From Octopus sinensis (taxonomy: Eukaryota), in assembly GCF_006345805.1 (NCBI RefSeq), contig NC_043016.1, forward strand, positions 14,508,001 to 14,572,000: a stretch of DNA of 64,000 bases, in the 5' to 3' direction. Shown here in pieces: positions 1 to 64,000 of the stretch. Within the stretch, counting starts at the first letter, position 1, and the number at the start of each line of letters is the position of its first letter. Position numbers and translations under genes: made by a program. The notes below the pieces were generated by a model. That model did not search any database. It was not told the DNA's origin and saw only the letters and a program-made list of their open reading frames with translations.

Positions 1-292
1 CACTAAGCTACGTGCCTTCTCTGAAAATTAACAATCGACCGCTGATCTATCAACTCTTTCCTGTTCATGCATGTCTTCCCTATCTATATCTTCACCAAAA
101 CAGTCACTATTTCCATCTATCCTTCCCTCCCCACCCACTGAACATACCATAATACACTGACACCCTACATACACAGCCACATAATTCAAAATTAAATTCT
201 TGTGGAGATAGGCATGTTTAAATGGGACATGCTTTTGATAGATCTTGATTACCTCTGCAAACATATGTATGTGTAAATTATATATATATATA

Positions 293-488
293 GTTAATCC
301 AAACAAGAAAGCACAAAAAAGCACAACAACGCGAGGACGTGGAACAAATATAGTATTATTGGATGCTCAGGAAAGAAGGAGGGTTTAACGTTTCGAGCGG
401 AGCTCTTCGTCGGAAACATAGGAGAAGGAAAGATCCAGAGAAGGGAAGACAGAGGAAAAAAATCGCCAACGGTACACACGCGGTCACA
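293..488 (-). mobile_element. small CpG-rich element with a hammerhead-like motif, between (TA)n tracts
   Basis: Minus strand 417-383 reads GTTT-CCGACGA-A-GAGC(TCC)GCTC-GAAA-CG-TT-AAAC. Flanked by (TA)n at 279-292 and (AT)n at 489-498. Confidence 0.6.
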
Positions 489-498
489 ATATATATAT

Positions 499-2075
499 CA
501 TCATCATCATCATCATCATCGTTTAATGTCCGCTTTCCATGCTGGCATGGGTTGGATGGTTTGACTGAGGATTGGCGAGCCAGAAGGCTGCACCAGGCTC
601 CAATCTATCTGGCAAAGTTTCTACAGCTGGATGCCCTTCCTAATTCCAACCACTCTGAGAGTGTAGTGGGTGCTTTTACATTCCACTGGCACGAGGGCAA
701 GTCTGGCGGTTCTGGCAACGACTATACTCAAAAGGTGTTTTGTATGTGCTACCTGCATGGGAGCCAGTCTGGCGGCACTGGCAACGACCACACTTGAATG
801 TTGTTTTACACATGCCACCGGCACATGTGCCAGTAAGGCGACGCTGGCAATGATCATGCTTGAATGGTGCTTTTCACGAGTCACCAGCATGGGAGCCAAT
901 CCATGGCCCTGGCAACAATCACGCATGGATGTGCTTTTAACATTCCACTGGCATAAGTGCCAATCAGGCAGTACTGTCATTGGCCACGTCAGCGATTTTG
1001 ATTTCACTTGCCTCAGTAGGTCTTCACAAGCAAAGTTTATTGTCCAGTGAATGAGGGGTACTCATAAATGTGCTGGTTACAACCCATGCTCAGATGTGCT
1101 TTTAATGTTCCATTGGCACAGGTGCCAATCAGGTGGTACTGTCACTGGCCACGTCAGCAATTTTGATTTTGATTTTGAATTTGATTTCACTTGCCTCATT
1201 AGGTCTTTGCAAGCAAAATTTATTGTCCAATAAAGGAGGGGTCTTCATAAGTGGGCTGGTTACACCCACTGGTATAGGCCATGGGCTATGGTCTCACTTG
1301 GCTTGTTGGTTCTTTTCAAGCACAGTATATCTCCGTAGGTCTCGATCACTAGTCATTGCCTTGGTAAGGCCCAATGTTCAAAGGTGGTGCTTCACCACCT
1401 CATCCCAGCTCTTCCTGGGCCTATTTCTTCCTCAGGTTCCCGCAACTGATAGGATGCGACACTTTTTCAAACAGCTGTCCTCCTTCATTCGTAACACATG
1501 ACCATACCAGCACAGTTGTCTCTCTTGCACACCACATCTGATGCTTCTCAGGTCCAATTTTTCTCTCGGGGCAATTACACTCTGTCGAGTATGCACACTG
1601 ACACTACACATCCATCGGATCATACTGGCTTCATTCCTTGCAAGCTTACGCATGTCCTCAGCAATCATGGCCCATGTTTCACTGCCATGTATCATGGCTG
1701 TTCGTACACATGCATCATACAGTCTGAGCGAGAGGCCTTTTGTCACAAGCAGAGGTAGGAGCTCTCTGAACTTTGCCCAGCCTATTCTTATTCTAGCTGC
1801 TACACTTTCAGAGCATCCACCCCTGCTACTGACTAGGTCCCCTGGGTAATGGAAGCTATCAACTACTTCCAGTTTTTCTCCTTGGAATGTGACGGAAGCT
1901 GTTCTCTGCACATCTTCAGTGTTTATTGCTCCTGAGCATCTGCCACACACAAAACCTATCTTCTCAGTTTGCCTTCCTTTGATATTGCTGCACCTCTTAT
2001 GTGTCCATAGCTTACACTGGGTACATCTTATGGAGTTTCTACTGACACTTTTTCTACAGATCTAGCAGGGCCATC
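499..2075 (-). mobile_element. 5'-truncated RTE LINE (RT C-terminus plus 3' UTR and (GAT)n tail)
   Basis: ORF 1432-1950 contains RIGWAKFRELLPLL, LYDACVRTAMIHGSETW and WYGHVLRM. The 3' UTR carries repeats and ends in (CAT)n at 499-520 on +. Confidence 0.9.
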
Positions 2076-2589
2076 CACCAATATATATTAGTAGAGATAC
2101 CCAGCATTACTTGGGATTAAAATGGTATAATTTGTACATATATTACAGTCATGATGAAACATGTGATACGGGTAAGTGCAGCATTGATGATAAAACGTAT
2201 GTGGAGTAAATGATGGGTTAATTTGACTAAGCGACATATCATGCGTCCATTTGGAGGATTCCAGGCCCTAACCTGTCATGGAAAATTGGGAGTGGGGGGT
2301 ATGTGATTTTTGAACGCACTGAAAAGCTGTCAGTGGATGTAATCTCTTTTGCGGCGGTTGACAGTTGAATGAATATAGGTGTAATGGAAATATTGTATGT
2401 AAATGGGTATTTTCGAGAAAGGGGCTGCAATGGGAGACGGCAACGGGGAAGTGAACTGTTGAAATGTTGCAGAAGGCGAAGGGTTGACATTGGATTGCTG
2501 GTGTTGCTGTAGAATAAGAAACATAATCTGAGCCTATGCAGTCACAGGAGAAGAATGTAGTTATGGATAACTTGAAGAAATAATGCATA

Positions 2590-2870
2590 ATGGCTTACCG
2601 AGCAGTCGGTGGGAGTAATTGGAGAAAATGCTTTGGTACTGAAGTCCATGCAGGAAACTGCTTTGTTGGTGCAGTCTTTGGGTTTGTTGGTATTTTGCCA
2701 AAATGGTATCCATCTTCACCATTCACAAAGAACAGTGGATACCAGAGCGTATCGTGGGGTGTAGTAATTCCTACAAAACCTCTTGGTAAACAATATTCTT
2801 TGTTTTCCCCTTTCAGAACAAATGTAAATAGATTTACAAACATTGGTCCAATATCTTCTCCTCCATGAGG
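2590..2870 (-). mobile_element. Helitron Rep fragment
   Basis: HDTLWYPLFFVNGEDGYHF resembles the Helitron Rep motif YDxLQYPLxFxxGEDGYHF. Flanks are not recognisable. Confidence 0.5.
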
Positions 2871-3140
2871 CCTAACATCCTCTTATTGGTCCTGAGTACT
2901 TCCTCTCATCTCTTCTTGGGTCTCCTTCTTCCACAGTTCCATCTGCTTTAAGCAATCAGCATTTCTTTACTCAGCTGTCTTCATTCATAAGCATCATATA
3001 TGTCCAAACCAACACAGTCCTCTCTCACTCACATGCTGCATCTTATTCCTCTTATGCCCAACTTTTCTCTCAGCCCTTTTACACTTTGTTGCACATGCAC
3101 ACTGATGTTGCGTATCCATCAGAACGTACTAGCTTCTTAT
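2870..3140 (-). mobile_element. degraded RTE 3' ORF fragment
   Basis: Similar to 1380-1640 (tcttcttgggtct...cttccacagttcc, catatgtccaaaccaacacagtc). Confidence 0.55.
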
Positions 3141-3163
3141 CATTTAATAATATGTTTATTATA

Positions 3164-4035
3164 TTGGTCCATCCCATAAATAATGCAGTATTTTTATAGT
3201 TCTTATATTTTTCAAAGTTCTTTTTTAATCTAAAATATACTCTCCTTCATTTTCTACAATGCTCTTCCCTCTATCTGGTACACTTGCAAGGCTCCTCTTT
3301 CAAAATTCATTTGTCCGTGATGAAAAATATTTCTCCAGTACTGTTCTGACTTTGTCTACAGAGTTTGTATTTTCTCCATCCAAATGATTTGGAAGACTGT
3401 GAAATCAATGATAATCAGATGGGGCATTGTCTGGCGAATATGGTGGGTGGGGCATCATTTCCCATTCAAACTGCTCCAGCCGTTGGAATGTCATCCTCGT
3501 TGTATGTGGCTGAGTATTATCCTGATGGAAGAATACCTTTTGTCCTGAAACCAAAGACGGTCGTTTTCCCTCTAGCAATGAATGGTTGAATGACCAAATC
3601 CAAGCCTCTCTGCTAGTTCCTTAACAGTTACAATAGGATTTTGTTCCACCAGGGTTTGCAGGACATCCTTGTTGAGCTCTACAGATCTTCCAGGATGAGA
3701 CTTGTCTTCTAGGCTATAGTTTCCGGCTCAGAATTTCTGGAACCACTCTTGACACTAGTTTACACTTATTGTCCGATCCCCATATACTGCATTGTTGTTT
3801 TTATTGAACTCATAAAGCAAAATATGCCAAATATGCTCCTTTGTCACTTCCATTATAGGTTTGAAAAAATAACTGTTAAAATCGAACTGCACTCTTCAAA
3901 ACTTGCACTAAGAATAAGTCAAAGGTAAATTACTACCTGATTTTATAGCAAGTTGATGCAGGTAGTTTATCCTGTCCCTCTCTGACTTCTAGTTCATGCA
4001 ATTGAAAAAACTACATTATTTATGGGATGACCCAA
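3164..4035 (-). mobile_element. internally deleted mariner element with both TIRs
   Basis: 25-bp TIRs TTGGTCCATCCCATAAATAATGCAG / CTACATTATTTATGGGATGACCCAA with TA on both sides. The - strand encodes HQDN..H and HPPYSPDNAPSDY (3411-3440) plus HTH remnants. Confidence 0.9.
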
Positions 4036-4599
4036 TATTTGTTAGATTTTATATCTTACTAAGAAAGATCTTTTTAAATTATCAGTAGATTATTTTCACT
4101 TTAATTTTTTCTTTCTGTATATCTTTTCTTGCGATTTATATTATACAAATATTACTTCCATTTTTTTTTTATATGTATTTTCATTGATAATTTGTCTTTT
4201 ATGGATTCTTAAAGGGATAGGTTGCATGTAAGCTTTTGGTATTCATTGAGGGTCTGGAACGAACTACCCCTTAATCCATATGTTTTGATTTTAAGTTGCA
4301 AGCATGGCTGTGTGGTAAGAAGTTTGCTTCCCATCCACATGCGTTTGGGTTCAGTCCCACTGCTTGACGCCTGAACGAAGCCCATTAACTGAATCTCAAA
4401 GTGCATAAAGCTCGAAATAATGATATGTAACTATTAGGTTGAGAAACCCTTTTTTGGATAGAAAAGGGAGATATGGGTTCATGTCCCTTGGTTGGTTTTT
4501 GACTTTTTTTCTACTCAAAACGGTTTTTCAACCTGATATTTTCATGTTACTATTTATAGCATTTATGCTTCAAGATCCAGTTTTTCAAAATGAATTAGT

Positions 4600-5150
4600 G
4601 GCTCTCGTGGCTTCTGATCTTAACTGATTGGAAGTGTTATCATGCACGTTTTGTCTTGGTATAAAAGATGGGCTACAGCAAATATTCTGCTCAATACCAC
4701 AGATTTGCTTGACAATTGTTTGACCTTAACCAGTTGAACATATTCCTTAGTGGCTGACGATATGTGCATCTCTGATCACGAGCAGAAGTAGTGGGGGAGC
4801 ATCATAGCCATGTGTTGAGAGGGATTCTTTGGGGTTTGAATAATTCACCTCTGGAAACATGGGTGGTTCTTTCAACATCCTTAAACAACCCTTATTCAGG
4901 GACCTTTTGAGCGGGATGGGCTACTCAACCTGAAGAAAATTCTAACTGGGCCCCACCTGCAAGGTCATGTGCTGTTTATCTTGATATGAGATCACCATGT
5001 CGTGCACATTTGGCTGTGATGCATGTGCCTAGTGTACCCTTATCAGACGGGTAGTCATGATGGGTATACTGTGCTTCGTATATTTTACCCCAGTGTCACT
5101 TTGATGGCATGCTCTGCTCTCTCACTCAATAATAATAATAATAATAATAT
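4600..5150 (+). mobile_element. structured element ending in (AAT)n; probable non-LTR 3' end
   Basis: A GC-richer block with a hairpin near 5030-5070 that ends CACTC-AATAATAATAAT at about 5128-5150. Single copy in the window, so the identity is uncertain. Confidence 0.4.
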
Positions 5151-5154
5151 TCAT

Positions 5155-5365
5155 AATCCTTTCTACTAAAGGCACAAGGCCTGAAATTTGAGGAGAAGAG
5201 ATTAGTCGGTTGCATCAACCCCAGTGTTTCACTGGTACTTAATTTTTCAACCCCCAAAAGAATGAAAGGCAAAGTTATTCTTGGCAGAATTTGAACTCAG
5301 AACATAAAGACATGAAATATCGCTAAGCATTTCATCCAGAGTGCTAATGATTCTGCCAGCTTGCT
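5155..5365 (-). mobile_element. tRNA-derived SINE family B
   Basis: Reverse copy of the family at 31920-32125 and 46029-46244 (GCTGGCAGAATC...GTTCAAATTC...AAGTACCAGT...AGTAGAAAGG). Confidence 0.75.
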
Positions 5366-5501
5366 GTTTTAAAACCTAAAGATGGATGGAACACCTCTAA
5401 GCATTTTCCCCAGTTTGCTAATGATTCTGCCAGTTTGCCCTTAATAATAATAGAACAGTATTTTTAATTAGCAATTATATTCTTTTTCTTTTTACTCTTA
5501 G

Positions 5502-5716
5502 GGGAAGAACAAGCACTTATGACTGGACGTCGTCTCCTAGAACTTAAAATTCCCTTTACAAGGATTGTTTCATCAACTATGATGCGTGCAGACCAAACAG
5601 CTAAAATTGTACACCAATTCTTTCCTGATTTGCGCTTGGAATATAGCGACCTTCTCCGAGAAGGAATGCCAATACCACCTGAACCGGCACGTACAAGCTG
5701 GAGACCTGAATGGAAG
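5502..5716 (+). CDS. PGAM5: PGAM5 mitochondrial Ser/Thr phosphatase, internal exon (phase 1 to 0)
   Basis: ttag|GG...TGGAAG|gtgatt. Encodes GEEQALMTGRRLLELKIPFTRIVSSTMMRADQTAKIVHQFFPDLRLEYSDLLREGMPIPPEPARTSWRPEWK, matching the PGAM5 SSMxRAxET and DLLREGAP motifs. The upstream RHxxY exon was not found in the window. Confidence 0.95.
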
Positions 5717-6119
5717 GTGATTATATTTTGAAAATTCTTTTAATGAACTCATTTAAAAAACACCAACCGAACCATAGGTTTGGCTATACACACACACAGA
5801 CACACAGACACACATCTAAAAAATAGACACCATCATTTTTTTTAAAGATTTATTTCTACAAAGAAAATAACATCATTTGATGCATCTAAATATTTAATCT
5901 AGGATTTAATGTAGCAGGCATGTTTTAACCTGTTTGTGTATTGTACTAACGAGTAGTGTTTGCACTAATAAAATGGTATAATGAGGGGCATCTAGTTAAA
6001 TTGTGAGACATCTGTATCGATCAGTTTGAAACCTTCTCATGAGTTTCTTTGAATTTTCTTCAATTACTTCAATATATAATAGTTCGGTTGTTGAAATAGA
6101 ATTAAGCTGATTTAATTTA

Positions 6120-6390
6120 ATCAGGCTCCAGTCTGATCTGGCAGTGTTTCTACAGCTGGATGCCCTTCCTAATGCCAACCACTCCGCGAGTGTAGTAAAT
6201 TTATCCTATCGGAGATGTGTAAATTTACTACACTCGCGGAATGGTTGGCGTTAGGAAGGGCATCCAGCTGTAGAAACACTGCCAGATCAGACTGGAGCCT
6301 GGTGCAGCCCCTGGCTTCCCACACCCCGGTCGAACCGTCCAACCCGTGCTAGCGCGGAAAACGGACGTTAAATGATGATGATGATGATGA
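6120..6390 (+). mobile_element. short RTE 3' end insertion with a 5' fold-back and TSD
   Basis: Inverted arms at 6122-6203 and 6220-6301, a (GAT)n tail, and ATTTAATTTA at both 6110-6119 and 6391-6400. Confidence 0.85.
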
Positions 6391-6699
6391 ATTTAATTTA
6401 TATTCAATTCGTTTTTTAAAATACTGATTTAGATTATTTTTGTTTTTGTTTCTAAGTTAGAGGCTTTAGTAAAGTTTGCTATTGTTTGTTGGTTGCATTT
6501 TTATATCACCAAAATAAAAATTTTCACACTTGCCTCCAGTAGAGTAGTTGAAATAACAAGGATTGAACTAATGACCGTGTAGTCAGTAATTCATTAGTTT
6601 ACATTATTCTAAACCGTTGATTGATTAGATATTCATCATATACTTGCACTCAAGCAGTGATTATATATATATAAGCAATGCAGTTAGAACTGGCCTTCT

Positions 6700-6930
6700 G
6701 GGTGTGCTTTTACCATTTAAACCAGCCATATCCAGCCCAGATATTCTACCATTTTTAATGCTGAAACCAGCCAGATTTGGTCTTTCTCACCTACTCTGCA
6801 ATGTCATTCTAAAATTAAACAATTATATTGTTAAAATCTTGAAGCTGCAAAATGGTGCATGATTGAATATTAAAACATGAATATGTAAGCATTACATTTG
6901 ACAGAATAAACGGCAAATGCTAAAGATTAA
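6700..6930. mobile_element. degraded piggyBac-type MITE
   Basis: Reverse-complement similarity to 57509-57729; ends AATGCTAAAGATTAA. Confidence 0.45.
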
Positions 6931-7873
6931 TTTGTTTGATTGATATTCCCTGCACTTTGGTGGGACCTTGTTTATCGCATGCTGTCTGAGCACATTGTTA
7001 CTTTGTTCTTGTATGTTAGTAGGTCATTGTGGTAGTCGCAATGAAGATAAGAAATGTCCATGAACAAAGTAGATATGCCACACCTTGGTGTTTGAAAGTG
7101 ATTGAACATTTAATAAGAATAGAGATTATGTCAGACTTTACTTTCATTTTACTTTCATGCGATCTTTCATTTTAAGTAGCTTTTTAGTTTCATTCTGCAG
7201 TATGTTTGTGAGTGTGCAATGTCTACAGCCAGTGGTGAAGTGGTCTTTAACTGATTTGTGATTTATTGTGGAGACACCGGGATCCATAAGAGGACTGACA
7301 CAAGCAAAGATTGGGCTGAGGTATTCTATTTCATGCTAGCCATACTGCGTTCTGTGTGAACATTTGAGCCAGCTGACGGTTGTAGAAGGATGTACAAGGA
7401 AGAAATTGCAGGAAGGAAATGGCGTAGTAGTTAGTTAGCTTTGGATTTGGCATGTTGGGTGGACAATATGAGGAAGATGTGCTTGATTGGAGATAGCACA
7501 AGGGCCAGTAGCTTTGAAGAGCTGAGGGTATCAGATGCTGTAGAAAAAGCAGAGAATGAAGACTGTAATGTCATTGGGCTAAATGTTGGTGAGTGGCCTT
7601 CCTTTGGATGAGGTAAGATGTCAGTGTGTGTAGCAGCGGCGGCAGCAGCACACCCCTGATGCAGGAGCGGTCTTCCATTGCAGTTCTCATCTGAATATTG
7701 CAGAAATGGAGAAATGAGGAGTGGAAATATTTTCAGACTCTGCGAGTGAATGCTTTGTATTTTAAATGCTTCCAACATCCTTAGTTTTTACATTTCAAAA
7801 CCTTCACTTGATACATTTAAATTTTTGATGTTGATCAAAAGCAATTAATATTTGGATTCTTTGTTCCTTCTAG

Positions 7874-8004
7874 TTCTTAGCTGATGGTCCCAGAATAGAA
7901 GCAGCATTCCAAGAATATTTCCACCGTGCTAATATCGACCAGAAAGACGATAGCTACGAAATATTAGTGTGCCATGCTAATGTCATCCGATATTTTGTAT
8001 GTCG
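7874..8004 (+). CDS. PGAM5: PGAM5 internal exon (phase 0 to 2)
   Basis: ctag|TTC...TGTCG|gtaggt. Encodes [44 protein letters not shown], with the hallmark RIEAAF and CHANVIRY motifs. Phases join the flanking exons. Confidence 0.96.
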
Positions 8005-8360
8005 GTAGGTGTAACTTTATTTTATTTCCTTCTGTTTTACTTTTGTTTTTTGTATAAATTTTGTTTTCAGCTTTCAATTTAGGGTGGATATTGAAGTGTG
8101 GTTAATGTCTAAGACACTGAATCCTCTTTGAGCATCAGAGTATTTTGTGCTTGCTCAGTTTCTCTGAAACATCTTGCCCATTCTTTTTTGGTACTTTCTT
8201 TCAGCTCATTCTTGCTGTATGGAAGCTAAGAAGGCTCTCAGCACCAGAGATTTTTATTTCATTAAATGCAGGAGAGGCATCCATAATCTTTCTAGACATG
8301 TCAGGTTGATGTGATTCTTATCTAAATTGAAGAGAGAGAGAGAGTATATATGTAAGCATG

Positions 8361-8362
<2 letters not shown>

Positions 8363-8408
<46 letters not shown>
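8363..8408. repeat. (TC)n microsatellite
   Basis: Perfect dinucleotide run. Confidence 0.95.
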
Positions 8409-8411
<3 letters not shown>

Positions 8412-8485
8412 GACTGATTGGAATTGGTGTTAATGTGACATAGTTTCCTGTGGAATATTTGCAAATTATTCAGCTACAGTATTCA

Positions 8486-8830
8486 GACATGGCTGTGTGG
8501 TTAAGAAGTTTGCTTCCCAACCATGTGGTTTCAAGTTCAATCCTACTGTATGGCACATTAAACAAGTGTCTTCTTCAATAGTCTTGTGCTGTCCAAAGCC
8601 TTGTGAGTGGATTTGATAAACAGAAACTGAAAGAAACCCATATGTATGTGTTTGTGTGTGTGTCTTTGTATCACTGCTTGACAACTGGTATTGGTGTGTT
8701 TACATCTCGGTAACTTAGCCGTTCAGCAAAAGAGACTGATAGAGTAAGTACCAGGCTTTTAAAAAAATGAGCACTGAGGTCAAATTGTTTGAATAAAATT
8801 CAAGGCAGTGCTCCAGCATGGCTGCTCTCC
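8486..8830 (+). mobile_element. tRNA-derived SINE family A
   Basis: Head CATGGCTGTGTGGTTAAGAAG...GTTCAATCC, core CCAAAGCCTTGTGAGTGGATTTG, internal (TG)n, tail GGTGCTCCAGCATGGC. Confidence 0.85.
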
Positions 8831-9032
8831 AAGTAAAAGGTAAGCACACACACGCGCACACATTTAGATAAGGATAGTTATGACCTGTCTGTTGGGTTAC
8901 CCAGGGTTTTGCGTCCATAAAGCACTTTACATCATCTTATCAGACCCCAATGACCAGTGGTCTATACAAGCACCTTTATCTACTCTACTACTCTATAATT
9001 TAGAGTGTTCTCTTTCTGATTTCTGATTTACT

Positions 9033-9036
<4 letters not shown>

Positions 9037-9108
<72 letters not shown>

Positions 9109-9112
9109 TATA
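9037..9112. repeat. (TA)n microsatellite
   Basis: Near-perfect run abutting a (CAT)n RTE tail. Confidence 0.95.
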
Positions 9113-9660
9113 TCATCATCATCATTTAGCGTCCGCTTTCCATGCTAGCATGGGTTGGACGGTTCGACTGGGGTCTGGGAAGCCAGAAGGCTGCATCAGG
9201 CCCAGTCCAATCTGGCAGTGTTTCTACAGCTTGATGCCCTTCCTAACGCCAACCACTCCGTGAGTGTAGTTGGTGCTTTTTATGTGCCACCGGCATGAAA
9301 GCCAGTCAAGGTGGCGCAGGCATCGGCCACGTTCGGATGGTGCATTTTACGTGCCACCGGCACATGTATCGTAACTACAATTTCTATTTGATATTTATTT
9401 TGATGTTGATGTACTTGACTGAATAGGTCTCCTCAAGAACAGCGGGTCACTCTACGATCCAAGGTTAGCACAGCAGGTCGTTCTGCAATCCAAGGTACTT
9501 TGAATGGGCTGGGGCTATGCGAAACTGGTGCAGGAAGCAGCCCGAGTCTTTGCAGTCACAGCATATCTGCAGAGATCTCGGTGTTTCTTCATTGTCTCTG
9601 TGAAGCCCAGCATTTGAAGGTCATGCTTGACTACCTCATTCCATGTCTTCCTGGGTCTAT
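9113..9660 (-). mobile_element. RTE 3' UTR plus ORF end
   Basis: (CAT)n-TTTAGCGTCCGCTTTCCATGCTAGC...GCCCTTCCTAACGCCAACCAC, then ORF-end similarity near 9560-9660. Confidence 0.85.
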
Positions 9661-10280
9661 TTGGTGATGGAAAGAGGAAAAATACAAGTATATATATGTT
9701 TTTATTAACAATTGGCAGAAATTAGAGTGACTGAAAGGCTAAGAGTTTCCTATGTTGGCACTTATTCAGGACTCAAAATTACGATCTTATGATCATGAAT
9801 GAAATGTCCTTACCACTAAGCTACACACCTTCACAGATGTGTTAAACAAGGAAATCATTTTGTGCGTGTGTGTGTTTGTGCGTGCGCTTATGTGTGTGCG
9901 TGCGTGTATACATGCATGCATGCATGTTTATTTGTGTTTTGTTTGTCTCGCTGTATTGTTTGACAATAGGTGCTGTTTCGTTTCGGCCCTATAACTGAAA
10001 AGTTTAGCAAAGTCTATCTTAGAAGACTGAAAAAAAAAGTACACATGGAAGTCAGTTTGTTCGAGAAAACCATTCAGGGTGGTGCCCCAACATGGCCACT
10101 GTCCAATGACTGAAACAAAAAATAAAGAAAAAAGATAACACGCACTACCTAGTGTGAAAAATTACTAAAGAATTTTTCGCCATTTGTTTTGTACCGAATA
10201 AAAAAAATGTAGCTGAAGGGAGATAATATTAACTTCCTGAATGATTATTTCCCTTATGTTGTACACTTTGCTAATCGCTG

Positions 10281-10315
<35 letters not shown>

Positions 10316-10319
10316 TAGG

Positions 10320-10748
10320 CGCGGGCGTGACTGCGTGTTATAGGTTTCATATTCTGTTCCACTACATGAATGACACCTTGGGCAAGTGTATTTTACTTTA
10401 TGTGGATCAAAATTATACAAATGACAAAAAACAAATAGGCGAGGGAGCAATAAACAGGCTTTGACACACAAGGAAAATTGAAGAAATCTTTGACAACCCC
10501 GGGCTGACCAAAGCATAGATGGAAACAGAAAGAAGCTCCTTGTATGTGTGTGCGTTTGTGGTTTTCTTTTACCACTATTTGACAACTGGTGTTGGTTTGT
10601 TTTTGTCTACCATAACTTGGCAGTTCGGCAAAAGAGATTGATAGAATAAGTAACTGGATTTACAAAGTAAGGACATGGAACGATTCGTTGAAGGCAGTGC
10701 TCCAGCATGACCACAGTCCAATGGCTGAAACAGGTAAAGGATAAAAGA
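10320..10748 (+). mobile_element. SINE family A, rearranged copy
   Basis: CACCTTGGGCAAGTG core and CAGTGCTCCAGCATGACCACAGTCCAATGGCTGAAACAG tail. Confidence 0.65.
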
Positions 10749-10769
10749 TATATACACATGCGTATATAC

Positions 10770-11634
10770 CCTGGAAAGTCAATCAGAGCCATTGCAAAGG
10801 ATCTCAAGGTTTCAGAATGGTACCATCAGAAGAGTTGTGCATAAGGACATCTGGTGTAAGTTGTATATAATGCGGAAGGGTCAGTTTATGTCGGATGTGA
10901 CAAAAGAGAACTGTTTGATCCATGCAAAGACCCTGCTAAACAAGTTAAAAAAGAAGTTGGAATTTTTTTTTTTTTTTTCTGGTGTAAAATGTTCAGTGAA
11001 GACCCAAAGGTAAACTGAAGGAACGACAGAAACCGAAATGAGGTTTTCAGGGTCAACCAGCGACTGGGATGGTTCTAGGAGCTGTCAGTAATGAGGGAGA
11101 TGTTGTTCCTCCTCACTGTTTTTCTCGGGGTTTATACAGAGGAGTTGGAGAAAGTTGTGAGGCCCTGGACAGACAATGTCATGAAAGCCAGTACATCTTC
11201 CAACAAGACTCTGCACTCACTCTTAAGGCTGGGACAACCCAAGCATGGCTGCATGTTGGAGTCTCCATAATCATGTTCTCCCAGATATATAGCCTCCTAC
11301 TTCACCAAACCTCAATTCACTGGCCTATTATGTGTAGGGCTTAGTTGAGAGAGAGGCCAGTCAACACCCCTGTAACACCATACAATCCCTCAAGGTCGCT
11401 ACAACCAGCACAATGTCTAAAATTGATGAAGATCATCTGATTCAGGCATGTCAACATATTGAAGCAGCCATCAATACTAACAATGGATTTATTGAATAAG
11501 TGTGATTCTCAAGATTATTTGTACCAAATCATTTTCAAACATAGTTTTTCTTTGATGAGTTATTCATCTTTTTCTAAATTCATACAAATGACAAAGATGG
11601 CTGTGAGTATCTGGCTATTGGATGCGCCACCCTG
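10770..11634 (+). mobile_element. Tc1/mariner-superfamily (maT/DD37D-like) transposase relic
   Basis: KSIRAIAKDLKVS, TIRRVVHKDI..MRKGQF, MVLGAVSNEGDVVPPH and FQQDSA. The right end reads CCACCCTG. Multiple frameshifts. Confidence 0.75.
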
Positions 11635-12670
11635 AACTGGAAGCATCCAAATTGGTCTTGTGGAACCTACTTCATGTTATCACACTTAGATAGACAACTT
11701 GATGGCAGACGTTGGCCTAGAATGTATCCAGGATCTAGAGGCAGTGATGATGAACTGAGAAGAGTGGGGGGATTGAATTTTGTTGCTGTGGGCTGGGTTC
11801 CAACGAAGCCATAAAAAAAATTCAAATGACCTAAAAAAAAACTGACACACCCTACACACACACAAAATATAATATATATATATGTTCGATTGCCATGCAT
11901 ACTAACATCCACTTTTTTCTGTCGAGGGCCTATATGCCCCAATATTAAACTGTTTTCTTCTGCCAACATATGGTGATCACTTTATAAGCTTATATAAAGA
12001 GACACCATTTCATGTTTATGTGTGTGAGTATAAATATTTGTTGTATTTACTAAAACTCCAGGCCACTCAATGTCTTGTGGGTGGATTTGTTAAAAAGACT
12101 ATACAAACTCTTCACACACACACACACACACACATGACTGTTGAATTGTATCACATTAACGAGAGAGGACAGCTTAGGATATGTTGTTGATTTATGAGTT
12201 TCAGTTAGGTGATATGTTTGTTGGTGTGAATCATCATCATCATCATCATCATGGTCTTAAACTTGAGCCTGCTCATTGCTTTGTGTTCTACTGTTGCTAA
12301 ATAGTTGTTAATTTTTCTTGTCAGTGGTTATTTTTTGTGGGGTGGTGCTTAAGTTTCTTTATTTTTGTTGAAAGTAGGGGTTGTAGTGATTAAAAACATG
12401 ACCTCCTTATCTAGAAACATAAGTAAAATAAACACTACACTACAAAAAATAACAAATGGCAAAACAGAAAAATAATTAATAACCAGCAAAAGCGAAACAC
12501 TGAACTTACACCAAGCAAGAGGCCATACACCATCAAACCATGTTATAACAGTGCTCACCTGAAGATTGCAGTTGCATGAAACTCAAGTCACAAGATAAAC
12601 AATATATGTGCATGTGTGAATGTTTACACTCTGCAGATGCTCAAAAATTTGCTGAATTACAATAACTTTG

Positions 12671-13015
12671 TGAAGGCACATGGTGCAGTGGTTAGAGCAT
12701 TGGGCTCACAATCGTGAGATGGTAAGTTTGATTTTTGGACCAGGCTGTGTGTTGTATTCTTGAGCAAGACACTTTATTTCACGCTGCTCTAGTTAACTCA
12801 GCTCTAGAAATGAGTTGCGATGTCACAGGTGTCAAAGCTGTATCGGCCTTTGCCTTTCCCTTGGATAACATCAGTGGTGTGGAGAGGGGGAGCTGATATG
12901 GATGGGGTGACTGCTGGTTTTCCATGAAAACAACCTTGCCCGGACTTGTGCCTCGGAGGGGAACTTTCTAGGTGCAATCCCATGCTCATTCATGACCGAA
13001 AGGAGTCTTTACCTT
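12671..13015 (+). mobile_element. tRNA-derived SINE (family C-related head)
   Basis: GGTGCAGTGGTTAGAGC head with CTTGAGCAAGACACTTTATTTCAC core shared with 43555-43882; the 3' half differs. Confidence 0.7.
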
Positions 13016-13349
13016 CTTTACAATTGTTTTGTAGTCATTTCCCTTCCAACAAATCATCTGGACTCAAGGCTGTTACAAAAGATGCCATGCAGTTGGATTG
13101 AACTTTGGACTCATGATTGCAAAGGGAATCTCTTCACCAGTTAGTTATATCTGCATTCATTAACAGTCAGTAGGTACCATGGTATCACACTCCCAACCAA
13201 AGTAAAGATAGTTTGCATCTCATAGTATAATATATCTAATTTGTGTTCCTGACATTTAATGCTCACTGACTCATGACACCTAACTTCAAAAATATATATC
13301 AGTGCCCCAGCATGGCCACAGCCTTAGGGCTGCTATATATAAAATAATA

Positions 13350-13640
13350 TATTGTGTGATTGTTTGGTAAGAAGCTTGTTTCTCAACCACATGGTTACAG
13401 GTTCAGACCCACTGCGTGGCACCTTGGGCAAGTGTCTTCTACTATAGCCTCAGGTCGACCAAAGCCTTGTGAGTGGATTTGGTAGACGGAAACTGAAAGA
13501 AGCCTGTTGTATATGTGTGTGTCTGTGATTGTCCCCGACCACTGCTTAACAAGTGGTGTTGGTGTGTTTGTATCCCCTGTAACTAAAAATTGTTCAAGGC
13601 AGAGCCCCAGCCTGGCCACAGTCTATTGACTGAAACAGGA
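13350..13640 (+). mobile_element. SINE family A
   Basis: TGGTAAGAAGCTTG...GGCACCTTGGGCAAGTGTCTTCTACTATAGCC...GACTGAAACAG. Confidence 0.85.
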
Positions 13641-13836
13641 AGAAGGCAGAAAATAGCTGTTGTGAGTAATAGAACTAAAATGTGTCATTTCCTAACGATG
13701 TTGAGTTCAAGTTTCCTTTGTACCTAAACTGATGCAACCAGAAACTACTTTCTTTTTCATGGTTATTCCTGCTGACAAATCTTGGTCTCTTTTTTTCTAA
13801 TACATTTGACAGCTGGTCTGTATTCAACTATGTAAA

Positions 13837-14310
13837 TTGACGGATATTTGTCCTCATCTTGTTTGATTTTAACACAACGTTTCAGCTGATATACCCTCCA
13901 GCCTTCATCAGATGTCTTGGGGAAATTTCAAACCTGGGTTCTCATTCCTAAGGTATTTTTCGATGTTGTTATTATTATTATTATTATTTATTATTATTCA
14001 GGTCACTGCCTGGAATCAAACTCGGAATTTTCGGCTTAGTAGCCCACACTCTTAACCAGTATGCCACGGGCATATGGCGTTGTGGTTAAGAGCATGGGCT
14101 ACTAACCCCAAGATTCCAAGTTCGATTCCAGGCAATGACCTGTTTAATAATAAATAATAATAATAATAATAGTAATAATAACATCGAAAAATACCTTAGG
14201 AATGAGAACCCAGGTTTGAAATTTCCCCAAGACACCTGATGAAGGCTGGAGGGTATATCAGTCAAAACGTTGTGTTAACAACAAAGAAGACGAGGACAAA
14301 TATCCGTCAA
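13837..14310. mobile_element. head-to-head pair of a tRNA-headed, hammerhead-bearing element
   Basis: Inverted arms at 13837-14066 and 14075-14310. Each has A/B-box-like TGGCGTTGTGG / GTTCGATTCC, then (AAT)n, then GACAC-CTGATGA-AGGCTG...CAGYY-RAAA-CGTT-GTGTT. Confidence 0.85.
13871..13916 (-). ncRNA. minimal type I hammerhead ribozyme motif
   Basis: GACAT-CTGATGA-A-GGCTG(GAGGGTATAT)CAGCT-GAAA-CG-TT-GTGTT. Core intact; the mirror copy at 14231-14276 has G12A. Confidence 0.7.
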
Positions 14311-14685
14311 ATGTAAATTGAATCATAATTGAACCTAAGTGTGAAACTCCGTCTTATTTAACATTTGTCAAATCCACAATCTGGTCAGAAGTTGTCTCTC
14401 AATTATTTAATCTCTAAACAATTCTGTTTTCCTACCCCAATGGATGTACTTTTACCATGTGTAGTTTAATCATCATTTTACAAATATGGCAAAAGATAAA
14501 TGTTGTTGAAGAATTCAAATTTGGAGACATCTCTGCTACACTTTCTAGAAAAATGGAAAACAATAATTTGTTATTAATATTGTTTTTTTTATCTGTTTTC
14601 AGTTATGGAAGAAAGTTTCATAAGTTAAGCTTTTTGATTTTTGTTTGCAGAAAAACTCTGAGAGAATTTTCTTGTACATTTTCAG

Positions 14686-14836
14686 GGCTTTACAGTTTCC
14701 ACCAGAAGGTTGGATGAGAATGAGACTTTATCATGCTAGCATTACATGGATTACAATTAAACCGGATGGTAAAGTGTCACTAAAACTAGTTGGAGATGCT
14801 GGACATATACCAGCACACAAATTATCATTTTCTTAA
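14686..14836 (+). CDS. PGAM5: PGAM5 terminal coding exon
   Basis: ttcag|G GCT TTA CAG. Encodes ALQFPPEGWMRMRLYHASITWITIKPDGKVSLKLVGDAGHIPAHKLSFS*; TAA ends at 14836. Confidence 0.96.
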
Positions 14837-14856
14837 AAGCAGTGTACTATAAAAAA

Positions 14857-14862
14857 AATAAA
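14857..14862 (+). promoter_or_regulatory. candidate polyadenylation signal of PGAM5
   Basis: AATAAA 20 nt after the stop, followed by T-rich sequence. The context is very AT-rich, so support is weak. Confidence 0.35.
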
Positions 14863-15063
14863 TTATTCTTTTAAAGTTTGTACTAACTATTATTTCTATT
14901 TTTATTTCTATGAACATTGATTAAATTTTTTTTGTTTAAGTTTTTTTTTTCCATTATATTATCCTTCCATTATAGACCAATTTCATAACATCTTGTTTCT
15001 CTGTGAAATATATGGTATTCTCTTTTAAAAGTTTACTATTCACTGTGAAGAGAAGTTGCTTAA

Positions 15064-15282
15064 CCCTTTCATTACAAACCCAGCTGAAACCACCTCTGGC
15101 TCTGAGTACAAATGTCTTGTTTTCATAAGTTTTGAATTAAAATCTTCCACCAAACCTTCATCACAATTTATGTTCCTAACACTAGCTTAATAGTAACTAA
15201 GTTATTTTACTAAATTCTTTGTTATATTTAAAATTAATTGAAAGAAACAGAGCATCTCAAAATAAATACAGTAATGAAAGGG
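15064..15282. mobile_element. piggyBac-type MITE
   Basis: TTAA|CCCTTTCATTAC...GTAATGAAAGGG|TTAA: 12-bp perfect TIR with TTAA TSD. Confidence 0.85.
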
Positions 15283-15296
15283 TTAAAGGTTAAAAT

Positions 15297-15520
15297 GCTT
15301 TCTACTAAAGGTACAAGGCCTGGAATATTTTGCAGGAAAAGGGGTTAGTCATTTACACTGACACAATACTCAACTGGTACTTATTTCATTGACCCTGAAG
15401 GGACAAAAGACAAAGTAGACCTCAGAGGAATTTGAACTCTGAATATAATGACAAATGCTTAGCAGCAATTTGTCTGGCACAGTTACAATTCTCCCAGCTC
15501 GCCACCTTTGTCTGGTTTGT
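15297..15520 (-). mobile_element. SINE family B
   Basis: TTCTACTAAAGGTACAAGGCC...GAATTTGAACTC...TCCCAGCTCGCC. Confidence 0.7.
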
Positions 15521-15913
15521 TAACGATTCTACCACCTTCCAAAGGGTAATAATGAGATAACAGTTGTTTTTTTTTTACAAATCTTTTTAATTATTGAATA
15601 TATGGTGACATATCACACAAAAATCTAATTTAACAGCGAAATCAAATACATACAGATATGGTTCAGTATCTTTATTCATTCATTACCATCCAATATTGGA
15701 ACTTGTGCAGTTATTTTGTTGCTTTATACTGGTGTGTATGTAGGCCTAATGTAATAGGATGGAGAATAATCCGCAATGCGCTCATCGTTTCTTTCCACTG
15801 GTAAGAAAATTATCTGCATCATTACACATGGTCTCCTGTTAGTATCCATGGTCCAGTTAAGAATCTGAAATGTCAGTTAAGTTGCCTTTGTTATAATGTT
15901 ATCTGTAATGGTT

Positions 15914-15998
15914 TCACTTTCTGTTTGTCCCAAAAGTAGAACTGAAAAGGGTTTCATCGCAATATGGGAGCAGTATTTCGTCACCGTTGAGTGAGACC
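15914..15998 (-). CDS. putative terminal exon of the - strand gene
   Basis: Acceptor tatcatttgcag|G and CpG-rich. The phase-2 frame gives VSLNGDEILLPYCDETLFSSTFGTNRK* (the phase-1 frame runs to 15877 instead). AATAAA on the - strand at 15671-15676. Confidence 0.4.
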
Positions 15999-16143
15999 CT
16001 GCAAATGATACGTGAACAACTAATTTTCTTGTTTGTAGAAAAAAATTTTAAAAATCATAAGTGCATTGTAGATAATGACTTGTGTGTTTTGTGTGTGTAT
16101 ATATATATATTATTATGTGTGTGTGTGTTTGTATGTATGTATG

Positions 16144-16178
<35 letters not shown>

Positions 16179-16181
<3 letters not shown>

Positions 16182-16424
16182 TAAAAACGGTAAGATAACA
16201 AAAGAAAGAATGAGACCTCAATATTATGTAAATAGAGGAAATTTATCTATAAAATAATATGTTACATTTACTCAATAGTCAGGATAAAACTCTGAGTTTC
16301 AGATGCCGAAGTGGAAATCCACAACACCATCTCTTCGGTTCAAGAGATGGTGTTGTGGATTTCCACTTTGGCATCTGAAACTCAGAGTTTTATCTTGACT
16401 ATTGAGTAATATAACATATTATTT
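16179..16424. mobile_element. fold-back element with a hammerhead-like motif in (TA)n
   Basis: Arms at 16252-16335 and 16342-16424 around a 6-nt loop CGGTTC. The left copy extends to 16179. (TA)n on both sides. Confidence 0.75.
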
Positions 16425-17289
16425 ATATATATATATATCAGGTGAATTGGGGGATGTGTACATGAAACATATAGAGTAGACAATAAATGCAGTTAGCCAA
16501 CTCTCTTCTTTGATGTTCTTTTATTATATATCATTATCATACACACACGTGCATGTACACATGCACTGCATTATCATGGCAAGTGTGTGCTAATATGTAT
16601 ATAACCATCATCATTGTTTTTACTTCCATTTTTTTCCCATGTCAGAATGGAATGAGCGAGAGTTTGTCGAGACAGTTTTCTGCATATGTCCTTGTGTCAC
16701 AAACTCTCATTTGTTTTAAGTTTTCTTTTTTTTCTTTTTTTTTTTTTGTTACCCTAGTCTTTCACTTAACGAACTCTCTACAACAGTTGAACATATAATA
16801 ATCTTGAGTGGGTGAATGTGTGGCAAGCCTTGTATACACTGAAGACAAAATCTTCATTGGTGACAGTGACTTAAGAAAATCAGTTTACATATGTATATAT
16901 ATTCCAGGATGATGATGATGATGAGGAGGAGGGGTATCCATGCAGGAACACGTCTTTATGAAGCTCAATCTCCTCAGATCTCATTTTACCATGAACTTGT
17001 GTTTTTTTTTTATCTATGTTTATTTTTAAATAAAAATTTAATTATGATTTAGTTGTTTACAAATATAGTATTGGATTCTTTTTTCATTCTATTTAATTCT
17101 ATTTTAAATTAAATTTTAATGATCTGGACGATTTTACAAAATTTCTTCTAGTTTCAGTAATATGTGTTGTTCAGTTTTCTTGTAAAAATATTCGTATATT
17201 TAATGTCAGTGCATAACTGTTTCTTGAATAAATCAATACCAAATTATTGATTCAAATTTGTTTTAATCCATCTGACAAGTATACTGAGA

Positions 17290-18200
17290 ATACCCAGGCC
17301 TTCCTATGAGTTTACCAAATCCAAGATGAGAATAAGTCACCTACTTTATATGGATGACCTCAAGCTGTATACAAAAGCTGAGACAAACCTGGATTCTCTA
17401 GTCCAAATAGAGTGAAAATATTCAGTAAAGACACTGGAATGGAGTTTGGGGTAGATAGGGGCATGCTACTAATTAGGAAGAGAGACTGGAAGATAGTCTG
17501 GTGGCATGAGATTACCACAAGAGAACATCATTAGGTCATTGTGGAATAATGAAGGATACAGATACCTAGGAGTACTGCAAAATGTTAAGATGAGGAAAAG
17601 AGAAACAAGAGAGAAAGTCAGTAAAGAGTACAAGAGAAGAATTAGGAAGGAGCTGAAAACAAGAATTGAATGGTGGAGACATCATTAAAACCATAAATAC
17701 ATGTGCTACAGCGGTACTGAGATGCTCTGCCCCCACCTTTCTGAAATGGGCGAAAATTGAGCTACAGAACTTGGATAGAAGAACAAAAATGCTATTAACA
17801 ATGCACTTAGTAAGACTGATTGACTTTATCTACCAAGAAGGGAAGGTGGTTGAGAATTACTAACTCAAAAGACACTGTTGATATTGCGACAGTGGGCCCT
17901 GTGCAAAGTAAAGAATGAATACTTTTGGCATCTAGAGATATCCAAAAAGGGACTGAAACAGTAGGAGAATTGAAAGGGAAAGCAAAGCAGCAGAAAGAAA
18001 TGGAAAGGAATGGAATTGCATGGCCTAATCATGCGACAAACTGACCATGTTGGAAGTAAAGATCCCTGGGTTTGGCTGATGGACAGGAAGCGGAAACAAG
18101 AGGCAGAAACACTGATTACGGCCACTCAGGAACAGACCCTAAGAACAAATGAATGGGAGAGAGCTACTATCGTCCTTCGTTACATTAGCAGCACAGTGTA
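17290..18200 (+). mobile_element. degraded R4/Dong-like non-LTR RT fragment
   Basis: ISHLLYMDDLKLY (YMDD at 17347-17358), YRYLGVLQ, LNGGDIIKTINT and LHG...ETLITATQEQTLRTN; frameshifted. Confidence 0.8.
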
Positions 18201-18609
18201 ATGGATGAAAGAGAATGAGTGACAGAGGGAGGAGAAGTTGGCATGGGGTAGCAGTAGATTCAGACATTGGGCAAGGGACCCATATGTAGATTTGTATATC
18301 ATACATCACCTTCATTACTAACACTATTTTAAATATTCATTTTGCTGTACTTGCTTGGATGGGCATATATTTTCCCATAATGCATGTCACCATCATCTCA
18401 GTCCTTTGTCATTTCCTCTGACACTTGGCATATTGCGATCAGACTTCTCCAATCCATCTCATGTCTTTTTGAGACTCATTTTCCTCGTGTTTTGTTCACT
18501 TTAAACAGCTTGCATTTCTTTATATGGCTCCTACTTTGCACCCTCATCTCATGTCAGTCTCCATGCAGTCTTCTCTCTTGTACACTAGACCTTATTTCTC
18601 ATACCTTTT

Positions 18610-19095
18610 CTCTTTTCTTTGTTACTTGTTTTAGTCATTGGACTGCAGCCATTGCTGAACTTTAGTCAAGTGAATTGATGCCAATACTTCTATTGTTTTC
18701 GAGCCTGATACATATTCTGTCATTCACTTTTGCCAGACTGCTAAGTTATGGGAATATAAACACACTAACAATGGTTGTCAGGCAGTAGTGGAAGACAAAC
18801 GCAGATAGAAAGACACACACCCAGGGTAAGATGGGCTTCTCTTAGAGGCCTGCAAAATCTCAAGTTGCAAGTAGCTGAATCATACGGTTTTTAATAATAT
18901 ACATATATATAAATATATGTGTGTGTGTGAGAGAGACAGGCTTCTTTCAGTTTCTGCCTACCAAATCCACTCACAAAGCTTTGGTTGACTGGAGACTATA
19001 GTAGAAGACATTTGCCCAAGGCACCACAAGTAGGACTGAACCTGGAACCATGTGGTTGGGAAGCAAACTTCTAACCACACAGCCATGCCCGCACC
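18610..19095 (-). mobile_element. SINE family A
   Basis: Reverse head CCACACAGCCATGCC at about 19075-19090 and tail TAGTCATTGGACTGCAGCC at about 18632. Confidence 0.8.
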
Positions 19096-19621
19096 TGTAT
19101 TCAGTTTTTTAGTCAATTCATTTGTACTCTGCTGTTCATCTATACTGACACTACACACCTAGAAGAGCATGCTTATTTCTTGCTACCTTTTCCAAATCAT
19201 CTGTATTTAAGGCAAAATGTACACTTTACATTACGTAATCTGTTTTTCATTCTGAAAGAGAAATCCCTTGTTATCAGCAGAGTTAAATAACTCCTTGAAT
19301 TTTCTCCAACTGGTTCTTAGTCTGGCTACTATATAGTTGGAACACCCTCCTCCACTCCTAATAAGGTCATTTTAGTAACAGAAACCATCAGCTAATTCTA
19401 TGGTATGTCCAAAGTATTTGAGCGACTCTGTTTGCCATACACTATTAGTGCTTATTGCTCCTGCAAATTTATCCAAATTTCTTGGCAAGTTTCTATAGTA
19501 ATTTCAAACTCTGAGTAAAGATTGAAATTTTCAGGAAGTTTGTGAAGAGTTGTTACATGATTAGTGGTATATCGTCATCTCTAATTCATCAGTGTCTCTT
19601 AAAAATACAACAATCAATATA

Positions 19622-19871
19622 CAGGGTGGTGCGAAAAGTAGGTATACAGTTATGGAAAAAAAAAACACGTACAATACTCATTTATTTTTATCCAAAAAAA
19701 ATTAAAAGTTACAATAGAAGTATTAATATAGTTATGGTAAAAGTATTATTATGATTAATGACACTGAAAATATCCAAAATGAGGCTAATTAATTTAATGT
19801 GCTAATAATTTTAATGAATCATTATAACACCGGTGTGATACTTACTGTATGTCTACATTTGCACCTGGTTG
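19622..19871. mobile_element. Tc1/mariner-type MITE
   Basis: TA|CAGGGTGGTGCGAAAAGTAGGTATACAGT...ACTGTATGTCTACATTTGCACCTGGTTG|TA, an imperfect ~28-bp TIR. Confidence 0.7.
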
Positions 19872-19873
19872 TA

Positions 19874-20680
19874 TATGCAGCACATAATCAAGCCAGGTAT
19901 TCCGTTCTTGCTGAAAGGAACAGTGAAATATTGGAAATGCCTCACTTTGCTTCCACTGTGTCTATAATCGCCAAAACAACACCTACAATTGCTGCAAGTT
20001 CCCTGGATACTGATTGTAATACCTTTTGGAAGGAAAGTAATCTTTGTCCAAAGTCAGTAACAAACATTGAGATACAAGATGTAAAACAAACTACTGGCTG
20101 CTATTTTTGCATCTGTTCTGCTGCTCTTAATACTATTGTATCACAAAGTTTATGGTTTGCTGAGGGGGAAGTGATAATCAACAATCGTACCCAGAATTCA
20201 AAACCCAATTAGTTCAGTAACAGGGAAAAAGGCCACAGTGTATCAAGTATCCATTTTTGGTCGTGACTGTCCTTATCAGGTGATCTTGACTCATATTTCA
20301 GCGAATCATTGTTCTGATGCATTTGTATGGTGACACGATTAATGGAAATTTGACTCCAAACTGCAGGAAACTCAAGACAGAGAATTCGTAAAGGTTTCCG
20401 TGGTTAACTGGTAGTTATGCCACTCCAACTTCTTGCATAAAAAAGATCACATCTCACCAAGTATGACTGCATAATATTTTCTTCTCTTGCCAAGCATGCA
20501 ATCTCACATACTGAGCTACTGGTATTCAGCTTCACAGCTTTTGGTAAAGTAACAATCTTAACGTCAATCTGTGAATAAAATGTTAATAAAATTTAGATAT
20601 TGTGATGAAGTTTTATTTGGGAGTAGCATGCTGCCAGACCAAATAATCCACCTCCCAACCAACCCACTGATATAAAACTG
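19874..20680 (+). pseudogene. decayed intronless coding relic, copy 1 (unknown family)
   Basis: Colinear with 45095-46345. The differences are enriched at third codon positions in the KATVYQVSIFGRDCPYQ and YCDEVLFGSSMLPDQ frames. Stops and frameshifts are present. Confidence 0.45.
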
Positions 20681-20849
20681 AAAGGTAAGCATTATTCTTA
20701 TGTTAAAGTATTCTTAAAAATCTGTGTAGTGCTTTTATTTTTGATTGAGATTTTCAGAAGCAGAATAGCTGTGAATTGTAAATATTATACAACTGAGAGA
20801 GAGAGAGACTTATACATTTACCTAATTTTCTGCTACACAGAGAATTTAT

Positions 20850-22218
20850 AGAGAGGTTTATAAGCCTTCTGGAAGTCTCGCAGCCGTCACAATTTGGATT
20901 TATTCCTAACTCCAGCTGCTGTAATCAACTCATCGAGTTTCTTGAGGACATTACCCAAATCACTGATCGCAGATCCTGGGTGGATGTTGTTTACCTGGAC
21001 TTTGCTAAGGCTTTTAACTCTATGCCACACAAAAGACTTATGGTGAAGCTCTCTGCGTTGGGCGTAAGAAACGAACTCTATAACTGGTTGAAGTCCTTTA
21101 TTTTCACCTGAAAAGAGGTTGTCACAGTTCTAGGACAGCACTCTTCACCCTATGAGATGACATCTGGTTTATCACAGGGATCTGTTCTTGGCCCCCTTTT
21201 ATTTGTTGCATATGTTAATGACATAGATGCCAACTTAAAGAATGCCACAGTGCTGAAATATACAGATGACATCAAGCTGTACCTCGAAATAAAGAGGTCA
21301 GATCCTGTACACTATAGATCTCTATTGCAAGCAATCCTGGACACAATGCAGCAGTGGATCATGGACTGGCAACTCAAGCTGGCTGTGGACAAATGTACCA
21401 CCATGCATTTTGGGAGGAGAAACCCAGCGTCCACCTACTCCCTCCACAACACTAGTCTCAAAAAGTCTTCAAGTGAACGTGACCTGGGTGTTATTGTCGA
21501 CAGTGATTTGCGTTGGACAAAACACATCGCTAAAATTGTCAAGAAGGCTGAGGGTGTCTTGGCATCACTCAGCAAATCCTTTGTGAGCCGCTCTCCGACT
21601 ATCTATCTGCAGCTTTATATAGCTATGGTAAGACCTCACCTGGAATTTGCATCACCGGTCTAGAACCCCTATCTTGCCCAGGACATCAATCGTCTGGAAG
21701 CTGTTCAGTGACGTGCAACCAAAAGAATACCCTCCATCAGGCATTTGCCATATCCTGAACGCCTTACTTCCCTGGGCATGGACACATTGAAACTCCGACG
21801 TCTGGCAGCTGACCTGGCAGACACCCATAAAATTATCAACCATCTTACAAACAATAACTCTGAGCACCTTTTCAAACTCCATCTGTCTAACACCCGTGGA
21901 CATATTTACAAAGTAAGAAAACAGCACATCTCCCATGACTTCAGGAAACATTTTTTCACGCTAAGAGTTGCTGAAGCATGGAACAAACTGCCGGCATCAG
22001 TTGTTAGTTATCGGAGCACTGCATCCTTCAAAACTTCCATGCTTTCTGAGATTCGCCAACACTACACCTGATTTTCTCCCCTCCATACACACACAAGCAT
22101 GTATCTGACTCATACATTGTTCGCTTTCCAGACATTTGTACATTACTGCATATGCTTTATACTAACTTTTGACAAGTTGTGGTGCACCTGAGCACTGTAT
22201 ACAATAATTTCATTATTA
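20850..22218 (+). mobile_element. 5'-truncated CR1-group LINE
   Basis: VYLDFAKAF, SQGSVLGPLLF, YTDD (21259-21270), RDLGVIVD, RPHLEFASPV and FFTLRVAEAWNKLP. Premature TAG at 21661; 3' UTR ends in (ATT)n. Confidence 0.92.
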
Positions 22219-22239
22219 TAAGGATATTGTCTTATCCAC

Positions 22240-22700
22240 TACCAGTTTAGCCATGGTTCAAGTGATACCAGAGTGCCCACATCCCAGCAGGCTTATGTGA
22301 CATATGTCTATTTTTTTATCAGTTGAGCTTTGGCTCTTTCTATAACTTTCATTTTCCAGTCCAACAATTTGATCTTGCTGGAATTTCCTCTAATATATCG
22401 CCTTTGCTCTTGTCATATTTGATAATAATATCCAAATCATTTGATATGTACTATCTAATTGATTATGTGGTTGATAAGAACCCATACCCTACTCTGCCTG
22501 CCATTTTAGGTTTCCCAGCAGTGATTCCTAACAGACCCTCTCTACCCTCTCTACCTTCATATCTTCAATTGTTCTATCCACCACTACATTTGTCAACTTG
22601 AATGGTTGGTTCTTCTACTGCATCTGCTTAAGAAACCTGGTTATTCCTCATCAATGATAATTATGGTGGTTAGTTATATCTCTCTGCTCATGGATTTACC
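22240..22700 (-). mobile_element. old RTE RT fragment
   Basis: KGDILE-...KIKLLDWKMKVIERAKAQLI resembles RTE KGDALERGNYRGIKLLDQVMKV. Confidence 0.55.
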
Positions 22701-22809
22701 TAACGAATACCTGTTATAATTGGATTTAATTGGATTTCTCCTCCCTTTCTAGACATAACGAATCCCAATAAATATCATTGATGAGGAAGTTTCCTCCACT
22801 GTTACCTAT

Positions 22810-23200
22810 GTATACTCTTATACTCTTTTACATGTTTCAGTCATTTGACTGCAGCCATGCTGGAGCACCGCCTTTAGTCGAGCAACTCAACCCCAGGACT
22901 TATTCTTTGTAAGCCCAGTACTTATTCTATTGGTCTCTTTTGCCGAACTGCTAAGTGACGGGGACGTAAACACACCAGCATCGGTTGTCAAGCAATGCTA
23001 GGGGTACAAACACAGACACACAAACACATACACATACATATATATATACGACAGGCTTCTTTCAGTTTCCGTCTACCAAATCCACTCACAAGGCATTGGT
23101 CGGCCCGGGGCTATAGTAGAAGACACTTGCCCAAGATGCCACGCAGTGGGATTGAACCCGGAACCATGTGGTTGGTTAGCAAGCTACTTACCACACAGCC
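22810..23200 (-). mobile_element. SINE family A, young full-length copy
   Basis: Near-consensus, CpG-retaining copy with a (TACTCT)n-like tail and head ACCACACAGCCAC. Confidence 0.9.
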
Positions 23201-23980
23201 ACTCCTGTGTTTAATCCATCTCTCTCCAATGACGGAATCCTCAACCTATGGAATCCTCATTTGACATGATGTTCTAATAGATGGGATAATTTAGAAACAG
23301 CTGTTAGAGACTATCTAAACCTTTTTATTATGTAGTTAAAGTGAATGTTCTTGTCAAGTCCTACCAAACTGCTGGCCTTGTCTTTTCTGTGTTAATGCAC
23401 ACCTACTGACTCAATGTGTGGCTTTTCTAAAAAAAGTCCTTTTGTTTGATAGAATGTTGTGGTCTTTAGTTTGCAACTTTCTGATAAAAGTAGAATGTTT
23501 GTGTGCTGAGGGGATTGGTTGTAAGTGTTTAGAAGCTTTCAGAATATTCCAACTTTTACATTAAACAAGTACCAGTAATATACTGAGATAAAATAAATTC
23601 ATAATAGTCATCTTCTACCATGGAAATGAAAATACAAAAAACATACAATTTATGCACACACACATACACACTGATAAACAAACACACATGCATACACACA
23701 CATACATTGACAAGCAAACATGCATGCACACACACGCACACACAAGTAAATATCAAAATAAATCAAATAAGCAAAAGAGGTTAAAGACTGGGTGTGTATG
23801 CAAGAATGTTTGGTTGAAGTTGAAATAACATATAAATAATAATAATAAAAAAATCTGCTGCTACAAACCTGCTGATGCTTTTGTTAAGGGTATGCTAATG
23901 GCACTCAAGTCATTGTTGACTTTAAAATCCTCATACATATTTACAGGTGTATGAATGTATGTGTGTGTGTGTGTAAAATG

Positions 23981-24012
<32 letters not shown>

Positions 24013-24381
24013 GTGTGTATTATATATATATATATATATATATATACATACACACATGCATGCACGCACACACACATTCACGCATGCATGCACAAACACA
24101 CATACATACACACACATACACACACACACACACAAACTGAAAAAGTTTCTGGCTTTGAGTAAAAGAAAAGAGAGGAGGATCAGTTAATTATGATTTTATC
24201 CAACATATTCCCCTCTCAGATTCACACACTTATTGCAGTGTGGTCCTTAAGTTTTTCAGAACGTTGGGTCTCCAACCTGGCCTTTCATGATACCCGTAAG
24301 GCCAAGAACTTTTCTGCACCTCTCATAAAAAGGGAGAAGAAGCACACTCTAAGAAGTAGAGCTGTCTATATTTATTACTGT

Positions 24382-24646
24382 TGAAGGCTGGTTTATAGGG
24401 TTACCCAGGGTTTCTCACCATAAAGGGTACATTTATGGCATATCTTCAGACCCTATCACCTGTTGGCCTATGGGCCTCTTTAAAATATAGAGGGGGAAAT
24501 CAAAGGGATATGATCCCCATTGTTTATATCTGTTTCGTTTCCCCTCCATATTTTAAAGAGGCTGTAGGCCAACAGATCTTAGGGTCTGAAGATAAAGGGT
24601 ACTTTTATGGTGAGAAACCCAGGGTAGCCCTATAAACCGGCCATCA
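24382..24646. mobile_element. fold-back MITE
   Basis: Outer IR 36/39 (24386-24424 vs 24604-24642) plus nested IR blocks ATCTTCAGACCCT, CTGTTGGCCT and GCCTCTTTAAAATAT. Confidence 0.8.
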
Positions 24647-24721
24647 CCAGGAATATATATATATATATATGCATATATATATATAATTGCATATATATAT
24701 GATTGCATATATATATATATA

Positions 24722-26352
24722 TATTCCTGGTAAGGCAGCTGCAGGAGAAATACCTGGCCAAAGATAAGCCCCTGTACCTGGCTTTCGTTGACATGGAGAA
24801 AGCCTTTGATAGGGTCCCCCGATCCCTTATCTGGTGGTCAATGAGGAAACTAGGGATAGATGAATGGCTGGTGAGGGCTGTGCAAGCCATGTACAGAGAT
24901 GCCGTAAGTAAGGTTAGGGTTGGCAACATGTACACAGAAAATTCAAAGTAGAGGTTGGGGTCCACCAGGGTTCAGTACTCAGCCCCCTCCTATTTATCAT
25001 AGTCCTCCAGGCAATTACGGAGGAATTCAAGACAGGTTGCACCTGGGAGCTCCTCTACGCTGACGACCTTGCTCTAATTGCTGAGTCACTATCAGAACTG
25101 GAGGAGAAGTTCCAGGTGTGGAAGGAGGGCTAGAATCGAGGGGCGCGTAGAGTCAATCTAGCTAAAACCAAAGTCGTAATAAGTAGGAAGGTAGACAATC
25201 CACAAATCTTCAGGAAGATGGCCCTGCTCGATCTGTAGAAAAGGTGTAGGTAGAAACTCTATAAGATGTACCCAGTGTAAGCTATGGACACATAAGAGGT
25301 GCAGCAATGTCAAAGGTAGGCTAACTGGGAAGATAGTTTTTGTATGTGGCAGATGCTCGGGAGCATTAACCTCCAAAAATCTACAGAAAACAACTTCCGT
25401 CACTTTCCAGGGGGAAAAACTAGAAGTAGTTGATAGCTTCCGTTATCAGTTGTGGGGGTGGGTGTGCTGAAAGTGTAACTGCTAGAGTAAGAATAGCCTG
25501 GGCAAAGTTTATGGAGCTCTTACCTCTGCTGGTGACTAAAGGCCTCTCGCTCAGAGTAAAAGGCAGACTGTATGATGCATGTGTACGAACAGCCATGCTA
25601 CATGGCAGTGAAACATGGGCCGTGACTGCTGAGGACATGCGTAAGCTTGTGAGGAATGAAGCCAGTATGCTCCGATGGATGTGTAGTGTCAGTGTGCATA
25701 CTCAACAGAGCGTTAGTACATTGAGAGAAATGTTGGACCTAAGAAGCATCAGTTGTGGTGTGCAAGAGAGACGATTGCGCTGGTATGGTCATGTGGCGAG
25801 AATGGATGAAAATAGGTGTGTGCGAAGTGCAATCCCTAGCAATTGAGGGAACCGTGGAAGAGGTAGACCTAGGAAAACCTGGGACGAGGTGGTGAAGCAC
25901 GACCTTCGAACTTTAGGCACTGAGGAGGAAATGACCACGACCGGGACCTTTTGGAAATATGCTGTACGTGAGAAGACCAGCAGGACAAGTGAGCCCAGCC
26001 AACTTATGCATGCCTTTCCTCCCTGGACACAAAGACTGTTGAGGCAAGCGAAGTCATATAGAACCTCATCCGACGACAGGCACCCATGCCAACCCCCTTT
26101 GCTTGCGAAGACATTTTGGGGCAAGCGAAATCGAAATCGAATTGAACCAGCCAGGATCCCTGGTCTGGTGGGTCGTACGTAAAAAGCACTATCCGACTCG
26201 TGGCCGATGCCAGCGCCGCCTCGACTGGCCTCCGTGCGGTGGGCACGTAAAAATACACCAATCCGAACCGTGGCCATTGCCAGCCTCGCCGGCACCTGTG
26301 CAGGTGGCACGTAAAAAGCACCCACTACGCTCACGAGTAGTGGTTGGCGTTA
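24722..26352 (+). mobile_element. RTE LINE (RT domain to 3' UTR, cut by the gap)
   Basis: LAFVDMEKAFDRVP, HQGSVLSPLLF and YADD (25056-25067). Frameshifted; the 3' UTR repeats run into the N gap. Confidence 0.93.
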
Positions 26353-26452
26353 NNNNNNNNNNNNNNNNNNNNNNNNNNNNNNNNNNNNNNNNNNNNNNNN
26401 NNNNNNNNNNNNNNNNNNNNNNNNNNNNNNNNNNNNNNNNNNNNNNNNNNNN
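26353..26452. other. assembly gap (100 N)
   Basis: Run of N. Confidence 1.
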
Positions 26453-26548
26453 TTGATCATATAATGTCTCTTTTATTTTTAAGCAAAAGCGACGTTTGAA
26501 GAGAATTTTGTTGCTATTTTTAGGAGGTAAAGTAGCTGTCGAATGATA

Positions 26549-26580
<32 letters not shown>

Positions 26581-26599
26581 AGAGTGATGGTAGTGATGG

Positions 26600-27050
26600 T
26601 GGTGAATGCCTAACTTTTCACACACTAATTCAAGTATAGCACATGCAGTATAACTCTTTGGTACAATTTCGTTTTCATGGCCATCCTTAATGTCTCTCTT
26701 CTCTGACACTAATTCCAGTATAGAATGGACAGTACAACTGCTTGGTACTCTTTCAACTCGGTGGCCAGCCATAATGTCTCTCTTCTCTCACACTAATTGA
26801 AATATAGAATAGGCAGTCCAAATGTCTGTTACACATTCAACTTGGTGGCCATCCTTAATGCCTCTCTTCTCTCACACAAATTCATGTATTCAATAGCCAG
26901 TACACCTGCTTGGTACACTTTCAACTCGGTGGTCAGTTAATGTCTCTCTTCTCTGACACTAATTCCAGTATAGAATGGGCAGTTGTAACTGCTTTGGTAC
27001 ACTTTCAACGTGGTGGTCAACCTTAATGTCTCTTTTCTTCTACACTGATT
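26600..27050. repeat. 84-bp minisatellite, about 5.5 units
   Basis: TGGYC unit starts at 26678, 26762, 26846, 26930 and 27014. Confidence 0.92.
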
Positions 27051-27305
27051 CATGAGCTTCCTTTGGCAATGTGTGTCCCTTCTTCATTGTCAATGTTCAC
27101 AGATTTGTTGAGTTTGTTGCTGGCATACATCAACTTATCAACACCCTTCAGTGTTTCTCCTCTGACTGTGATAGTTGGTTCCACATATGGCTTCTGCAGG
27201 TCATGTTGGTCCATGACTTCTGTCTTCTGAGTACACATTATGAGGCCCAACGTTGTTGCAAGTCCAGAAAAAGCAGATCATGTTCTGCCGTATCTAGGCC
27301 TGTGT
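27050..27305 (-). mobile_element. RTE-BovB-like RT fragment
   Basis: GLIMCTQKTEVMDQ...KPYVEPTITVRGETLKGVDKL...IDNE...IAKGSS matches BovB-type FGLTISLKKTEVM...IDDEV..RIAKAS. Confidence 0.75.
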
Positions 27306-27309
27306 AGCA

Positions 27310-27772
27310 GGTTGAGGCAAAGTTTCTACTGTTAGATGCCCCTTCCTAATGCCAACCACTCCGAGAGAGTAGTGGGTGCTTTTTATGGGCCACCAGCATG
27401 GGGACCAGTCAGGCAGCACTAGCATTGACCATGCTCAAATGGTGCTTTTTACGTGCCACCGGCATGGGACTAGTCAGACAGTACTGGCATCAACCACGCT
27501 TGTATGGTGCTTTTTATGTGTCACCAGCATGGATGCCAGTCTGGTGGTACTGGCATCGGTCATGATGATGATTTCATTTGACTCAACAGGTCTTCTTAAG
27601 CACAGCATATTGCCCAATGATTGAAGGGTTCTCTTGAATGGCTCAGTTATACTGCACTGGCATAGGTCACAGCTACAGTCTCTCTTGGCTTGCCAGGTCT
27701 TCTCAAGCACAGCATATCTCCAATGGTCTCGGTCACTTGTCATTGCCTCCATGAAGCCTGACATTCAAATTT
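27310..27772 (-). mobile_element. RTE ORF end plus 3' UTR
   Basis: DRDHWRYAVLEKTWQAK, followed by the UTR repeat and the CCTTCCTAATGCCAACCAC block. Confidence 0.8.
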
Positions 27773-27779
27773 GACAAGA

Positions 27780-28540
27780 TATTAGGTTGTAGTACTTTAA
27801 ATGGGTTTCTTATGAGTCATCTATAAATGGATTTTTAATGAGTTTCTATGTATTTGCTTGACCACTTAAAACTTTTTCTTTCGAGACAATACTATCATTC
27901 AAAATTGCTACCCACAGCTCTTATGACAATGTAGACAACTGAACAATACCGAGTGATGTTCTTGTACGAATACAAGTTGGGTCACTCTGCTACTGAAGTT
28001 CTATGAAACATCAAGCAGGCTTTTGGTAACCATTCTATTGACATTAGAACTGTTCAGAGATGGTTCCAAAGATTTCGTTCAGGAAATGAAAGCCTTAAAA
28101 ATGAACCAAGAGGGAGACCAAAATCAGTTATACGGCATGATGAATTGAATGCTTTGGTTAAACAAAATCCGAGAACAATGGTCTGAAAAATCAGATCAGA
28201 GCATCAGACACCTCCCAAAACTGCTTCTCAACACTGAAGAAAATTGGAAAAGTCAAAAAGGTGAATAGATTTGTTCCCCATCAACTTAATGAGATTCAAA
28301 GAAACAGATGCCTTACAGTGTGTTCCATGTTGATTTCTCAGTTGGAAAGAGAACCATTTTTGTATGAACCTGTGATGAGAAATGGATGCTCATTGATAAC
28401 AGCAGGACAGGATAGTGATTAGATGCAGGAGTTTCACCAAAACACTACCCAAAACCCTAAAAAGTTGATGGTCACTGTATGGTGGTCAACAAAGGGAGTT
28501 CTTCATTATTCATTTTGACAGCAAGGAAAATCTTCAACAG
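27780..28540 (+). mobile_element. mariner transposase 5' half
   Basis: TA|TTAGGTTG start; FLYEYKLGHSA, RTVQRWFQRFRSGNESLKNEPRGRP, FVPHQL, TCDEKW and TVWWS. Confidence 0.85.
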
Positions 28541-28589
28541 CACTTCTAAGGTGCACCTTGGAGCCTCCAACAGGACTCAGCTCCTTCAC

Positions 28590-29520
28590 ACAGCTCCAAT
28601 GATTGAAGGGTACTCTTAAATGGGCCGGTTATGCTGGACTGGTATAGGTCACAGTTATGGTCCCACTTGGCATGCCAGGTCTTCTCAAGCACAGCATATC
28701 TCCAAAGGTCTTGGTCACTTGTCATCGCCTCTGTGAGGCCCAACGTTTGAAGGTCATGCTTCACAGGTCTTCTTGGGTCTACATCTTCCACAGGTTCCCT
28801 CTATTGCTAGGGTGTAACACATTTTCACACAGCTGTCCTCATTCATTCGCAACACATGATCATACCAGTGCAGTCGTCTCTCTTGCACACTACATCTGAT
28901 GCTTCTTAAATCCAACTTTTCTCTCAGGGCGCTTACACTCTGTTGAGTATGCACACTGACATTACACATCCAGTGGAGCATACTAGCTTCATATTTTGCA
29001 AGCTTAAGCATGTCCTTAGCAGTCACAGCCCATGCTTCACTGCCATGTAGCATAGCTGTTCATACACATGTGTCATACAGTCTATCTTTCATTCTGAGCA
29101 AGTAGCCCTTTGTTACCAGCAGAGGTAGGAGCACTCTGAACTTTGCCCAGCCTATTCTTATTCTAGCAGCAACACTCTCAGAGCATCCAACCCCGCTACA
29201 GACTTGGTTACCTAGGTAACCGAAGCTATCAACTACTTCTAGTTTTTCCCCTGGAATGTGACAGAAGCTGTTTTCTGCACATTTTCAGTGTTTATTGCCC
29301 CTGAGCATTTGCCACATACAAAAACTATCTTCCCAGTTAGCCTTCCTTTGATATTGCTGCACCTCTTATGTGTCCATATTTTACACTGGGTACATCTTAT
29401 AGAGTTTCTACCTACCCTTTTTCTACAGATCAAGCAGGGTCATCTACCTGAAAGGATTTGTGGTTTGTCTGCCTTTCTACTTACTAAGACTTTGGTTTTT
29501 GCTAGGTTGACTCCAAGGCT
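28590..29520 (-). mobile_element. RTE LINE fragment
   Basis: CRKRVGRNSIRCTQCKIWTHKRCS, MLHGSEAWAV and LHWYDHVLRM. Confidence 0.88.
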
Positions 29521-29544
29521 TCGATTCTGTTGTTATCAATATAT

Positions 29545-30062
29545 ATCAAGATGCTTAGATGTATCAGATGTAGTGTGCAAGAGAAACGACTGTGTTGGTA
29601 TAGTCATGTGATGCGTATGGACGAGGACAGCTGTGTAAAGAAGTAGTGATCTCTACCTGTGGAGGGAACCTTGTGGAAGAGGTAGACCCAGGAAGACGTG
29701 GGGTGAAGTGGTGAAGCATGGTCTTCAAATGTTGGGTGTCAAAGGGATCAAGACCTTTGGCGATATGCTGTGCTTCAGAAGACTCGTTAAGCCAAGTGAA
29801 ATCATTGTCATGGTCAATGTTGGTGTCATGTAACTGGCACCGGTGCTGGCAGTACATAGAAGCACCCATGCCAGTGGCAGGTAAAAGGCACCCATTACAC
29901 TCTTGGAGTGGTTGGCATTAGGAGGGACATCCAGCTGCAGAAACAAATCCAAACTCAGACTGGAACTTGGTGCAACTCTCCAGCTTACTAGTTCCGGTCA
30001 AACTGTCCAACCCATGCCAGCATGGAAAGCAGACATTAAATACTGCTGCTGCTGCTGATGAT
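29545..30062 (+). mobile_element. RTE ORF end plus 3' UTR
   Basis: GRGRPRKTWGEVVKH, then the UTR, ending CAGACATTAAAT-(GCT)n(GAT)n. Confidence 0.8.
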
Positions 30063-30069
30063 GATATAT

Positions 30070-30500
30070 AGGTGCAAGCATGGCTCTGTGATAAGAAATT
30101 TGCTTCCCAACAACATGGTTTCAAGTTCAGTCCCAGCATGTGACAACTTGGGCAAGTCTCTTCTACTATAGCCTCAGGCCAGCCAAAGCCTTCTGAGTGG
30201 ATTTGGTAGATGGAAACTGAAAGAAGCTTGTTTGTATGTGTGTGCATGCACGTGCCTGTGTGTGTATGTGTGTGCATGTGTGTACATGTCTGTGTGTGTG
30301 TGTGTATGAACCTTTGTGCTTGTGTTTGTCCTCCACCACACCACTTCCACCACTACTTGACAAGTGGTGTTGGTTTGTTTACCATCCCTATTACTTAAGA
30401 GATTGGCAAAGAGAGGCCAATACAACAATACCAGGCTTAGAAATAACAGTGAATATTGGGGTTTATTTCTTCAACTAAGCCCTTATGATGACTCAAGCAA
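30070..30500 (+). mobile_element. SINE family A
   Basis: GCATGGCTCTGTGATAAGAA head and core with internal (TG)n. Confidence 0.8.
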
Positions 30501-30898
30501 GTAAATGATTAAGCACACACACACACACACACAAGTGGATTTTTCAAATGGAAGTAGTGTTATAGCGGTTGGAACATGTTTATGAATTTTTATTTCGGGG
30601 ATTGTGAACTAGGGTATCAAGTTACATGACAAAGGGTGAGCGGATATGGCTGTTAAGCTGTAAGAGAGAGTATTGAATATAAGTGACTAAGATTTCAAAA
30701 CAAAAGGCTGCCCTAGAAAGAATGATCAGCCAATAAACTGAAGAAAACAGAGATATGTGTATTACCCCTTTTTCATATAAGTTAAGGAGTGGTTAGTTGA
30801 ACTTAGTTTTCAGACAAGCAGACAAGTCATTAGTATTCAAATACTTATTTTACATACATACACTTTGTATTGTGTGTGTATATATATATATATATATA

Positions 30899-31154
30899 TC
30901 ATCATCATCATCATCATTGTTTAACGTCCGTTTTCCATGCTAGCATGGGTTGGACGGTTTGACCTGGGTCTGGGAAGCCAGGGGCTGCACCAGGCTCCAG
31001 TCTGATCTGGCAGTGTTTCTACGGCTGGATGCCCTTCCTAACGCCAACCACTCCATGAGTGTAGTGGGTGCTTTTTGCATGCCACCGGCACAGGTGCCAG
31101 GGAAGGCTGGCAATGGCCACGATCAGTTTGTGCTTTTTATGTGCCACTGGCACG

Positions 31155-31160
<6 letters not shown>
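30899..31160 (-). mobile_element. RTE 3' UTR copy
   Basis: (CAT)n-GTTTAACGTCCGTTTTCCATGCTAGC consensus. Confidence 0.85.
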
Positions 31161-31194
<34 letters not shown>

Positions 31195-31197
<3 letters not shown>

Positions 31198-31525
31198 CAC
31201 CATCCGAACATGGTTGATGCCAGATCCGCTTGACTGGCTACCATGCTGGTGGCACATAAGAAGCACCATCCAAATGTGGCTGATGCCAGTACCCCTTGAC
31301 TGACCCCCGTGATTGATGCCAGGTCCACCTCACTGTCTCTTGCGCCGATGCCACATAAAAAGCACCCACTAAACTCTCGGAGTGGTTGATGTCAGGAAGG
31401 GCATCCAACATTGCTTGATCAGATTGGAGCCTGGTGCAGCCATTGACTCTCCTGAGCTCAGTCAAACCGTCCAACCCATACCAGCATGAAAAATGGACAT
31501 TAAGCAATGATAATGATGATGATAC
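31195..31525 (+). mobile_element. RTE 3' UTR copy
   Basis: AAGCACCATCC repeats, GGAAGGGCATCC block and (GAT)n tail. Divergent from the previous copy across a (TA)n tract. Confidence 0.8.
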
Positions 31526-31919
31526 TAGCTTAAAAGCTGTCCTGTCAGGTGGCTTTTGAGCCAGTATATAGCTTTTAAGCAACTGACCCTGAATGGGAAG
31601 ATCTGCAAACAGATCTCTGACTTGCTTTATAGAATTTGTTGCAGTTGCTTCCTCCAGAGTCATATTGCAATGACGATCATATTCGTTGCAAAAAAATCAT
31701 GTAAAAATTATCACTGAAAACAATTGCAGTAATGAAGACATAGGAATCCAAAATTTCTGGATTGCAGATCTGGATTTTTTAATTTACTCACGGAGTCAGA
31801 CTGATTCCAAAATGGTATGATATGTTGGGCTACAGCCTCTAGGAGTAAAGTAGAAAAAGTGTGACACATTGACACACTGACACACTGACATTTACATTCA
31901 TTATTTTATATTATATTAA

Positions 31920-32125
31920 GGTGACAAGCTGGCAGAATCATTAGCATGCTTAGTAGTATTTCGTCTGCTGTTAGGTTTTGAGTTCAAATTCTGCTGAGGT
32001 CGACTTTGCCTTTTTTCCTTTCAGATTTGATAAAATTAATACCAGTTACATACTGGGATCAATGTAATCAACTTAATCCCTTCCTCCAACATTTGAGGCT
32101 TTGTGCTTCCAGCAGAAAGGATGTA
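31920..32125 (+). mobile_element. SINE family B
   Basis: GACAAGCTGGCAGAATCATTAGC...GTTCAAATTCTGCTGAGGTCGACTTTGCC...AGCAGAAAGGA. Confidence 0.8.
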
Positions 32126-32360
32126 TTAAAGTTGAAAAAGTATCACACAATGATATTCATATTCATTATATTAGATATATATAGGTGCAGGCATAACTGT
32201 GTTGTCAACCACATGGTTCCAGGTTCAATCCCGCTGCATGGCACCTTGTGCAAATGTCTTTTACTACAGCCTCGGGTCAACCAAAGCTTCGTGAGTGAAT
32301 TTGTTAGGTGGAAATTGAAAGAAGCCCATCATATATATGTATATGTATGTAAATAAAAGA

Positions 32361-32407
<47 letters not shown>

Positions 32408-32447
32408 TATATAATCACACACATATAAATATACGCACACCACACAA

Positions 32448-32491
<44 letters not shown>

Positions 32492-32639
32492 GTGTATCTG
32501 AGGAGAGTCATTCTGTTTTAATACCTTATTATTTAGCACACTCACTGGTTTGATTTCCACTCATTTACTTATTTATTTAGTTTTCCTCCAAAATTTTTGT
32601 TGCTTCTTGCAACCTCTTCAATAGCTGTTGACTGTCCAT

Positions 32640-33094
32640 TATTGGAGTTGTGTTCTTTTTGTTTATTTGTTTGTTTGTGCACATGTGTGTGCATCAGTGT
32701 GCATGTGTATACACATATGTATGTATGTATGTATGTATTTATGTATGTATGTGTGTGTGTGTGTATGTATGTATGCATGTATGTATGTATGTATGTATGT
32801 ATGTATGTATGTGTGTATGTATGAATGTATGCATGTATGTATGTATGTATGTATGTATGTTTGTATGTACGTATGTATGTATGTATGTATGTATGTATGT
32901 ATGTATGTATGTATGTACGTATGTACGGATGTATGTATGTATGTATGTATGTATGTATGTATGTACGGATGTATGTATGTATGTATGTTTGTATGTATGT
33001 ATGTATGTATGTATGTATGTATGTGTATGTATGAATGTATGTATGTATGTATGCATGTATGTATGTAATGTATGTATGTATGTATGTATGTATG

Positions 33095-33125
<31 letters not shown>

Positions 33126-34260
33126 TGTATGTATGCATGTATGTATGTATGTATGTATGTATGTATGTATGTATGTATGCATGTATGTATGTATGTATGT
33201 ATTTATGTATGTATGTGTGTGTGTATGTATGTATGTATGTATGTATGCATGTATGTATGTATGTATGTATGTATGTGTGTATGTATGTATGCCTGTATGT
33301 ATGTATGTATGTATGTATGTATGTATGTATGTATATGCTTGTGTATGTATGTTGTATGTTATGATTTATGAATGTATGTATGAATGTATGTATGTAGTAT
33401 GTATGTATGTATGTATGTATGTATTTTATGTAAGAATGTATGTATGTATGTATGTATGTATGTATGTATGTATGTATATGCGTGTGTATGTATGTATGTA
33501 TGTATGTATGTATGATAATGTATGTATGTATGTATGCATGTATGTATGTATGTATGTATGTATGCATGTATGTATGTATTGTATGTATGTGTGTATGTAT
33601 GTATGTATGCATGTATGTATGTATGCATGCATGCATGTATGTATGTATGTATGTATGTATGTATGCATGCATGCATGCATGCATGTATGTATGCATGCAT
33701 GCATGTATGTATGTATGCATACATGCATGCATGTATGTATATATGTATGCATGCATGCATGTATGCATGCATGCATGTATGTATGTATGTATGCATGCAT
33801 GCATGCATGTATGTATGTATGTATGTATGCATGCATGCATGCATGCATGTATGTATGCATGCATGCATGTATGTATGTGTGTATGTATGTATGTATGTGT
33901 GCATGTGTGCATATATGTATGTGTATGTGTTTATATGTATTCTGCATATTCATGTGTTTGTGTGTGCATGTTTGCATGCTAGTATTGTGTGTGTGTATGT
34001 GTGCATGCTTGTCTGCCCATATCACTTATGGGCCTATCTATCTGCTTACCTACCTGTTTACCTCCATATCCCTTTACCTACCTAACTATATATATATATA
34101 TATATATAAATGTATGTATGTATATGTGTGTATATATATGTATATATAAATGTATGTGTATATATTATTTATATGTATATATATATGCATATATGTATAT
34201 ATATATATATATGTACATATATATATATGTATATATATGTATTATATATATATAAATATA

Positions 34261-34301
<41 letters not shown>

Positions 34302-34340
34302 TATATATATATATATATATACATGTATGTATGTATATTT
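32640..34340. repeat. compound microsatellite: (TATG)n to (TGCA)n to (TG)n/(TA)n
   Basis: About 1.2 kb of (TATG)n core at roughly 32715-33900. It generates the spurious MYVC and HTYI ORFs. Confidence 0.97.
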
Positions 34341-34439
34341 GCCTATATAACAGCCTACTAACAAATCTACCTGTGTATGTATATACTGTTGGTGTAGGGG
34401 TATCACTACCTTGTACATGTATTCCTATTTAGTGCGGGG

Positions 34440-34935
34440 GATGTTTCATTTATGAGGATGTACTCCTGTATTTGTCTGAGTGATGGGTCCTTCGGGTGCT
34501 TGGATAAAATGTTGATGTTGATTCAGCCCAATGTGCCTTCATGTTGGTCTTTAGAGTATGGAGGACTGTTTTCTTGTCATCATGTTGTCTCAAATGTTCA
34601 TTTAGTCTTTCCGCAATTCTCCTAGATGTCTCAGCAATGTATGTCATGTTCTTGTCTTTACAAGCACCCCCTAGACACCTTATGCTGTAGACTACATTTC
34701 TAGTTCTACAGTTAATGCCAGGGTTAATCTTACATACCATGTAGTTCTCATGGGTGCATGTGATATTCTCGAAAGGGTATGTCTTACACAACTGTGATCT
34801 GATGGAGCTCTCTGGTTTTTCAATGATCTTAATGTTATGTTTGGTCTCCTTTAGAGCTTTCCTAGATAATAAGGAGTCCATCCAGAAGAGTTGCAGGAGA
34901 TTCTGAAGTCGTCTGGGGGCCATGGTTGAAGCCAA
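34440..34935 (-). mobile_element. Penelope-like element GIY-YIG endonuclease relic
   Basis: CKINPGINCRTRNVVYSIRCLGGACKDKNMTYIAETSRRIAERLNEH gives the VVY...YI(G)ET.R...R..EH motif with a Cys-rich linker. Confidence 0.8.
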
Positions 34936-35114
34936 TGGTGATTTTATTGAACAAATTTACTCTTTAGTATTTCAAGATATTTTTATGTAATTTTGGTAAA
35001 TATATATCTGTTAAAATGAGATGTCAGACTTATTTTCATTTTTGTGTAATTTAGCCACACCTTGTATATATTATTATATATATACACACATGTGTGTGTG
35101 TGTGTGTGTGTGTG

Positions 35115-35152
<38 letters not shown>

Positions 35153-35169
35153 GTGTATAGAGACTTGGG

Positions 35170-36022
35170 AAATTGTTTCTTTCAAATGCCCTTGGTGCTC
35201 ATTAGAGATAGTAGATAATTTCTGCTACCTGGGGGACCAAATTAGCAGTGGGGTGCGAATGCATGGAGTCTATGATAGGTAGAATAAGAATAAGATGGAG
35301 AAAATTCAGAGAGCTGTTACCTCTGTTGGCCATGAAAGGTTTCTCTCTCTGAGTGAAATGAAGGTTGCATGATGCATGTATACAGACAGCAATTCTACAT
35401 GGTTAGTGAGACATGGGCTCTAGATGTAGAGGACAAGCAAAGACTAGAGAGAAATGAGGTTAGTATGCTCTGATGTATGTGTAATGTAAGTGTACATGTT
35501 CAGCAGAGTGCAAGTATTTTGAGAGAGAGGTTAGGCATAAGAGGAATTAGTTGCTGTGAGCAAGAGAGAAGATTGTGTTGGTTTGGTCATGTGATGCAGA
35601 TGGATGCTGACAGCTTCATAAAGAAGTACTAATCTCTTAAAGTAGATTGAACATGTGGAAATGGGAGACTCAGGAAGACATGAGATGAAGTACTGAAGAA
35701 TGACCTCAGGACAATGAACCTTTCGGGTGAGATGACAAAGGACCGAGATGCCTGGTGACTGGCTGTACTCAAGAAGAGCTGTACTCCTCAGCTGAAGCAT
35801 TAAGACTAGTCCTTCTGGTGATAAAAAGCACTCAGGGCAGTGCCACATAAAAGCACCCAGCACACTCTGTAAAGTGGTTGGCGTTAGTAAGGGCATCCAG
35901 CAGTAAAAACCATGCCAAAACAAACTGGAGTCTGGTGCAGTGCCCCAGCTTGCCTGCTCTGGTCAAATCGTCCAACCCATGCCAGCATGGACAATGGATG
36001 TCAAATGATGATGATGATGATG
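35170..36022 (+). mobile_element. old RTE 3' ORF plus UTR
   Basis: LEIVDNFCYLGDQIS, WFGHVMQMD and GRLRKT, then the UTR ending in (GAT)n. Confidence 0.8.
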
Positions 36023-36099
36023 ATATATATGGTGTATATATTCCCTCTCTGCCATGCTGGGTGTTGTAGAATTGAACAACTTAACAGTATTTTTGTTGA

Positions 36100-37100
36100 G
36101 AATGCTCTAATATTTATATTGCAGGGAAAAGGCCCTATCAAGAATATGGAAGAAAATCTTAAGGTTATTTGTTTTCAAAACGAAATAATCTGCATGTTAC
36201 ATAATTAAAATGTATTATTTAAATTTTTGTATGTCTTACTTCTATCAAGGATCTTCCACTGCATGTTAAATCGGCTACCATATTCTTTCAGTGTCCAGAC
36301 CTGATCAGATAATTCAGTTACATTCCTCTTTTCTATGTTCCCAAAGGAAGAAATATGGTCGGAATACCTTTTCTTGAGTCTGACTTTTATCATGCTGCAT
36401 AATGCTTATGTGCATTGTTTGGTATGATGGAGGTGAATGCTGCTTCATAGATAATAGCTTCAGCATTGCACGACTGATTAAGAACGCATGTATCTCTGCA
36501 TACAGAATACCTGTCAGTTGTTCTGGTTGGATTACATTGAAGTTTACATGTTGGTGTAGCTGCAGCTCAGCTTTATGCTGTTTCATTTGGATAATTTTCT
36601 ATGTCGGTGATTAATTTGGAAATAGTTATTTATTAAGTCTGGAAAGTACTTTGCAATATAACTCAGTCTTTTCTTCTTGGTGGTGATGACAGATGTTAGG
36701 AGATGTGGTTAATATCACTGCTTTCGCTTACTTCTTGTACTTTGTCGTTTCAGGGTTAAGCTTTGTCAAAGATTTCCTTTTTAGGGGGAAGATTATGGAA
36801 GATTGTTATTAAGCTTTTGAAAACTATGGATGGTGATAAGACTAATAATATTTGTGAAATTTTCATCGAGTTTGGTATATGGGCACTATCTCAGAAATTT
36901 ATGGTACTCAGGTTTGTGATCATGACTAATTTTCCCTAAGCTTATCTAAGGTACATCTACTGGCGTATTGTAATGTAACCAGCCCATCATCTCTACATTA
37001 GTCAGTAGTACATGGTTATGAATTTTGTTTAGTGTATTTTAGCATTACAGACAATCACAGATTTAAACCACAAAATATTCTTACTATATCCATTGATAGT
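36100..37100 (-). mobile_element. Penelope-like element relic (RT thumb plus GIY-YIG)
   Basis: RDDGL (36980-36994), IAKYFPDLINNYFQINHRHRK..SIKLSCS, C..C...IIYEA and KKRYSDH...ELSDQVWTLKE...WKIL. Confidence 0.78.
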
Positions 37101-37209
37101 TCTGCAATAATTTTTTAAGCCTGTGGTTAATTATTTATCCTGATGGAACAAGCAAAAAACTTAACTAAAAGAGTCTTGAGATGGTTTATTTCATTAATTT
37201 TTTTGTCTC

Positions 37210-37620
37210 AAACAATATCAAATCATAACATCTGGATATTCTTGCACTATTAAGCATGAAATTCAACCTGCTGACATAACCAAGTTGATGCAGATGGTTT
37301 TCAACACTTGATTTTGATATTTGAGAATATCTGCACTCATCCTGGTTGTATTACAGGGGTTAATGTCTGTCATCTGACTTCTTCATCTTGTTGCTGTTAA
37401 TCTAATTTAATTAGCCAAGGTGAGGAGCATCTTGAACCAAAAAAATTTCCAATCAAAATTTTGAAAACCACTTCTGGCACATGCAATTCCCAACAGCATC
37501 TTCTGCACAAACAGTGTATATCTTCCAGCAGGTTTCTCCACTTTCTTGCCTTTTTAAAGAAAAACTAAAAAGCATGAGGTGCAGATAATGTTCATTTTGG
37601 TTCTTCATTTTCAGGATGAT
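37210..37620 (-). mobile_element. mariner transposase N-terminal relic
   Basis: HYLHLMLF, CQKWFSKF and SSVENHLHQLGYVSRL. Confidence 0.75.
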
Positions 37621-39066
37621 CTCAAGCATACAAAATACAACCTGTCATACCATAGGTTTGTGTTGAATCTGATTGAAGTGTCAAGTATCTTGTGAGTTCA
37701 CATACACAAAGAACAAATGGAAGTTAGCTACTTATTAGAGTACTTGAAGTTTAGTGTCAACAAAAACCAATGAACTTTTTGGCCAACTCAATATAATTTA
37801 TTTTTCACTGCTCATAACTGGAAGGTATAAAGGAATTTGATACTATTGGCAACAGTGGAATGTTTATTTGTTAATAGCTACCAGGCTGTTGCTTGGTTGT
37901 TGATTCTCATGATTAATAATATCTGCTGTCCACTACAGCCATTATCGTAACGCTAATTACATAGTGTGATTCAAGTATTGGTTCTTTATCAATCTGTTGA
38001 ACTAACCCACTTTGTTTGTAGTCCACTGTTTTTCCTTCCAATACAATAATGTATTCCTGCTTTCTCGCTTTTCCTCATACCATTTGGTGACTCCTGACTC
38101 AAATATCATCCCTCACTCGTATACTTTTCATATGCAAGGTGCCAAACCTGAGCACTCTGATTTAATCACAGTGAGCATACTGGCTTCCTCCTTCAACACA
38201 CAGTGAAGAGCACCCCTGGAGGAAATTGTGCAGACGAAAATGACCAGGAGACGGACTAAACTAAACGGACTTATCAGATTTTGTTTATGATGATGGTAGA
38301 ACCATCATGTTGTAAAATCAAATCTAATGGATATTCAAATACTGGATATAGAAGCAATATCAGTTTTAGAATAAGAACTATTTCTACATTAATCTGGAAA
38401 ATCCCATTACCATAATTTGGGACTCAAAGCTCTGGTTATAACAGGTAGAGAAAAAATACCTATACAGAAACATGTGGTATAATGCAAACAGATGATAAAT
38501 GGTGCCAAGGTGACACTAAATAACATATACAACTCAATTGTCTCAATAAACTTTGAGATTTTTTCATAAAACGGTTTGCTTTCTTTATATCTTTCATAAA
38601 TTTCTGATTGATTCTCACTTAACTCTTTGGAATTTAAACTGACCTTATCAAACTCAAATATTCTATTTGTTTTATACTCAAACCAACCAGATCTGAGCTC
38701 TCTTACCCACCCTCCAATGTCATTCTAAAAATAAACAGTTCCATCATGCCAAATCAGATTGGAACTTGTTGCAGCTCAAAGGTAATTGATAATGCACGAT
38801 TGATTGCATGCAATATGAATGAATAAGCATTATATTTGACAGGCTAATCTGAAAGTAAAAGGGTCTAATATTGTCACGTAACAGTACTCTCAGCTATTTT
38901 TCCTGTTTATAATTGGTATAAAACTGACTGCAGTTGACAGCTTTTGCAAGTTTCTGATTTTCTGAAAAGTAATATTATGTTATTTCCTAACTATGAAGAT
39001 TATTTATTTAATTATCATTGTTTTTATTAATTTATGAAGCTTGATGTATATCTTCATGAAGGTAAA

Positions 39067-39458
39067 TCTCTCTCTATATAAAGCTGAAGTTGTCTGTGTA
39101 TGGCAGGTTTGGTAGCCTTCAACTAACACTATCTCCTCCGAGACCCTGCGGCATAAGTTGACCAAAATTGAAAGTATGATAGAAGAAGGCTTGCTCTTCA
39201 TTCCGTAGAAGAAAAAATTCAAATTGGATCATGTTAACACCAAAAATTATTTACATCAAAAAGGTGCTTTTTTTCTATGAAAATCCCTATTTTTTACGAT
39301 TTTTTGACTGCTGTGTTGCCATTTTTCGGTGTATTTCAACCAGAAAAATGGTCCCTTAAAGAGAATAACAAGCTACATAATGCAAAATTTTTACTTTTCA
39401 AAAATTCCAATTCTAAAGAGTCGAAACAAACCCAAGAAACGCCAGGCGATACTGCTAG
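39067..39458 (+). mobile_element. non-autonomous Helitron-like element
   Basis: A|TCTCTCTCTATATAAAGC start and CTAG|T end, i.e. an AT target, with a small CGCCAGGCG hairpin just upstream of the end. Confidence 0.6.
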
Positions 39459-40239
39459 TAAGCAATAAAAAGAGCATGATACGATTTGTAATAAATAGAA
39501 TTTGACTCAGTTTATTTCATCAGTATATCTTGTTTTGGTTCAAAATGAAAAGTGATAAAAAATGCAGAAATATAGAAATGCAAAATATAACGTGAATGTC
39601 CTACATTGTTCTTTACTCAAAATGATGTCATCAGATTTTCGCCTTTTTGTAACTGGTTAGGAAGAAAAAGGGAAAGAGAAAGAAAGAAAAAACAAAACAG
39701 GAAAGAGAACGTTTCGTCACAAAGTTTTGTGTGAATGTGAAGGAATTTTCCTGTCATTTCATTCATTCATCCAGGGCGTGATGTTAGCAGTGTATTTATC
39801 CTCGTGTGTTTTGAGGACTGAAAATGTAATATACTCAGAATATTTTTTGAGAATGTTCACTTAGAGGTCAGGGATATTATCAGAGGCTGATGAGCCCTGC
39901 TGACGGCACCATGTAAAGCAGAACTAACTCCATGGTTCCATGGTCAAGTAGTCAGTGACTAAACTGGCTCCCCCACTTGAGTAACTTGCTACTCTTGTGA
40001 AGAGGGTGTGTGGATGTCCAGCAGGATTAAAAGCAAGACCTTTTGAAGGTGAGATGAGCTCCTTGTGGGCTAACAGCCATTCAGTTGGAGGGAGCAATGG
40101 CAAACCACCTCAATAGCCACCTAGAAAACACTATGAGGAAATCAGAACAAGGTAATGCAATGGACTTATCCAATGGAAGAACTTGTGTTTAATTGGGAAA
40201 ACTTTTACCGTAATGTCATCAGTGTGCTGTAAAGCATGT

Positions 40240-40520
40240 GATACATGATAAGGTTGAACTTTCAGGTGTTCTTCAAATATACCATTTGATGCAAAATGTT
40301 TGGCAAGTTTCTTCAAACTGCTCTTGTTGTGCCTGTCATACGGAAACACTTGCACAAGAGAGAAAAGTAACAACATGAATCAAGTCAATTCCTTCCACAA
40401 ATTATTACAGAAATGACCTGTAAGGATTCCCATTTGGTGTATGCAGCAGAATGCACCAAACACAACTTGATTTATGTTGGTTGCACATCAAAACAATTAA
40501 AAGATTCAATGGAGACAAAC
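40240..40520 (+). mobile_element. Penelope-like GIY-YIG relic
   Basis: MTCKDSHLVYAAECTKHNLIYVGCTSKQL (ATG at 40413) gives the TC....VY...C.....YVG.T motif. Confidence 0.6.
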
Positions 40521-42353
40521 ATATATACACACACATATGGACTAGGTAATAGAAGTTACAGAGAGGGTTATAGCTCAACTAATTAGGGAGAGAGTTACCC
40601 TAAATGAGATGCAGTTTGGTTTTGTGTCAGGAAGAAGCACCACTAAATAATGATGATGATGATGATGATGATGATGATATATATATATATATGTATGTGT
40701 GTGTACACACACACACACATGCATATATATGTATAATGATCAAAGAACAAAAAAGACGGAAATGATTGAGCAAAAGAAAAAAGTGAAGGAAGAAAGAAAG
40801 GAAGGAAGGAAGGTCTCAGCCAAGGAAAAAGATTCCTTACTTCATTGAAAGGTGAGGAATTGGATCTCTTCAGATATTGAACACACAGCAGTAAGAAAGC
40901 AAAGAATTTGGTCCTGTATTCAATTCTTTCTGCTGTCGCTGGTAAAATCTTCTAAAATCATTGATCTTTTAGGAATGAACTCACCATTGATTTCTTAGAC
41001 TGGCCATACTTCAGCAGAGTTGAAAGGAACTGGTCACACATAGAATGAGAGGTCTGTGGAATTATTCAGTATGGAGTGTCTTGCTTGGATGGAGGAGAAG
41101 GTTAATGCTTTGCAATGAACACAAACTTTTATTGGCCATATCAAACCAATGCAAGCCTGGGAACCATCTGGGTTCCAGGAAGACTTGCCCAGGTTCCGAA
41201 TGGTCCTGCCAGTGCCTGAAAACTCTAATCATAACATGACTTGGTATATAACTCATTCATTCTGTGATTAATTTTATTTCTGCAGAAGTCATGTTCCTCA
41301 ATGTATTTTGGCGACTGACCTCACAAATTTGTCACTACAGGTGTTTATCCCACATAAATTTAATAAACAGGAGCCAGCAAATAAATGCCATAAGCAATAT
41401 CTTCAATAGCATAGGGATTTGAACCTCAACTGCTGAATATTCAGTTAGGAGCCTCAAGTGATCCACCACAGTTCCATGTGATTGGTCTTTAAATTGACCA
41501 ATCAGCATGAACCTGTGGCATGACATGGCTTCTTGGATGATCTAAAATTTGTCCCCTTTTTCACCCTATAAAAACCATTTTTCACCTAATTTGGGCAGAT
41601 GGCCTCAACAAAATGCTAGGGCAGACAGCCACAGGCATTAGCGTAGACCACCTCAGACATTCTGTCAGATCACCTAGAGCAAGAAATAGCTTTAGAAACT
41701 CATATTTGATGTATGCAACCAGCCTTCAACAAGACACAGTGCAGTTCTCTCCTCCCAGTTGGCAGTTATATTATCAGCATCTTTATTTTGTAAGCAGTCA
41801 ATGCAGTAAATCATATTCAACAATAAATATTTTAAAAGTTAGAAGGTTGTGAGTTGGTTTCATTTATTATACATGCAGCCAGCTCTACAGCATGATGATG
41901 GCGAACAATACTATACAGATCAAGATCACAACCCCACAACGATGCCAAACCAAGCAATCTCTTGACAATAGTTTTTCATATTGTTTCATCTTTTTATTTT
42001 GGTTAACATCTATCAAGTTCTCTGCATTCCATTGTGGTTTAAAGCATGTCAGAAAATGCAAGGTCTACATAAATAATCTACTATAAGAAAGATGGAAAGG
42101 AGGGATGGCCATAGATGAATTGTCTTTGATTATAAGTTTATTTCATCAGAGCCCACATAGAACTACATAAAAACAACAGTCAAAACACTATCTCATTACT
42201 AACACGGAGATTTTATAAATAGGTAATTACTTCTATGAAACTGAATACCTCTGTAGCTAATAACAGCAAAATATTGTTCCAACAGACAAAGATGTATGAT
42301 TGTCCACTGTAAGCTACTTAACATCTGAGTACACAAAATTCTAGCCCCATATA

Positions 42354-42574
42354 TGAGGGGGGGGGTGCTGAAAAGTTCCTAGCTTTAAGGGTGTCATGGA
42401 AGACCTGGTTGGAGACCTAACATTCTGAGTTCTTTTACAAGGCTTAGAAAAACTGAAGGGCTGCTGCAATAAGTATGTGAGTCTGTGAGGCAAATTTGTT
42501 AAATAAAATCATAGTTAACTAACCCTCTTGCATTTTCTTTTATCCAAAGCCAGGGACTTTTCAGTAACCCCTTA
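42354..42574. mobile_element. mariner-derived MITE
   Basis: TA|TGAGGGG..TGCTGAAAAGTTCCTAGCTTT...AAAGCCAGGGACTTTTCAGTAACCCCTTA|TA. The interior resembles the transposase C-terminus (FYKGLEKL..C.KYV). Confidence 0.8.
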
Positions 42575-43211
42575 TATTAATTGTCCTAAAATTCTTGTTC
42601 AAATGTGTTACCTACCGAAAACCTCTGAAAACATTTTATGGAAAAACAAGCAAGTTGCAACAAGTATAAAGAAACCAGCACATTTCGCAGAAAGGAATAA
42701 TTTTTGTAATTAATACTGATAATTGGCCTTATCATTTATTTCATAATGGTTATAATAAGCAGCTATTTTACATTTATTAGCTTCTATAATCAGTAGTTGT
42801 TCAGTTGTTAACAGAAATGAGACCCATGATCAAAGGCATTCCAGCTGTTGCAGTTGTGTGTGTTTTTTAAGGTCATGCAGTACAGAATTATCTAATGTGT
42901 CCTTTCATTACTTAATATGGCAGAGTGATTTAGCTGCTATTTCTAACAGGATGAATTTTCGTATGAAGTCTGTTTGGAGAAGCCCTGCAAACATTCATTA
43001 ACAACATTACTTGATCATGATAATTTGTTTAAACCACAATAACTAGAAATATAACAAGCATCCAAAGAACAATCCACTTATTATATTGATATAAAAACTA
43101 CTGCTTAAACAAACAATTTAATTGCCTCTCATGACTGGTGGTGGCTTGAGATCAATGAGTTCAAAGGAGCAGAGGCCATGGAGAAACAGAGACAGCATGT
43201 ATGTAGTGAGG

Positions 43212-43525
43212 TTAGAAGGAGTGTGGCTTTGTGACAAGGGTATTCAGCTCATAATCATAAGGTCATGAGTTCAATTCCTAGCGGTGCTTTGTGTCCTTGA
43301 GCAATACACTTTATTTCATGTTGCTCCAGTCCATTCAGCTGGCAAAAATGGGCAGTACCAGTAATTCAAAGGGCCAGCCTTGTCATACTGAATCTCCCTG
43401 AGAACTATGTTAAGGGTACACGTGTCTGTGGAATGCTCAGCTACTTGTACATTAATTTCATGAGCAGGCTGTTCTGTTGATCAGATCAACTGGAATTCTT
43501 ACCCATCATAACCTATGGAAAGCCA
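43212..43525 (+). mobile_element. SINE family C, old copy
   Basis: CpG-depleted homologue of the adjacent copy. Confidence 0.8.
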
Positions 43526-43554
43526 GGAACTAAAAGAGGTGTATGTTGGTGAGT

Positions 43555-43882
43555 AGTGAGGGCGTGTGGCTTAGTGGTTAGGGCATTTGACTCATGATCG
43601 TAAGGTTGTGAGTTCGATTCCCGGCGACGCGTTGTGTCCTTGAGCAAGACACTTTATTTCACGTTGCTACAGTCCACTCAGCTGGCAAAAATGAGTTGTA
43701 CTTGTATTTCAAAGGGTCAGCCTTGTCACTCTCTGTGTCACGCTGATTATCCCCGAGAACTACGTTAAGGGTACACGTGTCTGTGGAATGCACAGCCATT
43801 TGCACGTTAATTTCACGAGCAAGCTGTTCCGTTGATCGTATCAGCTGGGACCCTCGTCGTCGTAACCGGCGGAGTCTTTTTT
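43555..43882 (+). mobile_element. SINE family C, young copy
   Basis: A box TGGCTTAGTGG, B box GTTCGATTCC, oligo-T end, and a 13-bp TSD TATGTTGGTGAGT (43542-43554 / 43883-43895). Confidence 0.92.
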
Positions 43883-43999
43883 TATGTTGGTGAGTCACTT
43901 CTTGGTAATCAGTTAGGAAACCTTTTATCTAGACATAGGCTATGGTGTTTGTGTAAAACACTGAACCAAGACATGAGAGACAGGCTAAGGCTTGCGATT

Positions 44000-44650
44000 G
44001 GAAATTTATGTATCAGTCATGCTTGAACGTTCTGTTGATACCATGTACAAAAAGCTGTTTTTATCAAATTTCCTGAGGGTGAGGACCCATTTGGAATGAT
44101 ATAGGAGAGTATGTTTGGTTTTATGAAAGACAAACTGGGGATTATTAAGGATGGAGAAAGATCAAGTTGTTGGAGGATGCTGATGGGGACTGCATCCATC
44201 AGCTTTGAGGCATTGAGAATGAGAGCAATAAATCAGTAGCTAATTGGGTCAGTTGACTTTCCTTCTTGGGAATGAGACATTGCTAAGGATTGGAATATAT
44301 TCAAAAGAGCAAGATGGAAAAGTTTGAAGATAGGGAGTAGCTCTGAGGTGTTCATTCAAGGGCAGCAGAGAAGACATTGTCAGGACCTGTAGTGTTGTTG
44401 GCTTGAAGCTACCCAGAGATACTTTTGCACTGAGTATGGTGGAGTAGAAAGAGATAGTTTTGGAGAAGATTCACATAATGTGTTGCACTGTTAAGTTAGA
44501 TGTAAAACACACAGCAGATATGGAACCATCCTCAGCGAGAGAACTCCTTACGGAACTATCAAGTTTCAAATGTGGAAGGAGTTGAGGATACGCTAAAGTT
44601 TGTATAAATCCTTTTGGTAAGGGACTAAAGCAGTCGATAGTAGTTGGGAA
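44000..44650 (-). mobile_element. old CR1/Jockey-group LINE relic
   Basis: LNASKADG.DAVPISIL..LDLSP.L resembles the L..SKA.GPD.IP..VL motif upstream of RT. Confidence 0.45.
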
Positions 44651-45424
44651 GGGGGAAATTGGGAGGATTTACAAGTAAAGTAATTTCACAAGGTAAATGC
44701 TTTCAGACCTAAAATATACTTATCACACTCCTATGTCTCCTGTTCTATACAATGTGTACAAAACATAAATTGCTAAGTATTAAGGAAAACGTATTGAAAA
44801 GTTGCTGTAAACAAAGATACAGTAACCTTGGCGCTTTCCTTTGGCAATAAGACTATTATTATTTGAAAACTTGACTGGACTATAACAAGAATTCACCCTA
44901 CTGATATTAAGACTTGTATGATCCTGACATCAACTGAAAGCTCCCAAAAAATAATTTATATGATGAGATGAAATGATGAGACTTCAACTCAGTCCAGACA
45001 GCTTTCAACTGCCACACACACAACATTAACTGAACAACAGCAACAAAAACAAACACACTTGCAACAGTATTTAGGATTTGAAACTTTGTCAGATCATTAA
45101 CGAGAAAAGGTCACAGTTTATCAAGTTTACATATTTGTCAGTGATTGTCCATACCAGGAGGTCTTAGCCTATTTTTCAACTAATTGCTGTTCTGATGCAT
45201 TTATGTGGTGGCAAGATTAATGGAATATTCTACACAGTTTCATGCCAAATCATGATTATAAATTGAAAAGCACAGGAAACACAAGCCAGGGGATTCATGA
45301 AGGTTTCCTTGGTTAACTGGTAGTTATGCCACTCCAACTTCTTGTATAAAAAAGATCACATCTCTTCAAGCATGACTGCATAACATTTTCTTCACTTGCT
45401 AAGCATGCATTCTCACACACTTAT

Positions 45425-45965
45425 TCAGGGGTGGCTGTGTGGTAAGAAGCTTGCTTCCCAACCACATGGTTCCAGGTTCAGTTCCACTGCATGGAACATT
45501 GGGCAAGTGCCTTCTATTATACCCTTGAGCTAACCAAAGCTTTGTGAGTGGATGTGGTAGATTGTTGTGTGGACGCACCCAGACGATGAAGTAGGCTAGT
45601 CCAATACATAGATATAGAGGGAGAAGCCTAGACGTCAGGGGCACAGCTGTGTAGAGAGCAGAGTTGAGTAGAAGGTATCTGAACATGTGACATAACATAG
45701 ATGGAAACTGAAAGAAGCCCATCATGTATGTGTGTGTATGTGTGTGTGTATGCCTGGGTGTGCATGTGTTTTTGTATCTATGTTTGTCCTCCACCACTGC
45801 TTGACAACTGGTGATGTGTTTATGTCCCCATAATTTAGCGGTTTGGCAAGTAATTCTGATAAAATGAGATAAAATAAGTACTGTGGTTGATTGACAAAGA
45901 AATTCTTCAAAGGTGATGCTTCACCATGGCCACAGTTTAATCACTGAAACAAATAAAAGAAAAAC
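45425..45965 (+). mobile_element. SINE family A with an internal insertion
   Basis: GTGGCTGTGTGGTAAGAAGC head, extra sequence at about 45565-45700, and CACTGAAACAAATAAAAG tail. Confidence 0.8.
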
Positions 45966-46028
45966 AAAATAACAGCTTTTTGTAAAGTAACAATAATAAC
46001 ATTAATCTGTCAATAAACATGTTAACAA

Positions 46029-46244
46029 GGGTGGCGACAGCTGGCAGAAACATTAGTACACCAAGCGAAATGCTTAGCAGTATTTTGTCTTTCTTTACAT
46101 ACCAAGTTCAAATTCCACCAAGGTCAGCTTTGTTTTTCATCGTTCCAGGGTCGATAGATTAAGTACTAGTTGTGTACTGGGGTCGATCTAAGCAACTGGC
46201 CCACTCCCACCAAAATTTCGGGCTTTGTGTTTTGTGTTGAAAAG
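46029..46244 (+). mobile_element. SINE family B with TSD
   Basis: 17-bp TSD AATAAACAT(G/A)TTAACAA at 46012-46028 and 46245-46261. Confidence 0.88.
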
Positions 46245-46394
46245 AATAAACATATTAACAAAACCTAAACATTGTAATGAAGTTTTGTTTGGGAGCAGTA
46301 TGCTGCCAGATCAAACTATTCACCTCCCAACCAACTCCACACATTCACTAAATATCAAAGAATTAAGAGAGTACTATTTCGTGAGTTTAGAGTA

Positions 46395-46607
46395 CAGTGA
46401 TCCCTCACAATATCGTGGTTCACTTATCATTTAAGCTTACGTTGATTCCTCTGTGGTGTTATTTTACATTTATAATAAAATAAATATACACAAATTATAA
46501 AAATAATAACAAAAAATATACAGGACAGTACTGTTTCTACTTTGCAGATTTTCACCTACCATGGGGTTACTTTGGAACGTACACTCGCAATATTTGAGGA
46601 ATTACTA
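46395..46607. mobile_element. Tigger/pogo-type MITE
   Basis: TA|CAGTGATCCCTCACAATATCG...CGCAATATTTGAGGAATTACTA|TA. Confidence 0.65.
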
Positions 46608-47119
46608 TATTATATTCCTTAAGAAGCACCTTTCTTTTGAAGTTGTCAAATATAACTGGAAAATTTATCTCACTGACCTCAACAATAATTTGGAGGAGAA
46701 ATACTGAGCATACAAAGGAATGGTTTTGCTAAGGTATGTTTCCTGGAAAATTAAGAATGGTGTCAATGTTATCAGAACGTTCAATTTCTCTTAGACTCAT
46801 GGCTAAGATCTCTTCTCATATTTACAATTTTTGAATATATTTTCAATTTTAAAATATATATTCAAATTCTTATTTTATTTTCAAATTTTCAATTTATTTT
46901 CAATTTTCAAACGTATTTTCAATTTTAAAATTTATTTTCAGTTTTTAAATTTATTTTCAAATTTTCAATTTATTTTCAATTTTTCAATTTACTTTCAATT
47001 TTTCTAATTATTTTCAATTTTTTAATTTATTTTCACCTTCTCAATTTATTTTCAAATTTTAACTTTATTCTCAATTTTTAAATTTATTTTCAACTTTCAA
47101 ATTTAATTTTGAATTTTAA

Positions 47120-47286
47120 CCTCTGTGGCTGTGTGGTAAGTAGCTTGCTTAAGAACCACATGGTTCCGGGTTCAGTCCCACTGCATGGCACCTTAGGCGA
47201 GTGTCTTCTACTATAGCCTCAGGCCAACCAAAGTTTTGTGAGTGGATTTGGTAGACGGAAACTGAAAGAAGCTCGTCGTATATATG

Positions 47287-47323
<37 letters not shown>

Positions 47324-47576
47324 TTGTGTTTGTGTGTGTGTGTGTTCATGTGTGTGTGTGCTTCTGTGTTCGTCCCTCCCACCATCACTTCATAACTAAT
47401 GCTGGTGTGTTTACGTCCCCATAACTTAGTGGTTCAGCAAAAGGGTTCGATAGAATAAGTACTAGGCTTCCAAAGAATAAGTCCTGGGGTCGATTTGCTC
47501 GACTAAAGGTGGTGCTCCAGCATGGCCACAGTCAAATGACTGAAACAAGTAAAAGACTAAAAGAGTAAAAGAGTAT
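47120..47576 (+). mobile_element. SINE family A, young full-length copy
   Basis: Complete head, core, (TA)n(TG)n and tail with GTAAAAGA repeats. Confidence 0.9.
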
Positions 47577-49239
47577 ATTTTCAATTTCTGAATATATTTT
47601 CAATTTTTGAATTTCTTTCCAATTTTTTATTTGTTTTCAATATTTTAATTTATTTTCAGTTTCTGAATTTATTTTCAAGTTTTTTAATTATCCCTTTACC
47701 CTTTTACTAGTTTCAGTCATTGGACCGTGGTCATGCTGTAGCACCACCTTGTATTTATTTTCAATTTTTAAATCTATTTTAAGCTTTTGACACTATTTTC
47801 AATTTTTATATTTACTTTTAAATTTTAACTTCATTTTCATTTTTAAAATTTATTTTTAATATTTGAATTTAGTTTCAATTTCCAAATTTATTTTCAATTT
47901 TTCAAGTTCATTTTCAATATTTTAATTCATTTTCAATTTTTGAATTCGTTTTCAATTTTAAAATTTACTTTTTAATTTTTTAATTCGTTTTCAATTTTAA
48001 AGTGTATTTAAAATTTTTGAATTTATTTTGAATTTTTGAATATATTTTCAATCTTCCAATTTATTTTCAATTTTTAAAATTATTTCCTATTTTTATATTT
48101 ATTTTCAATATTTTAATTAATTTTCAGTATTTTAATTAATTTTCAATTCTTTAATTTATTTTCAAGTTTTTAAACTGTCTTTCAATTTTTGAATTTATTT
48201 TCAATCTTTAAATTTATTTTCGAATTATAGCTCTATTTTCAATTTTTGAATTTATTTTCTATTTTTATATTTATTTTCAGTTTTTAAATTTATTTTCAAT
48301 TTATAAATTTATTTTTTAATTTTAGCTTTATTTTCAATTTTCAATTTTTGAATTTATTCTCAATTTTTGCATTTATTTTCAGTTTTTGAATTTAGTCTTT
48401 AATTTATTTTCAACCTTACAATTTATTTTCAATTTTCAATTTCTCTTCAAATTTTGAATTTATTTTCAATTTCTTAATTTATTTTCAAATTTTTAATTTC
48501 TGAAAATTTAAATTTATTTTCAGTTTTTGAATTCATTTTCAATTTTAAATTTATTTTCAGTTTTTAAATTTATCTTCAAGTTTTGAATTTATTTTCAATT
48601 TTTAAATTATTTTGAATTGTTGAAATTTATTTTCAATGTTTTATTTTTTTTTCCAGTTTCTCAATTTATTTTCAGTTAATGCAATTATAAAATTTATTTA
48701 CGGTTTTTCAATTTATTTTAAACTTTATTTTCAATTTTTAAGTTTATTTTCTACTTTTTAATTTATTTTCAATTTCTTAATTTATTCTGAATGTTTAAAT
48801 TTCCTTTCAATTTTTAAACATATTTTCAATTTTTGAATTTATATTTAATTTTTAAATTTATTTTCAATTTCTAAATTAATTTTCAGCTTTTGAATTTATT
48901 TTTGAGTTCATATTAAATTTTATAATTTATTTTCCATCTTCTAAATTTATTTTCAATTTTAAAATTTATTTGAAATTTTAAAATTTATTTTCTGTTTTTG
49001 AATTTAAATTTAATTCTAAATTTATTTTTATTTTAAAATTTATTTTCATTTAAAAATTTTATTTTCAATTTTTAAATTTAGTTTCAATTCTTAAATTTTT
49101 CTTCAATTTTCCACTTTATTTTCCATTTTAAAATTTATATTTAGTTTTAAATTATATTTTCAATTTTTCAATTCATTGTAATTTTTTAACTTTATTTTCA
49201 ATTTTTGAATTTATTTTCGGTTTTTAAACTTATTTTCAA

Positions 49240-49468
49240 TTACTCTTTTACTCTTTTACTCTTTTACTTGTTTCAGTCATTTGACTGTGGCCATGCTGGA
49301 GCACCACCCTTTTTTTAGCCGAGCAAATCGACCCCAGGACTTATTCTTTGCAAGCCTAGTACTTATTCTATCGGTCTCTTTTGCCGAACCGCTAAGTTAC
49401 GGGGACGTAAACACACCAGCATCGGTTGTCAAGCGATGTTGGGGGGGGGGACAAACACAGACACACAA

Positions 49469-49505
<37 letters not shown>

Positions 49506-49567
49506 TACGACGGGCTTCTTTCAGTTTCCGTCTACCAAATCCATTCACAAGGCTTTGGTCAGCCGAT
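49240..49567 (-). mobile_element. SINE family A, 3' half
   Basis: (TACTCTTT)n tail, then GTTTCAGTCATTTGACTGTGGCCATGCTGGAGCACC. Confidence 0.88.
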
Positions 49568-50145
49568 AATTGTTAAGTTTATTTTAAATTTTTAACTGTA
49601 TTTTCAGTTTTAAAACTTATTTGCAATTGTTAAATTTATTTACTATTTTCTGAATTTATTTTTAGTTTTTAAATATAGTTTCGATTTTTAACTTTATTTT
49701 TGAATTTTAACTTTATTTTCAATTTTAAATTTAATTTCTATTTTTGAATTCATTTTCAATTTTTGACTATAGTTTCAATTTTTTTAGTTTCTTTTCAATT
49801 TTTATATTCATTTTCAATTTTTCATATTTATTTTCAATTTTTAAATTTATATTCAATTTTAAAATTTATTTTCAATTTTTTAATTTATTTTCAATATTTT
49901 AATTTATTTTCAATTTTTAATTTATTTTCAATTTTTATATTTAATTTCAATTTTTAAATTTATTTTTAGCTTTTGAATTTATTTTCAATTTTTAAATTTA
50001 TTTTCGAATTTTAACTTTATTTTCAATTTTTAGCTTATTTTCAAATTTTAAATTTGCTTTCAATTTTTTTAGTTTATTATCAATTTTTAATTTATTTTTA
50101 ACTTTTAATTTTATTTTCAAATTTTGAATTTATTTTTAATTCTAT

Positions 50146-50760
50146 ATCATCATCATCATCATCGTTTAATGTCCGTTTTCCATGCTGGCATGGGTTGGAC
50201 AGTTCAACTGGGGTCTGGGAAGCCAGAAGGCTGCGCCAGGCCCAGTCTGATCTGGCAGTGTTTCTACAGCTGGATGCCTTTCCTAACACCAACTACTCCA
50301 AGATTGTAGTGGGTCTTTTTACGTGCCATCTGCACAGGTGCCAGACAAGGCTGGCAAACGGTCACGATCCGATGGTGCTTTTTACGTGCTACCGGCACAG
50401 GGGTCAGACGAGGCTGGCAATGGCCACAATCAGATGGTGCTTTTTACGTGCTGCCGGCATGGAGGCCAGTCAGGGCGGCGCTGGCAACGGCCACGTTCGG
50501 ATGGTTCTTTTACGTGCCACCAGCACTGGTATCACTGCTACAATTTCCATTGATGTTGATCGATTTCGATTTTGATTTTCACTTGCCTCAACAGGTCTTC
50601 ACAAGTAGGGTTTGTGTCACAAGAAGGAAAGGTATGCATAAGTGGACTCGCTACATCCCAGGTAGAGGCCACGGGTTATAGTCTCACTTGTCCTGCCGGG
50701 TCTTCCCACGCACAGCATACTTCCAAAGGTCTCGGTCTCTGGTCATTTCCTCGGTGAGTA
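50146..50760 (-). mobile_element. RTE 3' UTR plus ORF end
   Basis: (CAT)n tail, UTR repeats and GTCTTCCCACGCACAGCATACTTCCAAAGGTCTCGG. Confidence 0.85.
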
Positions 50761-50956
50761 TTAGACTATGTATTAGACTAATTTATAACCTTTGATTCAA
50801 AAATATTTCCTTCAGTTTTTTTCTCTACCCTTGCTATAATATATCAGCTGAACTTCTTTTCTGTGATTTATACCTTTGAAAGAATGTGGCCATAGTGAAA
50901 CACTTTATTGACGTTTGGGTATTCATTTACTTGTATATATACATGCATGCACATAT

Positions 50957-51010
<54 letters not shown>

Positions 51011-51591
51011 GCGCGCACGCACACACACACACACACACACACATACTCTGGCAGGTGATTCAGGTGTGCAAAATCATGAGGAAGAGTGACACATCCTCAA
51101 GTGGCTATGTAAACTGATTCTTGGCTCAACAGGACTTTCCTTCCTATCTACACTTAGTCAGTTCATGCAGTCCAGTCACACAGTTTAGACTTGGAAGTCT
51201 GACCATTGTGGCTCAGCAGGCTTGGACAGCTGCAGTGACCAGCGAGCAGTAAAGTCTTTTTATATTGGAGTGGGCTTACAGGGTTGGAATTGCCAGAAGG
51301 GCGTCAAAGATGGCACCAGATTGCCTGAGTGACTCTACCTCTTGAATTATTGTTTGTTCCTATATGGCAGTGAGTAGTGTTTATTATGTTGAGCATGAAA
51401 ATTTTTTACAGTGGTGCTTCCGACAAATGGCATTCTTTATGTAATTTAGGAAGGAAATATCTTGCTAACATATTGGGACAGTTTCAGATCATATGTGTAA
51501 TGCTTTTACCCATATACGTGACATAACCAAAAGTTTTGTAGCATTTGATGAAACACATCCTCTCTCTCTGACATATATATATTACAAATAA

Positions 51592-52544
51592 TGTCGTGGC
51601 AGATAGCAGCCATCTTTCGGGTGTTTAGGACCAGTTATGTCCGCTGCTCTGATTGGTTGGTTTTGGTGCAGTTTTATCTCTGCTTTATTTCGTGCCAATG
51701 TGTAAACCAACCAATCGCAACCTTCAGATAAGGTCCTGTGACACTGTTTTTCTAATGTCTTGTTTGAGCCAACTAAACCCTTTAAAAAGGCTAGATTGAC
51801 AGACCATTTCGTCTTTGGTTCTAGTCCTTATTAGGACTAACCTCTGACCACCGAGCAACTCAGCTATGTTCCAGTGACAGCCAGTTCCAGCAACAGACAG
51901 CAACGACACCAACACCAACATGCAGCAACTCAGGACTTTTCTCCACTGTCACCTTAAGCTTATCGTCGCCCTTCAACTTCACATCATCTCCACCAACATC
52001 AATATGTACACACCAACACCAACATCGTTCCAGGTTTAACTTCACTCTGTTTGTGAATACTCACCAAGGTTAACAGCTCCAGTCTACCTGTGAGAACTTT
52101 CTGTACCAAAGTAACCTGGCATAGGATAGAAGCCACAACCACTACAAAACATGTGTTCAACCGGCTCTCCACTTTGCCTCAACTTCATTGATACAGAACC
52201 TTTGCTATGGTGTCTTACACTGAACTGGTATTTATCAACATCTTGTCTGAACATTAATTTTGGTATCCTGAGAAACACATTTTCTATTGTTCTTTATTAT
52301 CCTATACACACTTACAACGCACTCACGAACACACATACACACACTTGTCGCACTCGTAGACAAACACTCTGCTCCTCACGAACACATCTGCAAATGAAGT
52401 CTTCTCTCTTATACATTATATGGTTGTGTTTCTTTCCTTATTCTTTCTTGGCACTGGTATTCTTTTATCCCATGTATTTTGGCTTCTTTTCTATGTGTCC
52501 GTGCGGTGTTTAAAAAGGAGACATTCATCACCGTCTCCTTTACA
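51592..52544. mobile_element. possible solo LTR
   Basis: TGTCGTGG...CCTTTACA termini, CCAAT-like boxes and a TTTAAAAAGG TATA-like site. No TSD seen. Confidence 0.3.
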
Positions 52545-52980
52545 TACGGTCACTCTTCAGTTTTGTAGACATTTTGTTAGTGAACTTCCAAGACATCAGT
52601 TTTAGACATTATATTATGTCTCTTTATTTATTTTTTTAAAAAACAATTATAACAATATACATACATGTATAACATATTATGCTTTACATATATAATATAT
52701 AAAAATATTAGTAATTATTAAAAAATATAACTTAGAGCATAGAAAGTAGAATAATTTCTTACAGCTGTTTCAGCCAAGAGGCCATAGTACCCCACTTTAT
52801 TTCCATCCCTTAAGTGAACTGAAGTATTTGGTAGATAAGATTAAGTTACTTGGGTGTGTCTCTGGGCTTCGTCAGAGAGTTTAGAAAGTTCATAAGGTTA
52901 AGTTATAAATATAAATTCATACATATATCACACTTTTACATATGCATACATATATATATATAAACATACATAAACAAAAA

Positions 52981-53025
52981 CATATATATATTTATATGTA
53001 TATGTATATGCATACAAAGGAATCA

Positions 53026-53070
<45 letters not shown>

Positions 53071-54073
53071 TAGTTTTATTTTTATAGCGTGCTTTCACTT
53101 CACTACCGAGCGCAGCTCTGTGTGCCTTGGGTATGTGCTGTGATTTGTTGTGATGCTCTGATGGTTATTGTATGGAAAGTGTTCTGCGTAGGATGTGTGC
53201 AGTGCCTAGTAGTGCAATTTTCTGTATGTTATATGTGTTTGTAAGTCCTGGTGTTTTTGTTATGTATTTGTCTGAATATTTTTTTATCATGCCTAATGCA
53301 CCTACTATGATAGGAATTGTTTCTGTTTTCAGGTTCCACATTCTAGTTATCTCTATTTCCAGGTCTTTGTATTTTGAGAGTTTCTCCATTTCTTTTAGAG
53401 ACACGTTGTCATCTGCCGGTATTGATACATCAATTAGAAAGCATTTTTTTTCTTCATGATCTCTGACAACTATATCTGGTCTGTTGGCCTTAATTTCTCT
53501 ATCTGTGGTATCGGCATATCCCAGAGTATGGTTGCTTTCTCGTTTTCTGTGACCTTTTCTGGTGTGTGCCTATACCATCTTTTTTCTGTTGTTATTCCAT
53601 AATGTTGGCATAGCTTCCAATGTATGTAGGTTCCAACTCTGTCATGTCTGTGAATATATTCCTTCTTAGCCAGGACTGGGCAGCTAGAGATAATATGATT
53701 TATTGTTTCTTGTCCATCTCCACATATTCTGCAGTTACTTGTAATATTTTTTTTCATTACATGTTTTTGGTAATTTCTGGTGGGGAGGCTTTGGTCTTGT
53801 GCTGCAATTAAAAATCCCTCTGTTTCTGCTTTGAGTCCTGAGCTTCTCAACCATTGCTGGGATTTTTCTTTGTCTATTTCTTTTGCGTTTAGTTTAGTGC
53901 AGTATTTACCATGAAGGGGCTTTTCTTGCCATCGTTTTATCATGGCTCGTTGCTGTTCTATTTTTAGTTTGGATTTCATTTGTTTTATAGCTTTTGTTGT
54001 TTCTTCATCATCTGCTTCTTCTTCTTTGTGTTTATTAGGTGGTTTGATTTCTTGTTTGTATTTGTCAGCTTCC

Positions 54074-54148
<75 letters not shown>

Positions 54149-54760
54149 TATTAGGTGTATTATATTATTCTTATTAGATGAAGTATAAACAGAGGAAGGA
54201 GAAAGTTATCAAAAGAGAAATAATAGTGCATTTAAGAAATCAATATATCTTAAGATTATTGTAGTTATGTAGGGATGAAAAGGTATATAAAAGAGGAATA
54301 CACATATATATATATACACATATACACACACAAACACAAACCCACACACAAACATACACACATACACACACACACACATATATATATACATATATATTTA
54401 CATACAAACATACCCACAGGTACATACATATTACATGTGTTATGTACCTATGGGTATGTTTGTGCATAAATATATATGTATATATATATATGTATGTGCG
54501 TGTATGTATATATATATATATATATGTATTCCTCATTTATATACCTTTTCATTCCTACATAACTACAATAATCTTAAGATATATTGAATTCTTAAATTCC
54601 ACTATTATTTCTCTTTTGATAACTTTCTCCTTCCTCTGTTTATACTTCATCTAATAAGAATAATATAATACACCTAATAATGATAATAATAATAATTGAT
54701 TCCTCTGTATGCATAGTCCTTTGTATGCATATACATATACATATAAATATATATATATGT
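52981..54760. repeat. inverted (fold-back) duplication with a LINE in the left arm
   Basis: 54148-54426 mirrors 54441-54680 (14-nt spacer), and 52981-53067 mirrors 54681-54760. Confidence 0.85.
53068..54073 (-). mobile_element. 5'-truncated R4/Dong-like non-LTR element (zinc knuckle plus restriction-like endonuclease)
   Basis: LHG...ETEGFLIAAQDQ, CRICGDGQETINHIISSC, RHD, RPDIVV, LIDVSIP and KLSKYKDL. One frameshift near 53510. Flanked by (ATT)n on both sides. Confidence 0.92.
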
Positions 54761-54991
54761 ATAATGTCTAAAAGTTGATGAACACCACCTCTTGATCCCA
54801 TCCATTTTCTTATTGCTGTATAAATTAAGGGTAAAAAAAAACTTTTTACCCTCACCCATTTATTACATTCAGTAGTGTGATTGCCATGCAATGAACACTT
54901 GTGTATTAATAATTGGGTATTCTACCAGCAGTATATTGGATAGATATTATCCTTAGTTGGTTGGATTCACAACCTCTAACTCTCTTTGAAT

Positions 54992-55023
<32 letters not shown>

Positions 55024-55241
55024 ATATATAATAATAAATCTCTAAGCGAGGTATAAACAGTAACTGCTCTGTAATATAAGCGGGACCAGCCATCTGAATG
55101 TGGCTAGGGACAGGGCGGGGTGGTGGGGGTGTTACTGATGCATTTAGCCCCAGGCGACTATAGACGTCACCAGGAGAGCCGACACCATCACGGTGTCCTT
55201 GCTAGCCTGTAAAGGGAGATCAGCCTCCCCGAAGATACGGA

Positions 55242-55296
55242 TGCTACACACGGACCGGTTTCGAGGTGGTCGCCTCTCGTCAGCGCATGGCAAGCA
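55242..55296 (-). ncRNA. type I hammerhead ribozyme (mirror copy)
   Basis: Exact reverse complement of 55465-55519. Confidence 0.85.
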
Positions 55297-55464
55297 CCGT
55301 TCTTCGTTGAGGGACTTCCTCTACAGGCTAGAATATATAGATTTTCACTGTAAACACAGTCACAGGCGTCGAAAAGCTGTTCGATAACAATAATAAATCT
55401 CTTGTGTTTACAGTGAAAATCTATATATTCTAGCCTGTAGAGGAAGTCCCTCAACGAAGAACGG

Positions 55465-55519
55465 TGCTTGCCATGCGCTGACGAGAGGCGACCACCTCGA
55501 AACCGGTCCGTGTGTAGCA
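55465..55519 (+). ncRNA. type I hammerhead ribozyme, complete core
   Basis: TGCTTGCCATGCG-CTGACGA-GAGG(CGACCA)CCTC-GAAA-CCGG-TC-CGTGTGTAGCA. Predicted cleavage after 55508. Confidence 0.85.
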
Positions 55520-55717
55520 TCCGTATCTTCGGGGAGGCTGATCTCCCTTTACAGGCTAGCAAGGACACCGTGATGGTGTCGGCTCTCCTGGTGACATCTA
55601 TAGTCGCCTGGGGCTAAATGCATCAGTAACACCCCCACCACCCCGCCCTGTCCCTAGCCACATTCAGATGGCTGGTCCCGCTTATATTATATATATTTAT
55701 ATATATATATATATATA

Positions 55718-55920
55718 TTGGCTCTCGTGCTGGTGGCACATAAAAGCAGCCACTACACTCTCAGAGTGGTTGGCATTAGGAAGGGCATCCAGCTGTAGAA
55801 ACTCTGCCAGATCAGATTGGAGCATGGTGCAGCCATCTGGTTCACCAGTCCTCAGTCAAATCGTCCAACCCATGCTAGCATGGAAAACGGACGTTAAATG
55901 ATGATGATGATGATGATGAT
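55718..55920 (+). mobile_element. RTE 3' UTR copy
   Basis: Consensus block ending CGGACGTTAAAT(GAT)n. Confidence 0.85.
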
Positions 55921-55924
55921 AATA

Positions 55925-56672
55925 TATATATGCTTCCGGCACCAGTTCCACATAGCCCTTGCCCATTCAAAGTACCTTGGGTCCCAGAACATCTCGCTGT
56001 GCTTGAGGAGACCTGTTGAGTCAAGTGCATGTACATGAACATTGAAACAAATATCAATGGAAATAGTAGTTGTGATACCTGTGCCGGTGGCACATAAAAA
56101 GCACCATCCGAACGTGGCCGTTGCCAGCGCCGCCTCGACTGGCTTCTGTTCTGGTGACACATAAAAAGCACCATCCGAATGTAGCCGATGCCAGCGCCTT
56201 CTCGACTGGCTTCTGTTCTGGTGGCACATAAAAAGCACATCCGAACGTGGCCGTTGCCAGCGCCGCCTCGACTGGCTTCTGTTCTGGTGACACATAAAAA
56301 GCACCATCCGAATGTAGCCGATGCCAGCGCCTTCTCGACTGGCTTCTGTTCTGGTGGCACATAAAAAGCACCATCTGAACGTGGCCGATGCCAGCGCCGC
56401 CTTGGCTGGCTTCCGTGCCAGTGGCACGTTAAAAGCACCAACCGATCGTGGCTGATGCCAGACCCCCCCCTGGCACCTGTGCAGGTGGCACGTAAAAAGC
56501 ACCCACTACACTCGCGGAGTGGTTGGCATTAGGAAGGGCATCCAGCCGTAGAAACACTGCCAGATCAGACTGGAGCCTGGTGCTGCCCCTGGCTTCCCAG
56601 ACCCCAGTTGAACCGTCCAACCCATGCTAGCACGGAAAACGGACGTTAAACGAGGATGATGATGATGATGAT
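55925..56672 (+). mobile_element. RTE 3' UTR copy with a 67-bp tandem array
   Basis: Unit starts at 56086, 56153, 56220, 56286, 56353 and 56420; (GAT)n tail. Confidence 0.9.
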
Positions 56673-56838
56673 AAGCATTTAAAGGTAGAAGATAAGATAA
56701 ATTGCAATTAAAATGTTAAATGGCATTAAATTTGAGTCATAAAATGGAGAAAACAATGAGATAACATATGTCTACACACACACATGAACAACCAAAATGC
56801 TCATGTGTATGCACATACACACACACATATACATACTT

Positions 56839-56951
<113 letters not shown>

Positions 56952-57279
56952 ATACATATATATATAGACATACATACATATATAGACACACACATAGATA
57001 CATATACACACACACACACACACGCACACACATACACACACATACTCATATGGCATAAAGGCATGCCCTCTGGACAAAAGGAAAACAAATATATACAAAA
57101 ATATCTAAGAGACCAAAAAAATAGGCCAATAACCAAGAAAGTTCAATAACCAATTAAGTAGAAGAAAAATAAGTTTATGAGTTTAGTGTCTTTTGTTGCA
57201 CTTGTCAAATAGGAGACCAGATATTCACAATATACTTGATCGCATGTCGGCAGGTACTTTGCCTTTCGTTTTTAAGTAC

Positions 57280-57483
57280 CATATGTAATTAGAGAGCTTT
57301 GTGCTTTTATGAACACTCCAATTGCTAAAGGAGTGGGAATAGTATTAAACTTCACTTTGAAGCTTTCTTCAGTAAGCCCCAAGTAATTCTCAGCAGAGAT
57401 TGTGTTGTCAACACCGGTCACTTTGACCGACACTTCGAACATGAAGGCCTTGGTCTTACAGGCTTCATTCAGCAAGTACAGAT
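57280..57483 (-). CDS. internal exon of an unidentified gene (204 nt, phase 1 to 1)
   Basis: tgcag|AT CTG...TAT G|gtactt. Open, protein-like and non-repetitive: xLYLLNEACKTKAFMFEVSVKVTGVDNTISAENYLGLTEESFKVKFNTIPTPLAIGVFIKAQSSLITY. Family not recognised. Confidence 0.6.
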
Positions 57484-57508
57484 CTGCATTATTGCAAGAA
57501 CAGCTTAA

Positions 57509-57729
57509 CCCTTTAGTGTTCACATTATTCTGCCAAAATTAATCCTTTTTTATCCACATTGTTTTGAACTAATCATACATTATGTTGTAGCTTTGAGATT
57601 TTGATGAGGTAACTGTTAACTTTTAAAATGATATTGTAGGGTTGGTGTGAGAAACCAGATCTGGCCAGTTTGAACATAAAATAGGCAGAGTACTTTTGGC
57701 CAGATATGGCCGGTTTAAAAGCTAAAGGG
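57509..57729. mobile_element. piggyBac-type MITE
   Basis: TTAA|CCCTTTAG...CTAAAGGG|TTAA. Confidence 0.8.
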
Positions 57730-57944
57730 TTAAATCATAAAATGCCACAACAAGTGCAAACGTTTGTTAATATCTTGATTGCTTATTTGAAGGGCATTTA
57801 GTGGATGATATGATTCAGGTCTACTTTTGTGAAAATACTGGCTTTATTAAAAGATACAGATGAACATGCATGCATATGTGTTTGTGTAAGTGATAAACCA
57901 GATGTTCCAGTATGACTACTAAGATAAATTTTTTGTGGTACCAG

Positions 57945-58524
57945 TGCCGGTGGCATGTGGCACATAAGAAAACCATCCGAACGTGGCTGTAGCCAGTACC
58001 GCATCGACTGGCCTCCGTGCTGTGGGCACGTAACAAGCACCATCCGATCGTGGCCGTTTGCCAGCCTCATCTGGCACCTGTGTCGGTGGCACATAAAAAC
58101 ACCATCCGAGCGTGGCCGTCTGCCAGCCTCGTCTGGCACTGTGTCGGTGGCACATAAAAACACCATCCGAGCGTGGCCGTCTGCCAGCCTCGTCTGGCAC
58201 CTGTGTCGGTGGCACATAAAAAACACCATCCGAGCGTGGCCGTCTGCCAGCCTCGTCTGGCACCTGTGTCGGTGGCACATAAAAAACACCATCCGAGCGT
58301 GGCCGTTTGTCAGCCTCGTCTGGCACCTGTGTCGGTGGCACATAAAAAACACCCACTACACTCTCGGAGTGGTTGGCGTTAGGAAGGGCATCCAGCTGTA
58401 GAAACACTGCCAGATCTGACTGGACTGGTGCAGCTTTCGGGCTCCCCAGACCCCAGTTGAACCGTCCAACCCATGCTAGCATGGAAAGCGGACGTTAAAT
58501 GATGATGATGATGATGATGATGAT
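57945..58524 (+). mobile_element. RTE 3' UTR copy with a ~60-bp tandem array
   Basis: GTCGGTGGCACATAAAAACACCATCCGAGCGTGGCCGT repeated, with a (GAT)n tail. Confidence 0.9.
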
Positions 58525-59211
58525 GTGGTTTGTGCATGTGTAAGCATAGGTTTATATATATGTATGAGAACAGGCAAGAGAAATGTTCAGAATAATCATG
58601 ACCTTCGAAAAATTCTACTGAAATTTGTTAGAATTATCAGTACATTTAATTTAATTTAATGATTCTTTTCAAAGTGGAAAAAGCAGTTTGTAGTAAATAA
58701 CTATTGTTTTAGGTAGAAGACATATTCTGTCAATTGAGCAACTGTTTTGTACTCCTGCCAGAAAAAAATGTTAAATGCACTGCCCAAAGGAATGGAAAGT
58801 GAGATGTGTTGACATTCACGATTCATTCCTATGAATGATAATCTCTATTCATTGTAGGGTCCTTGAAACGTCCCCCTTACACAGGAGGAACACCAATTCA
58901 ATAATTGTTATTTAGTTGGATACCAATCAACTATGAAGAATTAGTGTTTAGCAATGTTCTGCTGTGGGTCTAGTGGAGGTGATACATGTCAGTCGATGCA
59001 GGTGAAGTGAATTAATAAGGTTGTGTTAGACATTACAGCATTGGATGGTATTCCATTTATGTACTGCAATGATGGAATGTTAGCTGGATTGAAACAGGAT
59101 AGCATACAGGTTACGGAGGCAGTTTTTGTATGCCTTTGTACAAAAGCATACAAAAGGTTCTGTAGGGCCAAGGAGAACCTTGTTGATGAGGTTTTAAGAA
59201 AGGATGATAAC

Positions 59212-59520
59212 ATCATCATCATCATCATTATTTAACGTCCATTGTCCATGCTGGCATGGGTTGGATGGTTTGACCAAGCTGGTAAGCTGAGGGGCTGCTC
59301 TAGACTCCAGTCTGATTTGGCATGGTTTTCTACAGACGGGTGCCCTTCCTAATACCAACCAATCCAAGAGTGTAATGAGTGCTTTTACGTGCCACTCGTA
59401 CAGGTGCCATTTATGTGACACCAGTATCTGCCATGACTATAATTTTGCTTGGTTTGATGGGTCTTCTTCAGAAGCATGACATAATGCCAAAGGTCTTGGT
59501 CATTGCTTCCATGAAGCCAA
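59212..59520 (-). mobile_element. RTE 3' UTR copy
   Basis: (CAT)n-TTTAACGTCCATTGTCCATGCTGGC consensus. Confidence 0.8.
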
Positions 59521-60360
59521 CAGTAATAATAAAATTCTCACTGAAGACTGAGACTGCTATTTCTATTAGGGAATGTGGTTTGATGTCATCTGTTCTTGTT
59601 AGACATGACTTACACATCTTGTTTACACAACGCTGATTAAAATTTTATACTTTGTTAAAATGTTCATTGAATCAGGGACCAGAGAAAAGAAAAGGACGAA
59701 GGACAAAAACAATATTAGGGAAGCAATTTATGGAAGGTTAAATGTTTAATTAATGATCAAAAGTCAAACTGACTGAAAATTACCGTGTCTTATCAATAAA
59801 AAACCTGTGAGTTGTTGATATTGTTTATCTCTTTTTTTGTGTGTTTCTGAAAAACACTACACCCAAAATTCTTCAAATAACTAATGAATAAAGAGAAAGA
59901 TAAAAGCAAATAAAACAAAGGGCACCTACAACCAGGACCAGATCTAAACCAAAGTTCAGTGTGCCTCTTATACACAAGAATTAAAATCTTAGAAAATTAC
60001 CAAATTTAAATCTCAAAACCCATTTATTTCAAAAACTTGAATTTGGTGAGTTAGTAGAGAAAGTTTAAATAAATGACTGAAAATGTTGCTTTATAGATTC
60101 ACTTTTTCAAAATTCAAATTCTGTTTTTTTCACGCATCCACTTGCGGTGTTTGACTTTTCCTTCATTGTGAAAAGTACAATGAAGGGGAGGGAAGAGGCA
60201 GGGTAAGATTGTTCTCTTTTACTGTGAATTACAAATGCTTCAGAATGCAGAATAAGATAAAATCACAGAAAATTACGAAAAAGAAAACAAATCATTTTTG
60301 TGGTTGTTGCTGTTCCAAAGGCATGATGAGTGTGTGTGTGTGTGTGTTGTGTGTGTGTGT

Positions 60361-60404
<44 letters not shown>

Positions 60405-60781
60405 TGTGTGTTTGTGTGTGTGTGTGTGTCTGTGTGTGTGTATGAGGGGTGGGTGGAGACACCAACATTTAAAAGACATGGATTTTGTTTTGAAAGGGGT
60501 TCCTTTCATTGTTTTACAATGCGTGAAAAAAAAGTGATTGGGGAGTGAGTGAAATTCTGACGAAATGGAGAATTTCAAACAGCTATTCCTGAAAGTCTGC
60601 TTTTCCAATTTCCTGTAAGTGTAGGAGGGGCACAATGGATAATATTTTCTGCATTTTTGACTTTAAAGAAAATATATTTTGAAAAAATGTTCACTACCTT
60701 TTTCCAAAACTATATCAGTGAAGTAAAGACCTTCTCTAAATGCAGTAAAACCTATAACATATTTAGTACACTATTTAGTAC

Positions 60782-61815
60782 ACATGGGCCGTGACTGCTG
60801 AGGACATGCGTAAGCTCACGAGGAATGAAGCCAGTATGCTCTGATGGATGTGTAATGTCAGTGTGCATACTCGACAGAGCGTTAGTACCTTGAGAGAAAT
60901 GTTGGACCTAAGAAGCATCAGTTGTGGTGTGCAAGAGAGACGATTGCACTGGTATGGTCATTTGGCGAGAATGGATGAAGATAGGTGTGGGAAAAAGTGC
61001 CAATCCCTAGCAGTTGAGGGAACCCGTGGAAGAGGTAGACCCAGGAAAACCTGGAACGAACTGGTGAAGCACGATCTTCGAACTTTAGGCCTCACCGAGG
61101 CAATGACTAGCAACTGAGACCTTTGGAAATATGCTGTGCATGAGAAGACCCGGCAGGACAAGTGAGTCCAGCCCACTTATGCATGTCTTTCCTCCCTTGG
61201 ACACACAAAGACCTGTTGAGGCAAGCGAAGTCGAAATCGAACCTCATCCAATGACAGGCACCCATGCCAACCTCCCTTCATTGGACACTAAACTCTGCTT
61301 GCGAAGACCTGTTGGGGCAAGTGAAATCGGAACCGAAATTGAACCAATCCTATGACTGGCACCCGGCAGTTACCAGGACCGCTGGACTGACTCCTGTGCA
61401 GGTGGCAAGTGAAGAAACACCATTTCGACCCTGTGCTTGAGGAGATCCATTGAGTCAAGTACACCGACATCAAAATCAATGGAAACTGCAGTTGTGATCC
61501 CTGAGCCGGTGGCACGTAAAAAGCACCATCTGAAGGTGACCGATGCCAGCGCCGCCTAGACTGGCTTCCATGCCGGTACACATGAAAAGCGCTATCCGAA
61601 TCGTGGCCATTGCCAGCCTCGCCTGGCACCTGTGCAGGTGGCACGTAAAAATCATCCACTACACTCACGGAGTGGTTGGCATTAGGGAGGGCATCCAGCT
61701 GTAGAAACACTGCCAGATCAGACTGGAGCCTAGTGCAGCCTTCTGGCTTCCCAGATCTCCGGTCGAACCGTCCAACTTGTGCTAGCATGGAGAACGGACA
61801 TTAAACGATGATGAT
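60782..61815 (+). mobile_element. RTE LINE 3' end, continuous from ORF to tail
   Basis: RRLHWYGHLARMDED and GRGRPRKTW, then a ~650-bp UTR to CGGACATTAAAC(GAT)n. Confidence 0.92.
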
Positions 61816-62399
61816 TTCAGAAAGGAAAAAAAAAAAAAAGAGGACAAATTTAAGCGGGGCAAAATGGGTAAAACAAGAGAAGGTAAATTTGCTTTTCTAG
61901 CATTACACTTCAAAAGAGACTCATACACATAAACATCCATCTTAGACATCGGAAAGATAAGAAATGCAACAAAAGTTAAAATATTTTGGTCAAAATGAAA
62001 GAGGATCACAGAAAAATAGCATAGGATATGAAATTAATGAAACTCAATTAAATCTAAAGTCAACATATAACATCTATAAGGTCTTCACCAAAAATTATCC
62101 AGATATTTTATTACTTACCTCAATTACAACCAGGTCAAATTTGAAGAAAAATTTCTTGAAAATAGTACCTGTCACCTATGTTTCATACTCTCAACTTCAA
62201 CAACCATGTAAACTATACTGACCAAATTTTACTCCCAAAGATGGTACCAAATGGGAGAAAATGACAAAATATCAGAAATCATTTATTTTGACAAAGTTAC
62301 CAATTTTGCCCTACTTCCATATAGTAATGATAGAATGATGAAAAATATAGGAGAAAATTAGAAAGAAAAATGGTTTGATTTAATGAAAAACATTTGCAT

Positions 62400-63580
62400 A
62401 TATAGAAACTCTATAAGATGCACCAAGTGTAAGCTATGGACACATAAGAGGTGCAGCAATGTCATAGGAAGGCTAACTTGGAAGATGGTTTTTGTATGTG
62501 GCAGATGCTCGGGAGCATTAACCTCTGAAAATCTGCAGAAAACAACTTCCGTCACTTTCCAGGGGGAAAAACTAGAAGTAGTTGATAGCTTCCGTTATCT
62601 TGGTGACCAAGTCAGTAGTGGGGGTGGGTGTGCTGAAAGTGTAACGGCTAGAGTAAGAATAGCCTGGGCAAAGTTTAGGGAGCTCTTACCTCTGTTGGTG
62701 ACTAAAGGCCTCTCGCTCAGAGTAAAAGGCAGACTGTATGATGCATGTGTACGAACAGCCATGCTACATGGCAGTGAAACATGGGCCGTGACTGCTGAGG
62801 ACATGCGTAAGCTCGCGAGAAATGAAGCTAGTATGCTCCGTTGGATGTGTAATGTCAGTGTTCATAGTCGACAGAGTGTAAGTACCTTGAGAGAAAAGTT
62901 GGACCTAAGAGGAATCAGATGTTGTGTGCAAGAGAGACGATTGCGCTGGTATGGTCATGTGGTGAGAATGGATGAAGATAGGTTGTGTGAAAAAGTGCCA
63001 CACCCTGGCAGTTGAGGGGACCTGTGGAAGAGGTAGACCCAGGAAAACCTGGGTCGAGGTGGTGAAGCACGACCTTCGAACTCTAGGTCTCACCAAGGAA
63101 ATGACCAGAGACCGAGACCTATGGAAGTATGCTGTGCGTGAGAAGACCCGGCAAGACCAGTGAGAACAATCAAAATCAAATCATATATCAGAAAGCAGGG
63201 GTTAAGTGACCCATCCGTTCGTGTCCGCTGTCAGCCTCGTCTGGCACCCATGCCGGTGATACGTAAAAGCACCATTCGCTCATGGCCGTTTGCCAGCTCT
63301 GCCTGGCCCCGTGTCGGTGGCACGTAAAAGCACCATCCGTTCGTGTTCGTTGCCAGCCTCGCCTGGCCCTGTGCCGGTGACACGTAAAAGCACCGTCCGT
63401 TCGTGGCCGTTTGCCAGCTCTGTCTGGCCCCGTGTTGGTGGCACGTAAAAGCACCATCCGTTCGTGGCCGTTTGCCAGCTCTGTCTGGCCCCGTGTTGGT
63501 GGCACGTAAAAGCACCATCCGTGTCCGTTGCCAGCCTCGGCTGGCCCCCGTGCCGGTGACACGTAAAAGCACCGTCCGCT
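62400..63580 (+). mobile_element. RTE LINE fragment with a ~60-bp UTR array
   Basis: ORF 62383-63015 (FRYLGDQV, AWAKFRELLP, HGSETW) and a frameshifted end at 63163, followed by tandem units; no tail. Confidence 0.92.
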
Positions 63581-63725
63581 GACAAATCAATTCACATGGA
63601 TGATAAATATGTATCAAGGCTGTATTTTCAAGGGTAATTCAGATACATGTGTATCCAAAGTTACTGGGTTTGCTGTGTATATAAATATATTGCTTATTTC
63701 CTTTGGGGTTAGTCAAACGACTTAC

Positions 63726-63790
63726 ACATCTTTGATGAAACACCAATAAGGGTTGAAAACCAATTATGGCTGATCATAATTTTTTTCAGT
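63726..63790 (-). CDS. candidate internal exon of the - strand gene (phase 2 to 1)
   Basis: ctatttctccatag|A...ATGT|gtaagt. The only open frame is LKKIMISHNWFSTLIGVSSKM. It is phase-compatible with exon 57280-57483. Confidence 0.35.
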
Positions 63791-64000
63791 CTATGGAGAA
63801 ATAGTTTTGAAGTCAACTATGTAGGTTTATACACACACACATGCACACATACACGCACGCATGCACGCACACATGCACACGCACACACATACACACACAC
63901 AAATTATGAAATGTCTTTTCAAAGAAAACGTTATAACCTTGAAGATATGTGACCCTATCAAGTGCAAATGGCTCCTTCTAACAACTGAAGTTGTTTTTTG

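What the first reader, a model, noticed from the sequence alone, without database searches (positions are those of the whole stretch)
55030..55689. Retrozyme-like 359-nt monomer with an intact hammerhead, captured as a near-perfect palindrome
Seen: 287-bp arms with one CpG-type mismatch and a 44-bp spacer, with (TA)n at both outer ends. AATAATAAATCTCT at 55030-55043 recurs at 55389-55402, so the left copy is one 359-bp unit plus 14 nt of the next, as expected from copying a circular or tandem RNA. All HHR core nucleotides are canonical: helix I is 6+4 bp with an internal loop, helix II is 4 bp, and helix III is palindromic ACCGGT with GUC cleavage. The HHR is enclosed by a longer stem (CTAGCCTGTA/TACAGGCTAG), and further hairpins follow (GACACC/GGTGTC, AGCCA/TGGCT). 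There is no credible ORF. Established: metazoan non-LTR retrozymes are small HHR repeats that yield circRNAs. Inference: a recently active cephalopod retrozyme family.
Basis: partly seen in the sequence, partly recalled or inferred. Interest (0 to 1): 0.92.

Follow-up and report, generated by a model that had tools for sequence, protein, structure and literature searches.

The report
Hammerhead retroelement inserted as inverted pair
A young 660-bp insertion in an octopus-like genome consists of two head-to-head copies of a small non-coding mobile element that carries a self-cutting hammerhead RNA motif, and its layout looks like the known footprint of Penelope-type retrotransposition, so it is a new example of a known kind of element.

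Summary
The arms 55072-55358 and 55403-55689 (287 nt) differ at one CpG site and are separated by 44 nt. A 14-nt direct repeat bounds the left copy, giving a 359-nt unit plus 14 nt. (TA)n lies on both sides. Each copy carries a complete type I hammerhead (core at 55478 + and 55283 -): helix I 6 bp, helix II 4 bp, helix III one A:U pair closing a palindromic CCGG loop. That is the canonical metazoan architecture, thought to work as a dimer. My descriptor found 0 hits in 600 shuffles. Rfam scores the motif far below threshold (12 vs 34 bits).

The retrozyme-like reading is reasonable but only partly testable. I could reach no other copy, no tandem array and no RNA data. The palindrome is best read as a Penelope-like-element (PLE) insertion footprint: an inverted 5'-truncated copy, a partial tandem, a 42-nt tail at one 3' end only, and a (TA)n target. 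PLE enzymes are reported to cut and extend both target strands. The window also holds a PLE endonuclease fragment and a second head-to-head pair carrying a PLE-type minimal hammerhead.

This locus has one hammerhead per transcript, so it cannot itself release a 359-nt circle. Verdict: a new member of a known kind, of moderate interest.

The parts
54990..55029 (.). Left half of the (TA)n microsatellite that was the insertion target
   Evidence: Sequence; TA runs.
55030..55402 (-). Longer copy, with the hammerhead (sense) strand on the minus strand: 373 nt = one 359-nt unit plus 14 nt of the next turn. The 5' end is at 55402 and the 3' end at 55030.
   Evidence: (D17).
55030..55071 (-). 42-nt 3' extension ('tail') present only in the longer copy. 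It ends in AGAGATTTATTATT next to (TA)n.
   Evidence: The arm boundary is at 55071/55072 and nothing matches outward of it. Compare the 30-40 bp one-sided tail of PLE insertions (PMC8557442, PMC11167929).
55030..55043 (.). 14-nt direct repeat AATAATAAATCTCT, copy 1
   Evidence: D17.
55389..55402 (.). 14-nt direct repeat, copy 2. It abuts the head-to-head junction 55402|55403.
   Evidence: D17.
55072..55358 (-). Left arm of the inverted repeat (287 nt)
   Evidence: I1.
55247..55289 (-). Hammerhead of the left copy. The predicted cleavage lies between 55253 and 55252 on the minus strand.
   Evidence: mirror image of the alignment.
55359..55402 (-). 44-nt spacer: the 5'-most 44 nt of the longer copy, absent from the other copy
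55403..55689 (+). Right arm: inverted copy of 287 nt. It lacks 44 nt at its 5' end and the 42-nt tail at its 3' end.
   Evidence: I1.
55472..55514 (+). Hammerhead of the right copy. The predicted cleavage lies between 55508 and 55509 (GUC|CGUG).
   Evidence: Rfam RF00163 aligns end to end at 55472-55514, at 12.1 bits.
55596..55596 (.). The only difference between the arms (partner position 55165): CpG in the left copy, CpA on the sense strand of the right copy
55690..55718 (.). Right half of the (TA)n target. A SINE-like repeat follows from 55719.
   Evidence: (D7, D9).

Best explanation
The locus is one young, dead-end insertion of a small non-coding retroelement with a 359-nt unit, a non-LTR-retrozyme-like element. 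The unit carries a canonical metazoan type I hammerhead and has landed in a (TA)n microsatellite of an octopus-like genome.

Proposed mechanism (inferred): a Penelope-like-element (PLE) reverse transcriptase/GIY-YIG endonuclease cut both strands of the AT-rich target. Each 3' end primed reverse transcription of element RNA, starting at two sites 42 nt apart. One cDNA ran 373 nt, more than one full unit. The other ran 287 nt. The two were then joined 5'-to-5' at 55402|55403. That gives two copies with their 3' ends pointing outward, a 44-nt unique centre and a 42-nt one-sided tail.

Both copies run uninterrupted across the ribozyme cleavage site, and one exceeds unit length. The template was therefore not a cleaved linear monomer. 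It was a religated circle or an uncleaved multimeric transcript, and the evidence does not decide between the two.

In a source locus with tandem units, the weak helix III (A:U plus CCGG) would let two adjacent ribozymes pair into a double hammerhead, cut out 359-nt monomers and allow circularisation by host ligase. This locus has one sense ribozyme per transcript and cannot do that. If transcribed, it would mainly form a 287-bp hairpin.

Shown here: the anatomy, the non-chance hammerhead, the predicted structure, PLE relics in the window, and a second inverted pair. Inferred: the PLE enzyme, dual priming, the template form, and ribozyme activity.
For: - Geometry of the arms, spacer, 14-nt repeat and single CpG mismatch.
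- Hammerhead with all core positions, 6-bp helix I and 4-bp helix II. There were 0 hits in 600 shuffles. This matches the published 'canonical' metazoan type I description: helix I 6 bp, helix II 4 bp, helix III 1-2 bp closed by a 2-4 nt palindromic loop, active as dimers (PMC4209133; PMC7229834).
- Unit size falls within the mussel retrozyme range of 350-390 bp.
- The fold is more stable than shuffles: z = -3.6 as a circle and z = -3.4 as a linear RNA with 0 of 100 shuffles as good. The ribozyme sits at the end of a ~50-bp imperfect stem.
- Published PLE insertion features (PMC8557442): 5' truncation, partial tandems, an inverted 5'-truncated copy at the 5' end, a 30-40 bp tail often at one end only, and (TA)n targets.
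- A purified PLE protein cuts and extends both target strands, prefers AT-rich DNA, and starts reverse transcription at two adjacent internal sites that define the tail (PMC11167929).
- (TA)>=8 runs cover only 0.9% of the window, so landing inside one by chance is unlikely.
- A GIY-YIG ORF fragment lies at 34450-34935(-), beside a (TA)n tract. It has 341 relatives, some with weak, sub-threshold reverse-transcriptase plus GIY-YIG matches. The nearest named relative is from Octopus bimaculoides.
- A second head-to-head pair at 13837-14310 carries a PLE-type minimal hammerhead with the same 5'-inward topology.
- CpG o/e is 0.85 in the unit against 0.40 in the window.
- Recently active Penelope families are reported in O. 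vulgaris (PMC13282606).
Against: - I found no second copy of this 359-nt family anywhere: not in the window, the protein collection, the metagenome scan, the viral contigs, or five cephalopod-related loci.
- Unit length rests on a single A/T-rich 14-nt repeat.
- There is no detectable sequence similarity to any PLE flank available here.
- GC is 51%, above the <45-50% reported for metazoan retrozymes.
- Rfam does not support the ribozyme statistically (12.1 bits, E = 2.3).
- The loop-loop contacts that make such ribozymes fast cannot be recognised.
- The predicted lowest-energy fold pairs CGGU of helix III with GCUG of the core, an inactive form.
- A target-site duplication cannot be read inside (TA)n.
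- Palindromes without any ribozyme also occur nearby (54143-54685), so other palindrome-forming processes act in this region.
Confidence: 0.6

Rival explanations
1. A single 373-nt retroelement copy was inserted first. The right arm arose later, or during second-strand synthesis, by a DNA-level fold-back: snap-back of the cDNA on itself, or replication template switching. No dual-strand priming is involved.
For: The arms are almost identical and the spacer is short. At least one palindrome without a ribozyme lies 350 bp upstream, at 54143-54685.
Against: There is no microhomology at the inner junction that would seed a snap-back (inward comparison). The right arm stops exactly where an A/T-rich stretch of the element (CTTATATTA) meets (TA)n, 42 nt short of the other 3' end. 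The two-start-site tail of PLEs explains that without a further assumption. A second ribozyme-bearing pair has the same topology.
Confidence: 0.15
2. The sequence is the terminal repeat (pseudo-LTR) remnant of an autonomous, 5'-truncated Penelope-like element, not a separate non-autonomous retrozyme.
For: PLE pseudo-LTRs carry hammerheads and form the same inverted structures. Opposite-strand hammerhead pairs 100-700 bp apart have been reported and attributed to truncated PLEs.
Against: The hammerhead is of the canonical type (helix I 6 bp, helix II 4 bp, CCGG helix III). It is not the minimal PLE type with a long helix II, a bulged base and a short helix I. That minimal type occurs in this window at 13911 and in the octopus locus L002. 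The 14-nt repeat closes the unit at 359 nt with no ORF inside. There is no similarity to the PLE flanks available here.
Confidence: 0.1
3. The inversion is an assembly or library artefact: a chimeric hairpin read or a mis-joined repeat.
For: The assembly is scaffolded, with a 100-N gap at 26353-26452. PLE-type structures are known to trouble shotgun assemblies.
Against: The structure is only 660 bp and lies inside a contig. It has a unique 44-nt centre, asymmetric ends and one difference between the arms. A fold-back read artefact would give identical, symmetric arms. The N gap is 29 kb away.
Confidence: 0.07
4. The 14-nt repeat is a target-site duplication around a 345-bp SINE-like insertion, so there is no unit longer than one copy. 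The hammerhead element would then be an ordinary LINE-mobilised short element.
For: A length of 14 bp is typical for LINE-type duplications. LINE fragments are abundant in the window.
Against: The right arm copies only internal sequence and starts immediately after the second 14-mer. That would require a second, exactly placed event. There is no poly(A) or simple-repeat tail at the 3' end.
Confidence: 0.05
5. The locus is an endogenised cDNA of an exogenous viroid-like or delta-like circular RNA that carries a hammerhead.
For: The size (359 nt), the strong self-pairing and a template longer than one unit are all compatible with a replicating circle.
Against: There is a ribozyme in one polarity only, and no other Rfam ribozyme at E<=10 on either strand. 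The hammerhead is of the genomic metazoan type I kind. The insertion architecture points to a resident retroelement machinery.
Confidence: 0.03

Closest known systems
Metazoan non-LTR retrozymes (Cervera and de la Pena 2020, PMC7229834), especially the 350-390 bp repeats of the mussel Mytilus galloprovincialis
   Same: Canonical type I hammerhead with a weak, palindromic helix III. Unit of a few hundred nt (359). No ORF, LTR, primer-binding site or polypurine tract. Strongly self-paired predicted RNA. Coexistence with PLEs in a mollusc genome.
   Different: Here there is no tandem array: 1.04 units plus an inverted 0.8 unit. GC is 51% rather than below 45-50%. Copy number, circRNA and cleavage are unknown. 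There is no sequence comparison with the mussel elements.
Insertion architecture of Penelope-like elements (Craig et al. 2021, PMC8557442; Frangieh et al. 2024, PMC11167929)
   Same: An inverted 5'-truncated copy joined head-to-head to a copy with a partial tandem. A one-sided terminal extension (42 nt against the reported 30-40 bp). An AT-rich/(TA)n target.
   Different: The inserted unit encodes no reverse transcriptase or endonuclease. It shows no similarity to the PLE sequences I could reach. Its hammerhead is the canonical type, not the minimal PLE variant.
Newt/axolotl satellite 2 hammerhead (HHR_Amex1)
   Same: Helix III reduced to one base pair closed by a palindromic tetraloop, so efficient cleavage is expected only in dimers.
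   Different: Different sequence and host phylum. The conserved loop 1-loop 2 contacts of the amphibian ribozyme are not recognisable here.
L1 'twin priming' inversions
   Same: Both target strands prime cDNA synthesis, giving an inverted 5' segment.
   Different: Twin priming copies different parts of one linear RNA and does not duplicate sequence. Here both arms copy the same 287 nt, which needs two templates or a circular or multimeric one.

Membership tests
Hammerhead ribozyme, type I (canonical metazoan form) | Conserved core: C3 U4 G5 A6 N7 G8 A9, G12 A13 A14, A15.1:U16.1, and H17 not G | tested here: met
   CUGACGA ... GAAA ... U C| on both copies.
Hammerhead ribozyme, type I (canonical metazoan form) | Three helices around the core with helix I open-ended: helix I about 6 bp, helix II about 4 bp, helix III 1-2 bp with a 2-4 nt palindromic loop | tested here: met
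   Helix I 6 bp (two G.U), helix II GAGG/CCUC with a 6-nt loop, helix III A:U plus CCGG. Definition taken from PMC4209133.
Hammerhead ribozyme, type I (canonical metazoan form) | Score at or above the Rfam RF00163 gathering threshold | tested here: not met
   12.1 bits against 34, E = 2.3, and only in a 76-nt scan. Nothing. The loss is in helix I and II sequence and the 2-nt shorter helix III, not in the core.
Hammerhead ribozyme, type I (canonical metazoan form) | Loop 1-loop 2 tertiary contacts | tested here: inconclusive
   Helix I has only a small bulge after 6 bp and loop 2 is CGACCA. The conserved contact nucleotides are not evident. Mussel retrozyme ribozymes also lack most of them.
Hammerhead ribozyme, type I (canonical metazoan form) | Self-cleavage at H17 | not testable with these tools
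   Needs in vitro transcription of monomer and dimer.
Non-LTR retrozyme | Short tandem repeats (dimers to multimers) of 150-450 bp, each with a type I hammerhead | tested here: not met
   The unit length of 359 is in range. This locus has one unit plus 14 nt and an inverted partial copy. Solo copies of retrozyme families are described, so the family may still qualify.
Non-LTR retrozyme | Multi-copy family in the genome | not testable with these tools
   No other copy in the 64 kb. No DNA search of cephalopod genomes is available. Indirect searches were negative.
Non-LTR retrozyme | Non-coding: no ORF, LTR, primer-binding site or polypurine tract | tested here: met
   Only short ORFs, with no relatives.
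Non-LTR retrozyme | Low GC (<45-50%) | tested here: not met
   GC is 50-51% for the unit and 54% for the arm, against 38% for the window.
Non-LTR retrozyme | Highly self-paired RNA expressed as a covalently closed circle | tested here: inconclusive
   Self-pairing is supported (z = -3.6 and -3.4). Circular RNA cannot be tested here.
Non-LTR retrozyme | Coexistence with autonomous Penelope-like elements | tested here: met
   GIY-YIG ORF fragment at 34450-34935(-) with 341 relatives, some with weak, sub-threshold reverse-transcriptase plus GIY-YIG matches. PLE-type minimal hammerheads in the window and in the octopus locus L002.
Penelope-like-element-type insertion | Inverted 5'-truncated copy adjacent to the 5' end of a copy | tested here: met
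   Both sense copies have their 5' ends at 55402|55403. The right copy lacks the first 44 nt.
Penelope-like-element-type insertion | Partial tandem (pseudo-LTR) | tested here: met
   14 nt of a second unit (D17). This is minimal and rests on one repeat.
Penelope-like-element-type insertion | [quoted passage not shown] | tested here: met
   The 42 nt at 55030-55071 are present at the 3' end of one copy only.
Penelope-like-element-type insertion | AT-rich or microsatellite target | tested here: met
   (TA)n on both sides.
Penelope-like-element-type insertion | Sequence relationship of the element to a PLE pseudo-LTR | tested here: inconclusive
   No similarity to the few PLE-related loci reachable (L002-L006 and the window). 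Cephalopod PLE consensus libraries were not available.

The most novel reading that the evidence does not exclude
This single locus may be a junction-level footprint showing that a canonical-hammerhead retrozyme RNA, either a circle or an uncleaved multimer, was reverse-transcribed by the Penelope-like machinery through priming on both target strands. That would be direct structural evidence for the proposed PLE-retrozyme partnership, in a lineage (cephalopods) where retrozymes have not been described. A further untested possibility is that such inverted insertions act as hairpin-RNA loci. These could feed small-RNA silencing of the family, or serve as ADAR substrates in an animal with very heavy RNA editing.
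Probability: 0.4. Interest if true: 0.6.

Novelty: new member of a known kind. Interest (0 to 1): 0.4.

Why it matters
Retrozymes are the natural ribozyme route to circular RNA in animals. The enzyme that mobilises them has been inferred mostly from co-occurrence with Penelope-like elements and from pseudo-LTR phylogeny.

A clean, young insertion can test that link at the level of the integration mechanism. This one carries the PLE hallmarks: an inverted truncated partner, a one-sided tail, a (TA)n target and a length above one unit. It would also extend retrozymes to cephalopods. So far, type I hammerhead hits there have only been counted: 235 in the giant squid genome (PMC6962438).

On its own, one locus adds an example, not a principle.

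Tried and rejected
- Rfam at gathering thresholds on the whole window found nothing. Rfam at E<=10 on 901 nt gave only spurious hairpin or AT-rich matches and no ribozyme.
- BLAST of the unit against the window found only itself and its inverted partner.
- I tried to reach family members through called ORFs. A homologue search with the 126-aa ORF across the centre and one with a six-frame translation of 1.3 units gave no hit. The second search returned 8000 candidates, possibly a cap, so it is a weak negative.
- Exact look-ups of the 64-, 49- and 126-aa ORFs were not on record.
- A metagenome scan with a degenerate hammerhead pattern gave one unrelated eukaryote-like contig. It shares only the ribozyme, 39 nt.
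- Two viral-contig scans gave nothing.
- A homologue search with the GIY-YIG ORF in the word-indexed collection gave nothing. The exhaustive representative search did work.
- The unit has no similarity to the O. bimaculoides PLE-like locus or to the Logan contigs.
- The 5' part of the second inverted pair looks tRNA-like by eye, but ARAGORN and Rfam did not confirm this.
- Short similarities between the unit and the neighbouring SINE-like repeat (D11, D12) lie in inconsistent orientations. I treat them as chance.
- A snap-back origin was considered. There is no microhomology at the inner junction.

Full report
**1. What is in the sequence**

The repeat finder reports arms 55072-55358 and 55403-55689, each 287 nt, with 44 nt between them. 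A base-by-base comparison finds a single difference: 55165 C against 55596 A. On the ribozyme strand this is CpG in the left copy and CpA in the right copy. The match stops abruptly at both the outer and the inner ends.

AATAATAAATCTCT occurs at 55030-55043 and again at 55389-55402, 359 nt apart (D17). It abuts the (TA)n flank on one side and the inversion junction on the other. (TA)n runs flank the whole structure. The window contains no other copy of the element.

**2. The hammerhead**

On the plus strand of the right arm, and on the minus strand of the left copy, the sequence reads CAUGCG-CUGACGA-GAGG-CGACCA-CCUC-GAAA-CCGG-UC|CGUGUG.

- All core positions are canonical.
- Helix I has 6 bp, two of them G.U, and continues after a bulge into a ~50-bp imperfect stem.
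- Helix II has 4 bp with a 6-nt loop.
ACCGGU cannot fold on itself as three pairs. Within one molecule it is a single A:U pair closing a palindromic CCGG tetraloop.

This is the published 'canonical' metazoan type I architecture: helix I 6 bp, helix II 4 bp, and helix III 1-2 bp capped by a 2-4 nt palindromic loop. Such ribozymes are inefficient as monomers and active when two copies form an extended intermolecular helix III (PMC4209133). The axolotl ribozyme HHR_Amex1 is described in the same terms (PMC7229834).

A descriptor I wrote finds only these two sites in both strands of the 64 kb. It requires the core, helix II of at least 4 bp, a short self-complementary helix III and helix I of at least 5 bp. 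It finds none in 300 dinucleotide-preserving shuffles of the window, and none in 300 shuffles at the element's own composition.

Rfam does not help. There is no hit at gathering score and none in a 901-nt permissive scan. Only a 76-nt scan shows a full-length RF00163 alignment, at 12.1 bits against a gathering score of 34. The core aligns perfectly. The score is lost in helices I and II, which differ from the narrow seed, and in helix III. Ribozyme activity itself is untested.

**3. The unit as an RNA**

Taken as a 359-nt circle, the unit has a predicted minimum free energy of -122 kcal/mol, z = -3.6 against shuffles. As a linear monomer the value is -123.7 kcal/mol, z = -3.4, and none of 100 dinucleotide shuffles folds as well.

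In the lowest-energy fold, the CGGU of helix III pairs with GCUG of the catalytic core. That is an inactive conformer, as would suit a stable monomeric circle, but this is a prediction only.

The element's ORFs are short and have no relatives. GC is 50-51% against 38% for the window. CpG o/e is 0.85 against 0.40. Together with one difference in 287 nt, this points to a young insertion.

**4. Host and neighbours**

An ORF at 34450-34935(-) gives a weak GIY-YIG match. An exhaustive search finds 341 relatives. Some of them show weak reverse-transcriptase plus C-terminal GIY-YIG matches, which is the PLE arrangement. The closest named relative is an Octopus bimaculoides protein at 54% identity.

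Window repeats match the O. bimaculoides locus L002 at 87-92% identity. The cephalopod assignment is therefore reasonable. Recently active Penelope families are reported for O. vulgaris (PMC13282606).

**5. Why a palindrome**

Define sense as the ribozyme strand. The left copy then runs from 55402 (5') to 55030 (3'), and the right copy from 55403 (5') to 55689 (3'). The two copies are joined 5'-to-5' with their 3' ends pointing outward.

- The right copy lacks the first 44 nt, which form the 'spacer'.
- The right copy also ends 42 nt earlier at its 3' end, at CTTATATTA|(TA)n.
- The left copy continues through 42 more nt to AGAGATTTATTATT|(TA)n.

[quoted passage not shown] They often have an inverted 5'-truncated copy next to the 5' end, a 30-40 bp tail often at one end only, and a bias for microsatellite targets including (TA)n (PMC8557442).

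A purified PLE protein cuts and extends both strands of an AT-rich target. It initiates reverse transcription at two adjacent internal sites, and the distance between them accounts for the tail (PMC11167929). Opposite-strand hammerhead pairs 100-700 bp apart were noted in 2014.

Every one of these features is present here. (TA)>=8 tracts cover only 0.9% of the window, so the target is unlikely to be accidental.

The window also holds an independent, older example. At 13837-14310, two copies of another non-coding element meet 5'-to-5' (88% identity over 236 nt). That element carries a PLE-type minimal hammerhead: a bulged base, a long helix II and a short helix I, ending GAAACGUU. The same element occurs in the octopus locus L002.

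**6. Template and consequences**

Both copies run uninterrupted across GUC|CGUG, and one exceeds unit length by 14 nt. The template was therefore not a cleaved linear monomer. It was a religated circle or an uncleaved multimer, and I cannot tell which.

The locus has a single sense ribozyme per transcript and a helix III that needs a partner. It should therefore not release a 359-nt monomer or circle. It corresponds to the 'solo' offspring described for vertebrate retrozyme families. If transcribed, it would form a 287-bp hairpin.

**7. Rivals**

- A DNA-level fold-back, or snap-back of a single cDNA, is possible. It has no microhomology at the inner junction and does not explain the 42-nt difference at the 3' ends.
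- A pseudo-LTR remnant of an autonomous PLE is unlikely. The ribozyme is of the canonical type, and the 14-nt repeat closes a 359-nt unit with no ORF.
- An assembly artefact is unlikely. The structure is 660 bp and internal to a contig, with a unique centre, asymmetric ends and one arm difference. The only N gap is 29 kb away.
- The 14-mer as a target-site duplication would need a second, precisely placed event.
- An endogenised exogenous circular RNA is not excluded. There is no ribozyme on the other polarity.

**8. What could not be done**

None of the tools searches cephalopod genomes or transcriptomes by DNA. The central prediction, that related copies exist in tandem or permuted form, therefore stays open. 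All indirect attempts were negative. These negatives say little, because non-coding eukaryotic repeats are hardly represented in the collections searched.

**9. Verdict**

The retrozyme-like interpretation is partly supported:

- The ribozyme type, unit size, non-coding nature, self-pairing and PLE coexistence are met.
- Tandem organisation and low GC are not met at this locus.
- Family size, circles and cleavage are untested.

The palindrome is explained by a known integration architecture. Type I hammerheads have already been counted in a cephalopod genome: 235 in the giant squid (PMC6962438). I found no paper describing cephalopod retrozymes. The finding is a new member of a known kind. Its modest added value is as a clean junction-level link between a canonical-hammerhead element and PLE-type integration.

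Noticed in passing
window 13837-14310: A second head-to-head inverted pair (88% identity over 236 nt, centre near 14070) of a non-coding element. It carries a PLE-type minimal hammerhead (CTGATGA-A-GGCTGG...CAGCT-GAAACGTT|GTG on the minus strand at 13911). The plus-strand partner near 14236 has lost GAAA. The same element occurs in the O. bimaculoides locus L002 at about 9100-9290. Its 5' part looks tRNA-like by eye (GTTCGATTCC), but ARAGORN and Rfam do not call it.
   Followed up: partly
window 54143-54685: A third palindrome of about 540 bp, 350 bp upstream of the finding. The outer 94 nt are 95% complementary, the core is CA/TA microsatellite-like, and (TTA)n lies on both sides. It has no hammerhead motif and its origin is unknown.
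   Followed up: no
window 34450-34935 (-) and 36205-36393 (-): ORF fragments that look like the GIY-YIG endonuclease end of 5'-truncated Penelope-like elements. The first was tested: weak Pfam hit, 341 relatives, nearest named relative from Octopus bimaculoides. About 120 nt further on it is followed by a long (TA)n-rich tract. The second was judged by eye only.
   Followed up: partly
window 55719-55925 and 56073-56674: A SINE-like repeat lies directly after the right (TA)n. A second copy (87-91% identity, D9/D10) is preceded by a 67-nt tandem array of about 6.5 units built from the repeat's own 5' region.
   Followed up: no
L001 (metagenome contig Ga0209038_10022143), 768-805 minus strand: An unrelated AT-rich 1873-nt contig whose ends repeat, so it is circular or tandem. 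It carries a type I hammerhead with the same GAAACCGGUC helix III (CTGATGAGGGGCAACAACCCCGAAACCGGTC|CTGTG) and what looks like a tRNA gene. Only the ribozyme matches the window.
   Followed up: partly
window 32569-34150: About 1.5 kb of imperfect (CATA/CACA/TGTA)-type microsatellite gives long spurious ORFs in several frames and many overlapping self-complementary matches.
   Followed up: no
L002 11245 (+) and 9201 (-): Two PLE-type minimal hammerhead motifs flank the O. bimaculoides PLE-like gene XP_052825841.1. The downstream one (CTGAAGA-G-ATTGCA...TGCAAT-GAAA) lies about 400 nt after the stop codon.
   Followed up: no
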